Below are positions 1 through 64,000 of a DNA stretch of 64,000 nucleotides, piece after piece. The stretch comes from Myxococcota bacterium (GTDB lineage Bacteria; Myxococcota_A; UBA9160; UBA4427), in NCBI GenBank assembly GCA_041389495.1, contig JAWKRT010000002.1, positions 1,067,758 through 1,131,757 on the forward strand, written 5' to 3'. Position numbers and translations under genes: made by a program. The first letter of the stretch is position 1. Every line of letters starts with the position of its first letter. Under the pieces are notes generated by a model. It had not been told where the DNA came from, made no database searches, and saw only the letters and a list, made by a program, of their open reading frames with translations.

Positions 1-1
1 G

Positions 2-1999
2 GTCGCGATCGCCGTCGACCGCGCGCGCGCCGGTCTCGAGCGGCTGCGCACCGACATCCCCGACACCGCATCGCTCGTCGCGACGGAGCGCGGCCAGGGC
101 GTGCTCGCGCGGCTCGCCGGCCTTCTCGCGGTGGCGGGCGGCGCGCTCGTCGCGCGGCGTCGCGCGCCGCACGTCTCGGTCGCGCTCGTGAAGGCGCTCG
201 CGCGCGTTCCCGAGCTGCGCGCGCACGTCGGCCTGCTCGTCCGCATCGCCGGGCTCGTGCAGCAGGTGCTCCCGGTCGCGATCGCGATCGCCGCGCTCGC
301 CGCCGCGATCGCGATCCTCGGCAGCGATCTCTGGCTCGCGCGGCTGCTCGGCGCCGTCGGCTGGCCGGTGCTCGTCTACGTGCTCGGCCGGCAGGTGCTG
401 CTCGGGCTCACGCAGCGCGTGACGCGCGGGCGCCCCGCGCTCGTCGAGCTGCGCGCCGCCGATCGCGAGCGGCTCGTGCGCACGTACGCGTCGCTCGGAC
501 TGTTCGTGGCGGGCGCGCTGCTGCTCGACCGCATGGTGCGGATGCTCGTCGGTGGCGGGCGGCTCGTCGGGCTCGTCGACGGGGCCGTGCTCGCGTGGGT
601 CGCGGCGTGGGCGGTCTTCGAGATGTTCCGGTGGCGGGCGCCGCTCGCCGAGCGCTGGGGCGCGCTGGCGGCCGGCACGACGTTCGAGCTGCGCGTCGCG
701 GAGTCCATGGCGGGGTCGCCGCTCGGCGCCGTGCTCTCGCCGGTCGCGCTCGTGCGCGTCGTCGCGACGCCGGCCTGGCGCGCGCTCGCCGCGTTCGCGA
801 CCGAGACCGACCTCGCGCAGGCGCTGCGCGCGCGCCTGCTGCGGCGCCGCTCGCGGCACGCGCAGGCGGAGGCCGGCGAGACGAAGCCGGCCGCGATTCC
901 CGACGAGTACCTGGCCGCCTTCCCGCTGCACCCGATCCTCGGCGAGGAGGAGCAGGTGCTCGTCCCGCGCGAGGAGCTCGTGCGCGAGGTGCTCGACCAG
1001 ATCGCGCGGTGGAGGGAGACGCAGGTCGACGGCTCGCTCGCGATCGTGGGCGAGAAGGGGCTCGGGAAGACGACGCTCGCCGCGATGATCGCGCGCCGCG
1101 CGAACGGCGTGGAGGTGGTCGCGCACACGCTGCGCGGCAAGCCGACGACGGAGCGCGATCTCCTGCGCGAGCTCGCGCCGGCCTTCGAGGGCGCGCACGC
1201 GCCGGAGTCGGTCGCGAAGCTCGCCGAGGCGCTGTGCGCGGGGCCCGAGCGCATCGTGCTGCTCGACGAGGCGCACAACGTCTTCCTCCGCATGGTCGAC
1301 GGCTACGAGGCGTACGACGCGCTCGTCGAGCTCGTCAACTCGACGAGCGAGCGCGTGTTCTGGGTGCCCGTGTTCAACAGCTTCACGTGGCGCTTCCTCA
1401 ACGAGAGCCGCGGACGCGTGCACTACTTCCGCCGCATCCTCGACCTGCCGCGCTGGACGGCGGACGAGATCCAGGAGCTCGTGCGGCTGCGCAACGAGAA
1501 GGCGGGCTTCGCGCTCGAGTTCGACGAGGTGCTGCTCTCGGAGGAGGACGCGGTGCGCGAGCGCGCCCTCGCGCACGGCGCGCGCGATGGCTTCGAGCTC
1601 GTCGAGAGTGCGGACGGCTACTTCCGCCTGCTCTGGGAGTCGAGCGGCGGCAACCCGCGCATCGCGACGCAGCTGTGGCTCGCGTCGCTCTCGCCCGCCG
1701 CCGAGCGGAGGCTGCGCGTGGGGCTCTTCCGCGAGCCCGAGTCGAAGGCGTTCGAGGCGCTCAACGACGAGCTGTGGTTCGCGCTCGCCGCGGTCTGCCA
1801 GCACGAGAACCTGTCGGCCGACGAGCTCGCGCGCGCGATCAACGCGACGCCCGGCTTCGCGCGCTTCGCGGTGCAGTTCCTCGCCGAGGCGGGCTTCGTC
1901 ACCGCGAAGGACGAGCGGTGGGAGCGCGTGACGCTCTCCGCCGCCTACTACCGGCAGGTGCTGCGCGGGCTGCGCTCGAAGCACCTGCTGTACGACTGA
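2..1999 (+). CDS. Membrane-anchored AAA+/P-loop ATPase, 5'-truncated by the window
   Basis: Frame is open from base 2 (VAIAVDRARAG...) into the 101..1999 ORF. Several hydrophobic TM segments, then Walker A GEKGLGKTT, Walker B IVLLDEAH, an SGGNPR motif and a short helical C-terminal domain. Confidence 0.85.
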   Translation, partial: VAIAVDRARAGLERLRTDIPDTASLVATERGQGVLARLAGLLAVAGGALVARRRAPHVSVALVKALARVPELRAHVGLLVRIAGLVQQVLPVAIAIAALAAAIAILGSDLWLARLLGAVGWPVLVYVLGRQVLLGLTQRVTRGRPALVELRAADRERLVRTYASLGLFVAGALLLDRMVRMLVGGGRLVGLVDGAVLAWVAAWAVFEMFRWRAPLAERWGALAAGTTFELRVAESMAGSPLGAVLSPVALVRVVATPAWRALAAFATETDLAQALRARLLRRRSRHAQAEAGETKPAAIPDEYLAAFPLHPILGEEEQVLVPREELVREVLDQIARWRETQVDGSLAIVGEKGLGKTTLAAMIARRANGVEVVAHTLRGKPTTERDLLRELAPAFEGAHAPESVAKLAEALCAGPERIVLLDEAHNVFLRMVDGYEAYDALVELVNSTSERVFWVPVFNSFTWRFLNESRGRVHYFRRILDLPRWTADEIQELVRLRNEKAGFALEFDEVLLSEEDAVRERALAHGARDGFELVESADGYFRLLWESSGGNPRIATQLWLASLSPAAERRLRVGLFREPESKAFEALNDELWFALAAVCQHENLSADELARAINATPGFARFAVQFLAEAGFVTAKDERWERVTLSAAYYRQVLRGLRSKHLLYD

Positions 2000-2033
2000 G
2001 GCGCGCGCGCGGCGCGCGACGCGAGGAGGACGC

Positions 2034-2957
2034 ATGGCGAACGAGACGAGCGCACCGGCGGCGGCCGCAGCGCCGCAGGCCGCGGCCGCGCCGGCGGCGC
2101 AGACCGGGATTCCCGGCGTCCCGGCCCTCCCGGGCGTCGAGCAGATCGCGGCCGCCGCGTCGCCGGAGGGCGAGGGCGCGCTCGCCTTCTTCGACCCGAC
2201 CGCGGTGCCCTTCGCGCTGCTCGTCGTCGTCGGCACCGCCGTCTGTGTGCGTCTGCTCCAGCGCGCGGCGAACCGGCTCGCGGAGCGCGCGGTGCGCCAG
2301 CGCCTGCTCATCAAGCAGGCCGTCACGCTCGTCGGCTTCCTCGTGTACGGCGTCGCGGGCGTGGTCGCCGTGTCGAGCCTGTTCGAGCTCTCCGCGCAGG
2401 CGATCTTCGCGCTGTCGGGGACGCTCGCCGTCGCGGGCGGCTTCCTGCTGAAGGACGTCGCCGAGGCGACCGTCGCGGGCGTCTCGATCCTCGTGAGCCG
2501 CCCGTTCCAGGTCGGCGACCGCATCTCGTTCGGCGGCTACTACGGCGAGGTGCGCGACATCGGCCTGCGCTCGGTGCGGCTCGTGACGCTCGACGACAAC
2601 CTCGTCTCGATCCCGTCGAGCCGCTTCCTGAGCGAGCCCGTCGCGAGCGCGAACGCGGGCGCGCTCGACTGCATGGTGGTGATCCCGTTCTACGTGGCGC
2701 CGACCGCCGACCACGAGCTCGCGCGCCGCATCGTGCGCGAGGCAGTGCTGAGCTCGCGCTACCTCTACCTCGGCAAGCCCGCGACCGTGCTGCTGTCGAT
2801 GCAGCTCGCGAACGAGGTCGGCGCGGTGATCGTCGTGACGGCGAAGGCGTACGTGTTCGATGCGCGTCACGAGAAGAACTTCTCGAGCGACGTCACCGAC
2901 CGCGTGCTGCGCGCGTTCCGCCGCCACGGCGTCGAGCTGCCCGCGCGCGCGGCCTGA
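2034..2957 (+). CDS. MscS-family small-conductance mechanosensitive channel
   Basis: RBS gaggagg before ATG. TM helices followed by the MscS signature RPFQVGDRISFGGYYGEVRDIGLRSVRLVTLDDNLVSIPSS. Confidence 0.9.
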   Translation: MANETSAPAAAAAPQAAAAPAAQTGIPGVPALPGVEQIAAAASPEGEGALAFFDPTAVPFALLVVVGTAVCVRLLQRAANRLAERAVRQRLLIKQAVTLVGFLVYGVAGVVAVSSLFELSAQAIFALSGTLAVAGGFLLKDVAEATVAGVSILVSRPFQVGDRISFGGYYGEVRDIGLRSVRLVTLDDNLVSIPSSRFLSEPVASANAGALDCMVVIPFYVAPTADHELARRIVREAVLSSRYLYLGKPATVLLSMQLANEVGAVIVVTAKAYVFDARHEKNFSSDVTDRVLRAFRRHGVELPARAA

Positions 2958-3017
2958 GGCGCCGGGCCGATCCACACCCCGCGCGCCGCGCGCGCGCATC
3001 GCGAGGAGAGGGAACGC

Positions 3018-3572
3018 ATGATCGATCCGAGCCTGCTCGGTCCGCTGGCCGCGCTCGCGGGCACCTGGGAGGGCGACGAGGGAGAGGACGTCGCCTACGA
3101 CCACGACAGCGGCGCGAGCGCGACGAGCCGCTTCCGCGAGCGCATGACGTTCGAGCCGTTCGGGCCGGTCGACAACGGCCGCCAGCTGCTCTTCGGGCTC
3201 GACTACCGCACCGTCGCGACGCGGCTCGGAGAGGCGGACCCGTTCCACATGGAGGTCGGCTACTGGCTGTGGGACGCGGCCGCGGGCAGCGTCATGCGCT
3301 GCTTCATGGTGCCGCGCGGCGCGACCGTGCTCGCCGGCGGGCCGGCCGCCGCCGACGCGCGCGCGTTCCGCATGCGCGCCGAACGCGGCAGCACGACCTT
3401 CGGCATCCTGGCGAACCCGTACCTCGACGAGCGCGCGCGCGTGCTGCGCTACGAGCTCGAGGTTGCGGTCGAGGGCGGCGCGCTCGCGTACCGCGAGGAC
3501 ACGGTGCTCGCGCTCGCCGAGATGCCCGGCGAGTACCACCACACCGATCGCAACCGGCTGCGCCGCGCCTAG
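3018..3572 (+). CDS. Heme-binding beta-barrel protein (nitrobindin/DUF1794-like)
   Basis: LGPLAALAGTWEG N-terminus, FHMEVGYWLWD and C-terminal HHTDRNRL are typical of the nitrobindin/FABP-like family. Confidence 0.8.
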   Translation: MIDPSLLGPLAALAGTWEGDEGEDVAYDHDSGASATSRFRERMTFEPFGPVDNGRQLLFGLDYRTVATRLGEADPFHMEVGYWLWDAAAGSVMRCFMVPRGATVLAGGPAAADARAFRMRAERGSTTFGILANPYLDERARVLRYELEVAVEGGALAYREDTVLALAEMPGEYHHTDRNRLRRA

Positions 3573-3574
3573 CG

Positions 3575-4081
3575 TCAGCGCGCGCGCGACTCGACGCGGA
3601 AGAGCCAGACGCCTCCGTCCGTCGGCGGGAGGTTCTCGTACTTCTCGTGGGCGACGAGCTCGAGGCGCCGCCGCGTCGGGCGGAAGTCCTCGCGCACGAG
3701 CGTCACGGGATAGCGGCGGCCGTCGATGCGCAGCACGGCGCGGCCGTCGGCCGCCGCGCGCTCGTGCCAGCGCTTGAACGGCGGGAACGAGAGGCTGCAC
3801 GGGATCCACGCCTGTCCGCCGTCGACGAGGATCCACGTCGTGCGCGAGCTGCGCTCGCCCTCGAGCGCGAGCTCGACCTCCGCAACGTCCTTCGCGAACG
3901 ACCAGTCGGCGACGGGCGCGTCGACCCACTCGCCGGAGCGGAGCGCGCCGCCGGGCAGGAAGCCGACCGGGCCGTCGGAGAGCCGCGCGCCGAGCACGAC
4001 GAGGACCGCGAGCGCGATCGCGCCGAGCCCGACGAGCACGGCGCGGCGCGCCTTCGCTGCGGCAGTCGTCGCGTTCGTCAC
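3575..4081 (-). CDS. Membrane-anchored split-barrel protein (nitroreductase/deazaflavin-dependent oxidoreductase-like)
   Basis: RBS ggaggg before GTG. N-terminal TM helix, then RSSRTTWILVDGG...W...A...LRIDGRRYPV...WLFRV, resembling the FMN/F420 split-barrel family. Confidence 0.55.
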   Translation of the reverse strand: MTNATTAAAKARRAVLVGLGAIALAVLVVLGARLSDGPVGFLPGGALRSGEWVDAPVADWSFAKDVAEVELALEGERSSRTTWILVDGGQAWIPCSLSFPPFKRWHERAAADGRAVLRIDGRRYPVTLVREDFRPTRRRLELVAHEKYENLPPTDGGVWLFRVESRAR

Positions 4082-4248
4082 GGGTGTCCCTCCGTCGCGG
4101 CGCGGGCGTTAGGCGCGCGGCGCGCCAGCATGTCGGGCGCGCTCGCGGGCGTCAACCCGCGCGCAGCGCGGGCCGGCGCGGTGCTAGCGTGCGCGTCCGC
4201 GAACGCGGCGTGTGCGAACGCGGCGTCCACGCGAGGGGAGGCCGGGCC

Positions 4249-5016
4249 ATGGCGCGCGATCGCTTCGATCTGACGGGGAAGGTGGCGCTCGTGACCGGCG
4301 GGAGCCGCGGGCTCGGCCGCGCGATGGTGCGCGCCTTCGCCGAGCGCGGCGCCGACGTCGTCGTCGCGAGTCGCAAGCTCGACGCGTGCGAGGCGCTCGC
4401 CGAGCTCGTGCGCGACGAGACGGGCCGCGAGGCGCTCGCCGTCGCGTGCCACGTCGGGCGCTGGAGCGACTGCGACGCGCTCGTCGAGCGCGCCTACGAG
4501 CGCTTCGGGCGCGTCGACGTGCTCGTCAACAACGCCGGCATGTCGCCGCTCTATCCGTCGCTCACGGCGATCACCGAGGACCTCTACGACAAGGTGATGA
4601 ACGTGAACCTGCGCGGGCCGTTCCGGCTCTCGACGCTCGTCGGCGAGCGCATGGCGGCCGGCGGCGGCGGCTCGATCGTGAACGTGTCGAGCGGCGCGGC
4701 CGTGATGCCGACGGCCGGCGAGGTTCCCTACGCGGCCGCGAAGGCCGGTCTCAACAACCTGACGGTCGCCCTCGCGCGCGCCTACGCGCCGAAGGTCCGC
4801 GTCAACTGCATCATGCCCGGGCCGTTCCTGACGGACATCTCGAACGCGTGGACGCCGGAGATGATCGCGGGCCTCGGCAGCCTCATCCCGCTCGGGCGCG
4901 GCGGCGAGGCCGACGAGATCGTCGGCGCCGCGCTCTACTTCGCGAGCGACGCCTCGAGCTTCACGACGGGAGCCGTGCTCAAGATCGACGGCGGCCTCGC
5001 GTTCGCGCCGGCCTGA
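4249..5016 (+). CDS. SDR-family oxidoreductase
   Basis: Start reassigned to ATG 4249 (RBS gaggggag). TGGSRGLG, NNAG, YAAAK catalytic motif, DGG C-terminus. Confidence 0.93.
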   Translation: MARDRFDLTGKVALVTGGSRGLGRAMVRAFAERGADVVVASRKLDACEALAELVRDETGREALAVACHVGRWSDCDALVERAYERFGRVDVLVNNAGMSPLYPSLTAITEDLYDKVMNVNLRGPFRLSTLVGERMAAGGGGSIVNVSSGAAVMPTAGEVPYAAAKAGLNNLTVALARAYAPKVRVNCIMPGPFLTDISNAWTPEMIAGLGSLIPLGRGGEADEIVGAALYFASDASSFTTGAVLKIDGGLAFAPA

Positions 5017-5032
5017 GCGCGCTCCGCCCCGA

Positions 5033-6361
5033 CTAGCGTCCGATGCGGGCGAGCCAGGCCTCGCGGCGGCCGTCGGGCGCGACCGCATCGCCCGCGATCG
5101 CGCGGCCGTCGTCGGAGATCGCCGTCGCGCGCAGCAGGTGGAGCCCGCCGAGGTCGACCCCGTGCTCGCGCTCGAGCCACGCGGCGACGTCGACGGCGCG
5201 CTCCCGCGCGCTGCCGACGTCGAGCCAGACGACCGCCGCGGTGGAGCGCGCCACGCCGGCGCTCGCGCGTGCCTCCGCGCCGCTCTCGTCCGCGCCGCTC
5301 TCCTCCGCGTCGCTCTCTTCCGCGCCGGCGCTCGCGCGCGCGGCGCGCTCGCCGACGGCGATGCGGCCGTCGCCCGACACCGCGCGTGCGCGCGACGCGT
5401 CGCCCTCCGCCCCCGCGAGGCGCGCGAGCGCGCGCAGGCCGCGCTCGCGCGTCCATGCGAAGGCGCGTTCTCCGCGCGCGTCGGTCGCGACGCCGACGAT
5501 CGTGCGCCCGTCGGCCGAGATCGCGAGCGCGCCGCTCGCGAACGCGCCGCCGGGCAGGTCGCCGAGGCCCTCCATGCCGCTCTCCGCGGTGAAGCGGAAG
5601 GCCTCGGGGCCGCGCGCCGACGCGCTCTGGCCGACGACGATCGCGCCGTCCGCCGAGACCGCGCGCGCCTCGCCGCCGGGGAGCCCGCCCGGGAGCTCGC
5701 CGAGATCCTGCATGCCGCCGTCGCGCGTCCAGCGCCACGGTCGCGACCACGCGCGCGCGCCGCGCAGCGTCTGACCGGCGCCGACCACGACGCTTCCGTC
5801 GGCCGACACGTCGCGCGCGCCGTTCGCGAACAGGCCGGACGCGAGATCGCCGAGCCCGTCCATGCCGTCCTCGCGCGTCCAGCGGAAGGCCTCGGTGCCG
5901 GCGCCCGACTGCCCGGTTCCCACGACGACGTCGCCGCGCGCGGACACGGCCGCGGCGCGGCTGCGGAGCGCGCCGCCGCGGAGGTCGCCGAGCGCCTCGA
6001 GCCCGCGCTCGCGCGCGAAGCGGAACGCCGCGGTGCGTCCTTCGTCGTCGACGACGGACGCGCCGACGACGACGTCGCCGTCCGCCGAGAGGCCCGTCGC
6101 CTCGCTCGCGAACGCGCCGCCGGGCAGGTCGCCGAGCGTCGCGAACGCAGCCGTCGGCGCGCGAGCGTCGCGCGCGGCCGCGGGCTCGCCCGCCGGCGCG
6201 CGTGCGCCGGCGGCGGCCGCGGGCTCGGCGGCCGTCGCGTTCGCGCCGAGCGCGAGCCCGGCCGCGCCGAGCGCCAGGGCGGCCGCGATGCCGCTGGCGC
6301 GCGCGGCGCCGCGGGCGCGCCGCGCGCGGCGCGTGCGCGCGCGCGAGCGCGCGCGGGCCGC
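5033..6361 (-). CDS. Secreted HAF-repeat (LGDLPGG...SADG..VVG) beta-propeller protein; no in-frame canonical start codon
   Basis: Frame is open from 6361 to the stop at 5033 with ~7 repeats such as LGDLPGGAFASEATGLSADGDVVVG. Signal-like R-rich/hydrophobic N-terminus (ASGIAAALALGAAGLALGANATA). No ATG/GTG/TTG between 6361 and 5948, so the ORF-track start at 5947 is internal. Confidence 0.75.
   Translation of the reverse strand, partial: AARARSRARTRRARRARGAARASGIAAALALGAAGLALGANATAAEPAAAAGARAPAGEPAAARDARAPTAAFATLGDLPGGAFASEATGLSADGDVVVGASVVDDEGRTAAFRFARERGLEALGDLRGGALRSRAAAVSARGDVVVGTGQSGAGTEAFRWTREDGMDGLGDLASGLFANGARDVSADGSVVVGAGQTLRGARAWSRPWRWTRDGGMQDLGELPGGLPGGEARAVSADGAIVVGQSASARGPEAFRFTAESGMEGLGDLPGGAFASGALAISADGRTIVGVATDARGERAFAWTRERGLRALARLAGAEGDASRARAVSGDGRIAVGERAARASAGAEESDAEESGADESGAEARASAGVARSTAAVVWLDVGSARERAVDVAAWLEREHGVDLGGLHLLRATAISDDGRAIAGDAVAPDGRREAWLARIGR
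5281..5325. repeat. 3 x 15-bp tandem repeat inside the HAF gene (encodes AEES/ADES units)
   Basis: cgctctcgtccgcgc / cgctctcctccgcgt / cgctctcttccgcgc read directly. Confidence 0.85.
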
Positions 6362-7033
6362 CTAACGAGCACGGCCGCGCTCTTCGACCTCGCGGAAGTC
6401 GACGCGGATGAAGAGCGCGTTCGCCTCGGCGGTGAGGGTGTCGCCCGCGTGGCACGTGGCGCGCGCGCGCACGTGGCGCGCGCCGTCGTCGACGATCCAG
6501 GCGCGCAGCACGAGGTCGGTCTCGACCGGCGTGATGTTGCGGTAGACGACGTCGAGCTTCGCGGTGACGCCGATCGGGGGCGCGAGCATCTGCGCGCCGC
6601 CGAGGAGATCGTCGAAGAGCCCGGCGACGACGCCGCCGTGCACGCCGTGCGGCGGGCCTTCGTAGCGGCGCGCGACGCGCACGCGGCCGACGAGCTGCGC
6701 GCCGTCCTCCGACAGCGCGACGCGCATCGGGGGTGCGAGCGGATTGAGGCGCCCTCGGAAGGGGCTCATCTGCTCGTAGTGGAGCTTCGCGCCCGCGCGC
6801 TCGGGCGCCTCGGCGTCGACGTCGTACCAGCGCTCGCGCACGGGCCCGTCGAGCAGGCTCGCGAGCTCGCTCGCGAGCGCGTGGGCGCGCGCGAGCGTCG
6901 CGTCGTCGACGGCGCGGCTCGTCGCGCGCTCGAGCACCTCGCGGAGCGCGTCGGCGAGCGCGCGCTCGCGCGCGTCGGCGTCGTCGGCTTCGGGCGAGGG
7001 GAGCGGCGCGCGCTCGTCGGGCCGCGGGCTCAC
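6362..7033 (-). CDS. PaaI/hotdog-fold thioesterase
   Basis: Start reassigned to GTG 7033 (RBS gaggag). YEGPPHGVHGGVVAGLFDDLLG hotdog motif. Confidence 0.88.
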   Translation of the reverse strand: MSPRPDERAPLPSPEADDADARERALADALREVLERATSRAVDDATLARAHALASELASLLDGPVRERWYDVDAEAPERAGAKLHYEQMSPFRGRLNPLAPPMRVALSEDGAQLVGRVRVARRYEGPPHGVHGGVVAGLFDDLLGGAQMLAPPIGVTAKLDVVYRNITPVETDLVLRAWIVDDGARHVRARATCHAGDTLTAEANALFIRVDFREVEERGRAR

Positions 7034-7274
7034 GTGCGCTGCACTCCTCGGGGCTCCTCGCTCGGTCGCGCCGTCGCGTGCGGATGCGTCGGGCCGCGCG
7101 TGCGAGCGCGGGTGGCTCGCGTGCGCGCTCCCTCGCGGGCTCGTTCGCGCTCGGCGGCGCGCCGCTCGCGCGGGAGGTCGCATGGTACGATGCGCGCTCG
7201 CGGGTTTCGTGCGCGCCGAGCGCGCCGAGCGCGTCGCGGCGAGCGCGCCGCGCACCTGCCGGCGGAGGCGACCG

Positions 7275-8813
7275 ATGACCGACGACTCCTCGCCGCGTTC
7301 CCCTTCCGAGCCGACTCCCGCGCCGCCCCCGACGGCCGGCCGGCGCGTTCCGGGCGCACTCGTCGCGCTCGCGTGGGCCGCGTGCGTGGCGGCCGCCTGG
7401 GCGGGCCCGGGCGAGTACTGGGCCGCGCGCTTCGAGGGCATCGACCCGGCGCGCATTCCGTACGGAGGCATCTTCGGGTTCGCGGGCGCGCTGCTCGTCG
7501 CGCTCGCCATCACGCCGCTGTGGGTTCGCGATCGGGTCGCGGCGGACGGTGCGCCGGCCTCGCCGCGCCGGCGCCTCTTCGTCTTCGCGGGCGGCGTCGC
7601 GGCGGGCCTCGTCGCCTCGGCGCTCGGCGCGTTCGCGCGCGTCTTCGGCTGGTGGACGGTGAGCCGGCCCGTGACCGAGGGCGTGCCCGTGCGGCGCACC
7701 GCGAAGGAGCGCCTGCCCGAGTGGCGCGACGCGCACATCGCCGCCCATCGACCGCTCGGCCGCACGGGCTTCGCCGTCTCCGACATCGCGCTCGGCTCGG
7801 GCGCGCTCGCGTACTCGCCCGTCGGCGCCGCGATCGCCCGCGCGGCGATCGAGCGCGGCGTCAACTACTTCGACACGGCGCCCGACTACGCGGCGACCGG
7901 GACGGAGACGCTGCTCGGCCAGGCGATCGCCGGCCGCCGCGACCGCATGTTCCTCGCGACCAAGTTCTGCACGGGGCAGGGCCACCTGCCGGCGGGCTCG
8001 AGCGTCGCCGACTACGTGCGCGTCGTGGAGGAGAGCCTCGGCCGGCTGCGCACCGACTACGTCGACCTCGTGCACGTGCACGCCTGCGACAGCATCGAGC
8101 GCCTCATGGACCCGAACGCGCACGAGGCGTTCGACCGGCTGCGCGAGCAGGGCAAGGCGCGCTTCCTCGGCTTCTCGAGCCACACGCCGAACCTCGTGGC
8201 CGTCGCGAACCGCGCGATCGAGAGCGGCCGCTTCGCCGTCATGATGCTCGCCTATCACTTCGGCGGCTGGAGCGAGCTCGGCTCGGTGATCGACCGCGCG
8301 CACGCGGCGGGCATGGGCGTCGTCGCGATGAAGACGCTCAAGGGCGCGAAGCACCGCGGGATGGAGGAGTTCGTCGGTCGCCGCGGCGCGTACTCGCAGG
8401 CGGCCTTCCGGTGGGTGCTCTCGAACCCGAGCGTGAGCTGCCTCGTCGCCTCCTTCTACGACCCGCAGCACGTCGACGAATACATCCACGCGTCGGGCAA
8501 GCCGCTGCGCGACGACGACGTCGCCCTGCTCGAGGAGTACGACCGCGCGATCGCGGGGACGCACTGCCTCGCGCACTGCGGCGCGTGCCTCGACCGCTGC
8601 CCGGAGGGCCTGCGCATCGACGACGTGCTGCGCCACCGCATGTACTTCGAGGACTACGGCACGCAGAAGCGCGCGATGCAGGACTACGCGCGCCTCGAGA
8701 AGCGGGCCGACGTGTGCATCGGCTGCAGCGCGCCGTGCGCGGGCGCGTGCCCGTTCGGCATCGCCATCCAGGAGCGCGCGATCGAGGCGCACCGGCTGCT
8801 GACGCTCGCGTAG
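7275..8813 (+). CDS. Aldo/keto reductase with C-terminal ferredoxin-type Fe-S motifs and N-terminal TM segments
   Basis: ATG 7275 with RBS ggagg. AKR motifs GVNYFDTAPDY, LATK, SLGRLRTDYVDLVHVH. Cys motifs CLAHCGACLDRCP and CIGCSAPCAGACP. Three hydrophobic segments within the first ~125 aa. Confidence 0.9.
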   Translation: MTDDSSPRSPSEPTPAPPPTAGRRVPGALVALAWAACVAAAWAGPGEYWAARFEGIDPARIPYGGIFGFAGALLVALAITPLWVRDRVAADGAPASPRRRLFVFAGGVAAGLVASALGAFARVFGWWTVSRPVTEGVPVRRTAKERLPEWRDAHIAAHRPLGRTGFAVSDIALGSGALAYSPVGAAIARAAIERGVNYFDTAPDYAATGTETLLGQAIAGRRDRMFLATKFCTGQGHLPAGSSVADYVRVVEESLGRLRTDYVDLVHVHACDSIERLMDPNAHEAFDRLREQGKARFLGFSSHTPNLVAVANRAIESGRFAVMMLAYHFGGWSELGSVIDRAHAAGMGVVAMKTLKGAKHRGMEEFVGRRGAYSQAAFRWVLSNPSVSCLVASFYDPQHVDEYIHASGKPLRDDDVALLEEYDRAIAGTHCLAHCGACLDRCPEGLRIDDVLRHRMYFEDYGTQKRAMQDYARLEKRADVCIGCSAPCAGACPFGIAIQERAIEAHRLLTLA

Positions 8814-8895
8814 AGCAGCCCGGGGCGCGATCGCAGCGCGGGCGTGGCGTCCGCGCGCGCTTGCCGCGCGCGCGCGCCGGCGCGATCGTTCGCGC

Positions 8896-11800
8896 ATGCG
8901 CGCGCGCCCGCCTGCCGCCGTTCCCGTCCCCGCGCGCGCGGTGCGCGCCGCCCTCCTGTGCGCAGTCGCCTCGCTGCTGCTCGTCGCCGCCGCCGGCTGC
9001 GCGCCCGAGCGCGACGACGCGCCGGCGCCCGCTCCGACGAGCGGCGACGCCGCGCTCGCGACGCCCGCGCGCGAGCGCGTGCTCGTCTTCGCCGGCGGCG
9101 ACGGCACCGTGCACGGCGCGACGCGCGCCGTCGCCGACGAGGTCGCCGCGGTCGCGTCCGAGGCGGGGCTGCGCGCGGAGGTCGCGACGGACGCCGACGC
9201 GCTCGCGGGCGACGCGCTCGCCGACGCGCGCCTGCTCGCGCTCGTGCACACGTCGGGCGCGAGCTGGGACGCGGCGCTGCGCACGGACGTCCGGCGCTTC
9301 GTCCAGGCCGGCGGCGGCGTCGTGCTCGTGCACCCGACGCTCGCCTACCGCAACGACTGGGGGTGGATGCGTCGCCTCGCGGGCACGACGCGCGCGATGC
9401 ACGGGCCCGAGCGCGTGCGCGACGTGGGCACGCGGGCCGTCGACTCGGGCTGGCACGCGGTCGGCCCGCTGCTCGCCGGGAGCGCGGTCGAGGTCGTCGA
9501 CCGCGCCGGCGCGCCGCTCGCGTGGCGCCGCACGGTCGAGGGCGCGCGCGTCTTCGCGACCGACTTCGGGCACGACGCGGCGTCGCTCGCGCTCGCGCCG
9601 GCGCGCGACGCGCTGCGCAACGGGATCGTCTGGGCGGCGGGCGACGGCGCGCCGCTCGACTTCGCGCGCGCGATGCCGCGCGCGGGCTCGCTCGCGAAGG
9701 AGGTGCTCGCCGGGAACGCGCGCGAGCCGATCGCGCTCGCGCTGCTGCCGGGCGGCGGCGCGATCGTCACGCAGCGCCGCGGCGATCTCGCGTCCTGGAT
9801 GCCGGGCGAATCCGAGCTGCGCGCGGCCGGGCACGTCGATGTCGATGCGGCCTACGAGTACGGGCTGCTCGGCATCGCGCTCGATCGGTCGTTCCCGGAG
9901 ACGGGCTGGCTGTACGTGCTCGCGACGAAGCCGCGCGACGGCGCGTCGCCGCGCCGCCACCGCGTCGCGCGCTTCGACTGGGACGCGCAGGCGCGCGCGA
10001 TCGACCCCGCGAGCGAGCGCGTGCTGCTCGAGATCCCGCTCGACGAGGCGGGCGCCATCCACGCGGGCGGTGCGCTCGCGATGGACGGAGACGGCCTGCT
10101 GTGGATCGCGACCGGCGACGACACGCAGCCTTCGGGCTCGGACGGCTACGCGCCGCTCGACTTCTCGCCGGGCCGCGAGCGCTTCGACGCCGCGCGCACG
10201 GCGGGGAGCGCGGGCGACCTGCGCGGCAAGCTGCTGCGCATCCGCCCGGAGCGCGACGGCACGTACTCGATCCCCGACGGCAACCTGTTCGCAGCGGGCG
10301 CGCGCGCGAACGCCGGCGCGGCCGCGCGCGCGAACGGCGCGGACGCGGGCGGCGACGCGCCGGGCGGCCGGCCCGAGATCTTCGCGATGGGCCTGCGCAA
10401 CCCGTTCACGCTCGCCCTCGACGCGGCCGGGCGCGCCGTGTTCGTCGGCGAGCCCGGCCCCGACGCGTCGCGCGACGACGCCGTGCGCGGGCCGCGCGGC
10501 TACGACGAGATCGAGCGCGTCGACGCGCCCGGGAACTTCGGCTGGCCCTTCTTCGGCGGCGACGGCAGCGCGTACGGTCCGGCGAAGCAGCCCGCCGAGG
10601 CGCCGCGCAACGCGTCGCCGCACGCCGCGGGGAGCCGCGCGCTGCCGCCCGCGCGCGCCGCGTGGCTCGCCTATCCCTACGCGTGGTCCGCGGACTACCC
10701 CGAGCTCGGGCGCGGCGGGCGCAGCGTCTTCGTCGGCGGCGTCGTCGACGACGCGGTGCGCGGCGGGCGGCGCCTGCTCGTCGGCGACTTCATGCGCGAG
10801 TCGCTGCACTGGGTCGCGATCGACGAAGGCGGCGCGGCGGCGCGCATCGAACCCGTCGCGCCCGGCGTCGCGTGGAGCTCGCCCGTCGGCGCGGCGATCG
10901 GCGCCGACGGCGCGATCTACGTGCTCGAGTACGGGACGGGGTGGTACAGCGAGAACACGGACGCGCAGCTCGCGCGGCTCGTCCCGCGCCCGGACGCGGG
11001 CGCGCCGGACGACGCCCGCGCGGCGCCCGATGCGCGCGCGTCGCGCGCCGGCGGCGGCGCCCTCGAGCGCTGGATCGCGCTCGCGGGGAGCGCGTCGTTC
11101 CACCGCGACGGCGCGCTCGCGTGGCGCTTCGCGGGCGAGGCGGGCGACGCCGCGCGCGCGCGCGTGCGCGTTCGCTATGTCGAGGAGCGCGGCGACGCGC
11201 GCGCCGCCGAGGCGCTCGAGGCGCACGGCTGCGCGAGCTGTCACGTCGCGCTCGCCGCGGGCGAGGCCGGCCCGGGCGCGCCGCCCGGCGTCGACGCCCT
11301 GCGCGCTCGCTATGCGGCCCCGACCGATGCCGTGCTCGAGGCGCTCGCCGACAAGGTCGAGCGCGGCGGTGCGGGGAGCTTCGGCGAGGTGCCGATGCCG
11401 CCGCAGACGGGCATCGACCGCGCGACGCTGCGGCGCATGCTGGCCCACTGGCTCGCGCCGCGCGCGGCGCCGGCGGTGCACGAGGCCGCGGCGAGCGGCT
11501 CGCTCGCGCTGCGCGAGCACGCCGCGCACGTCGTCGACACGCGCGTCGGCCCGCTCGTGCGCGGCGGCTACCGCGTGAGCGTCGAGGTCGACGGCACCGA
11601 GCGCGCGTCGCGCCTCGTGCGCGCGCTCCGCTTCCCCGCCGACGAGCACGATGCCGCCGCGGGCGTGCAGCTCGCGCCGGCGGGGGGCGGCGTCGACGCG
11701 GTGGTCGCGGTGGAGGAGGGCGCGTGGCTGCGCTTCGACGCCGTCGACCTGCGCGGCGTCGCGTCGATCGACGTGCTCGTCGCGGGCGTCGCGTCGGCCT

Positions 11801-12048
11801 CGGGCGCGCGGGTGGAGCTGCGCGTCGGCGCGCCCGACGGCGCGCCGCTCGGCGCGCCGCGCGACGTCGACCTGCGGCGCGCGCGGACGGCGCGCGTCGC
11901 GTTCCCGGTCGACGCGGCGGCGCTCCCGGGCTCGCCCTCGGCCGGGCGAGCACCCGGCGACCTCTACGTCGTCGTGCGGCGCGGGCGCGCGCGCGAGCTC
12001 GCCGGAATCCTCGGTATCGAGGTCGTGCCGCGCGCGCGCGCGCGTTGA
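8896..12048 (+). CDS. Multidomain lipoprotein: ThuA-like / glucose-sorbosone (PQQ) dehydrogenase propeller / cytochrome c / CBM6-like
   Basis: Lipobox-like AAAGC. GSDH motifs HAGGALAMDGDGLLWIATGD, GKLLRI, EIFAMGLRNPF, GNFGWP. Heme motif CASCH with downstream MPPQ. C-terminal GAWLRFDAVDL...VELRVGAPDG is CBM6-like. Confidence 0.8.
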   Translation: MRARPPAAVPVPARAVRAALLCAVASLLLVAAAGCAPERDDAPAPAPTSGDAALATPARERVLVFAGGDGTVHGATRAVADEVAAVASEAGLRAEVATDADALAGDALADARLLALVHTSGASWDAALRTDVRRFVQAGGGVVLVHPTLAYRNDWGWMRRLAGTTRAMHGPERVRDVGTRAVDSGWHAVGPLLAGSAVEVVDRAGAPLAWRRTVEGARVFATDFGHDAASLALAPARDALRNGIVWAAGDGAPLDFARAMPRAGSLAKEVLAGNAREPIALALLPGGGAIVTQRRGDLASWMPGESELRAAGHVDVDAAYEYGLLGIALDRSFPETGWLYVLATKPRDGASPRRHRVARFDWDAQARAIDPASERVLLEIPLDEAGAIHAGGALAMDGDGLLWIATGDDTQPSGSDGYAPLDFSPGRERFDAARTAGSAGDLRGKLLRIRPERDGTYSIPDGNLFAAGARANAGAAARANGADAGGDAPGGRPEIFAMGLRNPFTLALDAAGRAVFVGEPGPDASRDDAVRGPRGYDEIERVDAPGNFGWPFFGGDGSAYGPAKQPAEAPRNASPHAAGSRALPPARAAWLAYPYAWSADYPELGRGGRSVFVGGVVDDAVRGGRRLLVGDFMRESLHWVAIDEGGAAARIEPVAPGVAWSSPVGAAIGADGAIYVLEYGTGWYSENTDAQLARLVPRPDAGAPDDARAAPDARASRAGGGALERWIALAGSASFHRDGALAWRFAGEAGDAARARVRVRYVEERGDARAAEALEAHGCASCHVALAAGEAGPGAPPGVDALRARYAAPTDAVLEALADKVERGGAGSFGEVPMPPQTGIDRATLRRMLAHWLAPRAAPAVHEAAASGSLALREHAAHVVDTRVGPLVRGGYRVSVEVDGTERASRLVRALRFPADEHDAAAGVQLAPAGGGVDAVVAVEEGAWLRFDAVDLRGVASIDVLVAGVASASGARVELRVGAPDGAPLGAPRDVDLRRARTARVAFPVDAAALPGSPSAGRAPGDLYVVVRRGRARELAGILGIEVVPRARAR

Positions 12049-12125
12049 CGCGCGGCGACCCGCTGACCTAGCGTGCGCGCGCTCGCGCGCCGCCGCGCGC
12101 GACGAACGCCGGAGGCACGCATCCC

Positions 12126-13388
12126 GTGGCAGGCAGGCTCGCGACGATGGCCGAGCGCTATCCGCGCCCCGACTGGGTGCGGCGCGTCAACGCGATGGGC
12201 GACTCGCTCGGAGGGCCCGTCGAGGGCGCGCGCCGGCTCGTCCCGATCGACCCGGATGCGATGGTGGAGGAAGCGGTGCGCTCGCTCGGCCTCGCCGGCG
12301 ACGCGCTCGCGGGCGACTTCGGCGACCCGGGCTGGCGCGCGCGCTTCGACGCGCTCGCGCGCGCCGTGCACGGGAGCCGCATGACGGTGGTCGGGCGCCT
12401 GATGACGCGCCAGGAGCTCTTCCGCGCACTGCGCACGCGGCTGCTGCAGAACCGCGCGTGGGCGCAGGATGCGGGCATCGCGAGCGAGCGCATCGAGGCG
12501 CCGCTCGTCGTCACGGGACCGGCGCGCTCGGGCACGACCATCCTGTTCGAGCTGCTCTGGCTCGACCCGGGCGTGCGCGCGCCTCTCGCGTGGGAGGCGC
12601 TGCATCCGCTGCCGATGCCCGAGGGCGACGCCGAGTCCGTGCGCGTGCGCGCGAGCGAGTGCGAGCAGGAGCTGTGGGCCGACGTGCAGCCCGAGTTCGC
12701 CGCCGTCCACGAGCTGCGGTCGGACCTTCCCGTCGAGTGCGTGACGCTCACCCAGCCGTGCTTCGCGGGCACGCACTGGCCGATGATCGGCCAGCTCGAG
12801 GGCTTCGCACTCGACCCGGTCGAGATGTACGCGTACGAGAAGCGCGCGCTCCAGCTGTTGCAGCGCGGGCGGCCGCCCGCGACGTGGCTGCTCAAGACGC
12901 CGGGCCACCTGATGACGATCGATCTCCTGCTCGGCACGTTCCCCGACGCGCGCGTGATCCAGACGCACCGCGACCCCGCGAAGACGATGCCGTCGACGGT
13001 CAGCACCACCGCGATGGTGATGTGGATGCGCTCGAACGACATCGATCTCGAGCTGCTCACGGGCGCGGTGCAGGCGGGCTTCTCGGCGGCGCTCAACGCC
13101 GTCGCGCAGCGGCGCGCGGAGGGGAGCCTCCCCGCCGCGCAGTTCGGCGACGTGCACTTCCAGGAGCTGCTGAAGGATCCGGTCGACGCGATCCGCCGCG
13201 CCTACGACCAGATCGGCCGGCCCTTCGCCGCCGAGCACGGCGAGCGCATCGTCGCCTATCTCGCGGAGAAGCCGAAGGGGAAGTTCGGCGTGCACCGCTA
13301 CGCGCCCGAGGACTGGGGCTTCACGGCGAAGGGGCTGCGCGACGACCTCGCGCCCTACCTCTCGCACTTCGGCGTCGCGCTCGAGTAG
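12126..13388 (+). CDS. Sulfotransferase family protein
   Basis: PAPS-binding TGPARSGTT, WLLKTPGH, QTHRDP. The start could alternatively be ATG 12147. Confidence 0.88.
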   Translation: MAGRLATMAERYPRPDWVRRVNAMGDSLGGPVEGARRLVPIDPDAMVEEAVRSLGLAGDALAGDFGDPGWRARFDALARAVHGSRMTVVGRLMTRQELFRALRTRLLQNRAWAQDAGIASERIEAPLVVTGPARSGTTILFELLWLDPGVRAPLAWEALHPLPMPEGDAESVRVRASECEQELWADVQPEFAAVHELRSDLPVECVTLTQPCFAGTHWPMIGQLEGFALDPVEMYAYEKRALQLLQRGRPPATWLLKTPGHLMTIDLLLGTFPDARVIQTHRDPAKTMPSTVSTTAMVMWMRSNDIDLELLTGAVQAGFSAALNAVAQRRAEGSLPAAQFGDVHFQELLKDPVDAIRRAYDQIGRPFAAEHGERIVAYLAEKPKGKFGVHRYAPEDWGFTAKGLRDDLAPYLSHFGVALE

Positions 13389-13428
13389 CCGCGCGCCCGC
13401 TGCGCGACGGCGCGCGTCGCGCGCCCGC

Positions 13429-16404
13429 TCACCAGTACGTGCCGACGCGGATGCCGACCGCGTGCGTCGTGCGATCGGCGTCGAGGCCCACGTCGTAGGC
13501 CGCGCGCGCCTCGTAGCCGTTCGCCGTGCGCACCGTCCACGCGACGCCCGCGTTCGCGCCGTTGCGCTGCAGCTCGGCGCCGCGCACGAGCAGGCGCGCC
13601 GACGTCGTCTGGCCGACGAGGCGCGCGTCGATCGCGCGGTCGCGGTCGGCCACCTCCTGCTGCCACTCGCCGTAGACCTCGGGCAGGAGCCACACGTCGC
13701 GCTCGATCTCGAACGCGGCGCGCAGCCGCGTGCCGGCGCCGACGACGACGGAGTCGAGCCGCTCGCGCGCGACGTCGAGTGACGCCGCGCCCGCGCCGCT
13801 CTCCCGGAACGCGTCGCGCTCGACGTGCGCCCAGGCGACGGACGCGTAGGGCTCGACGAGCCACGCGTCGGTCGCGACGAGCTTCGCCGCGGCCTCGAGG
13901 CGCACGCCCGCGTCGAGCCCGTCGAACGCGGCGCTCGCGCGCCGCACGTCGGCGCCGACGGCGACGGTGCGATCGCTCTCCATCTTCGAGTACGCGACGC
14001 GTCCCGAGAGGCCGAGGCGCAGGCGCTCGCCGGCGACGCCCCCGTAGAGCGCGCCCGTGTACGTGTCCGCCGAGGTCGTGCCGGTGCGGTCGTCGAAGTC
14101 GACGTCCGCATTCGCGTAGCCGAACGCGGCGCCGAGGCGCGCGCTCGCGAGCGCGGCGCTCGCGCTCGCCGCGAACGGGCGCCACTCGGCGCCGAGCGCG
14201 CCGCCCGCGACCCGCGTGTCGAGCGCGCTCGCGCCGCGCCGGCCGTCGACGTCCGAGAACGAGGCGTACGGCTCGATCCACAGGTCGAAGGGCGCGTGTG
14301 CGACGGGCGCGTCGAGCAGCAGGCCCTCGCCGCGCGGGCGATCGGCGCCGAACGCGTCGCTCGCGTCGCGCAGCCGCCCGTGCAGCGTGCGCTCGAAGCG
14401 GCGCGCGTTCTCGAGCCGCACCGTCGCGAGCTGCGTCAGCGTCTCGCCCGCGAGCGACTCGAGCGCGCGCCGGAAGTTGCGCGTCGTGAGCGTCGAGAAG
14501 CCCTGGAAGAGCGAGAGCAGGTCGCCCGTCGCGGTCGGGAGCTCGGCGTCGATTGCCGCGGCGACGCTCGCCTGCGTCGGCGTCGCGGCGACGCTCGCAT
14601 AGCTCGCGGCGTTGCTGTTCACGACGAGCTGCACGGAGCCTGGGAGCGTCGTCATCGAGACGTCGAGCAGCGGGAAGTCGTCGGTGAACGCGAGCGCGCC
14701 CGTGATCGAGCCGGCGGTGAGCACGGTCGCCGTCTGGCTCGTGTACGTGCCGGGCGCGACGACGAGCTCGAGCGTGCCGCCGGTGAGGCTCGCGGCGTTC
14801 GCGACGGCGAGGCGGTCGTTCGCGCCCGCGCCCGGCGCGACCTCGATCTCGAGCACCGAGCCGCTCGCGAATGCGACGGCGTCGACCGCGAGCGTGTCGA
14901 TCGCCGCGCCCGAGGCGGCTCCCGGCGCGATGCGGCCGGCGTTCGCGACGGCGCCCGCGATCGCGCCGCCGCCGCCGAGCGTCGCCGGCGCGGCCACGCC
15001 CACGCCGCTCGTCGCGAGGCTCCCGCCGACGTCGAGCCTTCCGGCGAGCACGTTCGTCGCGCCCGTGTACGTGTGCGCGGCCGCGAGCGCGAGCGCGCCC
15101 GCGCCGCGCTTCTCGACGTCGCCCGCGCCCGAGACGGCGATCGACGCGATCGCGTCGGTCGGCTGGTCGAAGACGAGCCGCGCGCCCGACTGCACGAGCG
15201 TGTCGAGCGGGAGGCTCGCCGCGCGCACGACGAGGGCGCCGGCGTTCACGCGGGCCGTACCGCCCGCGAGCGCGCTCGCGTTGCCCGCGAGCGTGAGCGT
15301 CCCCGCGCCGTCCTTCTCGAAGTCGCCCGCGCCCGAGAGGGCGCGCGCGAACGTCGCGGTGGCGGGCTCGTCGATCACGAGCCTTCCGCCGGCGTCGATC
15401 TGCACGTCGCCCGCGATCGCGGCCGCCGCGCCGCGCAGCGTCGTCACGTTCCCGACCTGCGCGCGCGCGAACGAGTTCGCCGCGCCGTTCGGTGCGAGCC
15501 GCAGGTCGCCGCCGCCCGTCACGAGCAGAAGCCCGCTGCCGCCGATCGAGCCCGTGTAGGTCGGCGTGCCGATCGGGTTCATCTCGAGCGTGGCGCCCGA
15601 AGCGACGCTGATGGCGCCGCGGAACGCGCCGGGCAGGCCGGCGAGCGTGCCCGCGTTCACGGTCGTGCCGCCGCTGTACGTGTTGGCGCCGGCGAACACG
15701 AGCCGGTTGGTCGAGTTCTTCACGACGGCGCCCGTGCCGCTGATGATGCCGCCGTACGTGCCGTCGGCGGCGTCGGTGAAGAGGAGCTTCGTGTCGGTCG
15801 CGAGGTCGACGTTGCCGGGGAGGCTTCCGATCGCCACCTCGAGCTCGCCCGCCGTGACCTTCGTGCCGCCGGTGAACGCGTTGGCGCCGGTGAGCGTGAG
15901 GCGCGCGGTGCCGCGCTTGTCGAGCTTGCCCGCCGCGCCGGAGGCGGCGTCGCGGATCACCTGGTCGAACGTCTGCGCGCTGCGGACGTCGAGCACGAGC
16001 GTCGCGCCGCTCTCGAGCGCGATGTCGCCGTCCGCGACCTTCACGTCGATCAGCGTGAGCGTCTGGTTCGGGTCGACGCTCGCGACGAGCATGCCGTCGC
16101 CCATCAAGGTGAGCCCCGACGACGCGGTCGTGCCGTCGAGCGAGAGCGTCTGCGCGATGTCGGGGAGCGGCGTCAGGAGCTGGATGGCGCTCGTCGTGCC
16201 GAAGCCCTGGAAGACGATGCGGTCGCTGCCCGCGGCGGCGTTCGCGTCCGCGACGCCCTGGCGCAGGCTGCCCGCGCCGGCGTCGTCCATCGTCGTGACG
16301 GTGAAGTCGGCGGCGCCGGCGCCGGCGGCCGCGAGCGCGACGGCGGCCGCGAGCGCGCCTGCGATCGCGCGCGGGCGCGCCGCGCCGCGACGCGCGCTCC
16401 TCAC
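13429..16404 (-). CDS. Autotransporter with passenger-associated beta-strand repeats and C-terminal beta-barrel
   Basis: GTG 16404 overlaps the upstream stop (GTGA). Signal peptide, GAGSLRQ (CSLREA-like) N-domain, ~5 K.G.G.L.L.GAN.Y.GGT.V.AG.L repeats, and a barrel with alternating residues ending in W. Confidence 0.9.
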   Translation of the reverse strand: MRSARRGAARPRAIAGALAAAVALAAAGAGAADFTVTTMDDAGAGSLRQGVADANAAAGSDRIVFQGFGTTSAIQLLTPLPDIAQTLSLDGTTASSGLTLMGDGMLVASVDPNQTLTLIDVKVADGDIALESGATLVLDVRSAQTFDQVIRDAASGAAGKLDKRGTARLTLTGANAFTGGTKVTAGELEVAIGSLPGNVDLATDTKLLFTDAADGTYGGIISGTGAVVKNSTNRLVFAGANTYSGGTTVNAGTLAGLPGAFRGAISVASGATLEMNPIGTPTYTGSIGGSGLLLVTGGGDLRLAPNGAANSFARAQVGNVTTLRGAAAAIAGDVQIDAGGRLVIDEPATATFARALSGAGDFEKDGAGTLTLAGNASALAGGTARVNAGALVVRAASLPLDTLVQSGARLVFDQPTDAIASIAVSGAGDVEKRGAGALALAAAHTYTGATNVLAGRLDVGGSLATSGVGVAAPATLGGGGAIAGAVANAGRIAPGAASGAAIDTLAVDAVAFASGSVLEIEVAPGAGANDRLAVANAASLTGGTLELVVAPGTYTSQTATVLTAGSITGALAFTDDFPLLDVSMTTLPGSVQLVVNSNAASYASVAATPTQASVAAAIDAELPTATGDLLSLFQGFSTLTTRNFRRALESLAGETLTQLATVRLENARRFERTLHGRLRDASDAFGADRPRGEGLLLDAPVAHAPFDLWIEPYASFSDVDGRRGASALDTRVAGGALGAEWRPFAASASAALASARLGAAFGYANADVDFDDRTGTTSADTYTGALYGGVAGERLRLGLSGRVAYSKMESDRTVAVGADVRRASAAFDGLDAGVRLEAAAKLVATDAWLVEPYASVAWAHVERDAFRESGAGAASLDVARERLDSVVVGAGTRLRAAFEIERDVWLLPEVYGEWQQEVADRDRAIDARLVGQTTSARLLVRGAELQRNGANAGVAWTVRTANGYEARAAYDVGLDADRTTHAVGIRVGTYW

Positions 16405-17210
16405 TCGCTGCCCGGCCAGCGCGGCTTGCGCTTCTCGAAGAACGCGCGCGCGGCCTCCTCCGTCTCGCCCGAGCTCCCGGCCATGATCTGGTTGCGGTTC
16501 TCGAGCTGGATCGCCGCCTCGAGGTTCGGCACGTCGAGGTTGGCCCACATGACCTGCTTCGTCGCGAACAGGCCGAAGGGCGAGAAGTCGCAGAGCTCGT
16601 CGGCGAGCGCGAGCGCGTCGTCGACGACGCGGCCGTCGTCCGACAGACGCGTGACGACGCCCCAGCGCTCGGCCTCCTCGGCCGTGAACGGGCGCGCCGT
16701 CATGATCAGGTCGTGCGCGCGCGCGGCGCCCACGAGGCGCGGGAGCGTGTAGCTCACGCCGATGTCGCAGCCCGAGACGCCGACGCGGATGAACTGCACG
16801 CAGAGCTTCGCCGAGCGCGCGGCGATGCGGAGGTCGCAGCCGAGTGCGAGGCCGAGCCCGCCGCCGTAGGCCGCGCCGTTGATCGCCGCGATGACGGGCT
16901 GCTGGATGCGGCGCAGGTGCGGCACGAGGCTCGCCATGCGGTTCTGCGCGAGGAGGCCGGCGCGCGGGCCCGACACGCCCTCGACGATCGCGCCGGGGTT
17001 CGACTGGTCGACGAGGTCGAGGCCCGCGCAGAACGCGCGGCCCGCGCCCGTCAGCACGACGACGCGACAGCGGTTGTCGCGGTCGATCGCGTCGAGTGCG
17101 GCGTGCAGCTCCTCGACGAGCTCCCACGAGAGCGCGTTCAGGCGTTCGGGGCGCGCGAGGCGCAGCAGCGCGACCTGCGGCTTCGGGTACTCGAGCTCGA
17201 GCGTGTTCAC
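16401..17210 (-). CDS. Enoyl-CoA hydratase/isomerase (crotonase family)
   Basis: Start GTG 17210. AFCAGLDL, PVIAAINGAAYGGG, CDLRIA motifs. Confidence 0.92.
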   Translation of the reverse strand: MNTLELEYPKPQVALLRLARPERLNALSWELVEELHAALDAIDRDNRCRVVVLTGAGRAFCAGLDLVDQSNPGAIVEGVSGPRAGLLAQNRMASLVPHLRRIQQPVIAAINGAAYGGGLGLALGCDLRIAARSAKLCVQFIRVGVSGCDIGVSYTLPRLVGAARAHDLIMTARPFTAEEAERWGVVTRLSDDGRVVDDALALADELCDFSPFGLFATKQVMWANLDVPNLEAAIQLENRNQIMAGSSGETEEAARAFFEKRKPRWPGSE

Positions 17211-17324
17211 ACGGGGCCTCGTGGCGCGCGCGGCGGGCGGCGCGGCGGAGCGCGTGCGGGCTTCCGCTTCGCGCGGCGGACGGGCATCATGGCACAGCCC
17301 GCATCCGGGCAGGAGGGACCCCGC

Positions 17325-18644
17325 GTGCGCCGATCGCCGTCTCCGTTCGTCCGCGCCGTTCGCGCTCCCGGCGCCGCCCTCGCGGCGGCGGTCGCACTCG
17401 CGGCGGCCTGCGCGCTCGCGTCGCCCGCGCGCGCGGGCGAGCTGCCGACCGCGCGCCCGAAGTCGGTCGGGCTCTCGGCCGAGCGCCTCGCGCGCCTCGG
17501 CACGGCCATGCAGCGCTACATCGACGAAGGGAAGGTGGCGGGCATCGTCACCGCCGTCGCGCGCGACGGGAAGGTCGTGCACCTGCAGACGCAGGGCGCG
17601 ATGGACTTCGAATCCGGCCGCCCGATGCAGGCCGACGCGATCTTCCGCATCTACTCGATGTCGAAGCCGATCGCCGCGACGGCGCTGATGATGCTGCACG
17701 AGCAGGGCGCGTTCGCGCTCTCCGACCCCGTCGCGAAGTTCCTGCCCGAGCTCGGCGCGATGAAGGTGATGACGGGCTTCGACAAGAAGGGGCAGCCCGT
17801 CCTCGTCGACGCGAAGAGCCCGATGACGATGCGGCAGATGCTGTCGCACACCGCGGGGCTCGGGTACGGGATCATTCCCGAGGGCCTCGACCGCGGCGAG
17901 GACCTCTACCGCGCGGCCGACCTGCGCGCGCGCGGCACGACGCTCGCGGAGTTCGTTCCCAAGCTCGCGAAGCTGCCGCTCCTCTACCCGCCCGGCACCG
18001 ACTGGCGCTACAGCCTCGCGAACGACGTGCAGGGCCGGCTCGTCGAGGTGCTCTCGGGCGTGCCGTTCGACCGCTTCCTCGCCGAGCGCATCTTCGGCCC
18101 GCTCGACATGCGCGACACGGGCTTCTTCGTGCCGGCCGAGAAGCTCGATCGCTTCACGTCGAACTACGTGTTCGGCGAGGGCGGGCGGCAGCTCGTCGAC
18201 GGGCCGGAGCACACGACCTACGGCGAGGGCGTGACGTTCTTCTCGGGAGGCGGCGGCCTCGTGTCGACGACGCGCGACTACCTGCGCTTCTGCGAGATGC
18301 TGCTGCGCGGCGGCGAGCTCGACGGCGCGCGCATCCTCGGGCCGAAGACGATCGAGCTGATGACGATGAACCACATGCCCGACGGCGTCGTGCAGCGCAT
18401 CGCCGGCGCCTACGAGCTTCCCGGGCGCGGCTACGGGCTCGGCTTCGGCATGATCGTCGACCGCGCGAAGGCCGGGACGACGGCGTCGAACGGCACCTAC
18501 TGGTGGGGCGGCGCGGCGAACACGGGCTTCTGGATCGACCCGAAGGAGCGCCTCACCGGCGTCGTGATGACGCAGCGCTTCCCGGGCGAGCTGCCGCTCG
18601 GCGAGCTGATGCAGACGCTGGTCTTCCAGGCGATCGAGTACTAG
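17325..18644 (+). CDS. Secreted serine hydrolase (class C beta-lactamase/esterase family)
   Basis: GTG 17325 with RBS aggaggg. Signal peptide, FRIYSMSK (SxxK), LLYPPGTDWRYS, YWWGGAANT. Confidence 0.9.
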   Translation: MRRSPSPFVRAVRAPGAALAAAVALAAACALASPARAGELPTARPKSVGLSAERLARLGTAMQRYIDEGKVAGIVTAVARDGKVVHLQTQGAMDFESGRPMQADAIFRIYSMSKPIAATALMMLHEQGAFALSDPVAKFLPELGAMKVMTGFDKKGQPVLVDAKSPMTMRQMLSHTAGLGYGIIPEGLDRGEDLYRAADLRARGTTLAEFVPKLAKLPLLYPPGTDWRYSLANDVQGRLVEVLSGVPFDRFLAERIFGPLDMRDTGFFVPAEKLDRFTSNYVFGEGGRQLVDGPEHTTYGEGVTFFSGGGGLVSTTRDYLRFCEMLLRGGELDGARILGPKTIELMTMNHMPDGVVQRIAGAYELPGRGYGLGFGMIVDRAKAGTTASNGTYWWGGAANTGFWIDPKERLTGVVMTQRFPGELPLGELMQTLVFQAIEY

Positions 18645-18706
18645 GCGCGCGCCGCGCCGCGCGCCCGATGGCGGGCGCGCGCCGCGCGCCGCGAACAGAG
18701 GGCCCG

Positions 18707-19180
18707 ATGAGCGACCAGAAGAGCGAAGAGTTCGAGACTCCCGACCGCGCCGCGATCCCCGGCATCACGCGCGCGCACGTGGCCGAGATGGAGGCGTCGA
18801 ACGACGACGCCGTCTGGGTGCGCGCCGGCATGGCGCACATGCTCGTGCGCACGCTCGGCCGCAAGTCGGGCCGCGAGCACAAGGTGGCGCTGCCCTACTG
18901 GCTCGACGCGCAGGGGCGGCCCGTCGTCGTCGGGTCCTACGCCGGCGCGCCGCAGCACCCCGCCTGGTACCTCAACCTCGCCGACCGCAGCGCGAACCCC
19001 GAGGTCTTCTGCCGCTTCCAGCACGAGGATTTCTGGGCGCGCGCCGACGTCCTCGACGGCGACGAGTACCGCGCCGTGTGGGACGCGCTCACGACGGACC
19101 GCGCCTACTATCGCGACTACCAGAAGCTCACCGAGCGGCGCCTGCCGCTCGTGCGCTTCGCGAAGCTGCGAAGCGCCTAG
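18707..19180 (+). CDS. Deazaflavin (F420)-dependent nitroreductase family protein (Ddn-like)
   Basis: LVRTLGRKSG, VVVGSYAGAPQHPAWYLNL..NP, YRDYQ..T.R..P motifs. Confidence 0.88.
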   Translation: MSDQKSEEFETPDRAAIPGITRAHVAEMEASNDDAVWVRAGMAHMLVRTLGRKSGREHKVALPYWLDAQGRPVVVGSYAGAPQHPAWYLNLADRSANPEVFCRFQHEDFWARADVLDGDEYRAVWDALTTDRAYYRDYQKLTERRLPLVRFAKLRSA

Positions 19181-19216
19181 CGTCGGCCGAACGCGCTCGG
19201 CCTCGAGGTACGACGG

Positions 19217-19864
19217 ATGATCGAGCACACCCGCGACGGCGACGTCCACGTCCTGCGCATGACGAACGGCGAGAACCGCATGGGCCCCGAGTTCGTGCGG
19301 CGCTTCGGCGCCGTCCTCGACGACGTCGAGGCCAAGAGCGAGGGCGCCTGCGCGCTCGTCGTCACCGGCGAAGGCAAGTTCTTCAGCAACGGCATCGACC
19401 TCGCCGCCGCCGCGACGCTCGACGCCGACGGGCTGCGCGCCTTCACGCACGACTTCGAGGCCCTCGGCGTCCGCCTCGCCCTCCTGCCCGTGCCCACCAT
19501 CGCCGCGCTCAACGGCCACGCCTTCGCCGGCGGCGCCGTCTTCGCGCTCGCCTGCGACGAGCGCGTCATGCGCACCGACCGCGGCTGGCTCTGCCTCAAC
19601 GAGGTCGACGTCCAGGTGCCGCTCCCCCGCCGCCTCATGAACGTCGTCCGCGCGAAGCTCACGCCCGCCGTCGCCCGCGACGCCCTGCTCGCCGCCCGCC
19701 GCTTCACCGGCCCCGAGGCCCTCGCCAACGCCGTCGTCGACGCCTGCGTTCCCGAACCCGACGTCCTCCCCCGCGCCCTCGAACGCGCACGCGCCCTCGC
19801 CACCAAGCCCCGCGCGACCTTCGCCGCGATCAAGCGGGAGTGGCTGCGGGGGGTGGGGGACTAG
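19217..19864 (+). CDS. Enoyl-CoA hydratase/isomerase family (delta3-delta2 isomerase-like)
   Basis: GKFFSNGIDL, PTIAALNGHAFAGG, LCLNEVD motifs. Confidence 0.88.
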   Translation: MIEHTRDGDVHVLRMTNGENRMGPEFVRRFGAVLDDVEAKSEGACALVVTGEGKFFSNGIDLAAAATLDADGLRAFTHDFEALGVRLALLPVPTIAALNGHAFAGGAVFALACDERVMRTDRGWLCLNEVDVQVPLPRRLMNVVRAKLTPAVARDALLAARRFTGPEALANAVVDACVPEPDVLPRALERARALATKPRATFAAIKREWLRGVGD

Positions 19865-19934
19865 CGAGCGGCTCGGCGCGGGTGCCGTTCGAACGGGCCG
19901 GCGTCGGGACGACGGACCAGAGGAGCGCCGTCGC

Positions 19935-20861
19935 CTACTTCCCCGGCCGGCTCGGCTGCTCGGCGCCCGTTCGGTAGTCGCCGAACTTCTCGTCGCGCTT
20001 CTGGAGGGCGGAGGTCAGCTTGCCCTTGCCGGGGCCGACGTCCTTGATGAAGTCCTTGAAGCCCTGCTGGTGCGTCGCGAGGGTGCAGAGCTCGGTGCCC
20101 TGGCGGATGCCCTCGCGCAGGCCCATCACGGACATCTGGCGGTGCACGGCGCGCTTGTTGAGCTGCACGATGTCGGGCGGGATCTGCGCGATGCGCTGCG
20201 CGATCTCGAGCACGCGCTCTTCGAGCTCCTCGATCGGGTAGGCGCGCGTCGCCCAGCCGCGCTGCGCGGCCTCGATGCCGCTGATCGAATCGCCCGTCAG
20301 CATCATCTCCATGCCGCGGCGCATGCCGACGAGCCACGCGTGGAACTGCATGTCGGGGACGCCGAAGCGCACGGCCGGGTATCCCATCTGCGCGTCCTCG
20401 GCCATGTAGACGAGGTCGCAGCCGGTTGCGAGTTCGGAGCCGCCGGCCAGGCAGTAGCCGTGCACCTGTGCGATCACGGGCTTCGACATGTCCCAGATGC
20501 CCATCCAGCCGTCGGTCACGTGGCGCGGCCACTGGCCTTCGCCGGGCGCGGTGAAGAACGGGTACTCGAGGCCTTCGTTGCCGCCGCCGAGGTCGTAGCC
20601 GGCTGAGAAGCTGGGCCCGGCGCCGCGCACGATCATGACGCGCACGTCGGGGTCGAGGTCGCCCTGCTGCAGCGCGTGCAGGAGCTGCCCGCGCAGCGCG
20701 TGGTTGAGCGCGTTGCGCTTCTCGGGCCGGTTGAGCGTGACGCGCCGGACGTGGGGCGCCGGCTCGTCGACGAGGATCACGGTGTAGTCGTCGGCGGAGA
20801 GCGGGCGGCTCACGCGCAGGGTGCGGTCGTCGTAGGGGTTCGAGTCGGCGCCGCTGCTCAT
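19935..20861 (-). CDS. Enoyl-CoA hydratase/isomerase (crotonase family)
   Basis: Start ATG 20861 (RBS ggagg). LNRPEKRNAL, FSAGYDL, KPVIAQVHGYCLAGG. Confidence 0.92.
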   Translation of the reverse strand: MSSGADSNPYDDRTLRVSRPLSADDYTVILVDEPAPHVRRVTLNRPEKRNALNHALRGQLLHALQQGDLDPDVRVMIVRGAGPSFSAGYDLGGGNEGLEYPFFTAPGEGQWPRHVTDGWMGIWDMSKPVIAQVHGYCLAGGSELATGCDLVYMAEDAQMGYPAVRFGVPDMQFHAWLVGMRRGMEMMLTGDSISGIEAAQRGWATRAYPIEELEERVLEIAQRIAQIPPDIVQLNKRAVHRQMSVMGLREGIRQGTELCTLATHQQGFKDFIKDVGPGKGKLTSALQKRDEKFGDYRTGAEQPSRPGK

Positions 20862-20898
20862 GTCGTCCTCCGATGGCGGGTACGGGCGGAAGGGGCGC

Positions 20899-20927
20899 AT
20901 TGGAATGCGCCGCGGCGCGTCGTGTCA
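20899..20927 (-). promoter_or_regulatory. Putative sigma70-type promoter for the 19935..20861 gene
   Basis: Perfect TTGACA on the minus strand (forward tgtcaa) followed ~18 nt later by TCCAAT. The -10 is only a partial match. Confidence 0.4.
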
Positions 20928-20974
20928 AGCGCGGCGCGCGAGCCCGGCGCGCGAGCCCGGCGCGCGGCCGCGCT

Positions 20975-21481
20975 CTAGCGGGGCGCGCGCGTCAGGTAGC
21001 CGTACACGTCGACGGTGACGACGGGCGAGCCGCCCTGCGCGCTGAACACGGAGTTCGTGAAGCCGCATCCCGGGCCGACGACCGCGCCGGAGGTGAGGCT
21101 CGCTCGTCCGCCGCCGTAGCCGGCAGTGCCCAGCTGCACGAGGACGTCGACGATGGTGAAGACGGCGGGGCTCCCGCTGGCGGGACAGCTGCGCTGCGGC
21201 CGCACGGCGACGAAGCCGGAGGCCGGCCCCGCGAACACGCCCGCCACCACGTCGGTGACGACGAGCGCCATCCGGGGAGGCACCACGAACGGCGTCGACC
21301 CGAGGAGCCCCGACGCCTCGACGCGCCGGAACTGGTTCGAGAAGAGCTGGAGGTGGACGAGATCGTCGGTCTTCACGCCGACGTGCGTCGGAGCGGCGAG
21401 CCCGGCCGACGCGGCCGCCGTCGACAGCAGGAGCACGAGCGCGACACCCGTTCGGCGAACACGCTTCCGCGCGGACTTCAT
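20975..21481 (-). CDS. Hypothetical secreted beta-rich protein (168 aa)
   Basis: ATG 21481 with RBS ggagg. Basic n-region plus hydrophobic h-region signal peptide, two Cys, no recognisable family. Confidence 0.75.
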   Translation of the reverse strand: MKSARKRVRRTGVALVLLLSTAAASAGLAAPTHVGVKTDDLVHLQLFSNQFRRVEASGLLGSTPFVVPPRMALVVTDVVAGVFAGPASGFVAVRPQRSCPASGSPAVFTIVDVLVQLGTAGYGGGRASLTSGAVVGPGCGFTNSVFSAQGGSPVVTVDVYGYLTRAPR

Positions 21482-21516
21482 CGAGACGTCCTCCGCTCCA
21501 CCGGGGAGCGGTGCGG

Positions 21517-21547
21517 AGCCTAACCTCGCGCCGCGCGCCGGTGTCAA
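21517..21547 (-). promoter_or_regulatory. Putative sigma70-type promoter (TTGACA-N19-TAGGCT)
   Basis: Perfect TTGACA on the minus strand and a TANNNT hexamer, but the spacer is 19 nt (long). Confidence 0.3.
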
Positions 21548-21590
21548 GCGCGCTCGCGCGGTGCGGGCGCCCGCCGCCCGCGCGCCGCGC

Positions 21591-21959
21591 TCAGAACGGG
21601 ATGTCGTCGTCGGAGGGCGGCGGGACGTCGTCGGACGGGCCGGGGCCGAAGCCGCTGCCGAAGTCGGCGCCGGCGCCGGTGCGCTCGATGGTCCAGACGT
21701 CGAGGCTGTTGAAGTACTTGATGTCGCCCTTCGGGCTCTTCCACTCGCGGCCGCGCAGGCTGAACTCGACGCGCACCTCGTCGCCGACCGCGAAGCCGTC
21801 GAGGTTCTCGCAGCGGTTGCCCGTGAGCTGGAACTGCACGTACTGCGGGTACTGCGGGTTGTCGGCGAGCTCGAGCACGAACTCGCGCTTGCGGAAGCGC
21901 TCGGTCACCTGCTGTGCCTCGAAGAGCACGTGGATCTTGCCGGTCGTCTCGAGTCCCAT
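21591..21959 (-). CDS. DUF3127 family SSB-like OB-fold protein with acidic DDDIPF tail
   Basis: FRKREFVLE, QYVQFQL, GDEVRVEFSLRGREW, KYFNSLDVWTI match DUF3127. Gly/Pro linker and an SSB-type C-terminus DDDIPF. Confidence 0.88.
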   Translation of the reverse strand: MGLETTGKIHVLFEAQQVTERFRKREFVLELADNPQYPQYVQFQLTGNRCENLDGFAVGDEVRVEFSLRGREWKSPKGDIKYFNSLDVWTIERTGAGADFGSGFGPGPSDDVPPPSDDDIPF

Positions 21960-22035
21960 CGTCTCCCTCTCGGTGTCCCCGCGGATCCGCGCTGGGCCCG
22001 CTCTCGTGTCTTCGCGTCGGTCGTCGCCGCGCGCT

Positions 22036-23301
22036 TCAGGCGCGCAGCGCGGCGAGCTTCACCACCTCGGTGCGGATCGGCTCGGGCTTCGTCTCGGGCA
22101 GCTGGAAGCGCCAGTCGACCTGCCCCTCGCCGCGGCCGCCCGTGTCGATCCAGTTCGGGTGCGCGGGGCCGGGATCGTCGTGCGCGACGACGATCTCGAA
22201 GCTCCCGTCCTCCTCCTTCACCGTCTGGCGCATGTTGAGCGACATGCGCCGCTGCGTGAAGTCGTAGGACTGTAGCCAGCGATTGACGAGGACGGCGCTC
22301 GCGAACGCGCACTTCGGGAAGCGCCCGCGCATCACGAGCGCCTCGTCCGGCGCGAGCCGGTAGCGCGCCGAGCTGTAGGAGTTGTCGACGGCGCCCCAGC
22401 CGCCGCCGTCGTCGGCGCCGCCCCAGAAGCTCGGCTCGCCGAAGCGGTTCCAGCCGCGGCCGAACCAGCTCGGGAGCTTCTCCTCGGGCCCGAAGAGCAC
22501 GACGGTGTTGTCGCGCACGAACGACGCCATCGCGCGCAGCCTGCGCTCGATGCTCGCCTCGGTCGGCTCGGGACGCGGGCCGGGATCGACGACGGGCTCG
22601 ATCGCGATCGGGATCTCCCAGCCCTTCGCCGCCGGCGCGTACTCCTGCTCGAGGAAGTAGTGGCGCGTGATGACGGCCTGCACGTCGGGGCGCGTCGGGA
22701 TCCAGTTCGATTCGGGAACGCCGTCGGGGCGCGCGGGCGCGAGCACGAGCTCGTAGCTGCCGTCGGCGGCGCTCGCGTACTGGCGGTCGTTGCGGTGCGA
22801 CACGACGTACGAGCCCCAGCCGCCTTCCTCCTTGCCGCCGTGCGTCGTCACCGAGCGGTAGACCTCGCCGCGGTGGCGGCCGCGGATGCGGTAGGCGCGG
22901 TCGCCGCGGATCGGCGCGTAGAAGTAGTAGGCGTCGGGGTTGCCGCCCATGAACTTGCGCCACGGCGTCTCGAGCCGGACGAGCAGCGGGCGCTCGGGGT
23001 CGTTCTCGAGGAAGAGGCGGTGCGCGGCGGCGACGAGGTGCACGAGGTAGCGGTGGCCCTCGGCCACCTGCCACGGCGCCGTGAAGCCGCGCTCGGCGGT
23101 GACGAAGCGCGCGTCGAGGTCGCGCACGACGTCGAGCAGTGCGAGCAGCGCCGTGCGTGTCGGCGTCGCGGCGAGCTCGGGCGGCGACGTCGCCGCGGCC
23201 GCGCGCGCGCCGGCGAGCGGCGCGAGCGCCGTCGCGAGCCCGAGCGCGCCCGCACCCTCGAGGAAGGCGCGCCGTGCGGCGCTCGCGGGCTCGTCTCGCA
23301 T
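22036..23301 (-). CDS. Tat-exported DUF1214-domain protein
   Basis: ATG 23301. Tat motif ARRAFLE. GGNPDAYYFYAPI, DGSYELVL, YRLAPDEALV, DGSFEIVVAHDDPG..NWIDTGG are typical of the DUF1214 family. Confidence 0.8.
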   Translation of the reverse strand: MRDEPASAARRAFLEGAGALGLATALAPLAGARAAAATSPPELAATPTRTALLALLDVVRDLDARFVTAERGFTAPWQVAEGHRYLVHLVAAAHRLFLENDPERPLLVRLETPWRKFMGGNPDAYYFYAPIRGDRAYRIRGRHRGEVYRSVTTHGGKEEGGWGSYVVSHRNDRQYASAADGSYELVLAPARPDGVPESNWIPTRPDVQAVITRHYFLEQEYAPAAKGWEIPIAIEPVVDPGPRPEPTEASIERRLRAMASFVRDNTVVLFGPEEKLPSWFGRGWNRFGEPSFWGGADDGGGWGAVDNSYSSARYRLAPDEALVMRGRFPKCAFASAVLVNRWLQSYDFTQRRMSLNMRQTVKEEDGSFEIVVAHDDPGPAHPNWIDTGGRGEGQVDWRFQLPETKPEPIRTEVVKLAALRA

Positions 23302-23451
23302 CGCGGTGCTCCCCTCGCCGACGGCGCCGCGCGCGCTCGTCGCGCGCTCGCCTCGCGCCTTTCGGTCGTCGCGCGCGCGTCGCGCGCGCACGCCTCGCGG
23401 CGGAGCGCGCGCTCCTGCGGATCGCGCGTGCCCGCGGTCAAGCGTTCGGCG

Positions 23452-23457
23452 TAGAAT
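23452..23457 (+). promoter_or_regulatory. Putative -10 element (TAGAAT) upstream of the molybdopterin oxidoreductase
   Basis: TAGAAT stands out in GC-rich intergenic DNA ~120 nt before ATG 23578. No convincing -35. Confidence 0.35.
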
Positions 23458-23577
23458 GCGCGCTCGCGCCGCGAGCGGCCGCCGTCGCCGGCGTCGCGCG
23501 GCTCGCGCCGCGCCGTCCTCCGGCCCTCGACCGTTCCCGACGCCACCGACCCCGAACACCCGAAGCGGAGCCGCCCC

Positions 23578-25818
23578 ATGTCCACCGAAGTCGTCTACCG
23601 CTCCTGCCCGACCTGCGAGGCGAGCTGCGGCCTGCGCTGCGAGATCGATCGCGAGGCGAAGCGCGTGCTCCGCATCGAGGGCGACCCCGACGACCCGCGC
23701 AGCCGCGGCTACCTGTGCCCCAAGGCGTACGCGATGAAGGAGATCTTCGAGGATCCCGAGCGCCTGCGGCGCCCGCTGCGCAAGCGCGACGACGGCACGT
23801 GGGAGGAGATGGAGTGGGACGCCGCGCTCGACCTCGCGGCGTCGCGGCTGCGCGCGATCCGCGACGCGCACGGGCCGAACGCGAACGGCTACTACATCGG
23901 GAACCCGACGGGCCACAACGTCGGCGGGCAGGTCTACATCCCGGCGCTGATCGGCGGCCTCGCGAACACGCAGCGGAGCTTCTCCGCGGCGACGATGGAC
24001 CAGTTCCCGCAGAACGTCGCGCTCCACCTGATGACGGGCGACGGCTGGATGTTCCCGATCCCCGACCTCGATCGCACCGACTACTTCGTGTGCATGGGCG
24101 GCAACCCGCTCGTGTCGCAGGGCAGCCTCATGTCGGCGCCGAACGCGAAGAAGCGGCTCGAGGCCATCCGCGCGCGCGGCGGCAAGGTGGTCGTCGTCGA
24201 CCCGCGCCGCACGGAGACGGCGGAGATCGCGAGCGAGCACGTCTTCATCAAGCCGGGCGCCGACGCCTACTTCCTGCTCGCGGTGTGCAACGTGCTCTTC
24301 GCCGACGGGCTCGTCGACCCAGGACGCCTCGCCGCGTTCACCGACGGCGTCGAGGAGGTCGAGGCCCTCGTGCGCGAGTTCCCGCCCGAGTCCGTCGCGA
24401 CCGCGACGGGCGTCGACCCGCACGTCACGCGCCGACTCGCGCACGAGTTCGCGGCGTCGAAGGGCGCCTGGTACGGGCGCATCGGCCTGTGCACGCAGGA
24501 GTTCGGGACGCTCGCGAGCTGGCTCGTCGTGGTCGTCAACGCGCTCACCGGGCGCCTCGACGCCGAGGGCGGGATGATGTTCCCGCGCCCGGCGACGGGC
24601 CGCGGCGAGGCCGGCCGGCCGGTCGAGCCCTTCGCGCACGCGCGCTACCGCACCGTCGCGCGCGGCGTGCCGGAGGTCGCGGGCCAGGTGCCGTGCGGGG
24701 TCATGGCCGAGGAGATCGAGCGCGCGAGCGCCGGCGAGCAGCGCATGCGCGGGCTCGTCACGGTGTGCGGCAACCCCGTGCTCTCCGCGCCGAACGGCGA
24801 GCGTCTCGCGAAGGCGCTCGACGAGCTCGAGTTCATGGTGTCGGTCGACATCTACCTGAACGAGACGACGCGGCACGCGGACCTGATCCTGCCGAGCACC
24901 GTGCAGCTCGAGCACGACAACTACGACTTCCTGTTCGAGTCGACCGCGGTGCGGAACTTCGCGCGCTACTCGCCGCGCTTCTTCGAGCCCGACGACGACC
25001 AGCGCCCGCACTGGTGGATCCTGCGCGAGCTCGGCGCGCGGCTCGCGGGCGTCGAGGGGCGCGTCGTCGACGACATGATGGTCGGCGGGCTCCTCGCGAT
25101 GGCGGTCGGACCCGGCACGAAGCACCCGGGCGTCGCGCCCGAGGAGGCGCGCGTGAAGCTCGGCGACGAGGAGGGCCCGATGCGGCTCGTCGACGCGATG
25201 GTGCGCGTCGGCCCGTACGGCGACGGCTTCGACGACGCGCGCGAGGGGCTCGGCCTCGCGAAGCTGCGCGCGGCGGAGCACGGCGTCGACCTCGGCCCGC
25301 TCGCGCCGCGCCTTCCGGAGGCGCTCGCGACGCCCGACGCGCGCCTGCACCTCGCGCCCGACTACCTGCTCGCGGACGTGCCGCGGCTGCGCGCGGGCCT
25401 CGCGGAGCGCAGCCGCGACGGCGGCCTCGTGCTCGTCGGCCGCCGGCAGGTGCGCAACATGAACTCGTGGCTCCACAACCTGCCCGCGCTCGCGAAGGGC
25501 CGCGACCGCTGCACGCTGCTCGTGAGCCCGAAGGACGCGACGCGCCTCGGGCTCGCGACGCGCGGCCGCGCGCGCGTGCGCTCGCGCGTCGGCGAGGTGG
25601 AGGTGGCCGTCGAGGTCACGGACGAGATGATGCCGGGCGTCGTGAGCCTGCCGCACGGCTTCGGGCACGGGCTCGTCGGGACGCGCATGCGCGTCGCCGC
25701 CGAGAAGCAGCCCGGCGCGTGCTCGAACTACCTGACGGACGAGGTGCCGCTCGACGTCCCTTCCGGCACGCACGTCGCGAACGGGATCCCGGTCGAGGTC
25801 GTCGCCGTCCCCGCCTGA
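23578..25818 (+). CDS. Cytoplasmic molybdopterin (DMSO-reductase superfamily) oxidoreductase with N-terminal [4Fe-4S] motif
   Basis: CPTCEASCG...LCPK, GGKVVVVDPRRTETA, DIYLNETTRHADLILP, NSWLHN, C-terminal molydop-binding domain. No signal peptide. Confidence 0.93.
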   Translation: MSTEVVYRSCPTCEASCGLRCEIDREAKRVLRIEGDPDDPRSRGYLCPKAYAMKEIFEDPERLRRPLRKRDDGTWEEMEWDAALDLAASRLRAIRDAHGPNANGYYIGNPTGHNVGGQVYIPALIGGLANTQRSFSAATMDQFPQNVALHLMTGDGWMFPIPDLDRTDYFVCMGGNPLVSQGSLMSAPNAKKRLEAIRARGGKVVVVDPRRTETAEIASEHVFIKPGADAYFLLAVCNVLFADGLVDPGRLAAFTDGVEEVEALVREFPPESVATATGVDPHVTRRLAHEFAASKGAWYGRIGLCTQEFGTLASWLVVVVNALTGRLDAEGGMMFPRPATGRGEAGRPVEPFAHARYRTVARGVPEVAGQVPCGVMAEEIERASAGEQRMRGLVTVCGNPVLSAPNGERLAKALDELEFMVSVDIYLNETTRHADLILPSTVQLEHDNYDFLFESTAVRNFARYSPRFFEPDDDQRPHWWILRELGARLAGVEGRVVDDMMVGGLLAMAVGPGTKHPGVAPEEARVKLGDEEGPMRLVDAMVRVGPYGDGFDDAREGLGLAKLRAAEHGVDLGPLAPRLPEALATPDARLHLAPDYLLADVPRLRAGLAERSRDGGLVLVGRRQVRNMNSWLHNLPALAKGRDRCTLLVSPKDATRLGLATRGRARVRSRVGEVEVAVEVTDEMMPGVVSLPHGFGHGLVGTRMRVAAEKQPGACSNYLTDEVPLDVPSGTHVANGIPVEVVAVPA

Positions 25819-25835
25819 GGCGCGCGCGATCGACG

Positions 25836-27125
25836 CTAGGCGTCGCGCCCCGGTCGTCCGGGCGTGAACGCGCACGGCATGCGCTTGATCCCGTGGATGA
25901 AGTTCGACAGCAGCCGGTCGGGCTCGCCCGTGATCTCGAGGTCCGGCAGGCGGCGGAAGATCTCGCGGAACATCACGCGGATCTCGCGCCGCGCGAGGTT
26001 CGCGCCGAGGCAGTGGTGCGGCCCGGGCCCGCCGAAGCCCACGTGCTCGTTCGGGTCGCGCGTCACGTCGAAGCGGAACGGGTCGGTGAAGACGTCCTCG
26101 TCGCGGTTGGCCGAGGCGTAGAAGAGCAGCGCCTTGTCGCCCTCGCGGAGCAGCGTGTCGCCGAGGCGGTGGTCGCGCGTCAGCGTCCGCCGCATGAAGA
26201 TGACGGGCGACGACCAGCGCACGATCTCGTCGACCGCCGTCTCCGCGACGCCCTCGAAGTCCGCCGCCCACTTCGCGCGCTCGGCGGGGTGGTCGCAGAG
26301 CGCCTTCATGCCGTGGCTGATGGCGTTGCGCGTCGTCTCGTTGCCCGCGACGACGAGCAGGATGAAGAACGAGAGCACCTCCTCGCTCGTGAGCACGTCC
26401 GTGTCGCCCTCGAACGCGTGGAGGAGCTGGCTCGTGAGGTCGTCGCGCGGGTTCTTCTTGCGGTCCTCGGCCATCTCGCGCATGAGCGCGGCGAGCTCGC
26501 CGCCCGCCGTCATCGCCGCGGCGAGCGGGTTCTCGCCCTCCGGCACGAACTCCGGGTCGGTCAGGCCGAGGATCAGGTTCGTCTTGTCGAACACGAAGCG
26601 CTGCTGGCTGTCCGGGATGCCCATCATCTCGCAGATGATCTCGAGCGGGAGCGGCGCGGCGATGTCGGCGACGAAGTCGCACTCGCCGCGCTCGACGACG
26701 CGGTCGACGATCGCGCGCGCGCGGCGGTCGATGCCGGCCTCGACCGCGCCGAGCGCGCGCGGCGTGAAGCCGCGCGAGACGATGCGGCGCTGTCGGCCGT
26801 GGCGCGGATCGTCCATGTTGATCATGCCGCCGAAGAACTCGAGCATCGGCTCGGGCATGTCGGCGATCGACGTCGCGCCGCGCCCCGAGCTGAACACCGC
26901 GGGGAGCCGGCTCGCCTCGAGCACGTGCGCGTGCTTCGTGAGCGCCCAGTAGCCCGGGCCCTTCGGCAGCGGCAGCGTCTCCGGCATCACCTCCTCGAAG
27001 AAGCGCACGGGCGCCTCCCGTCGCAGCGTCGCGAACGCACCCTCGCGCTCGGGCATCGGCCGCCGCCAGAAGTCGAGCTGCGAGAGGTCGATCTCGTCGA
27101 GCGGAAGGACGGACTGCGGCTGCAT
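25836..27125 (-). CDS. Cytochrome P450 (CYP124/125-like clade)
   Basis: Start ATG 27125. I-helix AGNETT, EIVR (ExxR), heme loop FGGPGPHHCLG. Confidence 0.95.
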   Translation of the reverse strand: MQPQSVLPLDEIDLSQLDFWRRPMPEREGAFATLRREAPVRFFEEVMPETLPLPKGPGYWALTKHAHVLEASRLPAVFSSGRGATSIADMPEPMLEFFGGMINMDDPRHGRQRRIVSRGFTPRALGAVEAGIDRRARAIVDRVVERGECDFVADIAAPLPLEIICEMMGIPDSQQRFVFDKTNLILGLTDPEFVPEGENPLAAAMTAGGELAALMREMAEDRKKNPRDDLTSQLLHAFEGDTDVLTSEEVLSFFILLVVAGNETTRNAISHGMKALCDHPAERAKWAADFEGVAETAVDEIVRWSSPVIFMRRTLTRDHRLGDTLLREGDKALLFYASANRDEDVFTDPFRFDVTRDPNEHVGFGGPGPHHCLGANLARREIRVMFREIFRRLPDLEITGEPDRLLSNFIHGIKRMPCAFTPGRPGRDA

Positions 27126-27296
27126 GGGCTCCTCTCTCCTCGGCGCCCCCGACCGCGTCGAGGGCCTCGCGAGCGTGCGCGGGCGCGTGCGCGGGGGCGG
27201 AGCATGCCCGAGCCGGTCGCGCCGCGCCCGCGCGCGGGGCTTGAGCCGGGCGTGCCGCTCGTGAAAGGATCGCCGCTCCACGAGGAGACGAACCGC

Positions 27297-27800
27297 ATGG
27301 CCTTTCCCGAGTCCGAGATCCGCGCGGCGCTCGGCCGCTACCTCGCGCTGCGCGAGCGCATCGACCGCGGCGAGCTGCCGTGGTCGGCGCTCGCCGACTG
27401 CTTCACCGACGACGTCGTGTTCATCGACCCGGCCTGGGGGCGCATCGAGGGCAAGCCCGCGCTGCGCACCTTCCTCGACGAGAGCATGGCGGGGCTCGAC
27501 GACTGGACCTTCCCCGAGCTGTGGAACTTCGTCGACGGCAACCGGCTGGTGACGTGCTTCGCGCAGCGCATGGGCACGCGCGCCGACGGCACGTCGATCG
27601 AGTGCATCGGGATCTCGACGCTCTACTACGCCGGCGACGGGCTCTTCTGCTACGAGCACGACCTCATGAACATGGGCGAGGTCGACCAGCTCATGCGCGA
27701 GATGAAGTGGCGCCCGCCGGAGGGGTTCCACTTCCCGCCGAAGCAGCCCGTCCGCGACACGTCGCTGCCGAAGGGCCGCGAGCACCTGGCGAAGGGGTAG
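27297..27800 (+). CDS. SnoaL/NTF2-like protein
   Basis: ATG 27297 with RBS gaggag. FTDDVVFIDPAWGRIEG, YAGDGLFCYEHD. Confidence 0.85.
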   Translation: MAFPESEIRAALGRYLALRERIDRGELPWSALADCFTDDVVFIDPAWGRIEGKPALRTFLDESMAGLDDWTFPELWNFVDGNRLVTCFAQRMGTRADGTSIECIGISTLYYAGDGLFCYEHDLMNMGEVDQLMREMKWRPPEGFHFPPKQPVRDTSLPKGREHLAKG

Positions 27801-27806
27801 GGCGCC

Positions 27807-28913
27807 GTGGCCGGAGTGCGCGACGCCGCGCGGCGCCCGCTGCGCGTGATCCAGTGGTCCACCGGCAATGCGGGGCGCTGCGCGGTGCGCGGCATCGTGC
27901 GGCACCCCGACCTCGAGCTCGTCGGCCTCCACGCGCACGCGGCCGACAAGCAGGGGCGCGACGCCGCCGAGCTCGCCGGGCTCGACGCGCCGACCGGCGT
28001 GCGCGCGACGAACGACGTCGATGCGCTGCTCGCGCTCGACGCCGACTGCGTCTGCTACATGGCGCAGGGCGAGACGCGCGTGCGCGAGACCGTCGAGGAG
28101 CTGGCGCGCATCCTGCGCTCCGGCAAGAACGTCGTGAACACGTCGCTCGTCTCGCTCTGCTATCCGGCGTTCAGCCCGAAGATCCGCGACGAGCTCGCGC
28201 GGGCGTGCGCGGACGGCGGAACGACCTTCCTCACCTCGGGCTTCGACCCGGGCTTCTCCGGCGACTGGATCCCGCTCGCGCTCGCGTCGACGTGCGAGCG
28301 CGTCGACTCGATCCGCGTCACCGAGTGCATGGACTACTCGACGTACGAGGACCCGGGCTTCACGGGCGTCTTCTTCGGCTACGGCCGGCCGCTCGACTAC
28401 GCCGCGCCGCTGCTGCAGCCCGGCATGCTGCGCGGCGGCTGGGGCTGCATGGTGCTCCTGCTCGCGGATGCGCTCGGCGTGACGCTCGACGAGATCCGCG
28501 AGGTGCACGAGCGGTTGCCCGCGCCGGAGTCGTTCGACACGAAGATGGGCCGCATCGAGAAGGGCACCTGCGCGGGAGTGCGCTTCGAGGTGCAGGGCAT
28601 CGTCGACGGGCGGCCCGCGCTCGTCGCCGCGCACGTGAACCGGCTGCGCCAGGACATCGGCCCGCACTGGGACCGCCTCTCGGGCGACAAGCACTCGGGC
28701 TACCGCATCGAGGTGAAGGGCTCGCCGTCGCTCACGTGCGAGATCGAGCCCGTCGGCGACGACGGCGACCACAACACGGCGGGCATCCTCGGCACGGCGA
28801 TGCGCGTCGTGAACGCGATCCCGGCCGTGTGCGCGCACGCACCGGGCGTGATCTCGACGCTCGATCTGCCCGTGTTCACCGCGCGCGGGATCGGCGGACG
28901 CGCGCGTCGCTAG
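27807..28913 (+). CDS. DapB-like / 2,4-diaminopentanoate dehydrogenase-family NAD(P) oxidoreductase
   Basis: RVIQWSTGNAG Rossmann start, GKNVV, TSGFDPGF, TAMRVVNAIPAVCAHAPG C-terminus. Confidence 0.8.
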   Translation: MAGVRDAARRPLRVIQWSTGNAGRCAVRGIVRHPDLELVGLHAHAADKQGRDAAELAGLDAPTGVRATNDVDALLALDADCVCYMAQGETRVRETVEELARILRSGKNVVNTSLVSLCYPAFSPKIRDELARACADGGTTFLTSGFDPGFSGDWIPLALASTCERVDSIRVTECMDYSTYEDPGFTGVFFGYGRPLDYAAPLLQPGMLRGGWGCMVLLLADALGVTLDEIREVHERLPAPESFDTKMGRIEKGTCAGVRFEVQGIVDGRPALVAAHVNRLRQDIGPHWDRLSGDKHSGYRIEVKGSPSLTCEIEPVGDDGDHNTAGILGTAMRVVNAIPAVCAHAPGVISTLDLPVFTARGIGGRARR

Positions 28914-31021
28914 GCGAGCGCGCGCCAGGCGCGAATGCCGCGCGGCGCGCGTCCGCTCCGGGCGATCGCGGCGCCGAGCTCCGCCTCGAGCGCGAAGCGG
29001 CTCCCGAGGACGGCGTCGAGAACGTGGATGCGCCGCGCGAGGCGCGGGTGGGCGTGCTCGCGCGTGAAGCCGATGGCGCCGAAGCACTGGAGCGCGCGCT
29101 GCGCGACGGCGAGCCCCGCGCGGCCGGCGAACGCCTTGGCGATCGCGGCGAGCTGCGCGTCGTCGCCGGCCGTCCACTGCTCGATCGCCGAGCGGCACAG
29201 CTCGTCCGTGCCCGACACGTCGACGTAGGACTCCGAGAGCAGGTGCTGGACGGCCTGGAACGAGGCGAGCGGCTGGCCGAACTGCTGCCGCTCGTTCGCG
29301 TGTGCGATCGCGAGCGAGAGGAGCTCCTTCGCGGCGCCGAGCATCGCGTGTGCGGCGCCGATGCGCGCGAGCGCGAGCGCGCGCGCATCGCCGCCGGCGT
29401 CGACCTCGACGCCGCGCGCGCGCGCGCCCGCGCCGGAGACGCGCGCGACGAGCGCCGCGTCGACCGCGGCCGGCGCGTGCGGTGCACACTCGCGCGCGTC
29501 GAAGCCGCGCGCGCTTCCGGCGCCCGGCACGACGAGGTGCCGCGTGCGCGCGTCCCAGCCGAGCGCGGCCACCGCGTCGGGCGCGCCGTCGGAGGCCACG
29601 GCGAACGCGAGGTCGGCGGCGTCCGCGCCGAGCGCGTCGGCGTACGCGCTCGCGCGCACGCCCGCGAGCGCCGGGCTCGCGACGCCCGCCGCGCCCTCGC
29701 GCTCGAACCACGCGGCGAACGCCGCGGCGCCGAGGGCGTCCTGCGGTCGCGCCGCGAACGCCCACCAGTCGAGCCCGTCGAGCGCGGCGCGCGCGTCACC
29801 CGCCTTGTCGAGCGCGTCGGACACGCTCGCGCGCACCGCGGCGAGCTCGTCGTCGTTCGCGCGCGGGTCGACGAAGCCGCCGCGCGAGACGAGCAGCTTC
29901 GCGATGACGTTGAGCTGGATCGGGCGCGCGCCGCCGTACACGCTCGCCGCGCGCGAGTACTCGTACTGCTCCTGCCAGCGCGCGGCCTCGTCGATCTCGC
30001 CGAGGTCGAGCCCGGGTGACAGCACCTCGCGCGCGACGTCGTAGAAGCGCTGCTCGGCGTCGATCACGGCGACCTTCGAGACGGAGGCCTCGGGGCCCGG
30101 CTGCTCGCCGCGCGCGAGCGTCTCCATCACGGCGCGCGAACGGCACCGGAGTGCGACGAGCCGCGCGAGCGCGTCGCCGAGGTCGGCCTCGCGTCCGCGC
30201 GCGCCGGGGCGCGCGGCGAGCGCCTCGAGCCGCGGCAGGATCTCGCAGCTGCGGATCCACGCATAGCTTCCGCGCTCGCCCGCGAGGATGTGCATGGCGA
30301 CCGCCCAGCCCTCGCCCTCGGCGCCGATCCGCTGCTCGGCGCCGACGCGCACGCCGTCGAAGAACACCTCCGCGAGCTCGGGGCTTCCGTTCGGGTGCTC
30401 GATCGGGCGCACGTCGATGCCGGGCTCGTCGAGCGGGATCGCGAAGGCAGAGAGCCCGCGGTGGCGGTCCTCGGGCGCGCCCGTGCGCGCGAGCAGCAGC
30501 ACGTGGCTCGCCCACTTCGCCCAGCTCGTCCAGATCTTGTGGCCGTCGACGACGTAGTCGCCGCGCGCGTCGCGCGCGGCGCGCGTGCGCAGCGCGGCGA
30601 GGTCGGAGCCGGCGGTCGGCTCGGAGAAGCCCTGGCACCAGAGCAGGTCGCCGCGCAGCGTCGGTGCGGCCAGACGCTCGCGCAGCGCGGGGCTCGCGAA
30701 GCGCTCGAAGGCGGGAATCAGGACCTCGAGGTGCTCGAAGACGAAGCGCGGCGGGTAGCCGGCCTCCTCGAGCAGGTCGATCACGACGGCGCGGTGGAGG
30801 ATGTCGCCGCCGAGGCCGCCGCAGGCGGGCGACCAGCCGCAGCGCGCCCAGCCCGCGTCGAAGAGCTCGCGCTGCAGGGCGCGCGCCTGCGCGACGCGCG
30901 CGTCGACGTCCTCGAGGACGCGGCGATGGCGGGCGTGGGCGGAGGCGCGTTCGTCGAGCCAGGCGCGGAACGCGCTCGCGAAGGCGTCGAGGGGGAGGGC
31001 GGCGGTCGCGGCGTCGGCCAT
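28910..31021 (-). CDS. Fused two-module acyl-CoA dehydrogenase
   Basis: Module 1 has WCQGFSEPTAGSDLA, GHKIWTS, FAEVFFD-like and VYGG motifs. Module 2 has RQQFGQPLASFQAVQH and LQCFGAIGFT. Shares a CTAG with the convergent gene. Confidence 0.88.
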   Translation of the reverse strand: MADAATAALPLDAFASAFRAWLDERASAHARHRRVLEDVDARVAQARALQRELFDAGWARCGWSPACGGLGGDILHRAVVIDLLEEAGYPPRFVFEHLEVLIPAFERFASPALRERLAAPTLRGDLLWCQGFSEPTAGSDLAALRTRAARDARGDYVVDGHKIWTSWAKWASHVLLLARTGAPEDRHRGLSAFAIPLDEPGIDVRPIEHPNGSPELAEVFFDGVRVGAEQRIGAEGEGWAVAMHILAGERGSYAWIRSCEILPRLEALAARPGARGREADLGDALARLVALRCRSRAVMETLARGEQPGPEASVSKVAVIDAEQRFYDVAREVLSPGLDLGEIDEAARWQEQYEYSRAASVYGGARPIQLNVIAKLLVSRGGFVDPRANDDELAAVRASVSDALDKAGDARAALDGLDWWAFAARPQDALGAAAFAAWFEREGAAGVASPALAGVRASAYADALGADAADLAFAVASDGAPDAVAALGWDARTRHLVVPGAGSARGFDARECAPHAPAAVDAALVARVSGAGARARGVEVDAGGDARALALARIGAAHAMLGAAKELLSLAIAHANERQQFGQPLASFQAVQHLLSESYVDVSGTDELCRSAIEQWTAGDDAQLAAIAKAFAGRAGLAVAQRALQCFGAIGFTREHAHPRLARRIHVLDAVLGSRFALEAELGAAIARSGRAPRGIRAWRALA

Positions 31022-31184
31022 CGCCGCGAGCCTACACCGACGCCGGTCGCGTCCGGGGCGCGAAGCGCGGCGGTCGGGGAGCGCGCTCCGCGCGCGCGGA
31101 GAGGCGCGGGCCCCGAACGACGAAGCGCCGGGAGACGCTGCCGTCTCCCGGCGCTCGTGCGAGCCGCGCGGTGCGCGATCGGTG

Positions 31185-31703
31185 CTAGTCGACGTCCTCG
31201 ACCTGCGCCTCGATGCGCTCGATCTCCTTGAGCTCGTCGTCCGTGATGGGCAGGTAGAGGGTCGTGATCGAGAGCGGATCGTTCTTCCCCATGCCGGGGC
31301 GGATCACGACGGGAACCTCGGTCTTCTCGGCGATCAGCTTCTGGAGCTGACCGGGCAGCCAGTTCGGGTCCTCGAGGTCGTTCAGCATGCGGCCCTCGAA
31401 GTTCGACCGCACCTGCGTGACGCTCAGGCGCCCGCCCGTCTCCTTCACCGAGAAGATCTTCTCCTTCTTGAACTTGCCCGAGCACTGCTTGGGGAGCTTC
31501 GACTGCTGGTTGCCGCCGCCGCTGTCCGGCCGCGGGAAGAACTTGCGCTCGTTGCCCTTCACGAAGTCGACCTCGACCTCGTGCTTCGCCGCGTCGTACG
31601 ACTTGAAGACGGCGAAGAGGGCGCAGCTGCTGCTCGCAGCGAAGGCGCTCGACGGTCCGAAGACGAGGGCTGCGATCGCGAGAAGCGTGAGTCGATGGAA
31701 CAT
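31185..31703 (-). CDS. Hypothetical secreted Lys-rich protein (172 aa)
   Basis: ATG 31703 with RBS gaggag. Clear signal peptide (MFHRLTLLAIAALVFGPSSAFA), two Cys, normal globular composition. Confidence 0.8.
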   Translation of the reverse strand: MFHRLTLLAIAALVFGPSSAFAASSSCALFAVFKSYDAAKHEVEVDFVKGNERKFFPRPDSGGGNQQSKLPKQCSGKFKKEKIFSVKETGGRLSVTQVRSNFEGRMLNDLEDPNWLPGQLQKLIAEKTEVPVVIRPGMGKNDPLSITTLYLPITDDELKEIERIEAQVEDVD

Positions 31704-31860
31704 CCCTGGGTTCTCCTCGTTCCTGGTCGTGAGTCGATCCGCGCGACGTCGGCGACTCGGGTTCCGCGGATGGCCCCGTTCCCGGTCCTCGACCCGGGGC
31801 TCGATCTTCGGGGTGGGTGCCCGCCGGAGCGGTGCGGAGCCCACCCTGGATCCGCGCGGC

Positions 31861-31959
31861 CGGAGCGACGGGTTTAGCGCGGAGGGCATTCGAACGAAAG
31901 CCGACCTCCGCCCACATTCCCGCGGCGCGAAGGCCCGTCCGACGGCGCCCGTCGCTCCG
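31861..31959. other. Intergenic multi-stem inverted-repeat structure (candidate ncRNA or cis element)
   Basis: Perfect 12-bp IR (31861-31872 / 31948-31959) enclosing a 7-bp stem (31879-31885 / 31905-31911) and an AT-rich TTCGAACGAA loop. Confidence 0.4.
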
Positions 31960-31990
31960 CTGACGCGCGGTCAGATGCGCTCGCGCGCCG

Positions 31991-32587
31991 TCAGAGCGGC
32001 GTCCCGTTCGCGCCGAGGTAGTGCGTGGACAGATGGGGCAGGTCGTCCACCGGTCGGTTGATCTCGTAGATCCGCCGGTAGCTCGTGTCCTTGATGGTCC
32101 AGCGGCCTCCCACCTTGAGATAGCGGTCCCAGTAGAGCGCCGTGCCGGTGGTGAAGAACTTGTGGTTGAGCATCCACATGTTGTCGGACAGGTACCAGAT
32201 GCCCGTCGCCTCGGTGTCGCTCAGGATCTGGATCTCGGGCTGGTGCCCGTTGTGGTGGCCGATCGCCTCGCGGTGGAACGACTGCTTCACGGAGGCGACG
32301 TACGCGTCGCGTCCCTGCAGCTTCCACTCGTAGGTTCCGCCGGTGAAGTGGACCGCGACGTCCTCGTGGAAGAGCGTCGCGAGCTCCTCGAAGTTCGCGG
32401 TGTCGATGCACCGGAAGTAGGCGTGCTTGAGCTGCTTGATCGCCTCGATGTCCATCAGTCGCTGGACGTCGCGGCGCAGCTCCTCGATGCCGCCGCTCGA
32501 CGCCTCGAGCGGGAGTCCGGGCGCGATGCCCATGGCGCGCTTCGTGAGCGCGCCCTCCACGGTGTTCGGGAGCGGGTTCCTCGTCAT
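31991..32587 (-). CDS. SnoaL_4/NTF2-like protein (BaiE/scytalone-dehydratase-like)
   Basis: Start ATG 32587. DIEAIKQLKHAYFRCID, HHNGHQPEI, ATGIWYL, YWDRY...GGRWTI. Confidence 0.85.
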   Translation of the reverse strand: MTRNPLPNTVEGALTKRAMGIAPGLPLEASSGGIEELRRDVQRLMDIEAIKQLKHAYFRCIDTANFEELATLFHEDVAVHFTGGTYEWKLQGRDAYVASVKQSFHREAIGHHNGHQPEIQILSDTEATGIWYLSDNMWMLNHKFFTTGTALYWDRYLKVGGRWTIKDTSYRRIYEINRPVDDLPHLSTHYLGANGTPL

Positions 32588-32643
32588 GGCGGTCGTCGTC
32601 GCCTCCTCTGCGGGGCCGGTCCGGCCGCGCGCTTCTACCACAC

Positions 32644-32720
32644 GGGCGGGGCGACCCGGTAGGTCGCGCCGCCCGGGCGCGGCCGCGGGCCGCGACCACG
32701 GGCCGCGACCACGGGCCGCG
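32644..32720. repeat. Intergenic hairpin (12/13-bp stem) followed by ~2.6 copies of a 13-bp tandem repeat
   Basis: gggcggggcgacc-cggta-ggtcgcgccgccc (32644-32674). gggccgcgaccac at 32687 and 32700, with a partial copy at 32713. Confidence 0.7.
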
Positions 32721-32777
32721 GTGTACCCTCGGCGGGCGCGCGCGACTCCGGGACGCGGCGCGCGGAGCGAGGGCGGG

Positions 32778-34214
32778 ATGGCGTTCGGCACGGCGGCTGC
32801 GCGGCCCGGAGAGCCGCCTCGGATCGCGTTCGCCCACGCGCTCGTCGCCGCACTCCTCGGGGCGATCGCCGCCGCGCCGCCGTCGTCCGCCGCGACCCTC
32901 GCCTTTCCCGTCGGCGCGACGCTCGAGCAGGATCTCTTCATCGGGAGCTTCGTCGACCTCGACCCCGACGCGAACGAGCTGCTCACCTTCGCGTGCAACG
33001 ACTGGACGCGCGACGGCCACCGCGGCCTCGACTTCGAGCTGCGCACCTTCGACGAGCAGGCGATCGGCGTTCCGGTCTTCGCGGCGGCGGACGGCGTCGT
33101 GACGTTCGTCGAGCAGTCCGATCCGAACGATGCGAACACGAGCGGCTCGGCGAGCCCCGGCAACCGCGTCTACGTCGACCACGGCGACGGCGTCGAGACC
33201 CAGTACTGGCACCTGCGCCACGCGAGCGTGCCGGTGACGGTCGGCCAGGCGGTGGCGGCGGGCGAACCGCTCGGCCTCGTCGGGTCGTCGGGCCAGAGCT
33301 TCGGCCCGCACCTGCACTTCGAGGTGCTCGAGAACGGACAGGTCGTCGAGCCCTACGCGGGCGCGTGCAACCCCGGCCCGTCGCGCTTCACCGTGCAGCC
33401 GGCGCTCGAGCTCGCCGTGTACCTGAACGACTTCGGCGTGACGGACGACGACCTCACGAACCCTGCGGCGCCGTTCTTCCCGTTCGGCCCGCCGCGCGAC
33501 GCGCAGCTCCCGGTCGGCGTGCCATTCTACTTTTGGATGCGCGGAGGGAACCTGGCGGCCGGCGCCACGGCGCACGTCGTCGTGCGCCAGCCCGACGCTT
33601 CCGTCTGGGTCGACGACACCTTCGCGCTCGGATCGGGCGCGTTCGAGCGCCGCTTCCAGCGCTGGATCGGCGGCTACTTCCTCGGCTTCGCGACGGGGAC
33701 CTGGACGATCGAGCTGTCGCTCGACGGCGCTCCCGTCGTCGCTGCGCCGTTCGAGGTCGTCGACACCGTCGACCCGCTCTTCAACCGGCCGCCCGAGCCG
33801 ATCTCCGCGGCGCTCTCGCCCTCGCCGCTCACGACGACGGCGCCGCTCCGCTGCGCGGTCGTCGGCGACGCGCTGCTCGACGACCTCGACTGGGACGTCG
33901 TGCGCTACCGCTATGTGTGGCGCGTCGACGGCGCCGTCGAGCGCGACGTCGTGTCGGCGGGGCGCAGCGACGTGCTCGCGCGGGGCGTCGCGGGGGCCGG
34001 CCAGATCGTGCGCTGCGACGTCACGCCGAACGACGGCAAGGTCGACGGCGCGACGGCGAGCGCCGAGGCGAGGGTCGCCGCCGCCGTGCCGGCCGTCGGG
34101 AGCGGGCTCGGCGCGCTCGCGGGCGCCGCGCTCGCGGGTCTCGGCGCGATGCGCGCGCGGCGCGCCGTGCACCCGAAGCGGGGAGGGGGAGCGGGTGGCC
34201 GTCCGGGAGCGTGA
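32778..34214 (+). CDS. Secreted M23-family metallopeptidase with C-terminal TM/basic sorting-like tail
   Basis: HRGLD (HxxxD), YWHL, GPHLHF (HxH). C-terminus VPAVGSGLGALAGAALAGLGAMRARR. Confidence 0.85.
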   Translation: MAFGTAAARPGEPPRIAFAHALVAALLGAIAAAPPSSAATLAFPVGATLEQDLFIGSFVDLDPDANELLTFACNDWTRDGHRGLDFELRTFDEQAIGVPVFAAADGVVTFVEQSDPNDANTSGSASPGNRVYVDHGDGVETQYWHLRHASVPVTVGQAVAAGEPLGLVGSSGQSFGPHLHFEVLENGQVVEPYAGACNPGPSRFTVQPALELAVYLNDFGVTDDDLTNPAAPFFPFGPPRDAQLPVGVPFYFWMRGGNLAAGATAHVVVRQPDASVWVDDTFALGSGAFERRFQRWIGGYFLGFATGTWTIELSLDGAPVVAAPFEVVDTVDPLFNRPPEPISAALSPSPLTTTAPLRCAVVGDALLDDLDWDVVRYRYVWRVDGAVERDVVSAGRSDVLARGVAGAGQIVRCDVTPNDGKVDGATASAEARVAAAVPAVGSGLGALAGAALAGLGAMRARRAVHPKRGGGAGGRPGA

Positions 34215-35343
34215 GCGCGAGCGGCCGATTCCGACGCGCATCGAGCCGAGCGCCGCGCTCTCGCCGCTCTCGCCGGCGCGCGTGGCGCGGGCCTTCCGCG
34301 CGCTGCTCGACGACGGCGCGCGGCTGCGCGTTTCGGGCGCGGCGCGCCGTCGCCCGCTCGACCTGCTCGCGCGCGGCTACGTGCCGCGCTTCGCGTTCGA
34401 GCTCTTCGACACGCGCGTCTTCGTCACCGACGCCCTGCAGAACCCCGACATCCGCTTCTTCGTCGCCTACGTCGTGCAGCCGCGGCGCCGCGGCCGCGGG
34501 CTCGACGCGTTCGCGCGCATCTTCTACAAGGATCTGTCGCTCGTCTGGCGCTCGTCCTCGCACTTCTCGCGCGAGGACGGCGCGCTCTGGGTGGGAAAGG
34601 GCGACGTCCTCTCCTACGTCGAGGACGGCCGAGAGATGGTCACGTCGATCGAGTCGACGACCGACCTGCCGTTCGAGATGCAGGCCGCGCTCGAGGACGC
34701 GCTGCGCCGGACGAAGCGCGTGCGCAACGACGAGCGCGCGCTCGACCTCGTGTTGCACCGCGCTCCGTCGTGGCGCATCGAGCCCTACGCCGACTTCACC
34801 GAGCCGCGCGCGCGCGCGGCCGCCGACCCGCGCAACCTCGTGAACGGCGGGCGGGCGATCGCGCGCTTCCGCAGGCCGGGCGACCCCGGCTCGCTCGTGT
34901 TCGCGAAGGGCTACGAGCCCGACTTCCGCGGCGGCGCGCTCGAGACGCTGCTCACGAAGAGCTCGCTCTACGGCGGCCCGCTCGGGCGCCATCGCATCCT
35001 CTCGCGCAACCGGCGCATCCAGTACACGTTCATCGCCGCACCGCGGCACGTGTGGCTCCTGCCGCCGCAGGCGCTCACGACCGAGCTCTCGAGCTACGGC
35101 GTGCGCACGATCGACGTCGTCGCGGACGACGATTTGTTCGTGCCCGGCTACGAGTACCACTTCGTCGACGACACGCAGGACCCGCCCGCGCTCTACAGCC
35201 AGATCCCGGACGGCTATGCGGGCGCGCAGAGCCCGCACGACGACGCGAAGGCGGACGCCTCGCCGTGGCTCGACGCGCTGCCGGTCGTGCAGGAGTTCCG
35301 TCGCGTGGTGCTGGGGCGCTCGCGTCGCACCGCGCGCTGCTAG
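34195..35343 (+). CDS. Hypothetical protein (~382 aa)
   Basis: GTG 34195 with RBS ggagg, overlapping the M23 stop. Complex, aromatic-rich sequence with genome-typical codon use and no recognised family. Confidence 0.75.
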   Translation: MAVRERERERPIPTRIEPSAALSPLSPARVARAFRALLDDGARLRVSGAARRRPLDLLARGYVPRFAFELFDTRVFVTDALQNPDIRFFVAYVVQPRRRGRGLDAFARIFYKDLSLVWRSSSHFSREDGALWVGKGDVLSYVEDGREMVTSIESTTDLPFEMQAALEDALRRTKRVRNDERALDLVLHRAPSWRIEPYADFTEPRARAAADPRNLVNGGRAIARFRRPGDPGSLVFAKGYEPDFRGGALETLLTKSSLYGGPLGRHRILSRNRRIQYTFIAAPRHVWLLPPQALTTELSSYGVRTIDVVADDDLFVPGYEYHFVDDTQDPPALYSQIPDGYAGAQSPHDDAKADASPWLDALPVVQEFRRVVLGRSRRTARC

Positions 35344-35395
35344 CGCACACCTCGAGCGCGCCTTCGGTCGTCGGCCCGCACCGCCGGGACGGGGG

Positions 35396-36160
35396 CTAGG
35401 CGCGTCGCGGGCCGCCGTTGCGGCCCGGCCAGCGCGAGCCGCCGATCGTGTCGACGAAGGGCCAGAAGCCGTCGGGGTCGAGCGCGCCCTCGAGCGTGAT
35501 CTCGCGCGCCTCGAAGAGCGGCCAGTCGAGCCGCGCGGACTCGATGCCGCGGTTCGGGAGCAGCGACGCGATCGGGTCCCACGGGCTCTCGCGCAGCGTC
35601 AGCGTGCCCTCGACCGTCTCGCGGTGCCGCGTCGCGAACGCGCTGCGAACGCGCACGACGTGCGGCGGGAAGTCGTAGCTCTTCTCGGCCCCGCCGACGG
35701 CGCGCGAGACCTTGATCCACCACTCGTTCTCCTCGTACTTCGGGAGCTCGGCCTCGACGCCGGTCGTGCGCCCCTCGAACTCGAGGAACGTGTATCCCTG
35801 GTGCGAGCAGCGCGCGACGACGCGCTCGCCGACGCGGTAGTAGGTCGTCTCGCACGGGTACTTCGGCTGGCCGTTCGTATCGCGGCTGATGAAGATGGCC
35901 GACTCCTGGTCGATGCCGTAGCCGAGCGTGTAGAGGCCGGGCGTGCCGCGGTAGTCGGCGTCGACGGTGACGACGACGCCGTACTCCGGCTCGTCCGGCA
36001 CCGGGAAGTTGTAGATGTGGACGTGCACGAGCGGCTGCGCGCCGGGCTCGATGCCCGGCGGGAGCAGGTCGGCGATGCGCTCCGCGTCCGTGCGGTAGAC
36101 GACCTTCAGGATCGGCCAGTGGAAGATGTCGCCGGGGTTCGTCGTGGGAGCGGTGCTCAT
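35396..36160 (-). CDS. Acetoacetate decarboxylase-family protein
   Basis: YRTDAERIADLLPPG, DTNGQPK (Schiff-base Lys position), GTLTLRESPWDPIASL. Confidence 0.82.
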   Translation of the reverse strand: MSTAPTTNPGDIFHWPILKVVYRTDAERIADLLPPGIEPGAQPLVHVHIYNFPVPDEPEYGVVVTVDADYRGTPGLYTLGYGIDQESAIFISRDTNGQPKYPCETTYYRVGERVVARCSHQGYTFLEFEGRTTGVEAELPKYEENEWWIKVSRAVGGAEKSYDFPPHVVRVRSAFATRHRETVEGTLTLRESPWDPIASLLPNRGIESARLDWPLFEAREITLEGALDPDGFWPFVDTIGGSRWPGRNGGPRRA

Positions 36161-36229
36161 CGCGGGTCTCCTGGCGCGTCGCTGCGCGCGTCCGGTCCGG
36201 AACGGGGCTCGGCCGAGGCCGGCCGTACG

Positions 36230-37105
36230 CTAGCCGAGCTCGAGCGTCGTCGGGCACGCGCCCGAAGCGAGCTTGCGGGCGCGGTCCGCGAGCTGGGCCT
36301 CCATCTGCTCGCGCCCGATCATGATCACGAAGTCGCCCGCGCGGATGCCGTCGAGCGCGAAGCGCGCGAGCTCGTCGAGGTCCTGCACGGGGAGCTCGAC
36401 GCCGACCTTCTTCATGCTCTCCATGAACGCGTCGAACGTGATCTCCGAGCCCTCCGGCGCGGGCTTCTCGCGGGCGAGCTCGGCGGGGCGGTTGCGGCGC
36501 GTCGTCCAGATGCCGGTCGGCAGCAGCCCGCCCGACGGATAGAAGATGGAGGCGCGCAGCTTCGTGCCGAGCCCGGAGAGCTGCGCCTGCAGGCACTCCG
36601 TCAGGATCGACACGGCGGCCTTGCTCGTCGCGTAGACCACCTGCCCCGCGAGCGGGTGGATGCCGCCGTCGCCGGACGACGTGTTGACGACGACGCCCTC
36701 CTCGCCGCCCTCGAGCATGCGCGGCACGAAGGCCTGCACGCCGTAGGCGACGCCGAGCACGTTCACGCCGTGGACCCACTTCCAGTCGTTGGGCGTCGTC
36801 TCCCAGACGTTGAGGTTCGGCGCCCCGACGCCCGCATTGTTGAAGAGCAGGTGGCAGGCGCCGTGGCGCGCGTAGACCGCGTCGGCGAGCGCGCTCACCG
36901 AGGCCGGGTCGGAGACGTCGCACACGACGCTCGCGAGGTCGCCGCCCCGTGCGGCGAGCTCGGCGGCCGTGGCGTCGAGCGCACCGCGCTCGACGTCGGC
37001 GACGACGACCTTCGCTCCCTCGGCGAGCAGCGCCTTCGCGAGCGCCTTGCCGATGCCGCTGGCGCCGCCCGTGACGACGGCGACGCGGCCGCGGAACTCC
37101 TGCAT
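36230..37105 (-). CDS. SDR-family oxidoreductase
   Basis: Start ATG 37105 (RBS ggagg). TGGASGIG, FNNAGV, YATSK. Confidence 0.92.
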   Translation of the reverse strand: MQEFRGRVAVVTGGASGIGKALAKALLAEGAKVVVADVERGALDATAAELAARGGDLASVVCDVSDPASVSALADAVYARHGACHLLFNNAGVGAPNLNVWETTPNDWKWVHGVNVLGVAYGVQAFVPRMLEGGEEGVVVNTSSGDGGIHPLAGQVVYATSKAAVSILTECLQAQLSGLGTKLRASIFYPSGGLLPTGIWTTRRNRPAELAREKPAPEGSEITFDAFMESMKKVGVELPVQDLDELARFALDGIRAGDFVIMIGREQMEAQLADRARKLASGACPTTLELG

Positions 37106-37140
37106 CCGATCCTCCCTCGCGCGCGCCCGCGCGCGCCTCG

Positions 37141-38091
37141 CTACTCGAGCGGCCCCGCGATCACGCCGTTCCACTCGAGCGCGCGCGGCGCCTCGAACGT
37201 CGCGCCGTCGCGGTCGTGTGCGATCAGCGTCGCCTCGCCGAAGTACGCGCGCAGCCCGAAGACGACGCGGTGCTCGACGAGCGAATCGGTGTCGTCGCTC
37301 TGGTGGTAGTAGCCGCCCGCATAGCGCACGAAGCCCGCGACGCGCGAGCCCGGCACGAGCGCCTCGGCCTCGCCCAGCCAGTCGATCACCCACACGTGGT
37401 CGTCGTCGTCGTCCATGCGCCCGCCGACGTAGCCCGCGCCCGCCGCGAGCCGCACCGTGTCGCGCGGGAACCAGCGCAGCTCGCCGCGCGCGAGCCGCCC
37501 GCTCTCGAGCGCGTCGGGATCGGCGCCGCGCGAGTGGGTGCGGTCGAGGTAGCCGGCCTGCGCGACGACCGTCGCGCGCGGGAAGAAGGCCGCGCCCTCG
37601 AGCCCGATCGACCACACGTTCGAGTGCGGATCGCGCGCGTCGAGGTCGTGGATGGCGAGCCGTCCGAGGCTCCCGAAGACGCCGATCGCACCGAGCCGGA
37701 AGTCGCGCACGTTCGCGTGCACGGCCGCGCCGAAGCTCCCCTCGTACGTGTCGTCGGCGCGGCGCGTGCGCGTGCCGGCGTCGCCGCCGAGGTCGGCCTG
37801 CACGTGCACGTCGCCGAACGCGACGTCGATCGACGCGTCGGCGCCGACGGCCCAGAGGTCGCGGGCCTCGCCGCCCTGGAGCACGTCGCCGTTCGGGTCG
37901 GAGAAGCGCAGATAGGTCGCGCGCACCTCGCCGACGCCGCTCACCGGCGCGGGGAGCCCGCGGCCCTCCGCACCTGCGCGCGCGGGCGCTGCGTTCGCGA
38001 GCACGGCGAGTGCGCAGAGCGCCGCGGCGATGCCGTGCGGTCGTCGATCGGAGACGGGCTTCGAGCCGGCGCGATCCGCGTTCGGATCCAT
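37141..38091 (-). CDS. Probable outer-membrane beta-barrel / porin-like hypothetical protein
   Basis: Signal peptide, then many alternating hydrophobic/polar strands rich in G/Y/W/F. Confidence 0.55.
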   Translation of the reverse strand: MDPNADRAGSKPVSDRRPHGIAAALCALAVLANAAPARAGAEGRGLPAPVSGVGEVRATYLRFSDPNGDVLQGGEARDLWAVGADASIDVAFGDVHVQADLGGDAGTRTRRADDTYEGSFGAAVHANVRDFRLGAIGVFGSLGRLAIHDLDARDPHSNVWSIGLEGAAFFPRATVVAQAGYLDRTHSRGADPDALESGRLARGELRWFPRDTVRLAAGAGYVGGRMDDDDDHVWVIDWLGEAEALVPGSRVAGFVRYAGGYYHQSDDTDSLVEHRVVFGLRAYFGEATLIAHDRDGATFEAPRALEWNGVIAGPLE

Positions 38092-38218
38092 GGGGCCTCC
38101 TCGCGCGCCGCCCGGTCGTCGCGACCGCGCCGCGCGGTGCGCGGCGTCGCGGGGGACGGCTCGCCGCGCCAGCCTACTCGAAGGGCGGGCCCGCGCGGAA
38201 GGGCGCGCGCGAGGGATC

Positions 38219-39304
38219 TCAGCGCGCGAGCAGGCGCTCGAGCTGCTCGACGATGCGGCGGCCGGCGTGCCCGTCCCCGAACGGGTTCGGCCACGTGCGC
38301 GGGCGGTCGTAGAGCTCGCGTGCGCGCTCGACGATGGCGCGCTCGCGCGCGCCGGCGAGCGTGCTCGCGCCGACGGCGATCGACTCCGGGCGCTCCGTGT
38401 TGTCGCGCAGCGTGACGCACGGGACGCCCAGGCAGCACGCCTCCTCCTGCAGGCCGCCCGAGTCGGTGAGCATGAGCGCCGCGTTCGCGTGGAGCGCGAG
38501 GAACTCGCGGTAGCCGAGCGGCGGCACGACGCGCACGTGCTTCGCGTCGATCGCGATGCCGAGCTCGTCGATCTTCTTGACGGTGCGCGGGTGGAGCGCG
38601 GCCACGACGGGGAGCTCGAGCTCGATGGCCGTCGACGCGATGCCGGCGAGGATGCCGCGCAGGCGCTCCTCGTTCTCGACGTTCTCGCGCCGGTGCACGG
38701 TCGCGAGCGCGAAGCGGCGCCGCCGCAGGCCGTGCTTCGCGAGCAGCTCCGAGTCCGGCACGTCGCCCTGCAGCCGCTCGAGCTCGTCGACCACCGTGTT
38801 GCCGCTCATCACGATGCTCGTGCCGTCGACGCCCTCGGTGAGCAGCGTGTCGCGCGCGATGCGGGTCGGCGCGAAGAGGAAGTCGGCGACGTGGTCGATC
38901 TGCCGTCGGTTGATCTCCTCGGGCATCGTGCGGTCGTAGCTGCGCAGGCCCGCTTCCACGTGGGCGAGCGGCGTCGCCGTCTTGACGGCCGCGAGCGCGC
39001 CGCCGAGCGCCGAGTTCGTGTCGCCCTGCACGACGACGACGTCCGGACGCTCGCGCTCGATGATCGCCACCGTCTTCGCGAGGATGCCGCGGATCTGGTC
39101 GCCGTCGGGGCGCGACCCGATGTGCAGGTTCACGTCGGCGGGCGCGAGCTCGAGGTCGCGGAAGATGGCCTCGTCGAGCTCGTAGCTGTAGTGCTGGCCG
39201 GTGTGCACGAGCACGTGCGGGACGCCCGCCTCGCGGCACGCGCGCACGACGGGCGACATCTTGATGATCTCGGGGCGCGTCCCGAGCACGGTCATCACCT
39301 TCAC
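38219..39304 (-). CDS. wecB: UDP-N-acetylglucosamine 2-epimerase (non-hydrolysing)
   Basis: GTRPEIIK, HTGQHY, QGDTNS, HVEAGLRS, MPEEINR, TDSGGLQEEA, NPFGDG. GTG overlaps the upstream stop (GTGA). Confidence 0.95.
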   Translation of the reverse strand: MKVMTVLGTRPEIIKMSPVVRACREAGVPHVLVHTGQHYSYELDEAIFRDLELAPADVNLHIGSRPDGDQIRGILAKTVAIIERERPDVVVVQGDTNSALGGALAAVKTATPLAHVEAGLRSYDRTMPEEINRRQIDHVADFLFAPTRIARDTLLTEGVDGTSIVMSGNTVVDELERLQGDVPDSELLAKHGLRRRRFALATVHRRENVENEERLRGILAGIASTAIELELPVVAALHPRTVKKIDELGIAIDAKHVRVVPPLGYREFLALHANAALMLTDSGGLQEEACCLGVPCVTLRDNTERPESIAVGASTLAGARERAIVERARELYDRPRTWPNPFGDGHAGRRIVEQLERLLAR

Positions 39305-40113
39305 GGTCGGGCTCCTCGCGTCGCGGCGGCGAGGCGCGCGCGCACCGCGCTCGGCCGGTCCACCGTGAACGCCTCGAGCCGGCGCCGCGCGATCAGCGCG
39401 AGCGTCTTCCGGATCGTCGCGAGCACCTTCATCTTGCTGCTGCCGACGCGCGTCTCGTACTCGAGCTCGATCGGGACCTCGCAGGCGCGCACGCCCGTCG
39501 CGCGGAGCCGCAGCAGGATGTCCATCACCGCTTCGAAGCCGCGCGCGCTCGTCAGCTCGTCGCCGAACGCCGAGAGCGCGCGGCGGAGCGCGGCCGGACG
39601 ATAGGCGCGGAAGCAGCACGTGTAGTCGCGCACGCCGCGGATCGGGAAGACCGCGCGCAGCAGGAAGCGCGCGCCGTCCGAGATCAGCAGGCGCGAGCGC
39701 GGCACGCCGCGCACGCTCGCGCCGGGCTGGTAGCGCGACGCGATCACGAGCTCGTAGCCCTCGTCGAGGCGCGCGAGCAGCGTCGGGATGAGCCGGGGCG
39801 GGTGCGTGTTGTCGGCGTCGAGCGTGACGATGGCGTCGCCGTCCGCGGCCATCGCGAGGCAGGCGTCGAACCCCGTCACGAGCGCGGCGCCGAGCCCGCG
39901 GTTGCGGGCGTGGCTCACGATCTCGAGGTCGAGTGCGCCGCCCGTCTCCTCCACCGCGCGCCGCGCCTCGGCCACGGTGGCGTCGCTGCTGCCGTCGTCG
40001 ACGAGCACGACGCGCAGCGGCTCCGGCCCGCCGCCGAGCGCGCGGTGCACGGCGAGCAGCGTGGGGCGGATCACCGCCTCCTCGTTGAACGCGCACAGGA
40101 GCACGACGTTCAT
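39301..40113 (-). CDS. GT2 glycosyltransferase, polyprenol-phosphate-sugar synthase (DPM1-like)
   Basis: AFNEE, VDDGSSD, HARNRGLG, TLDADNTH, IASRY, DYTCCFRAY. ATG overlaps the upstream stop (ATGA). Confidence 0.88.
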   Translation of the reverse strand: MNVVLLCAFNEEAVIRPTLLAVHRALGGGPEPLRVVLVDDGSSDATVAEARRAVEETGGALDLEIVSHARNRGLGAALVTGFDACLAMAADGDAIVTLDADNTHPPRLIPTLLARLDEGYELVIASRYQPGASVRGVPRSRLLISDGARFLLRAVFPIRGVRDYTCCFRAYRPAALRRALSAFGDELTSARGFEAVMDILLRLRATGVRACEVPIELEYETRVGSSKMKVLATIRKTLALIARRRLEAFTVDRPSAVRARLAAATRGARP

Positions 40114-41441
40114 GCCGCCTCCCGCGCGCGCGCGGCGAGCGCGCCGTGCTGGGCGACGATCTCGGGCACGAGCTCGTCCACGACCTCGCAGCACGAGTTC
40201 CACGAGTTCACGCGCGGGTACAGCTGCGCGGTGGACACCATGTACACGCGCTTGTGCACCGCGGTGAGCGGCGGCTTGCGGCGCGAGTAGCCGAGCGTCC
40301 AGATGGGCTCGACGAAGGGAGCGCGGAACAGGAACGCGTCGACGACGCGGGCGCCGACGTGCGGAAAGAGCGCGTCGAGGTCGCGTCGGTAGGCGTCGAG
40401 CATCTCGGCGTCGCCGCGCGCGTAGAGCTCGCTCGCGCGGTGCGTGTAGTTGACGAAGTAGCAGACGTAGAGGCCGGCCGAGCGGTCGAGCGGCATGAGG
40501 TTCGACATCTCGATCACGCCCTGCGACGTGGCGCCGCTCGCGACGAAGGGCATCCAGTAGTGGGTCGACAGCGGCTTGTCGAGGAGCAGGACGCCGCTCA
40601 CGACGCCCTGGTAGTCGAGCTCGAGGTCGCGCGTCGCGGGCGCGATCGGGACGCCCTGCGTCATGCGCTGGAAGGCCGGGAGCGGCGCCGTCGAGACCAC
40701 GAAGTCGAAGCGCTCGCGCGCGCCGTCGGCGAGCACGACCGTCGCGTCGTCCGCGCCGGCCTCGATCGCGCGCACGTCGACGCCGAGCCGGATGCGCGCA
40801 CCGCGCGCCCGCAATCCGCGCTCGATCGCCTCGACGAGCGAGCGGTAGCCGCCGCGGAGCACGCCCTTGCGCTCCTTCTCGGTGTTCTTCTCGCGGTGGA
40901 GCCGGCTCGACATCCAGAGCGCGGGGATGCGGTCGTAGGAATCCCCGATCTTCGCCGCGAGCAGCGGCTTCCAGATCAGCTCGAAGGCGCGCTCGCCGAC
41001 GATGCCGCGGATCCACTCGGCGGCCGTCACGTCGTCGAGCCGCGGGTTCGTCCCGCGCAGCCGCGCCCAGACGGCCATGAACCCGAGCCGCAGTCGCTCG
41101 TCGAGGCGCAGGGGCGAGAAGCCGAGGAGATCGAGCGGCGTGTTCAGTGGATGGATGCGGCGGTCGACCATGAAGCCCATGCTCGTGCCGCGCCAGAGCA
41201 GGTCGCCCTCGAGGCCGACGTCGCGCACGAGCCGCAGCAGCGAGTCGTCGTTCGGGAGCAGGCAGTGGTAGAACTTCTCGAGCTCGCAGGTCTCGCCGTT
41301 CGGAGCCGTGTACGCGAAGCTCGTCGCGAGGCCGCCTAGCGTGTCGGTCGATTCGAACAGCGTGACGTCGCAGCCGAGCTCCGCGATGCGGAACGCGCTC
41401 GCGAGCCCCGAGATGCCTCCGCCGACGATCGCTGCCCGCAC
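40110..41441 (-). CDS. FAD-dependent oxidoreductase (protoporphyrinogen-oxidase/amine-oxidase fold) in a glycosylation locus
   Basis: GTG 41441 with RBS gggag. IVGGGISGL dinucleotide motif, E..D.LGGL, EKFYH. Confidence 0.85.
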   Translation of the reverse strand: MRAAIVGGGISGLASAFRIAELGCDVTLFESTDTLGGLATSFAYTAPNGETCELEKFYHCLLPNDDSLLRLVRDVGLEGDLLWRGTSMGFMVDRRIHPLNTPLDLLGFSPLRLDERLRLGFMAVWARLRGTNPRLDDVTAAEWIRGIVGERAFELIWKPLLAAKIGDSYDRIPALWMSSRLHREKNTEKERKGVLRGGYRSLVEAIERGLRARGARIRLGVDVRAIEAGADDATVVLADGARERFDFVVSTAPLPAFQRMTQGVPIAPATRDLELDYQGVVSGVLLLDKPLSTHYWMPFVASGATSQGVIEMSNLMPLDRSAGLYVCYFVNYTHRASELYARGDAEMLDAYRRDLDALFPHVGARVVDAFLFRAPFVEPIWTLGYSRRKPPLTAVHKRVYMVSTAQLYPRVNSWNSCCEVVDELVPEIVAQHGALAARAREAA

Positions 41442-41559
41442 GTGTCGCTCCCCGTGGTGTCCGCACCCGCGTCGATTCGCGCCGTTTCGGGAGACCGGAG
41501 GAGCATGTGCAGCGGCAGCACGGCGCGGACGGGTGCGGCGTCCGTCGCCGCCTCCGATG

Positions 41560-41575
41560 AGCAAGCGGCGTGCCA
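41560..41575 (-). promoter_or_regulatory. sigma54 (-24/-12) promoter TGGCACGCCGCTTGCT for the oxidoreductase-GT2-wecB operon
   Basis: Exact match to the TGGCACG-N4-TTGCW consensus, intergenic, ~120 nt upstream of GTG 41441. Confidence 0.85.
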
Positions 41576-41592
41576 CCCACGGCAATGCCGCT

Positions 41593-41606
41593 TCCACCAA
41601 GGTGGA
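41593..41606. promoter_or_regulatory. Palindrome TCCACC-AA-GGTGGA, putative operator
   Basis: 6-bp perfect IR with a 2-nt spacer, 17 nt upstream of the sigma54 -24 box in a divergent promoter region. Confidence 0.4.
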
Positions 41607-41702
41607 GCACGGGAACGCGTTTGGCGACGGAAGGATGGCCGCGCAACGGCGCGCCGCCTGCCGGTGGCGCGTTCCCGCGAGGCCGACGCGAAGGGGAAGC
41701 GG

Positions 41703-42668
41703 ATGACCACGATCGAGGCGACGGGTCCCCATGCGGCGCCGTCCGAGCGCGCCATCCGGGGCTCCGCAGCGGGGCGCCTCGCCGCCACCGTGAGCGTCGA
41801 CGTCGACCCCGTCGACCTGCACCTGCTCGGCTACGGGGTAGGCGACGCGCCCGCCTGCGCCCTCGTGTACGAGCGCGCCGTTCCCCGGCTCGTCGAGGCC
41901 TTCGCGCGGGCGGGCGTGCGCGCGACGTTCTTCTTCGTCGCGCGCGACCTCCCGGCCCAGCGCGCGGCCGTGGCGGCGGTCGCGGCGGCGGGTCACGAGG
42001 TGGCGAGCCACTCCGTCTCGCACGCGATGGCCTTCGCGAGCCTGCCGGACGAGGCGCTCCGCGACGAGCTCGCGACGTCGCGCGCGCGGCTCGAGGACGC
42101 GTGCGGGAGCGAGGTCGTGGGCTTCCGGGCGCCCAACTGGGACTTCGACGCGCGCACCGCGCGCGAGCTCGTCCGCGCGGGCTACGCCTACGACGCATCG
42201 GCCTACCCGACGCCGATGCTGCTCGCGGCGCGGCTCGTGCTGCTCGCGAAGGGGCAGGGCGCTTCGGCGGCCGGGCTGCGCTTCCTGCCCTTCTCGTGGT
42301 CGCGCCGCGTCTTCGACCTCGAGCGCGGCGCGCTGCGCGAGTTTCCCGTCTCGGTGACGACGTGGACGCGCTTTCCGGTCTACCACACGGCCGCCTACCT
42401 GCTCGGCGAGCGCCGCCTCGTGCGCATGGTCGAGGCGGTCGCGCGGCGCGGGCTCGCGCTCTCCTATCCGCTGCACGCCGTCGACGCGCTGGGCCTGGCC
42501 GAGGACGGCGTCGACGCCCGGCTCGCACGGCATCCCGGGATGGATCGCCCGCTCGCCGCGAAGGTCGCGACGCTCGACGCCGTGCTCGGCGCGATCGCCG
42601 CGCGGTTCGCGTGCATCCCGTTCCGCGAACGGCTGGGCGAGCGCGCGCCGGTCGCGCGCGCGAGCTAG
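41703..42668 (+). CDS. Polysaccharide deacetylase (CE4/NodB family)
   Basis: Start ATG 41703 (RBS gggaag). SVDVD, ATFF, HEVASHSVSH, GFRAP, YDAS, YPLHAVD. Confidence 0.88.
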   Translation: MTTIEATGPHAAPSERAIRGSAAGRLAATVSVDVDPVDLHLLGYGVGDAPACALVYERAVPRLVEAFARAGVRATFFFVARDLPAQRAAVAAVAAAGHEVASHSVSHAMAFASLPDEALRDELATSRARLEDACGSEVVGFRAPNWDFDARTARELVRAGYAYDASAYPTPMLLAARLVLLAKGQGASAAGLRFLPFSWSRRVFDLERGALREFPVSVTTWTRFPVYHTAAYLLGERRLVRMVEAVARRGLALSYPLHAVDALGLAEDGVDARLARHPGMDRPLAAKVATLDAVLGAIAARFACIPFRERLGERAPVARAS

Positions 42669-42671
42669 CGG

Positions 42672-44012
42672 GTGGACGCGCTGCTCGCGGCCGCGCGCGC
42701 CATCGAGCTGCCGTGGGTCGCCGCGCTCGGGGCGTTCGCCGCGCTCGCGGTGTGGCACCGCTGGCCGCGTCTCCCCGCGCGCCTGCGTGTCGCGTGGACC
42801 GCGGGCTGTGTCGCGGCCGTCGCCGCCTTCGCGGTGCGCGCCGTCTCGATCGCACGTCACCGTCTCGCCGTGCACGCCGAGTGGGACTTCCTCGGCTTCT
42901 GGATGCACGGCCGTGCCGCGTGGCTCGGGCGCGACTTCTACGACAACGAGGCGATGCGCGCGCTCGACCTGCCCTGGCCTCCCTCCGACGGGTTCGCGGC
43001 CGAGCTGCTCGTCGCGGGCTCGGTCTATCCGCCGTTCACGAGCTTCCTGTTCGCGCCGTTCGGCGCGTTCTCGTTCGAGACGGCCTACTGGCTGTGGCTC
43101 GCGTGCAACGCCGCAGCGGTCGCGGCCGCCGTCGCGCTCGCGGGGCGGCGGCTGCTCGTCGCGCACCCGCACGGGGCCCTGCTCGCCGCCGCGCTCGTCG
43201 CGCTGCTGCCCGCGACGCGCCTCACGGTCGAGGTGCAGCAGAGCTCGGGGCTCGTCCTGCTCGCGCTCGTCGCGATGGCGGTGGCGCCGCGCGCGGCCGG
43301 CGCGGGCGTCGCGCTCGCGCTCGCGGTCGTCGTGAAGCCCCTCGCCGCGCTCGTCGCGATCGCACCGCTCGCGCGGCGCCAGTGGCGCGTGCTCGGCGCG
43401 GCGGCGGCGGCGGGCGCCGCGCTCGTCGTCGCCTCGGCCGTCGTCTGGGGGCCGCAACGCTATGTCGCCTTCGCCGCGACGCCGCCGAGCCTCTCGCTGC
43501 CGGTGATCGCGACCGTGCAGCCCGTCTCGCAGGCGCTCGCCTCCGAGATCGGGCGGCGCCTCCACTCGCTCGAGCGCGGCCGGCGGCCCGAGCGCGAGCC
43601 CCTGTTCCTCGCCGCCGCGGCGGCACTCGCGCTCGCGACGCTCGCGGGGCTCGGGTCGGCGCGCGGGCTCGCGTCGCTCCCGCGCGATGCCGTCGCCGAC
43701 GGCCTCGCGCTCGGCGCGGCCGCGGCGTTCGCGCTCGTCGTGTATCCCGGCACGAAGCACCACTACGGCGTCGTGCTCGCGCTGCCCGCGTTCGCGCTGT
43801 GGCGCGCGCGCGAGCGGCTCCCGCTGCGCGCCGCGCCCGACGCGATCGCGGCCTTCGTCGGGCTCTCGTGGGGCGCGCTCGCGTGGCGGGAAGGGACGAG
43901 CGCGTGGGCCGTGTTCCTCGCGTGGTGGGCGGTGATGCTCGCGGCCGCGTGGGCAGTGCGCGCGCAGCCGCCGAGCGAGCCGGGCGAGGCCGGCGCGTCG
44001 GGCGACTCGTAG
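42672..44012 (+). CDS. GT-C membrane glycosyltransferase (GT87/DUF2029-like)
   Basis: ~10 TM segments. WDF..FW.HG....GRDFY, VYPP, VVKP motifs. Confidence 0.8.
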   Translation: MDALLAAARAIELPWVAALGAFAALAVWHRWPRLPARLRVAWTAGCVAAVAAFAVRAVSIARHRLAVHAEWDFLGFWMHGRAAWLGRDFYDNEAMRALDLPWPPSDGFAAELLVAGSVYPPFTSFLFAPFGAFSFETAYWLWLACNAAAVAAAVALAGRRLLVAHPHGALLAAALVALLPATRLTVEVQQSSGLVLLALVAMAVAPRAAGAGVALALAVVVKPLAALVAIAPLARRQWRVLGAAAAAGAALVVASAVVWGPQRYVAFAATPPSLSLPVIATVQPVSQALASEIGRRLHSLERGRRPEREPLFLAAAAALALATLAGLGSARGLASLPRDAVADGLALGAAAAFALVVYPGTKHHYGVVLALPAFALWRARERLPLRAAPDAIAAFVGLSWGALAWREGTSAWAVFLAWWAVMLAAAWAVRAQPPSEPGEAGASGDS

Positions 44013-44043
44013 AGCGGGCGCGCCGCGCCTACGCTCGCGCCCG

Positions 44044-45775
44044 ATGTCGCGCCTCCGCACCGCTGCCGTCGCGTTCGCGCTCGCCGTCGCGCTCGCGCGC
44101 GCCGCGACGCACGCGTGGGTCGGCGAGGACGCGTTCATCACCTTCCGCGTCATCGACAACCTCGCGAACGGTCTCGGGCTGCGGTGGAATCCGAGCGAGC
44201 GCGTGCAGGTGTACACGCACCCGGCGTGGCTCGCGCTCAACGCGGGCGCCTATCTGCTGACGCGCGAGGTCGCGAACACGACGACGGCCGTCGCGCTCGC
44301 CTGCACGGCGCTCGCGGTCGCGCTGCTCGCGCGCGGGCGGTGGGGCGAGGCGGCGACGCGTGCCGACGCGATCTTTCCGGCGGCCGTCGTCGCGCTCGCG
44401 TGGGCGTCGTCGCCGACGCTCGCGCGCTACGCGACTTCGGGCTTCGAGACGTCGCTCACGATGGCGATCGTGTCGGCGTTCGCGCTCGCGATCGCGCGCG
44501 CGCCGGGCGCGCGCGCCCTCGGCCTCGCGACGCTCGCGGCGGCGATCGGCGCCGTGAACCGGCTCGACCTCGCCGTCCTCTTCGCGCCGCCGCTGCTCGT
44601 CGCCGCGCGCGGCGCCGCCGCGCGCGACGGCGTCGCGCGGTGCGCGCGCGCGGTCGCCGCGGGCGCGCTCCCGCTCGCGGCCTGGCTCGCGTTCGCGGCG
44701 CTCTACTACGGGAGCGTCGTGCCCAACACCGCGCTCGCGAAGCTCGCGCCCGGCGTGCCGCGCGGCTTCTACGCCCGCGAAGGGCTCCGCTACGTGGCCG
44801 ACCTCGCGCAGCGCGACCCGGCGGCCGCCATCGCGGTGCTCGCCGCCGCGGCGTGCGCCGCGATCGGCGTCGCCGCGCCGCGCGGCGCGCGCGCCGCGAG
44901 GGCGGGCGACCCGCCGGCACACGGCGCGCGCGCACCGGCGCGCGCACCCGCGTCGAGCTCCGCATCCGCGCGCGCACGGGCGGGGCTCGCACTCGGTGCG
45001 CTCGCTCGCCTACGCGGGCTACGCCGTCGCGGTGGGCGGCGACTTCCTCTCCGGCCGCTTCCTCGTGCCGAGCGTGTGGGCGAGCGTCGCGGTCGTCGCG
45101 GCGTCGCTCCCGGCGCTGCGCGCCGCTCGGGCCGCCGCCGCGCGCGGCGACGCGCGACCGCTCGTCGCCGGTGCGGGCGCCGCGCTCCTCGTCGCGCTCT
45201 TCGCGCTCGCGGGCGTCGTCGTCGCGCGCCGCACCCCCGCCGCCGGCCCGATCCACGCGCTCTCGCTCGCGCGGCTCGAGCTCGGGCTCGACGGGCGCTG
45301 GACGGCGTCGCCGATGGCCCGCGTCTTCGCGGCGCGCGGCGAGGCGCTGCGCGCGGAGGCCGAGCGCAGCGCGACGCCCGTCGTCGCCGTGCAGGGCGAG
45401 ATCGGCTTCGCGGGCTTCGCGGCCGGGCCGCGCGTCGAGATCGTCGACCCGCACGCGCTCGGCGACGCGTTCCTCGCGCGCCGCGCGCCCGACCCGGCGC
45501 GCCCGTGGCGCATCGGCCACCTGCCGCGCGCGCTGCCCGACGGCTACCTCGAGGCGCGCCGCACGGGCGACGCGCGCGCGCTCGCGCCGGAGCTCCGCCC
45601 GCTCTTCGCGCGCGTCGAGCTGCTCGCGCGCGCGCCGCTGTGGAGCGCGAAGCGCCTGCGCGCGATCGCGTCCGGGTCGCTCGCCGCCCTCGCGAGCGAC
45701 GCGCCGGACGGTCCGGAAGGCGTATCCTCGCGCGCCGCGCGGGCCGCGGGCCCCCGCTCGGGAGGAAGCTCGTGA
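44044..45775 (+). pseudogene. AftB-like GT-C (arabinofuranosyltransferase-like) gene with a frameshift at ~45004 (real or assembly indel)
   Basis: N-part has EDAFITFRVIDNLANGLGLRWNPSERVQVYTHP, TSGFET, YYGSVVPNTALAK. It continues in another frame (LAYAGYAVAVGGDFLSGRF...WRIGHL.R) to a stop at 45775 that overlaps the SDR start. Confidence 0.75.
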
Positions 45776-46581
45776 CGCGTCTCGCAGGCAAGGTCGGCAT
45801 CGTCACCGGCGCGGCGTCGGGCATCGGCCGCGCGACGGCGCACGCGCTCGCGCGCGAGGGGGCGTCGGTCGTGGTCGCCGACCTCGACGCGGCGGGCGCG
45901 GAGGTCGTGGCGGGCGAGATCGCGGACGCGGGCGGGCGGGCGGTCGCGTGCCGCGTCGACGTCGCCGACGAGGACGCCGTGCGCGCGATGATCGACACCG
46001 CAGTCGACGCGTTCGGCGGCCTCGACGTCCTGCACAACAACGCCGCGGCGATCGGCAGTGCGAAGCCCGGTGCCGACCACGACGTCGCGTCGATCGACGT
46101 CGACGTCTGGGACCGGACGATGGCCGTCAACCTGCGCGGCGTCTGGCTCGGCTGCAAGCACGCCATTCCGCGCATGCTCGAGCGCGGCGGCGGCTCGATC
46201 GTGAACACGTCGTCGGGCTCGTCGCTGCAGGGCGACCTCGCGAACGCGGCGTACGCGGTGTCGAAGGGCGGCGTCAACACGCTCACGCTCTACGTCGCGA
46301 CGCAGTACGGCAAGCGCGGCATCCGCTGCAACGCGATCGCGCCGGGCCTCGTGCTCTCGCACCCGGTCGAGCACTTCGGGGGCCAGCGCTACGTCGACAT
46401 GCTCGAGGAGCACCACCTGACGCCGCGCGTCGGCCGGCCGGACGACATCGCGAACGCCGTGGTCTTCCTCGCCTCGGACGAGTCGGGCTTCGTCACCGGC
46501 CAGATCCTGCGCGTCGACGGCGGCATCGTGAGCCACGCGGCGCCCGTCGCCGACCTGCGGCGCATGGCGCGCCGGGCCTAG
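45772..46581 (+). CDS. SDR-family oxidoreductase
   Basis: GTG 45772 (RBS ggagg, GTGA overlap). TGAASGIG, HNNAA, YAVSK, ITGQ/VDGG-type end. Confidence 0.92.
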   Translation: MTRLAGKVGIVTGAASGIGRATAHALAREGASVVVADLDAAGAEVVAGEIADAGGRAVACRVDVADEDAVRAMIDTAVDAFGGLDVLHNNAAAIGSAKPGADHDVASIDVDVWDRTMAVNLRGVWLGCKHAIPRMLERGGGSIVNTSSGSSLQGDLANAAYAVSKGGVNTLTLYVATQYGKRGIRCNAIAPGLVLSHPVEHFGGQRYVDMLEEHHLTPRVGRPDDIANAVVFLASDESGFVTGQILRVDGGIVSHAAPVADLRRMARRA

Positions 46582-46587
46582 CGTCGC

Positions 46588-48795
46588 GTGGGCGGAGCGT
46601 CGCCGCGCGCACCCCGCTTCGAGCCGACGTTCGCGCACTACGCGGCCGCGGCCGTCGTCGTGCTGGCACTCGGCGCGGCGGCGAGCGCGTGGCTCGCGCG
46701 CCGCGAGGAGGCCGCGCGCGCGGATGCGCTGCCTCCGTACCGCGTCGTTCCGGGACTCTTCGGCGACGGGACGGGCGAGCCCGATCCGCGCATCGCGTCG
46801 CTGCGCGCGTTCGGCGTCGAGCCCGCGTCGCTCACGCGCTGGACGCGCAGCCACGGCGGCGACGGCTCGCTCAAGTTCTCGGCGCTCGACCGGATCGATC
46901 GCGCGAACGTCGGGCGGCTCGAGGTCGCGTGGGTCTTCGACGGCGAGGCGGCGCGCCTGCGCGGCGACGGCGTCTGGCGCCGCAACGTGCAGGCGAACCC
47001 GGTCGTCGCGGGTCGCACGCTCTACGCGGCGACCGCGCAGGACACGCTCGTCGCGCTCGACGCCGCGACGGGCGCGCTGCGCTGGGAGTTCGTGCCGCGC
47101 GCCGTACCGGCGCGGCGCGGCCTCGTGTACTGGGAAGGGCGCGAGGGCGTCGCGCCGCGCCTCTACTTCGTCGCGGGCGCCGAGCTGCTCGCGCTCGACG
47201 CGGCGACGGGCGCGCCCGTCGCGTCGTTCGGCGATGCGGGAAGCGTCGCGATCGGCGAGGCGACGGCGGCGCCGGCCGTCGTCGGCGACCGGCTCGTCGC
47301 GACCACGAACTCGCCCGCGACGGTGCGGGCCTTCGACGTCGCGACGGGGCGTCCGCTCTGGCGCACGCCGCTCGTGGCCGACGGGCGCCCGATCGGCGCG
47401 GCGCCGTGGGGCGGCTTCTCGGTCGACGCGCGGCGGGGCCGCGCGTACGTCACGACGGGGAACCCGCGCCCGCCGCTCTACGGCGCGGACCGCCCCGGCA
47501 ACAACGAGCACGCGAACAGCGTCGTGTGCGTCGACCTCGAGACCGGCGCGATCGACTGGGCGTGGCAGGAGGTGCGCCACGACCTGTGGAACTTCGACAT
47601 CGCCTCGCCGCCCGTGCTCACGACGATCGAGATCGGCGGGCGCCGCGTCGACGTCGTCGCGGCACCGACCAAGATCGGCACCACCGTGCTGCTCGAGCGC
47701 GACACCGGCCTCCCGATCTTCGACCAGCGCCGGCGCCTCGCGCAGCCCTCCGTGCTCGCGGGCGAGTCGACCGCGGCCTATCAACCCGACCCCGTGCTCC
47801 CCGAGCCGTTCGCGTCGATGGAGTTCGGACCGGAGCGCGTCACGGACGTGGGCGCGGCGAACCGCGAGTCGGTCGAGTGGCAGATCGCGAACGCGACGTG
47901 GGGATGGTTCGCGACCGCGACCGTCGGGCGGCCGCTCGTCGTGTTCGGCCAGCACGGCGGCGCGGAGTGGCCGGGAGCGGCGGCCGACCCCGACACGGGC
48001 TGGCTCTACGTCCCGATCAACCACATCCCGTGGAAGATCCGCCTGTACATGCTCGCGCGCGACGAGGCGCTGCCCGCGACGCCGCCCTTCGCGCTCTACG
48101 CCGAGCGCTGCGCGCGCTGCCACGGCGCGGCGCGCGAGGGAAACTACGAGGAGCGCGGCGAGCAGGAGGTCGCCTACGCGCCCTCGCTCGTCTCGCTGAC
48201 GCAGCTCCCCGGGCTCGAGCGCGCCTATCGACTCGACTGGTTCCGCGCGCGCCACCGCGACGTCCCCGGCCTCGTCGTCGACCAGCGCGAGCTCGACGCG
48301 CTCTCGTCGGCGTTCGACGCGTTCGACGCCGAGCTGCTCGCGCGCAAGGCCACGCGCATCACGGCGACGACGGCGCAGCTCGTCGACCACGAGGGCTATC
48401 CGGGCGGCGCGCCGCCGTGGGGCGAGATCGTCGCGCTGCACCTGCCGACGGGCCGCATCGGCTGGCGCGTCCCGTTCGGCGAGTTCCCCGAGCTCACGGC
48501 GCGCGGCGTCCCGGTGACCGGCCAGCCGAACTACGGCGGTGTGATCGCGACGCGCGGCGGCCTGCTGTTCGCGACCGGAACCGTCGACGGCGAGCTGCGC
48601 GCGCTCGACGCGGCGAACGGGCGCGAGCTGTGGTCCTACAGGCTGGCCGCGTCGGGAAGCGCGCCGCCGCTCACGTACGAGCTCGACGGGCGGCAGTACG
48701 TCGCCGTCGTCGCGTCGGGCGGCCGCTTCCACAACTTCGGGGAGCGGTCGTCGAAGATCTACGCGTTCGCGCTCCCCGCGCTCGCGGACGAGTGA
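46588..48795 (+). CDS. Membrane-anchored PQQ quinoprotein (glucose-dehydrogenase family) with inserted cytochrome c domain
   Basis: N-terminal TM. FSALDRIDRANV..LEVAW, HDLWNFD, GGAEWPG, PPWG, NYGGVIATRGGL, LTYELDGRQYV. Internal CARCH heme motif. Confidence 0.88.
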   Translation: MGGASPRAPRFEPTFAHYAAAAVVVLALGAAASAWLARREEAARADALPPYRVVPGLFGDGTGEPDPRIASLRAFGVEPASLTRWTRSHGGDGSLKFSALDRIDRANVGRLEVAWVFDGEAARLRGDGVWRRNVQANPVVAGRTLYAATAQDTLVALDAATGALRWEFVPRAVPARRGLVYWEGREGVAPRLYFVAGAELLALDAATGAPVASFGDAGSVAIGEATAAPAVVGDRLVATTNSPATVRAFDVATGRPLWRTPLVADGRPIGAAPWGGFSVDARRGRAYVTTGNPRPPLYGADRPGNNEHANSVVCVDLETGAIDWAWQEVRHDLWNFDIASPPVLTTIEIGGRRVDVVAAPTKIGTTVLLERDTGLPIFDQRRRLAQPSVLAGESTAAYQPDPVLPEPFASMEFGPERVTDVGAANRESVEWQIANATWGWFATATVGRPLVVFGQHGGAEWPGAAADPDTGWLYVPINHIPWKIRLYMLARDEALPATPPFALYAERCARCHGAAREGNYEERGEQEVAYAPSLVSLTQLPGLERAYRLDWFRARHRDVPGLVVDQRELDALSSAFDAFDAELLARKATRITATTAQLVDHEGYPGGAPPWGEIVALHLPTGRIGWRVPFGEFPELTARGVPVTGQPNYGGVIATRGGLLFATGTVDGELRALDAANGRELWSYRLAASGSAPPLTYELDGRQYVAVVASGGRFHNFGERSSKIYAFALPALADE

Positions 48796-48874
48796 GCGGT
48801 CGGGGCGCGGGTACGCTCGTCGCCGCGCGGCAGCGGCGACGGCCGGAAGCGGAAGTGAAGGGAGACGGGATCGG

Positions 48875-49927
48875 ATGGGCGAGCAGGACGTGGGCGACCT
48901 CGAGGTCGTGCGACGGGGCGTCGAGGCGTGGCTGCGCGAGCGGCTGCCGGACGGAAGGGGGCTGCGCATCGCGGACCTCGCCTTCCCGAAGGCGAGCGGC
49001 GAGAGCAGCGTGACGCTGCTCCTCGACGGCGAGCACGCCGACGGGCGCGTCGAGCGCTTCGTGCTGCGCATGGCGCCGCGCGCGAGCCAGGTGTTCGAGA
49101 CGCACGACCTGCGCCTGCAGGTGGAGATGATGGACATCGCGCGCGCGGAGGGCGTCCCCGTGCCCGACGTCGTCGGCTACGAGCCCGACGCGCGCCGGCT
49201 CGGCAGCGACTTCTACGTCATGCGCTTCACGGAGGGCGAGATCCCGCCGGACAACCCGCCCATGGTGTTCGCCGGGTGGGTGAAGGAGCTCGGCGCGGCG
49301 GAGCGCGAGCGCATGTGGCGGAGCGGGCTCGAGACGCTCGCGGCGATCCACCGCATCGACCCGGCGAAGCACGACGTCGCGCGTCTCCCGCGCGCGGGAG
49401 CGGGCGAGTCGGTCGTCGCGCACGAGCTCCGCAAGTTCGACTCGATGTTCCGCCCCGATCTGCGCGCGTCGGGCGACCCGCGCATCCTCGAGGCGTGGCG
49501 GTTCGCGCTCGCCCACGCGCCCGGGCCGGGCCCGGTGCGCGTGTGCTGGGGCGACTCGCGCGTCGGCAACATCGTCTGGCGCGAGCTCGCTCCCGTCGCC
49601 GTCCTCGACTGGGAGATGGCGAGCCTCTCGTGCCCGCTGCTCGACCTCGCGTGGTGGATCTGGATCGACCGCTGCAACAGCGTGGGGCTCGGGGCCGGGA
49701 AGCTCGCCGGCGTGCCCGAGCCCGGCGAGGCCTACGCGCAGTGGCACGCGCTCACCGGCCTGCCGATCGACGACGTCGCCTACTACGAGCTGCTCGCCGT
49801 GGTGCGCTACGCGATCGTGCTCGAGCTCAAGTTCGTGGCGATGCGCGCGGGCGACGCGGCGGCGGCCGCGCTTCCGAACTTCGCGGCCGCCTTCCTGCCC
49901 GGGCTCGTGGAGGCGTGCGCTCGCTAG
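48875..49927 (+). CDS. Phosphotransferase (APH/ACAD10-N-like) family protein
   Basis: FVLRMAP, FYVM..G, WGDSRVGN, VLDWEMA...DLAW. Confidence 0.88.
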   Translation: MGEQDVGDLEVVRRGVEAWLRERLPDGRGLRIADLAFPKASGESSVTLLLDGEHADGRVERFVLRMAPRASQVFETHDLRLQVEMMDIARAEGVPVPDVVGYEPDARRLGSDFYVMRFTEGEIPPDNPPMVFAGWVKELGAAERERMWRSGLETLAAIHRIDPAKHDVARLPRAGAGESVVAHELRKFDSMFRPDLRASGDPRILEAWRFALAHAPGPGPVRVCWGDSRVGNIVWRELAPVAVLDWEMASLSCPLLDLAWWIWIDRCNSVGLGAGKLAGVPEPGEAYAQWHALTGLPIDDVAYYELLAVVRYAIVLELKFVAMRAGDAAAAALPNFAAAFLPGLVEACAR

Positions 49928-49944
49928 TCGCGCGGCACGACTAG
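49924..49944. terminator. Short hairpin formed by the two convergent CTAG stops (CTAGTCG-7nt-CGACTAG); no U-tract
   Basis: 7-bp perfect IR spanning the gap between convergent genes. Terminator function is not demonstrated. Confidence 0.3.
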
Positions 49945-50774
49945 CGAGCGAGCTCGTCCGCGTCCTCGAGCTGCACCTCGAGCTCGGCGAGCACGAGCTC
50001 GGGAATGCGGAGCGCCTGGGCCTCCGCCGAATTCGCGAGCACGAGGTCGGGGCAGGGGTCGAGCCCCATCCCGAGCGCGTTGCAGGCCTGGTCGACGACG
50101 CGCACGACGAGCAGCAGGAGGTCGGACTCGTCGAAGTCGTCGTCGTGGTGGTGGCGGACGATGCGGACGTAGTCGTCCGGCAGGCCCCACGCGCGCAGGA
50201 GCGTCTCGCCGTGCTCGGTGTGGAGCGCGCGGATCGCCTCGCGGATGAAGTCCTCGGTCGGCTGGAAGCGCGCGTCGGCGCGCTTCAGGTCGTCGATGAC
50301 GATCAGCACGAGCAGCTTGCCGACGTCGTGGAGCAGGCCGGCGAGCGCCGCCTGCGCTTCGATCTCCGGGATCTCGATGCGCTTCGCGAGCCAGGAGGAG
50401 CCGAGCGCGCAGCCGAGCGCGTGGCGCCACAGCTCCTGGCTCATCTTCTGCAGCTTCGCGTCGTGCACGCGATAGGCCTTCTTCTGCGCGACGACGGCGG
50501 CGAGCTCCGAGCAGCGCTTCGCCCCGAGGCGCATCACGGCGTCGCGGATGGTCAGGACCTTCTCGAGCCCGCCGTAGAACGACGAGTTCGCGACGCGCAG
50601 GAGCGCGCCCGAGAGTCCGGGGTCGCGCGCGACGACGCGCTCGAGCTCGCCGATGTCGAACGCGCCGGAGGAGATCATGCGCTGGATCTCGACGGCGTTC
50701 GCGTCGAAGACGGGAATCCGCGCGCGGCCGGACTCGATCGCTTCGCGCACGATGTCGGTGAGGGAGCGGGACAC
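49941..50774 (-). CDS. Stand-alone HDOD-domain protein
   Basis: GTG 50774 (RBS aggagg). DPGLSGALLRVANSSFYG, TIRDAVMRLG, LWRHAL, AGLLHDVGKL, WGLP...IVRHHH. Confidence 0.92.
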   Translation of the reverse strand: MSRSLTDIVREAIESGRARIPVFDANAVEIQRMISSGAFDIGELERVVARDPGLSGALLRVANSSFYGGLEKVLTIRDAVMRLGAKRCSELAAVVAQKKAYRVHDAKLQKMSQELWRHALGCALGSSWLAKRIEIPEIEAQAALAGLLHDVGKLLVLIVIDDLKRADARFQPTEDFIREAIRALHTEHGETLLRAWGLPDDYVRIVRHHHDDDFDESDLLLLVVRVVDQACNALGMGLDPCPDLVLANSAEAQALRIPELVLAELEVQLEDADELAR

Positions 50775-50782
50775 GGAGCCTC

Positions 50783-52645
50783 CTATGCGCCGACCAGGCG
50801 CCGCAGCTCCGAGAGCGGCCGCGGCCGGTCGAGCCGCGGGAGCATGCGGACGATCTCGGCGATCGTCGTGCGCCCCGCGGCGGCCTTCGCGATGCCGTCC
50901 TCGAGCAGGCTCACGAGCCCGCTCGACTCGCGGCTGATGGTGCGGATCTGGTGCGACGTCTGGCGCATCAGGATCGCGTCGCGCACGGCGGCGTCGAGCA
51001 CGAGCAGCTCGAAGACCGCGATGCGCCCCTTGTAGCCCGTGTGCCGGCACGCCTCGCAGCCGGCGCCGACGCGGAAGTCGCCGCCCGCGAGCGCGTCCTT
51101 CGCGTAGCCGAGGCGTCGCACGTCGGCCGGCGTCGGCACGTAGGGCTGCGAGCAGCCGTCGCAGATCTTCCGCAGCAGGCGCTGCGCGAGCACGCTCACG
51201 ACCGTCGACGACACGAGGAACGCCTCGATGTCCATGTTGAGCAGGCGCAGCAGGCCCCCGATCGTGTCCTCGGTGTGGAAGGTCGTGAGCACCTTGTGGC
51301 CGGTGAGCGCGGCCTGGATCGCGACCTCCGCCGAGAACGTGTCGCGGATCTCGCCGATCACGATCACGTCCGGATCCTGGCGCACGATGTGGCGGAGGGT
51401 CTCCTCGTACGAGAGGTCGATCGCCGGGTTGATCGAGCACTGCGCGATGCCGTCGATCACGTACTCGACCGGGTCCTCGGCGGTGATGATGCTCGTCTCC
51501 TCGTTGCGGATCTCGTCGATGCAGCTGTAGAGCGTCGTCGTCTTGCCGGAGCCGGTCGGGCCGGTCACGAGGAGCACGCCGCTCGGGAGCTCGAGCGCCC
51601 CTTCCCGGAAGCGCTCGAGCATGCGCGGGCCCATCCCGAGATCCTGCAGCGTGACGAGCCGGCGATCGTGATTGAGCAGGCGCAGCACGATCTTCTCGCC
51701 GTGCACCGTGACGTACATCGAGACGCGCATGTCGAGGTGGTGACGGCCCGTGTCGAACATGAAGCGGCCGCCCTGGTGGCGGCGGCGCTCCGTGATGTCG
51801 GCGTTGCAGAGCACCTTGATGCGGCTCGCGAGCGGGCTCGCCATCGAGAGCGGGAAGTCGCGGTACGGCACGAGCACGCCGTCCTCGCGGAAGCGCACGT
51901 GGATGCGATCGCTGCGCGGCTCGACGTGCACGTCGCTCGCGCCGCGCTCCACCGCCGACTGCAGCAGCTCGTCGACGACGCGGACGACGGCGGACTCCTC
52001 GACGCGCAGCGGCCCGTGCTCCTCGCGCACGCCGCCGAGGTTCGCGAGCGCTTCGCGAATGGCGCTGCGGCGCGCGATCGCGGGGACCACGTTGCCCTTG
52101 CCGTAGATCTCCTCGGCCGCGCGCAGCATGCGCTTCGAGGTCGGGTCGTAGAAGGCGACGACGACGCCGCCGTCGACGCGGCGCATCGGGACGATGTCGT
52201 GTTCCTGGCACCACTTGATGGGGAAGCGCGGGAGGTCCTCGCGCCGGATGCGCGCGGGGTCGGGCTCCTCGCGCGGCACGCCGAGGTGGAGCGACAGCAC
52301 GTCGACGAGCGTCGACTCGTCGATGAAGCCGTGGTCGACGAGCACCTCGCCGAGGCGCTGCTTCTCGTCCGTGGCGCCCTGCTGGAGCTCGAGGGCCTGG
52401 GCGAGCTCGTCCTGCGTGAGGTGGCCGAGCTCGACGAGCAGCTCGCCGAGCCGGATCTCCGTGCGCCGCTTGCGCAGCACGTCGCGCACCGTCTCGAGCT
52501 CGATGGCGAAGAGCTCGCGCAGCACGTCGGCCATCGGCCGCTTCGTCGCGAGCTTCGCGTGGACGCGCTCCGCGTAGCGGAGCTGCGCGCGATCGATCAC
52601 GCCTTCGTCGAGCAGCAGGCGCGCGATCGCACTCGGTTCGGGCAT
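50783..52645 (-). CDS. GspE/PilB-family secretion ATPase with N-terminal MshEN (c-di-GMP-binding) motifs
   Basis: ATG 52645 (RBS ggagagg). RLGELLVELGHLTQDELAQALELQ and RLGEVLVDHGFI. ASDVHVEP, GPTGSGKTTT, TAEDPVEY, RQDPDVIVIGEIRD, ALTGH, CxxC...CxxC, GYKGR. Confidence 0.93.
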   Translation of the reverse strand: MPEPSAIARLLLDEGVIDRAQLRYAERVHAKLATKRPMADVLRELFAIELETVRDVLRKRRTEIRLGELLVELGHLTQDELAQALELQQGATDEKQRLGEVLVDHGFIDESTLVDVLSLHLGVPREEPDPARIRREDLPRFPIKWCQEHDIVPMRRVDGGVVVAFYDPTSKRMLRAAEEIYGKGNVVPAIARRSAIREALANLGGVREEHGPLRVEESAVVRVVDELLQSAVERGASDVHVEPRSDRIHVRFREDGVLVPYRDFPLSMASPLASRIKVLCNADITERRRHQGGRFMFDTGRHHLDMRVSMYVTVHGEKIVLRLLNHDRRLVTLQDLGMGPRMLERFREGALELPSGVLLVTGPTGSGKTTTLYSCIDEIRNEETSIITAEDPVEYVIDGIAQCSINPAIDLSYEETLRHIVRQDPDVIVIGEIRDTFSAEVAIQAALTGHKVLTTFHTEDTIGGLLRLLNMDIEAFLVSSTVVSVLAQRLLRKICDGCSQPYVPTPADVRRLGYAKDALAGGDFRVGAGCEACRHTGYKGRIAVFELLVLDAAVRDAILMRQTSHQIRTISRESSGLVSLLEDGIAKAAAGRTTIAEIVRMLPRLDRPRPLSELRRLVGA

Positions 52646-52896
52646 CGTCGGCCTCTCCATCGACGAAGGGTCGTCCGGAGCGGCGGCACGACGCGCGCAG
52701 CGGCCCGGGCAAGCGGCCTCGGCCGCTCGCGCTTCATCGGCTCCGAGCGCACTCGCGCTGGAGACGGGGAAGCCCCTGCGCGCAGTGGGGTCTCCTCCCG
52801 AGGCGCGCGGTCGGAAGCGCTGGCGTGCGCGGGGGCCGAGGGCGTATCGTGCGCGGCCGCTCGCTCGTCGAGCGGCGCGTCGAGAGGGAGGTGCGG

Positions 52897-53799
52897 ATGC
52901 GGTTCTGGCTGTCGCTCGTGAACGTTCCCGAGGTGGAGCAGTACGTCGAGATCGCGCGCTTCGCCGAGGAGGTCGGCTTCCACGGCATCACGATCGCCGA
53001 CCACCTCGTGATGCCCATGAAGCACGACAGCCGGTATCTCTACACGCCCGACGGCCGCACGTGGTGGCCCGACGACCTCCCGTGGGCCGACCCGTGGGTC
53101 ACGCTCGCGGCGATCGCGACGGCGACGACGCGGCTCGAGCTGGCGACCAACATCTACCTGCTCGGCCTGCGCGACCCGTTCACCGCCGCGAAGGCGATCT
53201 CGACGGCGGCCGTGCTCTCGGGCGACCGCATCCGCTGCGGCATCGGCTCGGGCTGGATCCGCGAGGAGTACGACATCGTCGGCGTCGACTTCGACGACCG
53301 CGGCGCGCGCATCGACGAGATGATCGCGGTGATGCGAAAGCTGTGGACGGGCGAGACGGTCTCGCACCAGGGCGAGCGCTTCGCGTTCCAGGACGCGCTG
53401 ATGGCGCCCGCCCCGCCGCGTCGCCACGTCCCGATCCTCGTCGGCGGCTCGAGCCGGCCGGCGCTGCGCCGCGCCGCGCGCAACGACGGCTGGTTCGGCG
53501 TCCCGCAGCCGAAGGACGCGCTGCTCGCGACGATCCGCGAGCTGCACGCCCTGCGCGAGGAGCAGGGCTGCGCGGATCGGCCCTTCGAGATCGTCTTCAG
53601 CCTGATGGGCTTCCTCAAGCCCGACCTCGCGCGCGAGCTCGAGTCGCTCGGCGCGGGCGACACGGGGACGCTCCCGTGGATGCAGACGCCGTGGGGCAAC
53701 ATGCCGTGGCTCCACGACGGCGAGGATCCGTCGAAGCTCGACGTGAAGAAGAAGGCGATGGAACGCTATGCCGAGGACGTGATCCGCCGCGTCGGCTAG
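52897..53799 (+). CDS. LLM-class (F420-type) flavin-dependent oxidoreductase
   Basis: ATG 52897 (RBS gggagg). AEEVGFHGITIADH, DPWVTLAAIA..T.RLEL, GIGSGWIREEY, PILVGG. Confidence 0.88.
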   Translation: MRFWLSLVNVPEVEQYVEIARFAEEVGFHGITIADHLVMPMKHDSRYLYTPDGRTWWPDDLPWADPWVTLAAIATATTRLELATNIYLLGLRDPFTAAKAISTAAVLSGDRIRCGIGSGWIREEYDIVGVDFDDRGARIDEMIAVMRKLWTGETVSHQGERFAFQDALMAPAPPRRHVPILVGGSSRPALRRAARNDGWFGVPQPKDALLATIRELHALREEQGCADRPFEIVFSLMGFLKPDLARELESLGAGDTGTLPWMQTPWGNMPWLHDGEDPSKLDVKKKAMERYAEDVIRRVG

Positions 53800-53863
53800 G
53801 CGCGCCGGAGTCGCGCGGACGAAGCCGGCGACGACACGCCGCGAACGAAGCGGAAGGGAACCG

Positions 53864-54343
53864 ATGGACGCCGCGACCGAGAAGCGCCTCCTCGACCAGC
53901 TCGAGGTCGAGGAGATCAAGACGCTCAAGTACCGCTACATGCGCTTCATGATGCTGGGCGAGGTCGAAGCCATGCGCGAGCTGCTCACGCCCGACGTGAA
54001 GGCGGAGTACTCCGACGGCAAGTACAGCTACGACGGCGTCGAGTCCGTGCTCGAGTTCCTGCGCGGCACGCACGCGGAGGGCTCGGGGCTGCGCTCGATC
54101 TGGCAGCTCGGCCACCCCGAGATCGAGATCCACGCCGACGGCCGCGCCACCGGCGTCTGGTTCTTCACGCACAAGACGATCCACAAGCCGTCGGGCACGA
54201 ACATCGAGATGGCCTCGTTCTATCGCGACGAGTACGTGAAGCAGGACGGACGCTGGCGCATCCGGTACACGGGCTACCGCCGCGTGCTCGAGCAGCACTG
54301 GAGCAACAAGGATCTCCCGAGCGCGAAGATCGACGTCGGCTGA
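53864..54343 (+). CDS. SnoaL_4/NTF2-like protein
   Basis: EEIKTLKYRYMRFM, GHPEIEI, ATGVW, YRDEYVKQDGRWRI. Confidence 0.88.
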   Translation: MDAATEKRLLDQLEVEEIKTLKYRYMRFMMLGEVEAMRELLTPDVKAEYSDGKYSYDGVESVLEFLRGTHAEGSGLRSIWQLGHPEIEIHADGRATGVWFFTHKTIHKPSGTNIEMASFYRDEYVKQDGRWRIRYTGYRRVLEQHWSNKDLPSAKIDVG

Positions 54344-54416
54344 GCCGCGTCCGCGACGCGCGCGCACCCGCCCACGACCGCCGCGCCGCGCGGCGCGGAC
54401 CCCGACAGGAGCCCCC

Positions 54417-55376
54417 ATGACGAGCCCGCTTCCCGCGACTCCCGCGCTCTCGATGCACCTCGGCAACTTCGCGGCGACCGACCCCGGCGTCGGCGGCTTC
54501 CAGCCGCTGCTCGATCGCGCGCGCCTGCTCGACGAGTGCGGCATCGATCGCCTGATCGTCTCGGACCACGTCGTGTACGGCGAGGATCTCGAGGCCTACG
54601 GAAATCCGGCCGTCGGCGGCATCGCGGGCGGGCGCCAGCCGACGGACTCCGACGGGCTCTGGCTCGAGCCGCTCACGACGCTCGCGGTCGTGGCGGGCGT
54701 GACGAAGCGCGCGCGTCTGCAGACGGGCATCCTGATCGCCGCGCTCCGCCGGCCCGTCGTGCTCGCGAAGGTGGCGTCGACGCTCGACGTGCTCTCGTGC
54801 GGACGGCTCGACCTCGGCGTCGGCGTCGGGTGGCAGCGCGAGGAGTACGAGGCCGCGGGGCTCGGCTTCGAGGGGCGCGGCCGGCTGCTCGATCACACGC
54901 TCGAGGTCTGCCAGCTGCTGTGGCGCGAGCCGCGCGCCGCCTACGCGGCACCCGAGCTCGCGTTCGAGAAGATCCACATGATGCCGAAGCCCGTGCAGCC
55001 GGGCGGCGTGCCCATCTGGGTGAGCGGCCGGCTCAACAAGATGGTGCTGCGGCGCATCGCGCGCTTCGGGAGCGGCTGGATTCCGTGGGGCGACGACGCG
55101 ATCGAGCCGGCGAAGGGGCTCGCGCTCGTGCGCGAGGCGCTGGCCGAGGCGGGACGCGATGCGACCGGCTTCCAGACGACGCTGACGCTGCGCATCCACA
55201 AGGACGCGAGCAAGCGCGTCGACGTCGCGCGCACGCTCGAGCCCGTGGCCGCGCTCGCCGCCCAGGGCATCACCGACTTCCAGCTGACGCAGCTCCCGGT
55301 GCCGGGCGACGAGGGCGCTGCGCGCGACCTGCTCGGCGAGGTCGTCGAGCGCTTCCGCAAGGCGGTGGGGCGCTAG
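54417..55376 (+). CDS. LLM-class F420-type oxidoreductase (TIGR03619-like)
   Basis: IVSDHVV, EPLTTLAVVAGVT, GRLDLGVGVGWQREEY, PKPVQPGGVPIWVSG. Confidence 0.9.
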   Translation: MTSPLPATPALSMHLGNFAATDPGVGGFQPLLDRARLLDECGIDRLIVSDHVVYGEDLEAYGNPAVGGIAGGRQPTDSDGLWLEPLTTLAVVAGVTKRARLQTGILIAALRRPVVLAKVASTLDVLSCGRLDLGVGVGWQREEYEAAGLGFEGRGRLLDHTLEVCQLLWREPRAAYAAPELAFEKIHMMPKPVQPGGVPIWVSGRLNKMVLRRIARFGSGWIPWGDDAIEPAKGLALVREALAEAGRDATGFQTTLTLRIHKDASKRVDVARTLEPVAALAAQGITDFQLTQLPVPGDEGAARDLLGEVVERFRKAVGR

Positions 55377-55584
55377 GCGCGGCGAGCACCCGCTCCGCCT
55401 CTCCGCGCGTGACACATCCGCGCCTCGCGTGGTACTCCCAACCTGGCAAGGGCCGCCCGGCGGGCGGCTCCGACGAAGGGCCGCCCCTGCCGGGTGGCCC
55501 GGCGCGGGCCTCGCGCCGCCGGCCGCCGCGGGCTCGTCCCGGTCGCGCGCCGACGACGCCTCCCGCGCGCGACCGCCGGGAGGA

Positions 55585-58500
55585 ATGCTCGTGCGCGCCC
55601 CGCTGCTCCGACCGCCGCCGTCGCGGCACGTTCCGCCTTCTCCGTCGCCGCGCCCGTTCGCCGCGCTCTTCGTCCCGCTCGTCCTGTCCCTCGTCGCCGC
55701 GTCCGCCGCGCTCGCGCAGACGTCCTTCGTCGCGTTCGAGAGCGGGCACGTGCGGCCCGTCGCGCTGTCGCCGGACGGGAGCCTCGTCTTCGCGGTGAAC
55801 ACGCCCGACAACCGGCTCGAGGTGTTCGCGAACACCGGGGGCAGCCTGACGCGCATCGACTCGGTGCCGGTCGGCATGGAGCCGGTCGCGGTCGCCGCGC
55901 GCACGAACACCGAAGTCTGGGTGGTGAACCACCTCTCGGACAGCGTGAGCATCGTCGACCTGTCGACGACGCCCGCGCGCGTCGTGCGCACGCTGCTCGT
56001 CGGCGACGAGCCGCGCGACATCGTCTTCGCGGGCGCCGCGTTCGACCGCGCGTTCATCACGACCGCCCATCGCGGCCAGCACCGCACCGACGCGTCGATC
56101 GCGGGCGTCGCCGGTGCGGGCGATCCGCAGCTGACGACGCCGGGCGTCGGGCGCGCGGACGTCTGGGTCTTCGACGCGACGAGCCTCGGCGCGACCGTCG
56201 GCGGAACTCCGGTCGAGATCCTCTCGTTCTTCGCGGACACGCCGCGCGCGCTCGCGGCGACGCCCGACGGCAGCACCGTCTACGTCGCCGCCTTCCAGTC
56301 CGGAAACGAGACGACGGTGATCAACGAGACGATGGTGCCCGACGGCTTCGCGGGCGCGGGGCCGAGCGGCGCCGCGCCGGGCGGCGTGCCCGGCCCCGAC
56401 GACAACGCGGCCGGCGCGGCCGCGCCCGAGACGGGCGTCATCGTGCGCTACGACGGCTCGGCCTGGCGCGACACGCTCGGCCGCGACTGGAGCGGCCTCG
56501 TCGCCTTCGACCTCCCCGACCACGACGTCTTCTCGATCGACGCCGACACGCTCGCGCCGGCCTCGGTGCAGGAGTTCGATCACGTCGGCACGACGCTCTT
56601 CAACATGGCCGTGAACCCGGTCACCGGGAAGGTCTACGTCACGAACACGGAGTCGCGGAACGAGGTGCTGTTCGAGGGGCCGGGCGTGCACGGCGGCTCC
56701 ACCGTGCAGGGCCACCTCTCCGAGTCGCGCATCAGCGTGCTCGACCCGCTCGGGCCGAGCGTCGACCCGCAGCACCTGAACCAGCACATCGACTACGGCC
56801 AGCGGCACACGGACGCGGGCGCGAACCACGCCGCGATCGACGCGCAGATCGCGCACAGCCTCGCGACGCCGACGCAGATCCTCGTGTCGAGCGACGGCAG
56901 CACGGTGTACGTCGCGGCCCTCGGCTCGAACCGCATCGGCGTCTTCGCGGCCGCCGCGATCGAGGACCCGTCGTTCGAGGCGAACTTCGACCCGACGATC
57001 GCGAGCGCGGGCTACATCGCGACGGGCGGCGGGCCGAGCGGCATGGCGCTCGACGAGACGAACGACCGGCTGTTCGTGCTCGCGCGCTTCGACAACGCGC
57101 TCCAGGTGATCGACACGGGCACGGGCGCCATCGTCGAGACGCACGCGCTCCCGAATCCCGAGCCGGCGTCGATCACGGACGGCCGCCGGTTCCTGTACGA
57201 CGCGACGCTCACGTCGGGCAACGGCGAGGCGTCGTGCGCGAGCTGCCACACGTTCGGCGACATGGACCAGCTCGGGTGGAACCTCGGCGACCCGGACGCC
57301 GCGGTCTCGACCAACAACCAGCCGGGCGCGGTTCCGCTGCTGCCGACGGGTGCGACCTTCCATCCCATGAAGGGCCCGATGACGACGCAGACCCTGCGCG
57401 GCCTCGCGACGCACGGCGGCATGCACTGGCGGGGCGACCGCGTCGACGGCTTCTTCGGGACCGACCCGTGCAACCAGAACCCGAACCTGACGGCGCCCTG
57501 CGACGAGGATCTCTCGTTCCGCAACTTCATCGTCGCGTTCGAGGGGCTCGTCGGGAAGCACGGCACCATCACCGCCGGCGAGATGCAGCAGTTCTCGGAC
57601 TTCATGCTGCAGGTCGTGCTGCCGCCGAACCCGGTGCGCGCGCTCGACAACTCGCTCACCGCGACGCAGCAGACGGGCGCCAACCTGTTCGGCTCGTTCG
57701 AGCAGGCGCCGGGCAACACCCCGCCGAACTCCGACACGATCGCGACCTGCCAGGGCTGCCACAACCTGAACCCGGCGCTCGGCTTCTTCGGCTCGGGCGG
57801 CGAGCAGAGCTTCGAGGCGGAGCCGCAGTTCTTCAAGGTCGCGCACATGCGCAACCTCTATGCGAAGGTCGGCATGTTCGGTCTCTCGACCGGCAGCACC
57901 TTCATGGGCGACCAGATCCGCGGCTTCGGCTTCCTGCACGACGGCAGCGTCGACACCGTCGACCACTTCCTCGAGGCGCCCGTCTTCAGCCTGAACAACA
58001 CGCAGGAGTCCCAGCTCGAGGCCTATGCGCTCGCCTTCCCGTCCGACCTCGCGCCCGTCGTCGGGCAGCAGGTGACGCTCACGGCGACCAACGCCGGCGT
58101 CGCCGGGCCGCGCATCGACCTGCTCGAGGCGCGCGCGGGCACGTCCTTCTCGTCGCTCGTGCTGGGCGGTGCGGTGACCGAGTGCGACGTCGTGGCGAAG
58201 GGCGCCGTCGGCGGTGTGCCGCGCGGCTTCGCGCGCGAGGCGAGCGGCGACTACCGCGACGACACGGGGGCACTCCTCACGTCCGCCGCGCTGCGCGCGC
58301 TGGTCGCCGCGAACGGCCCCATCACCTACACGTGCGCGCCGCCCGGGTCGGGCACGCGCATGGGCATCGACCGCGACGAGGACGGCGCGTTCGACGGCGT
58401 CGACAACTGCGTCGACGTCGCGAACCCGACGCAGAGCGACGCGGATACGAACGGGATCGGCGACGCCTGCGACGCGGCGACCAACGACACCGACGGCGAC

Positions 58501-58842
58501 GGCGTCTTCGACGCGGTGGACAACTGCTCGTCGACGCCGAACCCGCTCCAGGAGGACTTCGACGGCGACCTGCTCGGCGACGCCTGCGATGCGGACGACG
58601 ACGGCGACGGCCTGTCCGACGTCGACGAGGCCACCTGGGGCACGAGCCCGCTCGACCCCGACAGCGACGACGACGGCATCGACGACGGAACCGAGGTGGC
58701 GAACGGCTGGGACCCGCTCGACCCGAACGACCCGCCGCAGCACGCGGCGCCCGCGCTTCCGGCCTGGGCGGTCGGCGCGGGTGCGATCGGCGTGCTGGGG
58801 CTCGCGCGGCGCGCGCGCCGCCGAGGAGCGCGGCGCGCCTAG
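55585..58842 (+). CDS. Surface protein: YVTN/YncE beta-propeller + di-heme cytochrome c peroxidase/MauG-like domain + thrombospondin-type-3 Ca-binding repeats + C-terminal anchor
   Basis: ATG 55585 (RBS ggagg). Signal peptide. VNTPDNRLEV, VGMEPVAV, NHLSDSVSIV. Heme motifs CASCH and CQGCH, KGPMTTQTL, GFLHDGS. DxDxDG..D..DNC repeats. Tail PALPAWAVGAGAIGVLGLARRARRR. Confidence 0.85.
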   Translation: MLVRAPLLRPPPSRHVPPSPSPRPFAALFVPLVLSLVAASAALAQTSFVAFESGHVRPVALSPDGSLVFAVNTPDNRLEVFANTGGSLTRIDSVPVGMEPVAVAARTNTEVWVVNHLSDSVSIVDLSTTPARVVRTLLVGDEPRDIVFAGAAFDRAFITTAHRGQHRTDASIAGVAGAGDPQLTTPGVGRADVWVFDATSLGATVGGTPVEILSFFADTPRALAATPDGSTVYVAAFQSGNETTVINETMVPDGFAGAGPSGAAPGGVPGPDDNAAGAAAPETGVIVRYDGSAWRDTLGRDWSGLVAFDLPDHDVFSIDADTLAPASVQEFDHVGTTLFNMAVNPVTGKVYVTNTESRNEVLFEGPGVHGGSTVQGHLSESRISVLDPLGPSVDPQHLNQHIDYGQRHTDAGANHAAIDAQIAHSLATPTQILVSSDGSTVYVAALGSNRIGVFAAAAIEDPSFEANFDPTIASAGYIATGGGPSGMALDETNDRLFVLARFDNALQVIDTGTGAIVETHALPNPEPASITDGRRFLYDATLTSGNGEASCASCHTFGDMDQLGWNLGDPDAAVSTNNQPGAVPLLPTGATFHPMKGPMTTQTLRGLATHGGMHWRGDRVDGFFGTDPCNQNPNLTAPCDEDLSFRNFIVAFEGLVGKHGTITAGEMQQFSDFMLQVVLPPNPVRALDNSLTATQQTGANLFGSFEQAPGNTPPNSDTIATCQGCHNLNPALGFFGSGGEQSFEAEPQFFKVAHMRNLYAKVGMFGLSTGSTFMGDQIRGFGFLHDGSVDTVDHFLEAPVFSLNNTQESQLEAYALAFPSDLAPVVGQQVTLTATNAGVAGPRIDLLEARAGTSFSSLVLGGAVTECDVVAKGAVGGVPRGFAREASGDYRDDTGALLTSAALRALVAANGPITYTCAPPGSGTRMGIDRDEDGAFDGVDNCVDVANPTQSDADTNGIGDACDAATNDTDGDGVFDAVDNCSSTPNPLQEDFDGDLLGDACDADDDGDGLSDVDEATWGTSPLDPDSDDDGIDDGTEVANGWDPLDPNDPPQHAAPALPAWAVGAGAIGVLGLARRARRRGARRA

Positions 58843-58905
58843 CGTGCGCGCGCTTCGCGGGCCCGCACGCCCCGCGACGCGCGCCCGGCGCTCCGGGCCG
58901 CGCGC

Positions 58906-59487
58906 CTAGCGCACCTCGATCGCATAGCGTCGCAGCGGCATGTGCGAGTGCTCGTGCGTCTCGACCTCGATCACGTAGCGCCCGGGCACGAGCTCGGGCG
59001 CGAAGAGCTCGATCGTCGCCTCGCCGTCCGCGCCGGCGTCCGCACCCGGCGCGACGCGCACCTCGCGCCACTGCGGCTCGATGCCGTCGCCGAGCAGCCG
59101 CGCGCGCGCGGGCGGAGCGCCCGGCGGCGGCGTCGGGAGCGCGACGCGGACGGCGAAGGTCGTGCGCTCCGCCACGCGCGCGGCGTCGAGGGCGAGCGTC
59201 TCGCCGCTGCGGACGAGCGGTGCGGGGCCCGGCGGCGCGGGCTCGCGAGCGTCGTCGGGCGCGCTCTCTCTCTCGCCTCGCGCGGCCGCATCGGCTTCCC
59301 GCGCGGCGGTGGTCGGCGAATCCCCGCCGCTCGGCGCTCCTTCGGGCGGCGGCGCGGCGACCGGCCGCGTCGCGACCCAGAGCGCGATCGCCGCCATCGC
59401 CGCGGCCGTTCCGAGCGCGAGGCCCCAGCCCCGCCCGCCGCGCGCGGCGTCGCTCGTCCGCTCGCCGTCGTTCCGCTCGTCGCTCAT
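58906..59487 (-). CDS. Hypothetical single-pass membrane protein
   Basis: RBS ggagg. One TM near the N-terminus, Pro/Ala linker, beta-rich C-domain ending GRYVIEVETHEHSHMPLRRYAIEVR. Confidence 0.75.
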   Translation of the reverse strand: MSDERNDGERTSDAARGGRGWGLALGTAAAMAAIALWVATRPVAAPPPEGAPSGGDSPTTAAREADAAARGERESAPDDAREPAPPGPAPLVRSGETLALDAARVAERTTFAVRVALPTPPPGAPPARARLLGDGIEPQWREVRVAPGADAGADGEATIELFAPELVPGRYVIEVETHEHSHMPLRRYAIEVR

Positions 59488-59535
59488 CGCGCCTCCCGTG
59501 TCGCGTCGCGCGGGCCCTCCGCGCGGCCGCGCGCG

Positions 59536-60492
59536 CTAGAGGAGTCGGTAGCCGAGATAGCCGGCGTAGGCCGCCAGGAGCGCGACCGCCTCGCCGCGGA
59601 TGATGCGGTGCCCCTGGCTGAGCGACACGCCGAGCAGCACCAGCGAGAAGAGCACGACCGCGACGAGGTCGGTGACGCCGCCGGGCGGCAGCGGCACGGT
59701 CGCGACGGTCGACGTCAGGCCGAGCACGAACAGCAGGTTGAAGATGTTCGAGCCGACGACGTTCGCGACCGCGAGGTCGGTGTGGCCGCGCCAGGTGGCC
59801 ATCACGCTCGCGGTCAGCTCGGGCAGGCTCGTGCCGACCGCCACGAGCGTGAAGCCGATCACGTCGTCGGAGATGCCGAGCGCGCTCGCGACGCCCGTCG
59901 CGCCCTCGACGGTCGTCGCGCCGCCGGCCGCGAGCCCGACGAGCCCGCCGACCGTCTGCGCGATCGCGCGCGGCATGCGCACGGCGGCGGCGCGCTCCGG
60001 GTCCGCGTGCGCGTCGCCGCGCGCGGCGAGGTCGCCGAGCGTGTAGTAGGCGAACACGCAGAAGAGCAGGAGGAGGACGAGACCGTCGGCGCGATCGAAG
60101 GCGTCGGGGCGGCCGCCCGCGAGCAGCGCGTCGGCGCCGACGCACAGCGCGACGAGCGATGCGAGCAGCATCATCGGCACCTCGCGCCGGATGATCACGT
60201 CGTGGATCGCGAGCGGGCTCACGAGCGCGGCGGCGCCGACGATCAGCCCGATGTTCGCGAGGTTCGAGCCGACGATGCTGCCGAACGCGAGCGACGTCGA
60301 GCCGTGCAGCGCGGCCGTCAGGTTCACCGCGAGCTCGGGCGCCGACGTGCCGAACGCGACCACGGTGAGGCCGACGGCGACCGGCGGAACGCCGAGCCGC
60401 GTCGCGAGCGCCGACGCCCCGCGCACGACGGCGTCGCCGCCGCCGACGAGCAGGGCGAGACCGAGCGCGGTCACGAGCAGGTCGACGAGCAC
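59536..60492 (-). CDS. Ca2+/Na+ (cation:Ca2+) antiporter, YrbG family
   Basis: Start GTG 60492. Two alpha-repeats VAFGTSAPE...GSNLAN and VAVGTSLPE...GSNIFN, ~10 TM. Confidence 0.92.
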   Translation of the reverse strand: MLVDLLVTALGLALLVGGGDAVVRGASALATRLGVPPVAVGLTVVAFGTSAPELAVNLTAALHGSTSLAFGSIVGSNLANIGLIVGAAALVSPLAIHDVIIRREVPMMLLASLVALCVGADALLAGGRPDAFDRADGLVLLLLFCVFAYYTLGDLAARGDAHADPERAAAVRMPRAIAQTVGGLVGLAAGGATTVEGATGVASALGISDDVIGFTLVAVGTSLPELTASVMATWRGHTDLAVANVVGSNIFNLLFVLGLTSTVATVPLPPGGVTDLVAVVLFSLVLLGVSLSQGHRIIRGEAVALLAAYAGYLGYRLL

Positions 60493-60746
60493 GGAGCGGC
60501 TCCGATCGGTCCGTGGGGCGCGGCGCGCGACGGGCCGGTTTGGGTCGGACGGGCTTCGGGAGTAGCCTCGCGACGGCTTCGATGGCCTTCGGGCCGGGTA
60601 TCGAATCGAGGATCGGCCCGCTCCGCAAGCTTTCGGCTCCACCCGCGCGCGCGTTCGCCGCTAACGAGGGCCGCCGCCGGGGGCATCGCGGGCGCATCGC
60701 CGCGCGCGCGACGCCGCGAGAGGACGCATCGGGGAGGCGTGAGGGC

Positions 60747-61871
60747 ATGTCCGTGCGCGTCGGGGTTCCGCGAGAGGTCAAGGTGCGCGAGTACCGCGTC
60801 GGACTCGTTCCGGCGGGTGTGCGCGAGGTCGTCGCGGCCGGGGGCTCCGTCGTCGTCGAGGCGGGTGCGGGCGCGGGCGTCGGCATCGACGACGCCGAGT
60901 TCGAAGCGGCGGGCGCGCGCATCGCTCCCGATGCCGACGCCGTGTTCGCCGAGTCCGACCTGATCGTCAAGGTGAAGGAGCCGCAGCTCGAGGAGTGCCG
61001 CCGGCTGCGCCCGCACCACACGCTCTTCGCGTTCCTCCACCTCGCCGCCGACCCGGCGCAGGCGCGCGCGCTGTGCGCGTCGGGCGCCACCGCGATCGCC
61101 TTCGAGACCGTGACCGCGCCCGACGGCTCGCTGCCGCTCCTCACGCCGATGAGCGAGGTCGCCGGCCGGATGTCCGTGCAGGTCGGCGCGCACTGTCTCG
61201 AGAAGGAGAACGGCGGGCGCGGCGTGCTGCTCGGGGGCGTTCCGGGTGTCGAGCCCGCGCGCGTCGTCGTGCTCGGCGGCGGGGTCGCGGGCACGAACGC
61301 GGCCGAGATGGCCATCGGGCTCGGCGCGCACGTGACGGTCGTCGACCTCTCGCTGGCCCGCCTGCGCGCGCTGGCCGCGCGCTTCGGCGCCCGCATCTCG
61401 ACGGCGCGCTCGTCGCGCGAGACGGTCGACGCGCTCGTGCGCGGCGCGGACCTCGCGATCGGCTCCGTGCTCGTGCCCGGTGCAGCGGCGCCGAAGCTCG
61501 TGTCGCGCGAGACGGTCGCCGCGATGCCGGCCGGCGCGGTCGTCGTCGACATCGCCATCGACCAGGGCGGCTGCTTCGCGACGAGCCGGCCGACCACGCA
61601 CGACGCGCCCACGTTCGTCGAGCACGGCGTCGTGCACTACTGCGTGACGAACATGCCGGGCGCCGTGCCGCGGACCTCCACGTTCGCGCTCGCGAACGCG
61701 ACGCTGCCGTACGTGCTGAAGCTCGTGGAGTCGGGCACGGAGGGCGCGGTCGCGGCCGACGGCGGCCTCGCCGCGGGCGTCAACGTGCGCGCCGGGGCCG
61801 TCGTGCACCCGGTCGTGGCGAAGGCGCTCGCGGCGCAGAGCGCCGCGAGCGGGGTGACGCGCGCCGCCTAG
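60747..61871 (+). CDS. ald: Alanine dehydrogenase
   Basis: ATG 60747. GVPREVK..EYRV, KVKEP, PMSEVAGR, GGGVAG, DIAIDQGGC, HYCVTNMPGAVPRTST.AL.NAT. Confidence 0.96.
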   Translation: MSVRVGVPREVKVREYRVGLVPAGVREVVAAGGSVVVEAGAGAGVGIDDAEFEAAGARIAPDADAVFAESDLIVKVKEPQLEECRRLRPHHTLFAFLHLAADPAQARALCASGATAIAFETVTAPDGSLPLLTPMSEVAGRMSVQVGAHCLEKENGGRGVLLGGVPGVEPARVVVLGGGVAGTNAAEMAIGLGAHVTVVDLSLARLRALAARFGARISTARSSRETVDALVRGADLAIGSVLVPGAAAPKLVSRETVAAMPAGAVVVDIAIDQGGCFATSRPTTHDAPTFVEHGVVHYCVTNMPGAVPRTSTFALANATLPYVLKLVESGTEGAVAADGGLAAGVNVRAGAVVHPVVAKALAAQSAASGVTRAA

Positions 61872-61905
61872 CGTCCGGGCGCGGGACGCCGGCGGCGCGG
61901 CTCGG

Positions 61906-62010
61906 TCAGACGCCGATCCAGACGAGGGCGAACACCTCTGCGAGCATGCCCACCACCGCCAGTGCGAGGAACCGCTCGAGCAGGTCCTCCGCGCGATCGT
62001 GCTTCGACAT
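61906..62010 (-). CDS. Small (34 aa) single-TM protein, absent from the ORF track
   Basis: MSKHDRAEDLLERFLALAVVGMLAEVFALVWIGV*. Purine-rich RBS GAAGGAAGGAAGG immediately upstream. Fills the gap between ald and the amidohydrolase. Confidence 0.7.
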   Translation of the reverse strand: MSKHDRAEDLLERFLALAVVGMLAEVFALVWIGV

Positions 62011-62073
62011 GGCCTTCCTTCCTTCTTTCGCCTGCGCGCGGAGCGGGGCGCCCGACTCCGCGCGGAGGTCCGC

Positions 62074-63396
62074 CTAGCGCGCCGACGCGGCGCCGAGCGC
62101 GTCGCGCTCGAAGACGCCGTCCTTCAGGACCGCGAGGATGCGCGCGCGGTCGCCGAGGACCGCGATGTCCGCGAGCGGGTCGCCGTCGACGACGACGAGG
62201 TCGGCGAGCCGCCCCGCCGCGACCACGCCGAGCTCGTCGCCCATCCCCATGGCGCGCGCGCCGTTCACCGTCGCCCACCGGATCACGTCGAGCGGGTCGA
62301 CGCCGAGCTCCTTCACGTAGAGCACGAGCTCGGCCGCGTAGTCGCCATGCGGCAGCAGCGGCGTCCCGAAGTCGTCACCGACGACCATCGGAACGCCCGC
62401 TGCTGCCGCGGCCGGGATGGCTTCGCGCGTGTACTCGTAGTCGCGGCGGACGGCCGCGATGCGCGCGCGGACCTGCGCGGGCGTCTCGCGGAAGCCCTCG
62501 CTGATCGGGAGCACCTGCGCGTCGTGGTCCCAGCTCTCCGCGAGCTCGAGGAAGCGCTTCGACCACAGCATGCTCGGTACGACCACCGAGCCCGCGTCGA
62601 GGATCGCGTCGATGCACTCCTGGTCGAGCATGTCGGCGTGGTCGATGATGTCGACGCCGGCGAGCGCGCACTCGAGGATCGACGTGCGCGACGGCGCGTG
62701 CGCGCGCGTCTTGCGGCCGCGTTTGTGCACCTCGTCGACCGCCGCCCGCAGCTCCTCGCGCGACGGGTACATGTAGTCGACCGCCGGCGACGAGCCGTGG
62801 CCCGGCCCGGCGGCGATCTTGAGCACGTCGACGCCGCGTCCGACCTCTTCGCGCGCGGCGAACCGCCAGCCGTCCGCGCCGTTCGCGGCGCGCGTCAGGC
62901 CCGTGCAGCCGAGCTCCATGAAGAAGTTGCGGTTGTTCGGGTAGTCCGAGGCCTCGCCCGTCACGACGATCTCGCGCGAGCCCGCGAGGTAGCGGGGCCC
63001 GGGGATCAGCCCCATCAGGATCGCCTCCTTGAGGCTCACGTCGATCGCGAACGCGTTGCTCGACCCGATCGCGCTCGTGAAGCCGCAGTCGAGCGACGTC
63101 TTCGCGTTCACGGCCGCGAGCATCGAGAGGTAGGGCGGGGCGGCCTCGAGCCCGAGCGCCGGCGCCGTGACACCGTCGCCGAACGCGCCGAAGTGCGAGT
63201 GGAAGTGGCACTGCACCATGCCGGGCATCAGCGTCCGGCCGGCGAGCGCGACGACGCGGTCGTCGGGCCGGGTCGCGACCCGGCCGTCGTCGCCGACCTC
63301 GGCGATGCGGTTGCCGTCGACGACCACCGTCTGCGCGGGGCGCGCGGGGTGCAGGCCGTCGATCAGGTTGGCGCCGGTGAAGACCGTACGTGCCAC
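62074..63396 (-). CDS. Metal-dependent amidohydrolase (Xaa-Pro dipeptidase-like)
   Basis: GTG 63396 (RBS gaggag). LMPGMVQCHFH (HxH), DVLKI, RAHA, IIDHA, VGDD, GRLADLVVVDGDPL. Confidence 0.92.
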   Translation of the reverse strand: MARTVFTGANLIDGLHPARPAQTVVVDGNRIAEVGDDGRVATRPDDRVVALAGRTLMPGMVQCHFHSHFGAFGDGVTAPALGLEAAPPYLSMLAAVNAKTSLDCGFTSAIGSSNAFAIDVSLKEAILMGLIPGPRYLAGSREIVVTGEASDYPNNRNFFMELGCTGLTRAANGADGWRFAAREEVGRGVDVLKIAAGPGHGSSPAVDYMYPSREELRAAVDEVHKRGRKTRAHAPSRTSILECALAGVDIIDHADMLDQECIDAILDAGSVVVPSMLWSKRFLELAESWDHDAQVLPISEGFRETPAQVRARIAAVRRDYEYTREAIPAAAAAGVPMVVGDDFGTPLLPHGDYAAELVLYVKELGVDPLDVIRWATVNGARAMGMGDELGVVAAGRLADLVVVDGDPLADIAVLGDRARILAVLKDGVFERDALGAASAR

Positions 63397-63459
63397 GACT
63401 CGAGCTCCTCTTCGAGGCGAGCCCGCTCCGAGGCCCGCGCTCCTTCGCGACGACCGACC

Positions 63460-63478
63460 GTGCAACGCACTGTTGCAC
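63460..63478. promoter_or_regulatory. Perfect inverted repeat GTGCAAC-N5-GTTGCAC (operator/enhancer or leader hairpin)
   Basis: 7-bp perfect arms, read directly. Confidence 0.6.
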
Positions 63479-63501
63479 CCGGCCCTCCCATGTTCCCGAG
63501 G

Positions 63502-63517
63502 AGCAATCGACGTGCCA
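63502..63517 (-). promoter_or_regulatory. sigma54 promoter TGGCACGTCGATTGCT for the amidohydrolase
   Basis: Exact TGGCACG-N4-TTGCW match ~105 nt upstream of GTG 63396. Confidence 0.87.
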
Positions 63518-63686
63518 GCGGCTGCGCGTCGCAACGGGCCGCCTAACGCGCTCCCGCGTGCGCGGACTGCGCGATGCGCGTGTCTCGGCGTCTCGCTGTG
63601 GGGCAGTGCGCTGCGACGACGCGACGCACCGCGCGCGCGCGTGCGCCGCGGCGCACGGGTGAGGTCGCGCTCGCGCCGGCCGGGGA

Positions 63687-63702
63687 TGGCACGCCGTCTG
63701 CA
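63687..63702 (+). promoter_or_regulatory. sigma54 promoter TGGCACGCCGTCTGCA for the P450
   Basis: TGGCACG-N4-CTGCA (1 mismatch), GG-N10-GC spacing intact, 63 nt upstream of ATG 63766. Confidence 0.75.
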
Positions 63703-63765
63703 CACGCATGCGTGCGTCGCAGGAACGCGCTTCGGCGCCGTCCGGGTCAGGAGAGCGAGACAGGC

Positions 63766-64000
63766 ATGGTCGACTACCACCCGTACTCGGACGCCATCAA
63801 GGACGACCCCTACCCGGTGTATCGCCGGATGCGCGACGAGCGGCCCGCCCTCTACCTCGAGGAGTACGACTGCTGGTTCCTGTCGCGGTTCGAGGACATC
63901 TGGTCCGTCAACTCGCGCTACCGCGCGCTCGACTCGTCGCGCGGCACGACGCCCGGCCAGCTGCTGATCGGCACCGAGGCGGTGAACCCGGCGCTCACGT
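63766..64000 (+). CDS. Probable cytochrome P450, 3'-truncated by the window
   Basis: MVDYHPYSDAIKDDPYPVYRRMRDERP...WFLSRFEDI is a typical bacterial P450 N-terminus. The heme motif lies outside the window. Confidence 0.75.
   Translation, partial: MVDYHPYSDAIKDDPYPVYRRMRDERPALYLEEYDCWFLSRFEDIWSVNSRYRALDSSRGTTPGQLLIGTEAVNPALT

Follow-up and report, generated by a model that had tools for sequence, protein, structure and literature searches.

An aldo-keto reductase-ferredoxin fusion with an internal twin-arginine motif as a predicted dual Sec-Tat membrane protein

Described dual Sec-Tat proteins and the locus under study

The published membrane proteins that use both Sec and Tat fall into four families, namely Rieske, haem-MoCo, polyferredoxin and YkuE-type proteins, none of which is an aldo-keto reductase (AKR) (PMC5449189), and a 2026 review still counts the same four. 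The signature for release from Sec is a last helix of low hydrophobicity followed by charge on its C-terminal side (Tooke 2017, PMC5449189). The closest described system is the actinobacterial Rieske protein (S. coelicolor Sco2149, M. tuberculosis QcrA; Keller 2012, PMC3471235; Tooke 2017, PMC5449189), which has three helices, a cytoplasmic N-terminus, a twin-arginine pair in the cytoplasmic loop just ahead of the last helix, a weakly hydrophobic last helix followed by basic residues, and a C-terminal Fe-S domain exposed on the outer side. The Sco3746-type haem-MoCo proteins and the polytopic polyferredoxins (Tooke 2017), of which the latter carry 4Fe-4S clusters, have five helices, with an internal Tat motif before the last of them and an exported domain that bears cofactors. 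In the YkuE-type metallophosphoesterases (Tooke 2017) the soluble relatives carry their Tat signal at the N-terminus, and in a subgroup extra helices precede a conserved RR.

Here we analysed a gene in a 64,000-nucleotide stretch (the window) of contig JAWKRT010000002.1 from a Myxococcota bacterium. An earlier note on this DNA had proposed that the gene encodes a new dual Sec-Tat protein, from its reading of two hydrophobic helices, the motif S-P-R-R-R-L-F-V, a third helix, an AKR barrel and two Cys clusters. All of these elements were found again in the open reading frame, the motif at exactly the positions given, and its features are collected in Table 1. The protein is predicted to share with the Rieske proteins the three helices, the cytoplasmic N-terminus, the place of the twin-arginine pair and the outer-face Fe-S domain, as well as the basic residue after the last helix, although this helix is of intermediate hydrophobicity in the window protein. 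It differs in its passenger, an unrelated AKR barrel with a two-cluster ferredoxin-like domain instead of the 2Fe-2S Rieske fold, in its Gram-negative hosts, in not being part of a bc1 complex, in the short loop between helices 2 and 3 (about 17 aa), and in that its Tat route is a prediction. Unlike the membrane parts of the Sco3746-type proteins and polyferredoxins, which hold haem ligands or cytoplasmic clusters, the helices of the window family have no conserved His, Cys or Met that could serve as haem or quinone ligands, as judged from the alignment. The polytopic YkuE forms would have followed the same evolutionary path, but they have four helices, an N-out topology, another enzyme and another metal cofactor. 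A literature search for Tat-exported AKRs and for the function of COG1453 yielded no paper.

Table 1. Features of the AKR-FeS gene and its predicted product in the window
Feature	Position	Strand	Basis
Shine-Dalgarno GGAGG, 6 nt upstream of ATG 7275	7264..7268	+	read from sequence
Coding sequence (P0001), 512 aa: predicted three-helix membrane anchor, AKR barrel and Fe-S domain	7275..8813	+	ORF; full-length homologues span 95-100% of query
Helix 1, aa 27-44; preceded by R23-R24; W34 invariant	7353..7406	+	hydropathy, AF2 helix 27-43, alignment
Predicted periplasmic loop 1, aa 45-63; conserved E54-G55-x-D57, net negative; G55 invariant	7407..7463	+	alignment, charge
Helix 2, aa 64-84; highest hydrophobicity of the three; T80 and W83 conserved	7464..7526	+	hydropathy, alignment, AF2 helix 64-89
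Predicted cytoplasmic loop 2, aa 85-100; net positive; ends in R98-R99-R100 (nt 7566-7574)	7527..7574	+	family charge, alignment
Internal twin-arginine motif S96-P-R98-R99-R100-L-F-V103	7560..7583	+	sequence, alignment
Helix 3, aa 101-121, Gly/Ala-rich, then conserved R122; proposed Tat-dependent signal-anchor	7575..7640	+	hydropathy, alignment, AF2
AKR (alpha/beta)8 barrel, about aa 156-400; D200, Y205, K230 and H269 invariant	7740..8474	+	PF00248, PDB matches, Foldseek, alignment
Eight-Cys ferredoxin-like region, probably two [4Fe-4S] clusters	8565..8750	+	invariant Cys, profile similarity

The reading of an internal signal depends on the start site. If the start were mis-called and the true protein began just before the RR, the product would be a plain enzyme with a Tat signal and the upstream "helices" would be untranslated. 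Indeed, a Met immediately precedes GRRRFL in some family members (P0016, P0025, P0114, P0119), and a few database entries start right before the motif (P0133). In the window, however, codons 38-129 of the frame contain no ATG, GTG or TTG, and an N-terminal RR signal is thus ruled out, since no in-frame start codon lies nearby. Moreover, the GC3 of the frame is 0.90-1.00 from about position 7350 on and 0.90-0.97 in the part upstream of the RR, the Shine-Dalgarno sequence ahead of ATG 7275 is strong, and the upstream part of the protein is kept across phyla with its invariant W34 and G55. The nearest homologue (84% identity) has its start codon at the matching place. A mis-called start is already contradicted by the sequence, and we give this reading next to no probability. 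A contig from an RNA library covers positions 7197-7728, which is a weak sign of transcription, as the runs consist of assembled contigs, from which transcript ends and levels are not readable, and DNA carry-over is possible. A scan for promoters and terminators found none.

No consistent operon partner emerged when the open reading frames of 80 loci were called, clustered and compared with Pfam, and no cytochrome or quinone-binding partner was found among them. The neighbours are lineage-specific (SDR, acyl-CoA synthetase, MFS, glyoxalase, dienelactone hydrolase, MaoC, NAD synthase, DHH). A gene for a ThuA-GSDH-haem c lipoprotein lies downstream in the window and was considered as a partner, but its adjacency to the AKR gene is not conserved.

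Membrane topology and the twin-arginine motif

The topology was assessed from hydropathy, charge and AF2 helices. These agree with the earlier note in placing two helices before the RR, and the mean net charges in the family (N-terminus +1.1, loop 1 -0.7, loop 2 +3.9) fit an N-in, C-out arrangement. The number of hydrophobic 17-mers ahead of the RR varies among 58 genome loci, with two in 41, three in 15 and one in 2. The layout as a whole recurs in over 100 homologues.

Helix 3 is the least hydrophobic in the family on a Hessa-type scale, which is approximate and takes no account of position effects (mean sums +2.6 for helix 3, +1.1 for helix 1 and -0.1 for helix 2). Among 110 homologues, its hydrophobicity falls below that of helix 2 in 104 and below that of helix 1 in 86. 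The window protein follows this trend only in part, because its helix 3 (+1.2) is more hydrophobic than its helix 1 (+2.4), helix 2 being at +0.3. The position directly after helix 3, residue 122, is Arg in 107 of 120 homologues.

The earlier note had made conservation of the RR the first thing to be checked, and the pair is present in 119/119 alignable homologues, R98 and R99 being invariant. The family consensus around it is G-x-G-R-R-R-F-L-x-G, of which the window protein has the variant RRRLF in place of RRRFL, and at +2/+3 at least 90% of 110-120 homologues (54-84% identity) retain F/L. All 58 full-length genes in named genomes encode two adjacent basic residues and, after them, a stretch free of charge, and none of the three divergent types of N-terminal module lacks the RR. 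The same genome also encodes TatC (E 3.6e-64) and two TatA/B proteins.

The Arg residues could instead be a positive-inside signal in an ordinary protein inserted by Sec/YidC, either N-out or with a helix 3 that fails to cross the membrane, so that the catalytic domain would stay in the cytoplasm and use NAD(P)H there. As a rule AKRs are NAD(P)H enzymes of the cytoplasm, and here the residues of the catalytic tetrad are all present. But a plain charge signal would tolerate Lys, whereas neither Arg varies in the family and the surrounding G...F-L-x-G agrees with the Tat consensus; an N-out topology would, moreover, place the most positive loop in the periplasm. In about 100 sister clusters, moreover, the homologous domain follows a genuine Tat or lipoprotein signal at the N-terminus. 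We regard a cytoplasmic catalytic domain as distinctly improbable.

Tat export might also be followed by a signal peptidase cut after helix 3, which would release a soluble periplasmic AKR-FeS enzyme from a three-helix remnant and leave the extra helices a role in targeting or regulation only. Columns 119 and 121 of the alignment, mostly A/T/V and G/A, fit the -3/-1 rule loosely, and the N-terminal Tat signals of many sister proteins look cleavable. However, some 20 of 120 sequences have L or V at -1, the segment past helix 3 (R122, G125, W126, T128-V129-T130) is strongly conserved, and residues 97-135 form one continuous helix in the AF2 model. A discarded remnant is also hard to square with the invariant residues that the helix 1-2 module has of its own (W34, G55, W83). 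Cleavage after helix 3 appears very doubtful, and we favour a helix 3 that is retained in the membrane.

The catalytic domains and their exported relatives

The barrel matches Aldo_ket_red (PF00248, E 2e-28), and the best Foldseek match is 4exa, with a target-normalised TM-score (TMt) of 0.82 and a probability of 1.00. The tetrad D200/Y205/K230/H269, invariant in 110 sequences, aligns with the tetrad positions of L-galactose dehydrogenase. The motifs of beta5-beta8 (GFSSH, MLAYH, MKTLKG and ISF...EY) differ from those of classical AKRs and are partly like those of the NAD-binding L-galactose dehydrogenase. The solved soluble AKRs (L-galactose dehydrogenase 7ezi, PA4992 4exa, MtmW 6ow0) have the same barrel (TMt up to 0.82) and the same D-Y-K-H tetrad but, unlike the window protein, are cytoplasmic and devoid of a membrane anchor, a Tat motif or an Fe-S domain. 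Searches of the PDB by sequence and by fold returned plain AKR barrels only, and no AKR-FeS structure.

The eight-Cys region probably carries two [4Fe-4S] clusters, judging by its motifs C431x3C435x2C438x3C442-P and C481x2C484x3C488x3C492-P, in which all eight Cys are invariant. Their spacing (Cx3Cx2Cx3CP and Cx2Cx3Cx3CP) is not classical for two-cluster ferredoxin-like domains. The Fer4_10 score is 24.6 bits, just under the 25.5 cut-off, and Fer4 matches are precomputed for many homologues. Profile similarity to the Fe-S domains of CdhA, HdrC and DPD is weak (best PDB profile match E 0.014), and an AF2 model of the Fe-S domain alone has a pLDDT of 51.7, too low for use.

The same AKR and eight-Cys domain, at 30-55% identity, occurs in proteins of 385-440 aa from Acidobacteriota, Thermodesulfobacteriota, Binatota and others, which are the direct sister groups of the helix-anchored form in the tree. 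Unlike the window protein, they have an N-terminal signal (cleavable or of the lipoprotein type) and no helices ahead of it. At least 302 clusters (50% identity) match the AKR-FeS domain at E<=1e-30. Among the best 150 cluster representatives (50% identity), 98 have a classical N-terminal Tat signal, with a lipobox in 12 of them, 8 have the internal-RR layout and 30 are fragments. One sister (P0136) exceeds the TIGR01409 cut-off, and a paralogue in the same genome as the window bears DRRAFLRGSARVGLGSIALLSGC at its N-terminus, a classical N-terminal Tat signal. Predicted export is the rule and not the exception among the AKR-FeS proteins of this clade. The strongest evidence for the export reading is that about 100 of 120 full-length AKR-FeS relatives have a predicted classical Tat signal at the N-terminus.

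The helix-anchored forms constitute one clade (SH-aLRT 98-99) nested within the radiation of Tat-signal proteins, and the sister of this clade has an N-terminal signal. Their hosts are Gram-negative (Myxococcota-like, Pseudomonadales, Binatia), and 17 of the 18 genomes of the window organism's family carry helix-anchored AKR-FeS genes, in 1-3 copies each. The two-helix module was also sought with other passenger domains, as a portable anchor cassette; this idea was not supported, as the module profile matched AKR genes only in the five genomes searched.

Proposed assembly and significance

We consider it probable that the gene product is a polytopic inner-membrane oxidoreductase with an internal, uncleaved Tat signal ("class IV" Tat substrate), and it likely represents a new and widespread family predicted to require both Sec and Tat for membrane entry. 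By analogy with the actinobacterial Rieske proteins, Sec/YidC would insert helices 1 and 2 during translation, leaving the N-terminus in the cytoplasm, and the weakly hydrophobic helix 3, with RRR on the cytoplasmic side and Arg122 on the far side, would not be integrated by Sec. Folding and cofactor loading of the AKR barrel and the two-cluster Fe-S domain would take place in the cytoplasm. As this is where Fe-S clusters are made, an exported Fe-S domain must travel folded. Helix 3 would then stay as a membrane anchor, and the outcome would be an AKR-FeS enzyme attached to the inner membrane on its periplasmic side. Such a protein probably originated when a two-helix module was gained ahead of the signal peptide of an ordinary Tat-exported AKR-FeS enzyme. 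The dual Sec-Tat reading of the earlier note was borne out in each of its sequence-level predictions that we tested (the RR, the two helices ahead of it, the N-in charge pattern, the weak helix 3 and Arg across the family, the cofactor motifs, the tat genes and the Tat-signal sisters).

The enzyme would probably catalyse the oxidation or reduction of an alcohol or carbonyl compound in the periplasm, with the Fe-S clusters passing electrons between the enzyme and a carrier in the membrane or periplasm, and any nicotinamide cofactor would be exported pre-bound. The earlier note had seen a paradox in an NAD(P)H-dependent fold outside the cytoplasm. This paradox is weaker than was stated. The glucose-fructose oxidoreductase (GFOR) of Zymomonas mobilis is a Tat passenger exported with NADP already bound, according to Halbig 1999 as cited in PMC13673990, and a periplasmic location is therefore compatible with NAD(P) chemistry. 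GFOR differs from the window protein in its Rossmann-type Gfo/Idh/MocA fold, its solubility, its cleaved N-terminal signal and its lack of an Fe-S domain. It is also conceivable, though rather unlikely, that the barrel works without free turnover of NAD(P)H and, by means of the conserved three-helix anchor, hands its electrons via the two Fe-S clusters to the quinone pool or to a carrier in the periplasm. If true, the clade would be a respiratory dehydrogenase or reductase of a kind not recognised before, facing the periplasm, with an AKR fold as its core and with Sec and Tat co-operating in its assembly.

The claim of novelty among dual Sec-Tat proteins holds with respect to the four published families (PMC5449189). 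The AKR-FeS proteins would be a fifth such family, abundant and present in Gram-negative lineages. As they are predicted to have three helices like the Rieske proteins, they would provide an independent natural test of the rule of low hydrophobicity and C-terminal charge for the hand-over from Sec to Tat, and because their sisters keep an N-terminal signal, the step that created the internal signal could be reconstructed. For enzymology, these sequences point to a large and unstudied clade of Tat-exported AKR-ferredoxin fusions.

Gene model and layout of the AKR-FeS protein

The gene starting at 7275 encodes P0001, in which an aldo-keto reductase (AKR) barrel is joined to an eight-Cys ferredoxin-like region (AKR-FeS). 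The protein and its Pfam match bear out the layout described in the earlier note, namely two helices, SPRRRLFV, a third helix, the barrel and the Cys clusters (see the table). The reading frame spans 7182-8813 on the + strand, in a window of about 75% G+C. ATG 7275, the start proposed in that note, is credible because GGAGG lies 6 nt upstream (7264-7268), third-position G+C climbs to 0.90-1.00 from about 7350 onwards, and the nearest homologue (84% identity) starts at the equivalent residue.

Could the real protein begin near the RR motif, as a plain N-terminal Tat signal? No in-frame ATG, GTG or TTG lies between codons 38 and 129, so a shifted start cannot make the RR an ordinary N-terminal signal, and a mis-called start is extremely improbable. 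In four other family members (P0016, P0025, P0114 and P0119) a Met immediately precedes GRRRFL, and translation from this internal start could yield a putative shorter isoform whose Tat signal is N-terminal; the gene for P0001 lacks a Met codon at this place. A 9-nt deletion variant at window 7208, upstream of ATG 7275 and within the longer frame from 7182, occurs in wastewater DNA contigs and one RNA-library contig.

Features of P0001 (aa numbering), its neighbours (window coordinates) and a paralogue elsewhere in the genome
Feature	Position	Strand	Remarks
P0001, translated ORF	ATG 7275-8813	+	512 aa
Helix 1	aa 27-44		preceded by R23-R24
Acidic loop	between helices 1 and 2		with E54-G55-I-D57
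Helix 2	aa 64-84
End of basic loop	nt 7560-7583	+	S96-P-R-R-R-L-F-V103
Helix 3	aa 101-121		Gly/Ala-rich, then R122
AKR barrel			Pfam PF00248, E 2e-28
Cys motifs	after AKR barrel		Cx3Cx2Cx3CP and Cx2Cx3Cx3CP
Repeat protein	5033-5947	-	304 aa; unit G-D-L-x-G-G...A-x-A-V-S-A-D-G-x-x-V-V-G; no Pfam match
Divergently transcribed gene	6362-7102	-	C-terminal part resembles hotdog-fold thioesterase (GVHGGVVAGLFDD...); no Pfam match at E<=0.001
Predicted lipoprotein	8896-12048	+	1050 aa; LVAAAGC lipobox; 83 nt downstream of P0001, same strand
Sulfotransferase-family protein	12126-13388	+
Autotransporter	13429-17127	-	1232 aa; PATR repeats, beta-domain
Fourth AKR-FeS paralogue	G000:C1:678303-679427 (L005:1468-2820)	-	GMC-oxidoreductase-like ORF converges on it

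Conservation and topology of the membrane part

A search among 5.8 billion proteins gave 3445 homologues (E<=1e-10), the best 120 of which are nearly all 485-520 aa long and cover 94-100% of P0001. In a MAFFT alignment of these 120, R98 and R99 are kept in all 119 alignable sequences, so the conservation on which the earlier proposal turned is found; Arg follows at +1 in 106, Phe at +2 in 110, Leu at +3 in 117 and Gly at +5 in 106, P0001 itself having RRRLF as against RRRFL. Both arginines are invariant in the cleaned set (n=110). Furthermore, each of 58 full-length genes taken from named genome records encodes a pair of basic residues and, behind it, a segment free of charges, with one to three hydrophobic 17-mers ahead of the pair. 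The helix 1-2 module exists in three divergent versions ('EGID', 'IGLDxSAFP', and one whose loop ahead of RR contains CxxC), and the RR is kept in all three. The CxxC pair, which marks a subgroup of the helix-anchored clade (L048, L081, L089; P0122, P0128, P0138), lies in the predicted cytoplasmic loop between helix 2 and RR and could form a cytoplasmic-side metal or redox site. Conserved residues of the membrane part are W34, G46, E54, G55, D57, T80, W83, R85, G111, R122, G125 and W126; no conserved His, Cys or Met was found there among the aligned homologues.

Family mean net charges are +1.1 at the N-terminus, -0.7 in loop 1, +3.9 in loop 2 and +3.9 over the 39 residues after helix 3. By the positive-inside rule, these charges predict that the N-terminus and loop 2 face the cytoplasm, and that loop 1 and the catalytic domain lie outside it. 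Purely Sec-dependent insertion would instead leave the catalytic domain in the cytoplasm, and we consider it unlikely. The AlphaFold2 model of P0001, built on the family alignment, is confident (pLDDT 88.7, pTM 0.82), with helices at 27-43, 45-54 and 64-89 and one long helix at 97-135 before the barrel.

The experiments of Tooke et al. (PMC5449189) showed that a weakly hydrophobic last helix with basic residues behind it is released by Sec for Tat. On an approximate Hessa-type scale (best 19-residue window, position ignored), mean sums are +1.05, -0.14 and +2.61 for helices 1, 2 and 3. Helix 3 ranks below helix 2 in hydrophobicity in 104 of 110 sequences, and below helix 1 in 86; in P0001 itself, on the same approximate scale, helix 3 (+1.2) falls between helix 1 (+2.4) and helix 2 (+0.3). 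R122, a basic residue behind helix 3, is the predicted counterpart of this release signature. Export by Tat followed by cleavage after helix 3 appears quite unlikely. The genome encodes tatC (E 3.6e-64) and two tatA/B genes.

Exported relatives and origin of the internal signal

In a set of 1.84 billion cluster representatives (50% identity), the AKR-FeS part alone (aa 150-512) matches 302 clusters (E<=1e-30). Among the best 150, 98 carry a classical N-terminal Tat signal (e.g. MNRRQFLRDSTLGGAALLGL), with a lipobox-like Cys in 12 of the 98; eight have an internal RR behind hydrophobic helices, one an RR more than 45 residues in without a preceding hydrophobic segment, six no N-terminal extension, and 30 are fragments. 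The remaining seven have 'no RR signal' by the scoring rule; on inspection by eye, about five of them are clear Tat signals. TIGR01409, the curated TAT_signal model, gives sister P0136 a score of 17.3 bits, above its cut-off of 16.7. The window's genome holds three helix-anchored paralogues and a fourth AKR-FeS paralogue (38% identity) with an N-terminal Tat lipoprotein signal, DRRAFLRGSARVGLGSIALLSGC. Judged by these predicted signals, relatives export the passenger domain.

In domain trees all helix-anchored sequences form one clade (FastTree support 99, IQ-TREE SH-aLRT 98) whose sister, P0123, has an N-terminal signal; both are nested among Tat-signal forms, and one state change suffices. 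The internal RR and helix 3 therefore descend from an ordinary Tat signal peptide, ahead of which the two-helix module would have been added once. In the five genomes searched, a profile of this module matches nothing but these AKR genes. P0125 and P0126 fall within the clade, yet their called starts sit at the barrel (MKVYRR..., MAAHRR...); the gene calls may be truncated, or anchor and signal may have been lost secondarily.

The kept RR, the loop charges and the exported relatives make the co-operative Sec+Tat reading put forward in the earlier note the best-supported interpretation, and P0001 is probably a Sec-Tat co-inserted, periplasm-facing AKR-FeS enzyme.

Enzyme domain, distribution and probable place among Sec-Tat families

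The AKR catalytic tetrad aligns with D200, Y205, K230 and H269, four invariant residues. Relatives of known structure are, at best, ordinary soluble AKRs (L-galactose dehydrogenase 7ezi, E 2e-21; PA4992 4exa, TM-score 0.82), and sequence and fold searches found no AKR-FeS structure among solved structures. The eight Cys are invariant among aligned homologues; curated Fe-S models score slightly below threshold on P0001, the Fe-S region gives weak profile matches to CdhA, HdrC and DPD helical Fe-S domains, and structure prediction gave the isolated domain no confident fold. The NAD(P)H dependence of AKRs, seen earlier as a paradox for an exported enzyme, is less of one given a precedent: glucose-fructose oxidoreductase, a classical Tat passenger, is exported NADP-loaded (Halbig 1999, as cited in PMC13673990).

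Adjacent genes vary by lineage, suggesting no fixed neighbour partner. The downstream lipoprotein, with ThuA, PQQ-type glucose/sorbosone dehydrogenase and CBM6 domains and a CASCH haem-c motif, is not conserved beside the AKR gene in other genomes.

Of 301 genomes sampled across the phylum, 41 encode a close homologue (E<=1e-100). The share is 17/18 for the family to which the window belongs, 6/6, 7/9 and 5/9 for further families of its order, and 2/10 for one more family of the class, while about 240 genomes from other classes have none. Among named records, Myxococcota give the best matches; beyond the phylum, matches come from MAGs labelled Binatia, Pseudomonadales (OM182, Azotimanducaceae), Opitutales and others. 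The gene stretch is present in activated-sludge and wastewater metagenomes of six studies. Contigs from two metatranscriptome libraries (7197-7728 and 7258-7885) take in the first two helices, the twin arginines and the barrel start together, and lend weak support to transcription; RNA-library contigs may include DNA carry-over.

Tooke et al. 2017 (PMC5449189) described four dual-targeted families: Rieske proteins (3 or 5 helices), Sco3746-type haem-MoCo proteins (5), polyferredoxins (5) and YkuE-type phosphoesterases (4, N-out). Only these exemplify the 'class IV Tat substrates' defined in a September 2026 review (PMC13673990). Tooke et al. 2017 nowhere use the terms aldo, keto or oxidoreductase, and full-text searches found no literature on Tat-exported AKRs. 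The co-operative Sec-Tat mechanism is of a known kind, to which the AKR-FeS family is new.

Follow-up and report, generated by a model that had tools for sequence, protein, structure and literature searches.

A PRK07233 flavoenzyme in a putative polyprenyl-phosphate amino-sugar gene island of a Myxococcota bacterium

Gene content and promoter of the island

The island studied here lies in a window of 64,000 nucleotides, the whole stretch of DNA that was analysed, and comprises seven genes as judged by GC3 frame analysis and reading of the open reading frames (Table 1). The genes of the original prediction, their ATGA and GTGA overlaps, and the perfect sigma54 promoter in front of the leftward operon are all confirmed at the positions given.

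Table 1. Genes and sequence features of the island (positions within the window)
Feature	Position	Strand	Basis or remark
wecB, non-hydrolysing UDP-GlcNAc 2-epimerase, 361 aa	38219..39304	-	TIGR00236, Epimerase_2; GTGA overlap with GT2 stop
GT2, polyprenyl-phosphate glycosyltransferase clade, 270 aa, without TM segment	39301..40113	-	PF00535; ATGA overlap with FAD stop
FAD oxidoreductase, family PRK07233, 443 aa, cytoplasmic	40110..41441	-	NF005560; GTG start, GGGGAG ribosome-binding site
sigma54-type promoter TGGCAC-N5-TTGCT, faces FAD-GT2-wecB operon	41560..41575	-	perfect match
10-nt perfect inverted repeat	41610..41677		upstream of sigma54 site
CE4 (NodB-type) deacetylase, 321 aa, without signal peptide	41703..42668	+	Polysacc_deac_1; motifs
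GT87-family GT-C glycosyltransferase, 446 aa, ~10 TM segments	42672..44012	+	PF09594; hydropathy scan
AftB-like GT-C, frameshifted near 44999-45002 in assembly	44044..45775	+	PDB 9dlf AftB homology
Classical SDR, 269 aa	45772..46581	+	adh_short_C2; GTGA overlap with AftB-like stop

The promoter sequence, TGGCACGCCGCTTGCT, is correctly oriented and located 119 nt upstream of the FAD start codon. A sigma54 promoter was defined by the GG-N10-GC core within TGGCAC-N5-TTGCW, correct placement, and a cognate activator. Three sites with at most one mismatch are present in the window, compared with 0.28 expected, and this number was reached by none of 100 shuffled sequences; no sigma54 activator gene was found in the window. 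It is possible that the inverted repeat, CGGGAACGCG / CGCGTTCCCG, is a candidate activator-binding site. The sigma54 site is not conserved at related loci, and the proposed link to sigma54 is specific to this genome. A hydropathy scan of approximately 10 kb around the island revealed no polytopic membrane proteins besides the two GT-Cs and no flippase candidate, in agreement, over this distance, with the earlier statement that Wzx/Wzy proteins are absent.

An independent contig (Logan contig L087) has the identical gene order and is 99.6% identical. The frameshift in the AftB-like gene is due to a single 4-nt indel, and the allele in L087/P0244 is intact and encodes 575 aa, differing from the assembly by 10 synonymous codons and one nonsynonymous codon. 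The AftB-like gene is therefore not a dead pseudogene, an outcome that would have undermined the original prediction, as an intact allele exists in the population. Overall, 19 of the 25 substitutions relative to the 99.6%-identical contig are synonymous, a pattern that points to purifying selection.

Enzyme families and the recurring cassette

The WecB protein is a full-length match to the TIGR00236 equivalog (369.7 bits; cutoff, 210) and to Epimerase_2 (E = 1e-99). The GT2 protein matches Glycos_transf_2 (PF00535) with 93 bits, and its nearest solved proteins, Pyrococcus DPMS (3e-19), ArnC (~1e-13), and GtrB, are all polyprenyl-P glycosyltransferases. However, it scores below every NCBIfam equivalog cutoff, with PgfS as its best NCBIfam match (58 bits; cutoff, 500), followed by ArnC (57 bits; cutoff, 529) and PpgS (41.5 bits; cutoff, 370). 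The CE4 protein, to which no role had been assigned previously, matches Polysacc_deac_1 (63 bits) and displays DxD, HSxxH, and RxP motifs but reaches only 17.6 bits against the ArnD-type deformylase model NF011923 (cutoff, 382). The first GT-C matches PF09594 over residues 118 to 359 (95.4 bits; gathering threshold, 25) and scores 23 bits against the mycobacterial mannosyltransferase equivalog NF009915 (cutoff, 413). The only solved relative of the AftB-like protein is mycobacterial AftB (9dlf; E = 1.2e-11; residues 21 to 388). Its N-terminal part yields 36 bits against NF041481, the model for AftB, the terminal beta-(1->2)-arabinofuranosyltransferase (cutoff, 1050), and the acidic motif of its periplasmic loop is ED, compared with DD in AftB and the paralogues. 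The SDR matches adh_short_C2 (221 bits) and otherwise only generic NCBIfam models.

The FAD protein is a full member of PRK07233, an unnamed NCBIfam family of FAD oxidoreductases, matching the 435-position model NF005560 over residues 1 to 430 with 378 bits (cutoff, 252; 376.7 bits in a profile search of the genome). Its Pfam matches are confined to Amino_oxidase (PF01593; E = 1e-32, 114 bits, residues 10 to 365) and NAD_binding_8. Members of the flavin amine oxidase/PPO/phytoene desaturase superfamily are recognized by an N-terminal GxGxxG FAD Rossmann domain plus an Amino_oxidase domain in a three-domain fold; PF01593 and Foldseek both place the FAD protein here, with PPO, phytoene desaturase, and MAO as the top matches of its AF2 model (pLDDT, 84.5; E = 2e-26 to 1e-20, TM 0.7 to 0.8). 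The protein was also considered as a UGM and as a DprE1. There was no GLF (PF03275) match at an E value of ≤0.01, the GLF model found nothing in the whole genome at ≤0.001, the DprE1 models (NF053785; VAO-type FAD_binding_4 plus ALO) were unmatched, and neither enzyme is among the best 50 fold matches. Of the three folds with which a structural comparison had been proposed, PPO thus proved similar, and UGM and DprE1 did not. The family has 735 representative homologues at an E value of ≤1e-30, and a literature search found no paper on it.

The conserved partners of the FAD gene are the cytoplasmic CE4 deacetylase, the DPMS/ArnC-like GT2, and usually WecB. The arrangement CE4 <-> FAD > (GT2) > WecB recurs, at 55 to 60% identity, in more than 50 loci, most of which are syntenic Eisenbacteria loci and hence not independent; Chloroflexota and Myxococcota supply contexts that are. 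About one-third of related loci have no GT2 gene separating FAD from WecB. Of all partners, the CE4 deacetylase is found most consistently, which suggests an Arn-like amino-sugar logic. A second PRK07233 subfamily (~30% identical), with members from Myxococcota, Acidobacteriia, and a cyanobacterium, adjoins homologous WecB and CE4 proteins and a CE4-GT2 fusion; the CE4 protein next to FAD in this second cassette type and that of the island are homologous over their full length. DegT, GFO, and LbH sugar-amination genes and PMT_2 are further neighbors, and a flippase-like gene, either an EamA half-size pair or LPG_synthase_TM, is located near the second subfamily, so that related cassettes do contain such genes. 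WecB is missing at some of these loci, so that a manno configuration of the sugar cannot be general. In almost all contexts inspected, and in both subfamilies, the cassette is flanked by GT-C genes, which outside this genome are PMT_2-like and not GT87 or AftB-like. Other genomes thus clearly carry the FAD gene together with GT2 and GT-C genes, as the original prediction required. In addition, PRK07233 proteins are fused to GT2 (in both orders), to CE4, to a SAM methyltransferase and, in one homologue, to GtrA_DPMS_TM. These fusions connect the flavoenzyme with the stage at which the sugar is lipid linked, one of the options in the original prediction.

Proposed pathway and alternative readings

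On balance, we favor the view that the island encodes a three-component polyprenyl-phosphate (N-acetyl)mannosamine pathway of the Arn/Flm/Lgm/PpgS type with one additional, flavin-dependent step while the sugar is on its carrier. The gene set probably serves to couple a mannosamine-type sugar to a lipid carrier in the membrane and to attach it on the outer side of that membrane. WecB, as its family membership strongly suggests, would produce UDP-ManNAc, and the GT2, judging from its nearest characterized relatives, would move the sugar to polyprenyl phosphate at the cytoplasmic face. By analogy to ArnD, NaxD, and LgmC and in light of the CE4-GT2 fusions, the signal-less CE4 enzyme would then N-deacetylate the sugar on its carrier. 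The PRK07233 flavoenzyme would perform one further redox or isomerization step on this sugar, most likely a dehydrogenation at a sugar C-OH or C-NH2. After flipping, the GT-Cs (GT87 and AftB-like here and PMT_2-like in other lineages) would transfer the product to a periplasmic acceptor. In the present genome, transcription of the leftward operon for donor synthesis would start from the sigma54 promoter. The family assignments, the recurrence of the cassette together with the second subfamily, the fusions, the adjacent PMT_2-type GT-Cs, and the purifying selection all argue for this pathway. Against it stand the lack of a recognizable flippase gene within the region scanned, the large distance of the GT2 and CE4 proteins from the ArnC, PpgS, and ArnD cutoffs, the related loci without GT2 or WecB, the nonindependence of most loci, and the empty literature record of the family.

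According to the original prediction, a furanose or epimerized donor, linked to a lipid or a nucleotide, would be produced for the AftB-like GT-C in particular, either by the FAD protein on its own, in the manner of a UGM-type mutase, or by the FAD protein and the SDR together, as a counterpart of DprE1/DprE2. The fusions to GT2, CE4, and GtrA fit this idea in that they point to the carrier-linked stage, the superfamily includes redox-neutral flavoenzymes (CrtISO and UGM), AftB and the AftB-like protein are homologues, and the AftB-like gene and the SDR gene are translationally coupled through their GTGA overlap. However, we consider it unlikely. The PPO/phytoene desaturase/MAO-like fold and the unmatched GLF and FAD_binding_4/ALO models speak against a furanose-forming or DprE1/DprE2-like role, and the SDR, GT87, and AftB-like genes are not cassette partners in the other genomes examined; in a relative, the best orthologue of the AftB-like gene is unlinked to that relative's own FAD gene. 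Moreover, a canonical UbiA/DprE1/DprE2 cluster is present on another contig of this genome, with the true DprE1 homologue at C4:243438-244775 (446 bits, NF053785). This cluster can supply Araf donors to the eight AftB-like paralogues of the genome, and there is hence no need to invoke an undescribed furanosylation route. The AftB-like enzyme of the island might instead use polyprenyl-P-arabinofuranose from this separate cluster.

An about equally improbable alternative is that the substrate of the flavoenzyme is the carrier's isoprenoid chain, which it would saturate, desaturate, or isomerize, yielding a dedicated dolichol-like carrier and leaving the sugar unmodified. Its closest characterized relatives by profile and fold do act on isoprenoids (HpnE, 98 bits; phytoene desaturase, the highest TM at 0.79 to 0.80), a UbiA gene adjoins one cassette, and among the control genomes the family is above the cutoff in Methanosarcina acetivorans and Haloferax volcanii, both from genera that use dolichyl phosphate. 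However, there is no signal in the Methanocaldococcus and Sulfolobus controls, whose dolichols are saturated too, and the tight pairing and fusion with CE4 and SAM methyltransferase fit sugar-level chemistry better. We give still less weight to the notion that the acceptor of the GT2 is not polyprenyl phosphate but another membrane lipid and that the pathway forms an amino-glycolipid head group, with the GT-C genes as mere neighbors. GT2-deacetylase pairs of this kind are known, as HpnI/HpnK make hopanoid-glucosamine, and the subthreshold GT2 scores and the lack of a flippase candidate in the ~10 kb scanned are in line with it, but the nearest solved relatives of the GT2, the near-constant presence of GT-C genes, and the FAD-GtrA_DPMS_TM fusion all point to polyprenyl phosphate.

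We tentatively put forward the broader idea, to which we assign less than even likelihood, that PRK07233 is a second family, unrelated to DprE1, that remodels sugars on polyprenyl or dolichyl phosphate by oxidation to a keto or imino sugar, epimerization, or ring isomerization in many bacterial phyla and some archaea. If so, this step would create a donor sugar that has no nucleotide-sugar equivalent and that GT-Cs place on envelope targets. What makes the family interesting is that a widespread and never-characterized flavin enzyme is found, across numerous bacteria and in some archaea, genetically linked to or fused with enzymes that handle carrier-linked sugars.

Comparison with known systems

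Francisella FlmF2-NaxD-FlmK, Bordetella LgmABC, Mycobacterium PpgS-Rv3779, and the E. coli/Salmonella Arn system (ArnC-ArnD-ArnE/F-ArnT) modify lipid A or the cell wall with hexosamines. In these systems, polyprenyl phosphate receives an N-acylated amino sugar from a GT2, the amine is then freed by a deacylase in the cytoplasm (ArnD, NaxD, and LgmC deacylate the carrier-linked sugar), and a GT-C transfers the sugar outside. The island resembles them in its GT2, closest to DPMS and ArnC, its signal-less CE4, and the adjacent GT-Cs. It differs in that the precursor would come via WecB and have the manno configuration, the PRK07233 flavoenzyme is a constant extra component, the GT-Cs are GT87 and AftB-like rather than ArnT-like, and the ArnC, PpgS, and ArnD cutoffs are missed. 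A three-component system is defined by a carrier-sugar synthase, a flippase, and a GT-C in one locus. The island contains a synthase-like GT2 and two GT-Cs, with no flippase gene recognizable in the ~10 kb scanned. The Pgf system of Streptococcus mutans (PgfS GT2, PgfE epimerase, and PgfM1/PgfM2 GT-C) likewise joins two membrane proteins of the GT-C type with a GT2 and a sugar epimerase. However, both a deacetylase and a flavoenzyme are lacking there, PgfE is a 4-epimerase, and the score of the island GT2 against PgfS is far below the cutoff.

In the decaprenyl-phosphoarabinose route (UbiA/Rv3806c, DprE1, DprE2, and AftB/Emb), a flavoenzyme also acts on a carrier-linked sugar before GT-C transfer, and an AftB homologue is part of the island operon; in contrast, the island flavoenzyme has a GR2 amine-oxidase/PPO-type fold rather than a VAO-type fold, and a phosphoribosyltransferase is absent from the island, the genuine set being that on the other contig. 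Pentofuranose three-component systems have been described (PMC11194591), and Pseudomonas TfpW arabinosylates pilin (bioRxiv 10.1101/2020.04.19.049825). Finally, Makarova et al. (2015; PMC5898192) reported a CE4-GT-arCOG00899 (flippase-like) neighborhood in archaea, e.g., MA0797/MA0798 of Methanosarcina acetivorans. The flavoprotein goes unmentioned in that paper; PRK07233 scores above its cutoff at the level of the whole M. acetivorans genome. The same kind of CE4, GT, and flippase-like context in a PRK07233-positive genome is consistent with a carrier-linked amino-sugar pathway as proposed here.

Layout of the island and conservation of its core

The window has a GC content of ~75%, which makes raw ORF lists useless, and its genes were therefore called from third-position GC by means of a frame plot and Viterbi segmentation. 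The genome assembly (G000; 5.1 Mb in 11 contigs, 96% complete) represents an uncultured diderm member of the Myxococcota. All island features listed in the original prediction, namely, the genes, their overlaps, and the sigma54 promoter, were found in the window, with ATGA and GTGA overlaps joining the FAD, GT2, and wecB genes of the leftward operon. A gene for a membrane-anchored PQQ dehydrogenase (PF01011, 395 bits; CxxCH haem-c motif) starts 7 nt past the SDR stop codon and may be part of the same transcript.

Coordinates of the island genes and related features (positions are in the window unless a G000 contig, C3 or C4, or a compared locus, L, is named; P numbers are proteins)
Feature	Location	Strand	Remark
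wecB	38219-39304	-	Leftward operon
GT2	39301-40113	-	Leftward operon
FAD protein	40110-41441	-	Head of leftward operon
sigma54 promoter	41560-41575	-	Perfect TGGCAC-N5-TTGCT, 119 nt upstream of FAD start
CE4 deacetylase	41703-42668	+	Rightward operon
GT87	42672-44012	+	Rightward operon
AftB-like GT-C	44044-45775	+	Rightward operon
SDR	45772-46581	+	Start overlaps AftB-like stop as GTGA
PQQ dehydrogenase	46588-48795
APH-family kinase	48875-49927		After PQQ dehydrogenase
Further sigma54-like sites	63502-63517; 63687-63702	-; +	One perfect (TGGCACGTCGATTGCT); non-coding stretch 63386-63764
NtrC-type activator	L080:5599-7104		Directly adjoins cassette wecB
B12-binding radical SAM gene	L080:11298-12944		After CE4
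Second cassette type	L077:5091-12896; L083:611-8656; L084:2821-15115; L085:4362-13038		WecB or none, CE4-GT2 fusion, DegT, GFO/IDH/MocA, LbH acetyltransferase, FAD, (methyltransferase), CE4, flippase-like genes, PMT_2
FAD fusion proteins	P0284, P0286, P0305, P0312, P0353, P0356, P0364, P0370, P0390		Fused to SAM methyltransferase, GT2, CE4, or GtrA/DPMS TM
Contigs with clashing labels	L005, L012, L025, L045		70-73% GC; UvrB, ValRS, DUF4139 flanks
AftB-like GT-C copies	G000:C3:462726-465954 and five other places in G000
Polyprenyl-P-arabinofuranose donor cluster	G000:C4:242669-246560 (L070:7669-11560)		HAD-UbiA, DprE1, DprE2-like SDR in a row

The original prediction expected the FAD protein to co-occur with GT2 and GT-C genes in other genomes, and this linkage proved to be conserved. 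Using tblastn, we found CE4, FAD, GT2, and WecB in 51 species-representative loci, each 50 to 63% identical to the window proteins, and four Pfam-annotated contexts show a divergent CE4 gene followed by FAD > (GT2) > Epimerase_2, with two to four PMT_2-type GT-C proteins alongside. Since UvrB, BirA, TatC, and ValRS flank the cassette in most of the 51 loci, the majority are orthologous Eisenbacteria loci and are not independent of each other. Independent contexts are present in Chloroflexota (L007, L032, L056, and L059) and Myxococcota (L039 and L078 to L082), and L049 and L051 are further independent loci with different flanking genes. MAG labels such as Saccharimonadaceae, Udaeobacter, and Acidiferrales were rejected as a sign of taxonomic breadth; the GC content of these contigs clashes with their labels and their flanking genes are of the Eisenbacteria type, so mistakes in the binning or labelling of public MAGs probably account for these names. 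Within the order of the window, the flavoprotein family is patchy (21/121 genomes), and it occurs in only 1 of the 24 other genomes of the taxonomic family of the window. The GT87, AftB-like, and SDR genes were not found beside the cassette in other genomes, and with almost no BLAST matches in 55 related loci, GT87 and the AftB-like protein were rejected as conserved cassette partners. In a same-order relative (L080), a B12-binding radical SAM gene lies where other loci carry a GT-C gene.

Within the window, three sigma54-like sites have at most one mismatch (0.28 expected), and a 10-nt perfect inverted repeat lies 35 to 100 nt upstream of the sigma54 promoter. The window does not encode a sigma54 activator. 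In L080, a gene for an NtrC-type activator (Response_reg, Sigma54_activat, and HTH_8 domains) adjoins the cassette; L081 and L082 have genes similar to it in size and position. Sigma54 control was rejected as a general cassette feature, as the site upstream of FAD is not kept in 53 loci or in same-order relatives.

A second PRK07233 subfamily was identified in eight genomes of the same order. Its proteins score 440 to 500 bits, above the score of the window protein, to which they are ~30% identical, and in seven of these genomes they are adjoined by homologues of WecB (36%), CE4 (30%, full length), and GT2 (33 to 36%), the last being fused behind a second CE4 domain. Further neighbors are an aminotransferase of the DegT type, a GFO/IDH/MocA oxidoreductase, an acetyltransferase of the NeuD/PglB type, a PMT_2 GT-C protein, and an EamA half-size pair. 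One cyanobacterium and one Acidobacteriia MAG share this arrangement, which there includes a methyltransferase gene and a flippase-like LPG_synthase_TM gene, and a bare FAD>CE4 pair was found in another genome. This second cassette type looks like a carrier-linked diamino-sugar pathway, and its neighborhoods indicate that the association of FAD, CE4, and GT2 is old and spans two subfamilies.

The flavoprotein and its likely stage of action

The FAD protein is a full-length member of NF005560 (PRK07233, "hypothetical protein"), scoring 378 bits against a cutoff of 252. It has many homologues with ~60% identity, the mean column identity in an alignment of 14 of them is 74%, and 735 relatives were detected at an E value of ≤1e-30 among 1.84 billion 50%-identity representatives. 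Among 14 control genomes, only those of Methanosarcina acetivorans and Haloferax volcanii encode a PRK07233 protein above the cutoff; for M. acetivorans, a CE4-GT-flippase-like context was described by Makarova et al. in 2015 (PMC5898192). Our literature searches found no paper on the PRK07233 family and nothing relevant on bacterial or archaeal polyprenol reductases, combinations of Arn, FAD, and epimerase proteins, or arabinofuranose in Myxococcus.

The proposal that this protein is a UGM- or DprE1-like enzyme was not borne out in terms of family membership. No close solved structure was found, and the closest folds to its AlphaFold model (pLDDT of 84.5) are protoporphyrinogen oxidases, plant phytoene desaturase (TM scores of 0.79 to 0.80), and monoamine/putrescine oxidases. 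Because neither UGM nor DprE1 is among the top 50 fold matches and the GLF model has no match anywhere in the G000 genome, membership in either family fails, while a role analogous to that of UGM or DprE1 is possible.

Domain fusions among the best 150 FAD representatives combine the flavoprotein with GT2 in both orders, with Polysacc_deac_1, with a SAM methyltransferase (n = 5), and with GtrA_DPMS_TM, the membrane domain characteristic of GtrA/DPMS. The fusions to the GtrA/DPMS domain and to a carrier-sugar synthase are the strongest evidence that the flavoenzyme would act at the polyprenyl-phosphate-sugar stage. The nearest solved relatives of the window GT2 are all polyprenyl-phosphate glycosyltransferases, namely, Pyrococcus DPMS (3e-19), three ArnC entries (~1e-13), and GtrB. 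CE4 carries the DxD, HSxxH, and RxP motifs but lacks a signal peptide, and it should therefore work in the cytoplasm, like ArnD.

The AftB-like transferase and a possible source of arabinofuranose

Mycobacterial AftB (9dlf) is the sole relative of the AftB-like protein among solved structures (E = 1.2e-11; residues 21 to 388). On the equivalog model for AftB (cutoff, 1050 bits), the protein reaches only 36 bits; it is a distant relative of AftB and not its orthologue. The genome encodes eight AftB-like paralogues, four of them clustered on contig C3.

The coding frame of the island copy switches between positions 44820 and 45008, and the original prediction depended on this gene not being truly dead. 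An exact-sequence cluster look-up identified a protein of 575 aa, encoded in an independent Logan assembly, that shares a 90% cluster with the AftB-like C-terminal fragment. Its contig, L087, is 99.6% identical to positions 38915 to 46211 of the window and has the same gene order, and the sole indel is 4 additional bases in the window at ~44999 to 45002, inside a short direct repeat. Synonymous changes make up 19 of the 25 substitutions; with the AftB-like gene translated in its first frame up to the junction and in its second frame beyond it, it shows 10 synonymous substitutions and one non-synonymous codon. The gene is thus intact in a sister strain and under purifying selection, and the window carries either a null allele of very recent origin or an error of assembly. 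Across 2.09 Mb of contigs C2 to C4, the coding frame switches on the same strand with no stop nearby at 37 places (~18/Mb), a frequency that suggests either many pseudogenes or assembly indel errors.

The original prediction further invoked an undescribed furanose route outside Actinobacteria to feed this transferase. A canonical polyprenyl-P-arabinofuranose donor cluster on contig C4 makes such a route unnecessary, since its UbiA/DprE1/DprE2 set can supply a conventional Araf donor. It encodes a HAD-UbiA prenyltransferase that scores 625 bits for PRK08238 and up to 169 bits on models of decaprenyl-phosphate phosphoribosyltransferase. In a row with this gene lie those for a DprE1 homologue of full length (446 bits; E = 2e-133) and an SDR resembling DprE2 (153 bits), and genes for a carbamoyltransferase-like protein and a GT2 similar to AglJ/PpgS are close by. 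Fourteen of 18 relatives from the same family carry DprE1-like genes. Among 31 relatives, 19 have DprE1-like and 18 have AftB-like genes (both, 13; AftB-like only, 5; DprE1-like only, 6; neither, 7), a weak association among related genomes that was rejected as proof. Actinobacteria are not the only known bearers of d-Araf systems, as in the case of Pseudomonas TfpW (bioRxiv 10.1101/2020.04.19.049825; commentary, PMC11194591).

A probable carrier-linked pathway with an added flavin step

Taken together, the best reading of the island is a pathway of the Arn/Flm/Lgm/PpgS type for carrier-linked (N-acetyl)mannosamine with an added, uncharacterized flavin step, which in the lineage of the window is combined with GT87 and AftB-like transferases and a sigma54 promoter. 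The analysis establishes the gene content, the family memberships, the conserved linkage, the fusions, the purifying selection, and the separate DprE1 cluster, and from these we infer which sugar, carrier, and acceptor are used, in what order the steps run, and what the flavoenzyme does.

PRK07233 is a large and unstudied flavoenzyme family that is genetically locked, sometimes by fusion, to GT2, CE4, and GtrA components of carrier-linked donor systems in bacteria. Its reaction, once assigned, would reveal a new surface sugar in the Myxococcota, Eisenbacteria, Chloroflexota, Acidobacteriota, and cyanobacteria, which are little-known phyla, and would extend by one step what is known of the chemistry of lipid-linked glycan donors. 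Lipid A modification, resistance to antimicrobial peptides, assembly of the mycobacterial wall, and O-glycosylation of proteins all depend on carrier-linked ("non-Leloir") donors. To our knowledge, DprE1/DprE2, of which DprE1 is a drug target, is the sole enzyme pair that remodels a sugar already loaded on its carrier.
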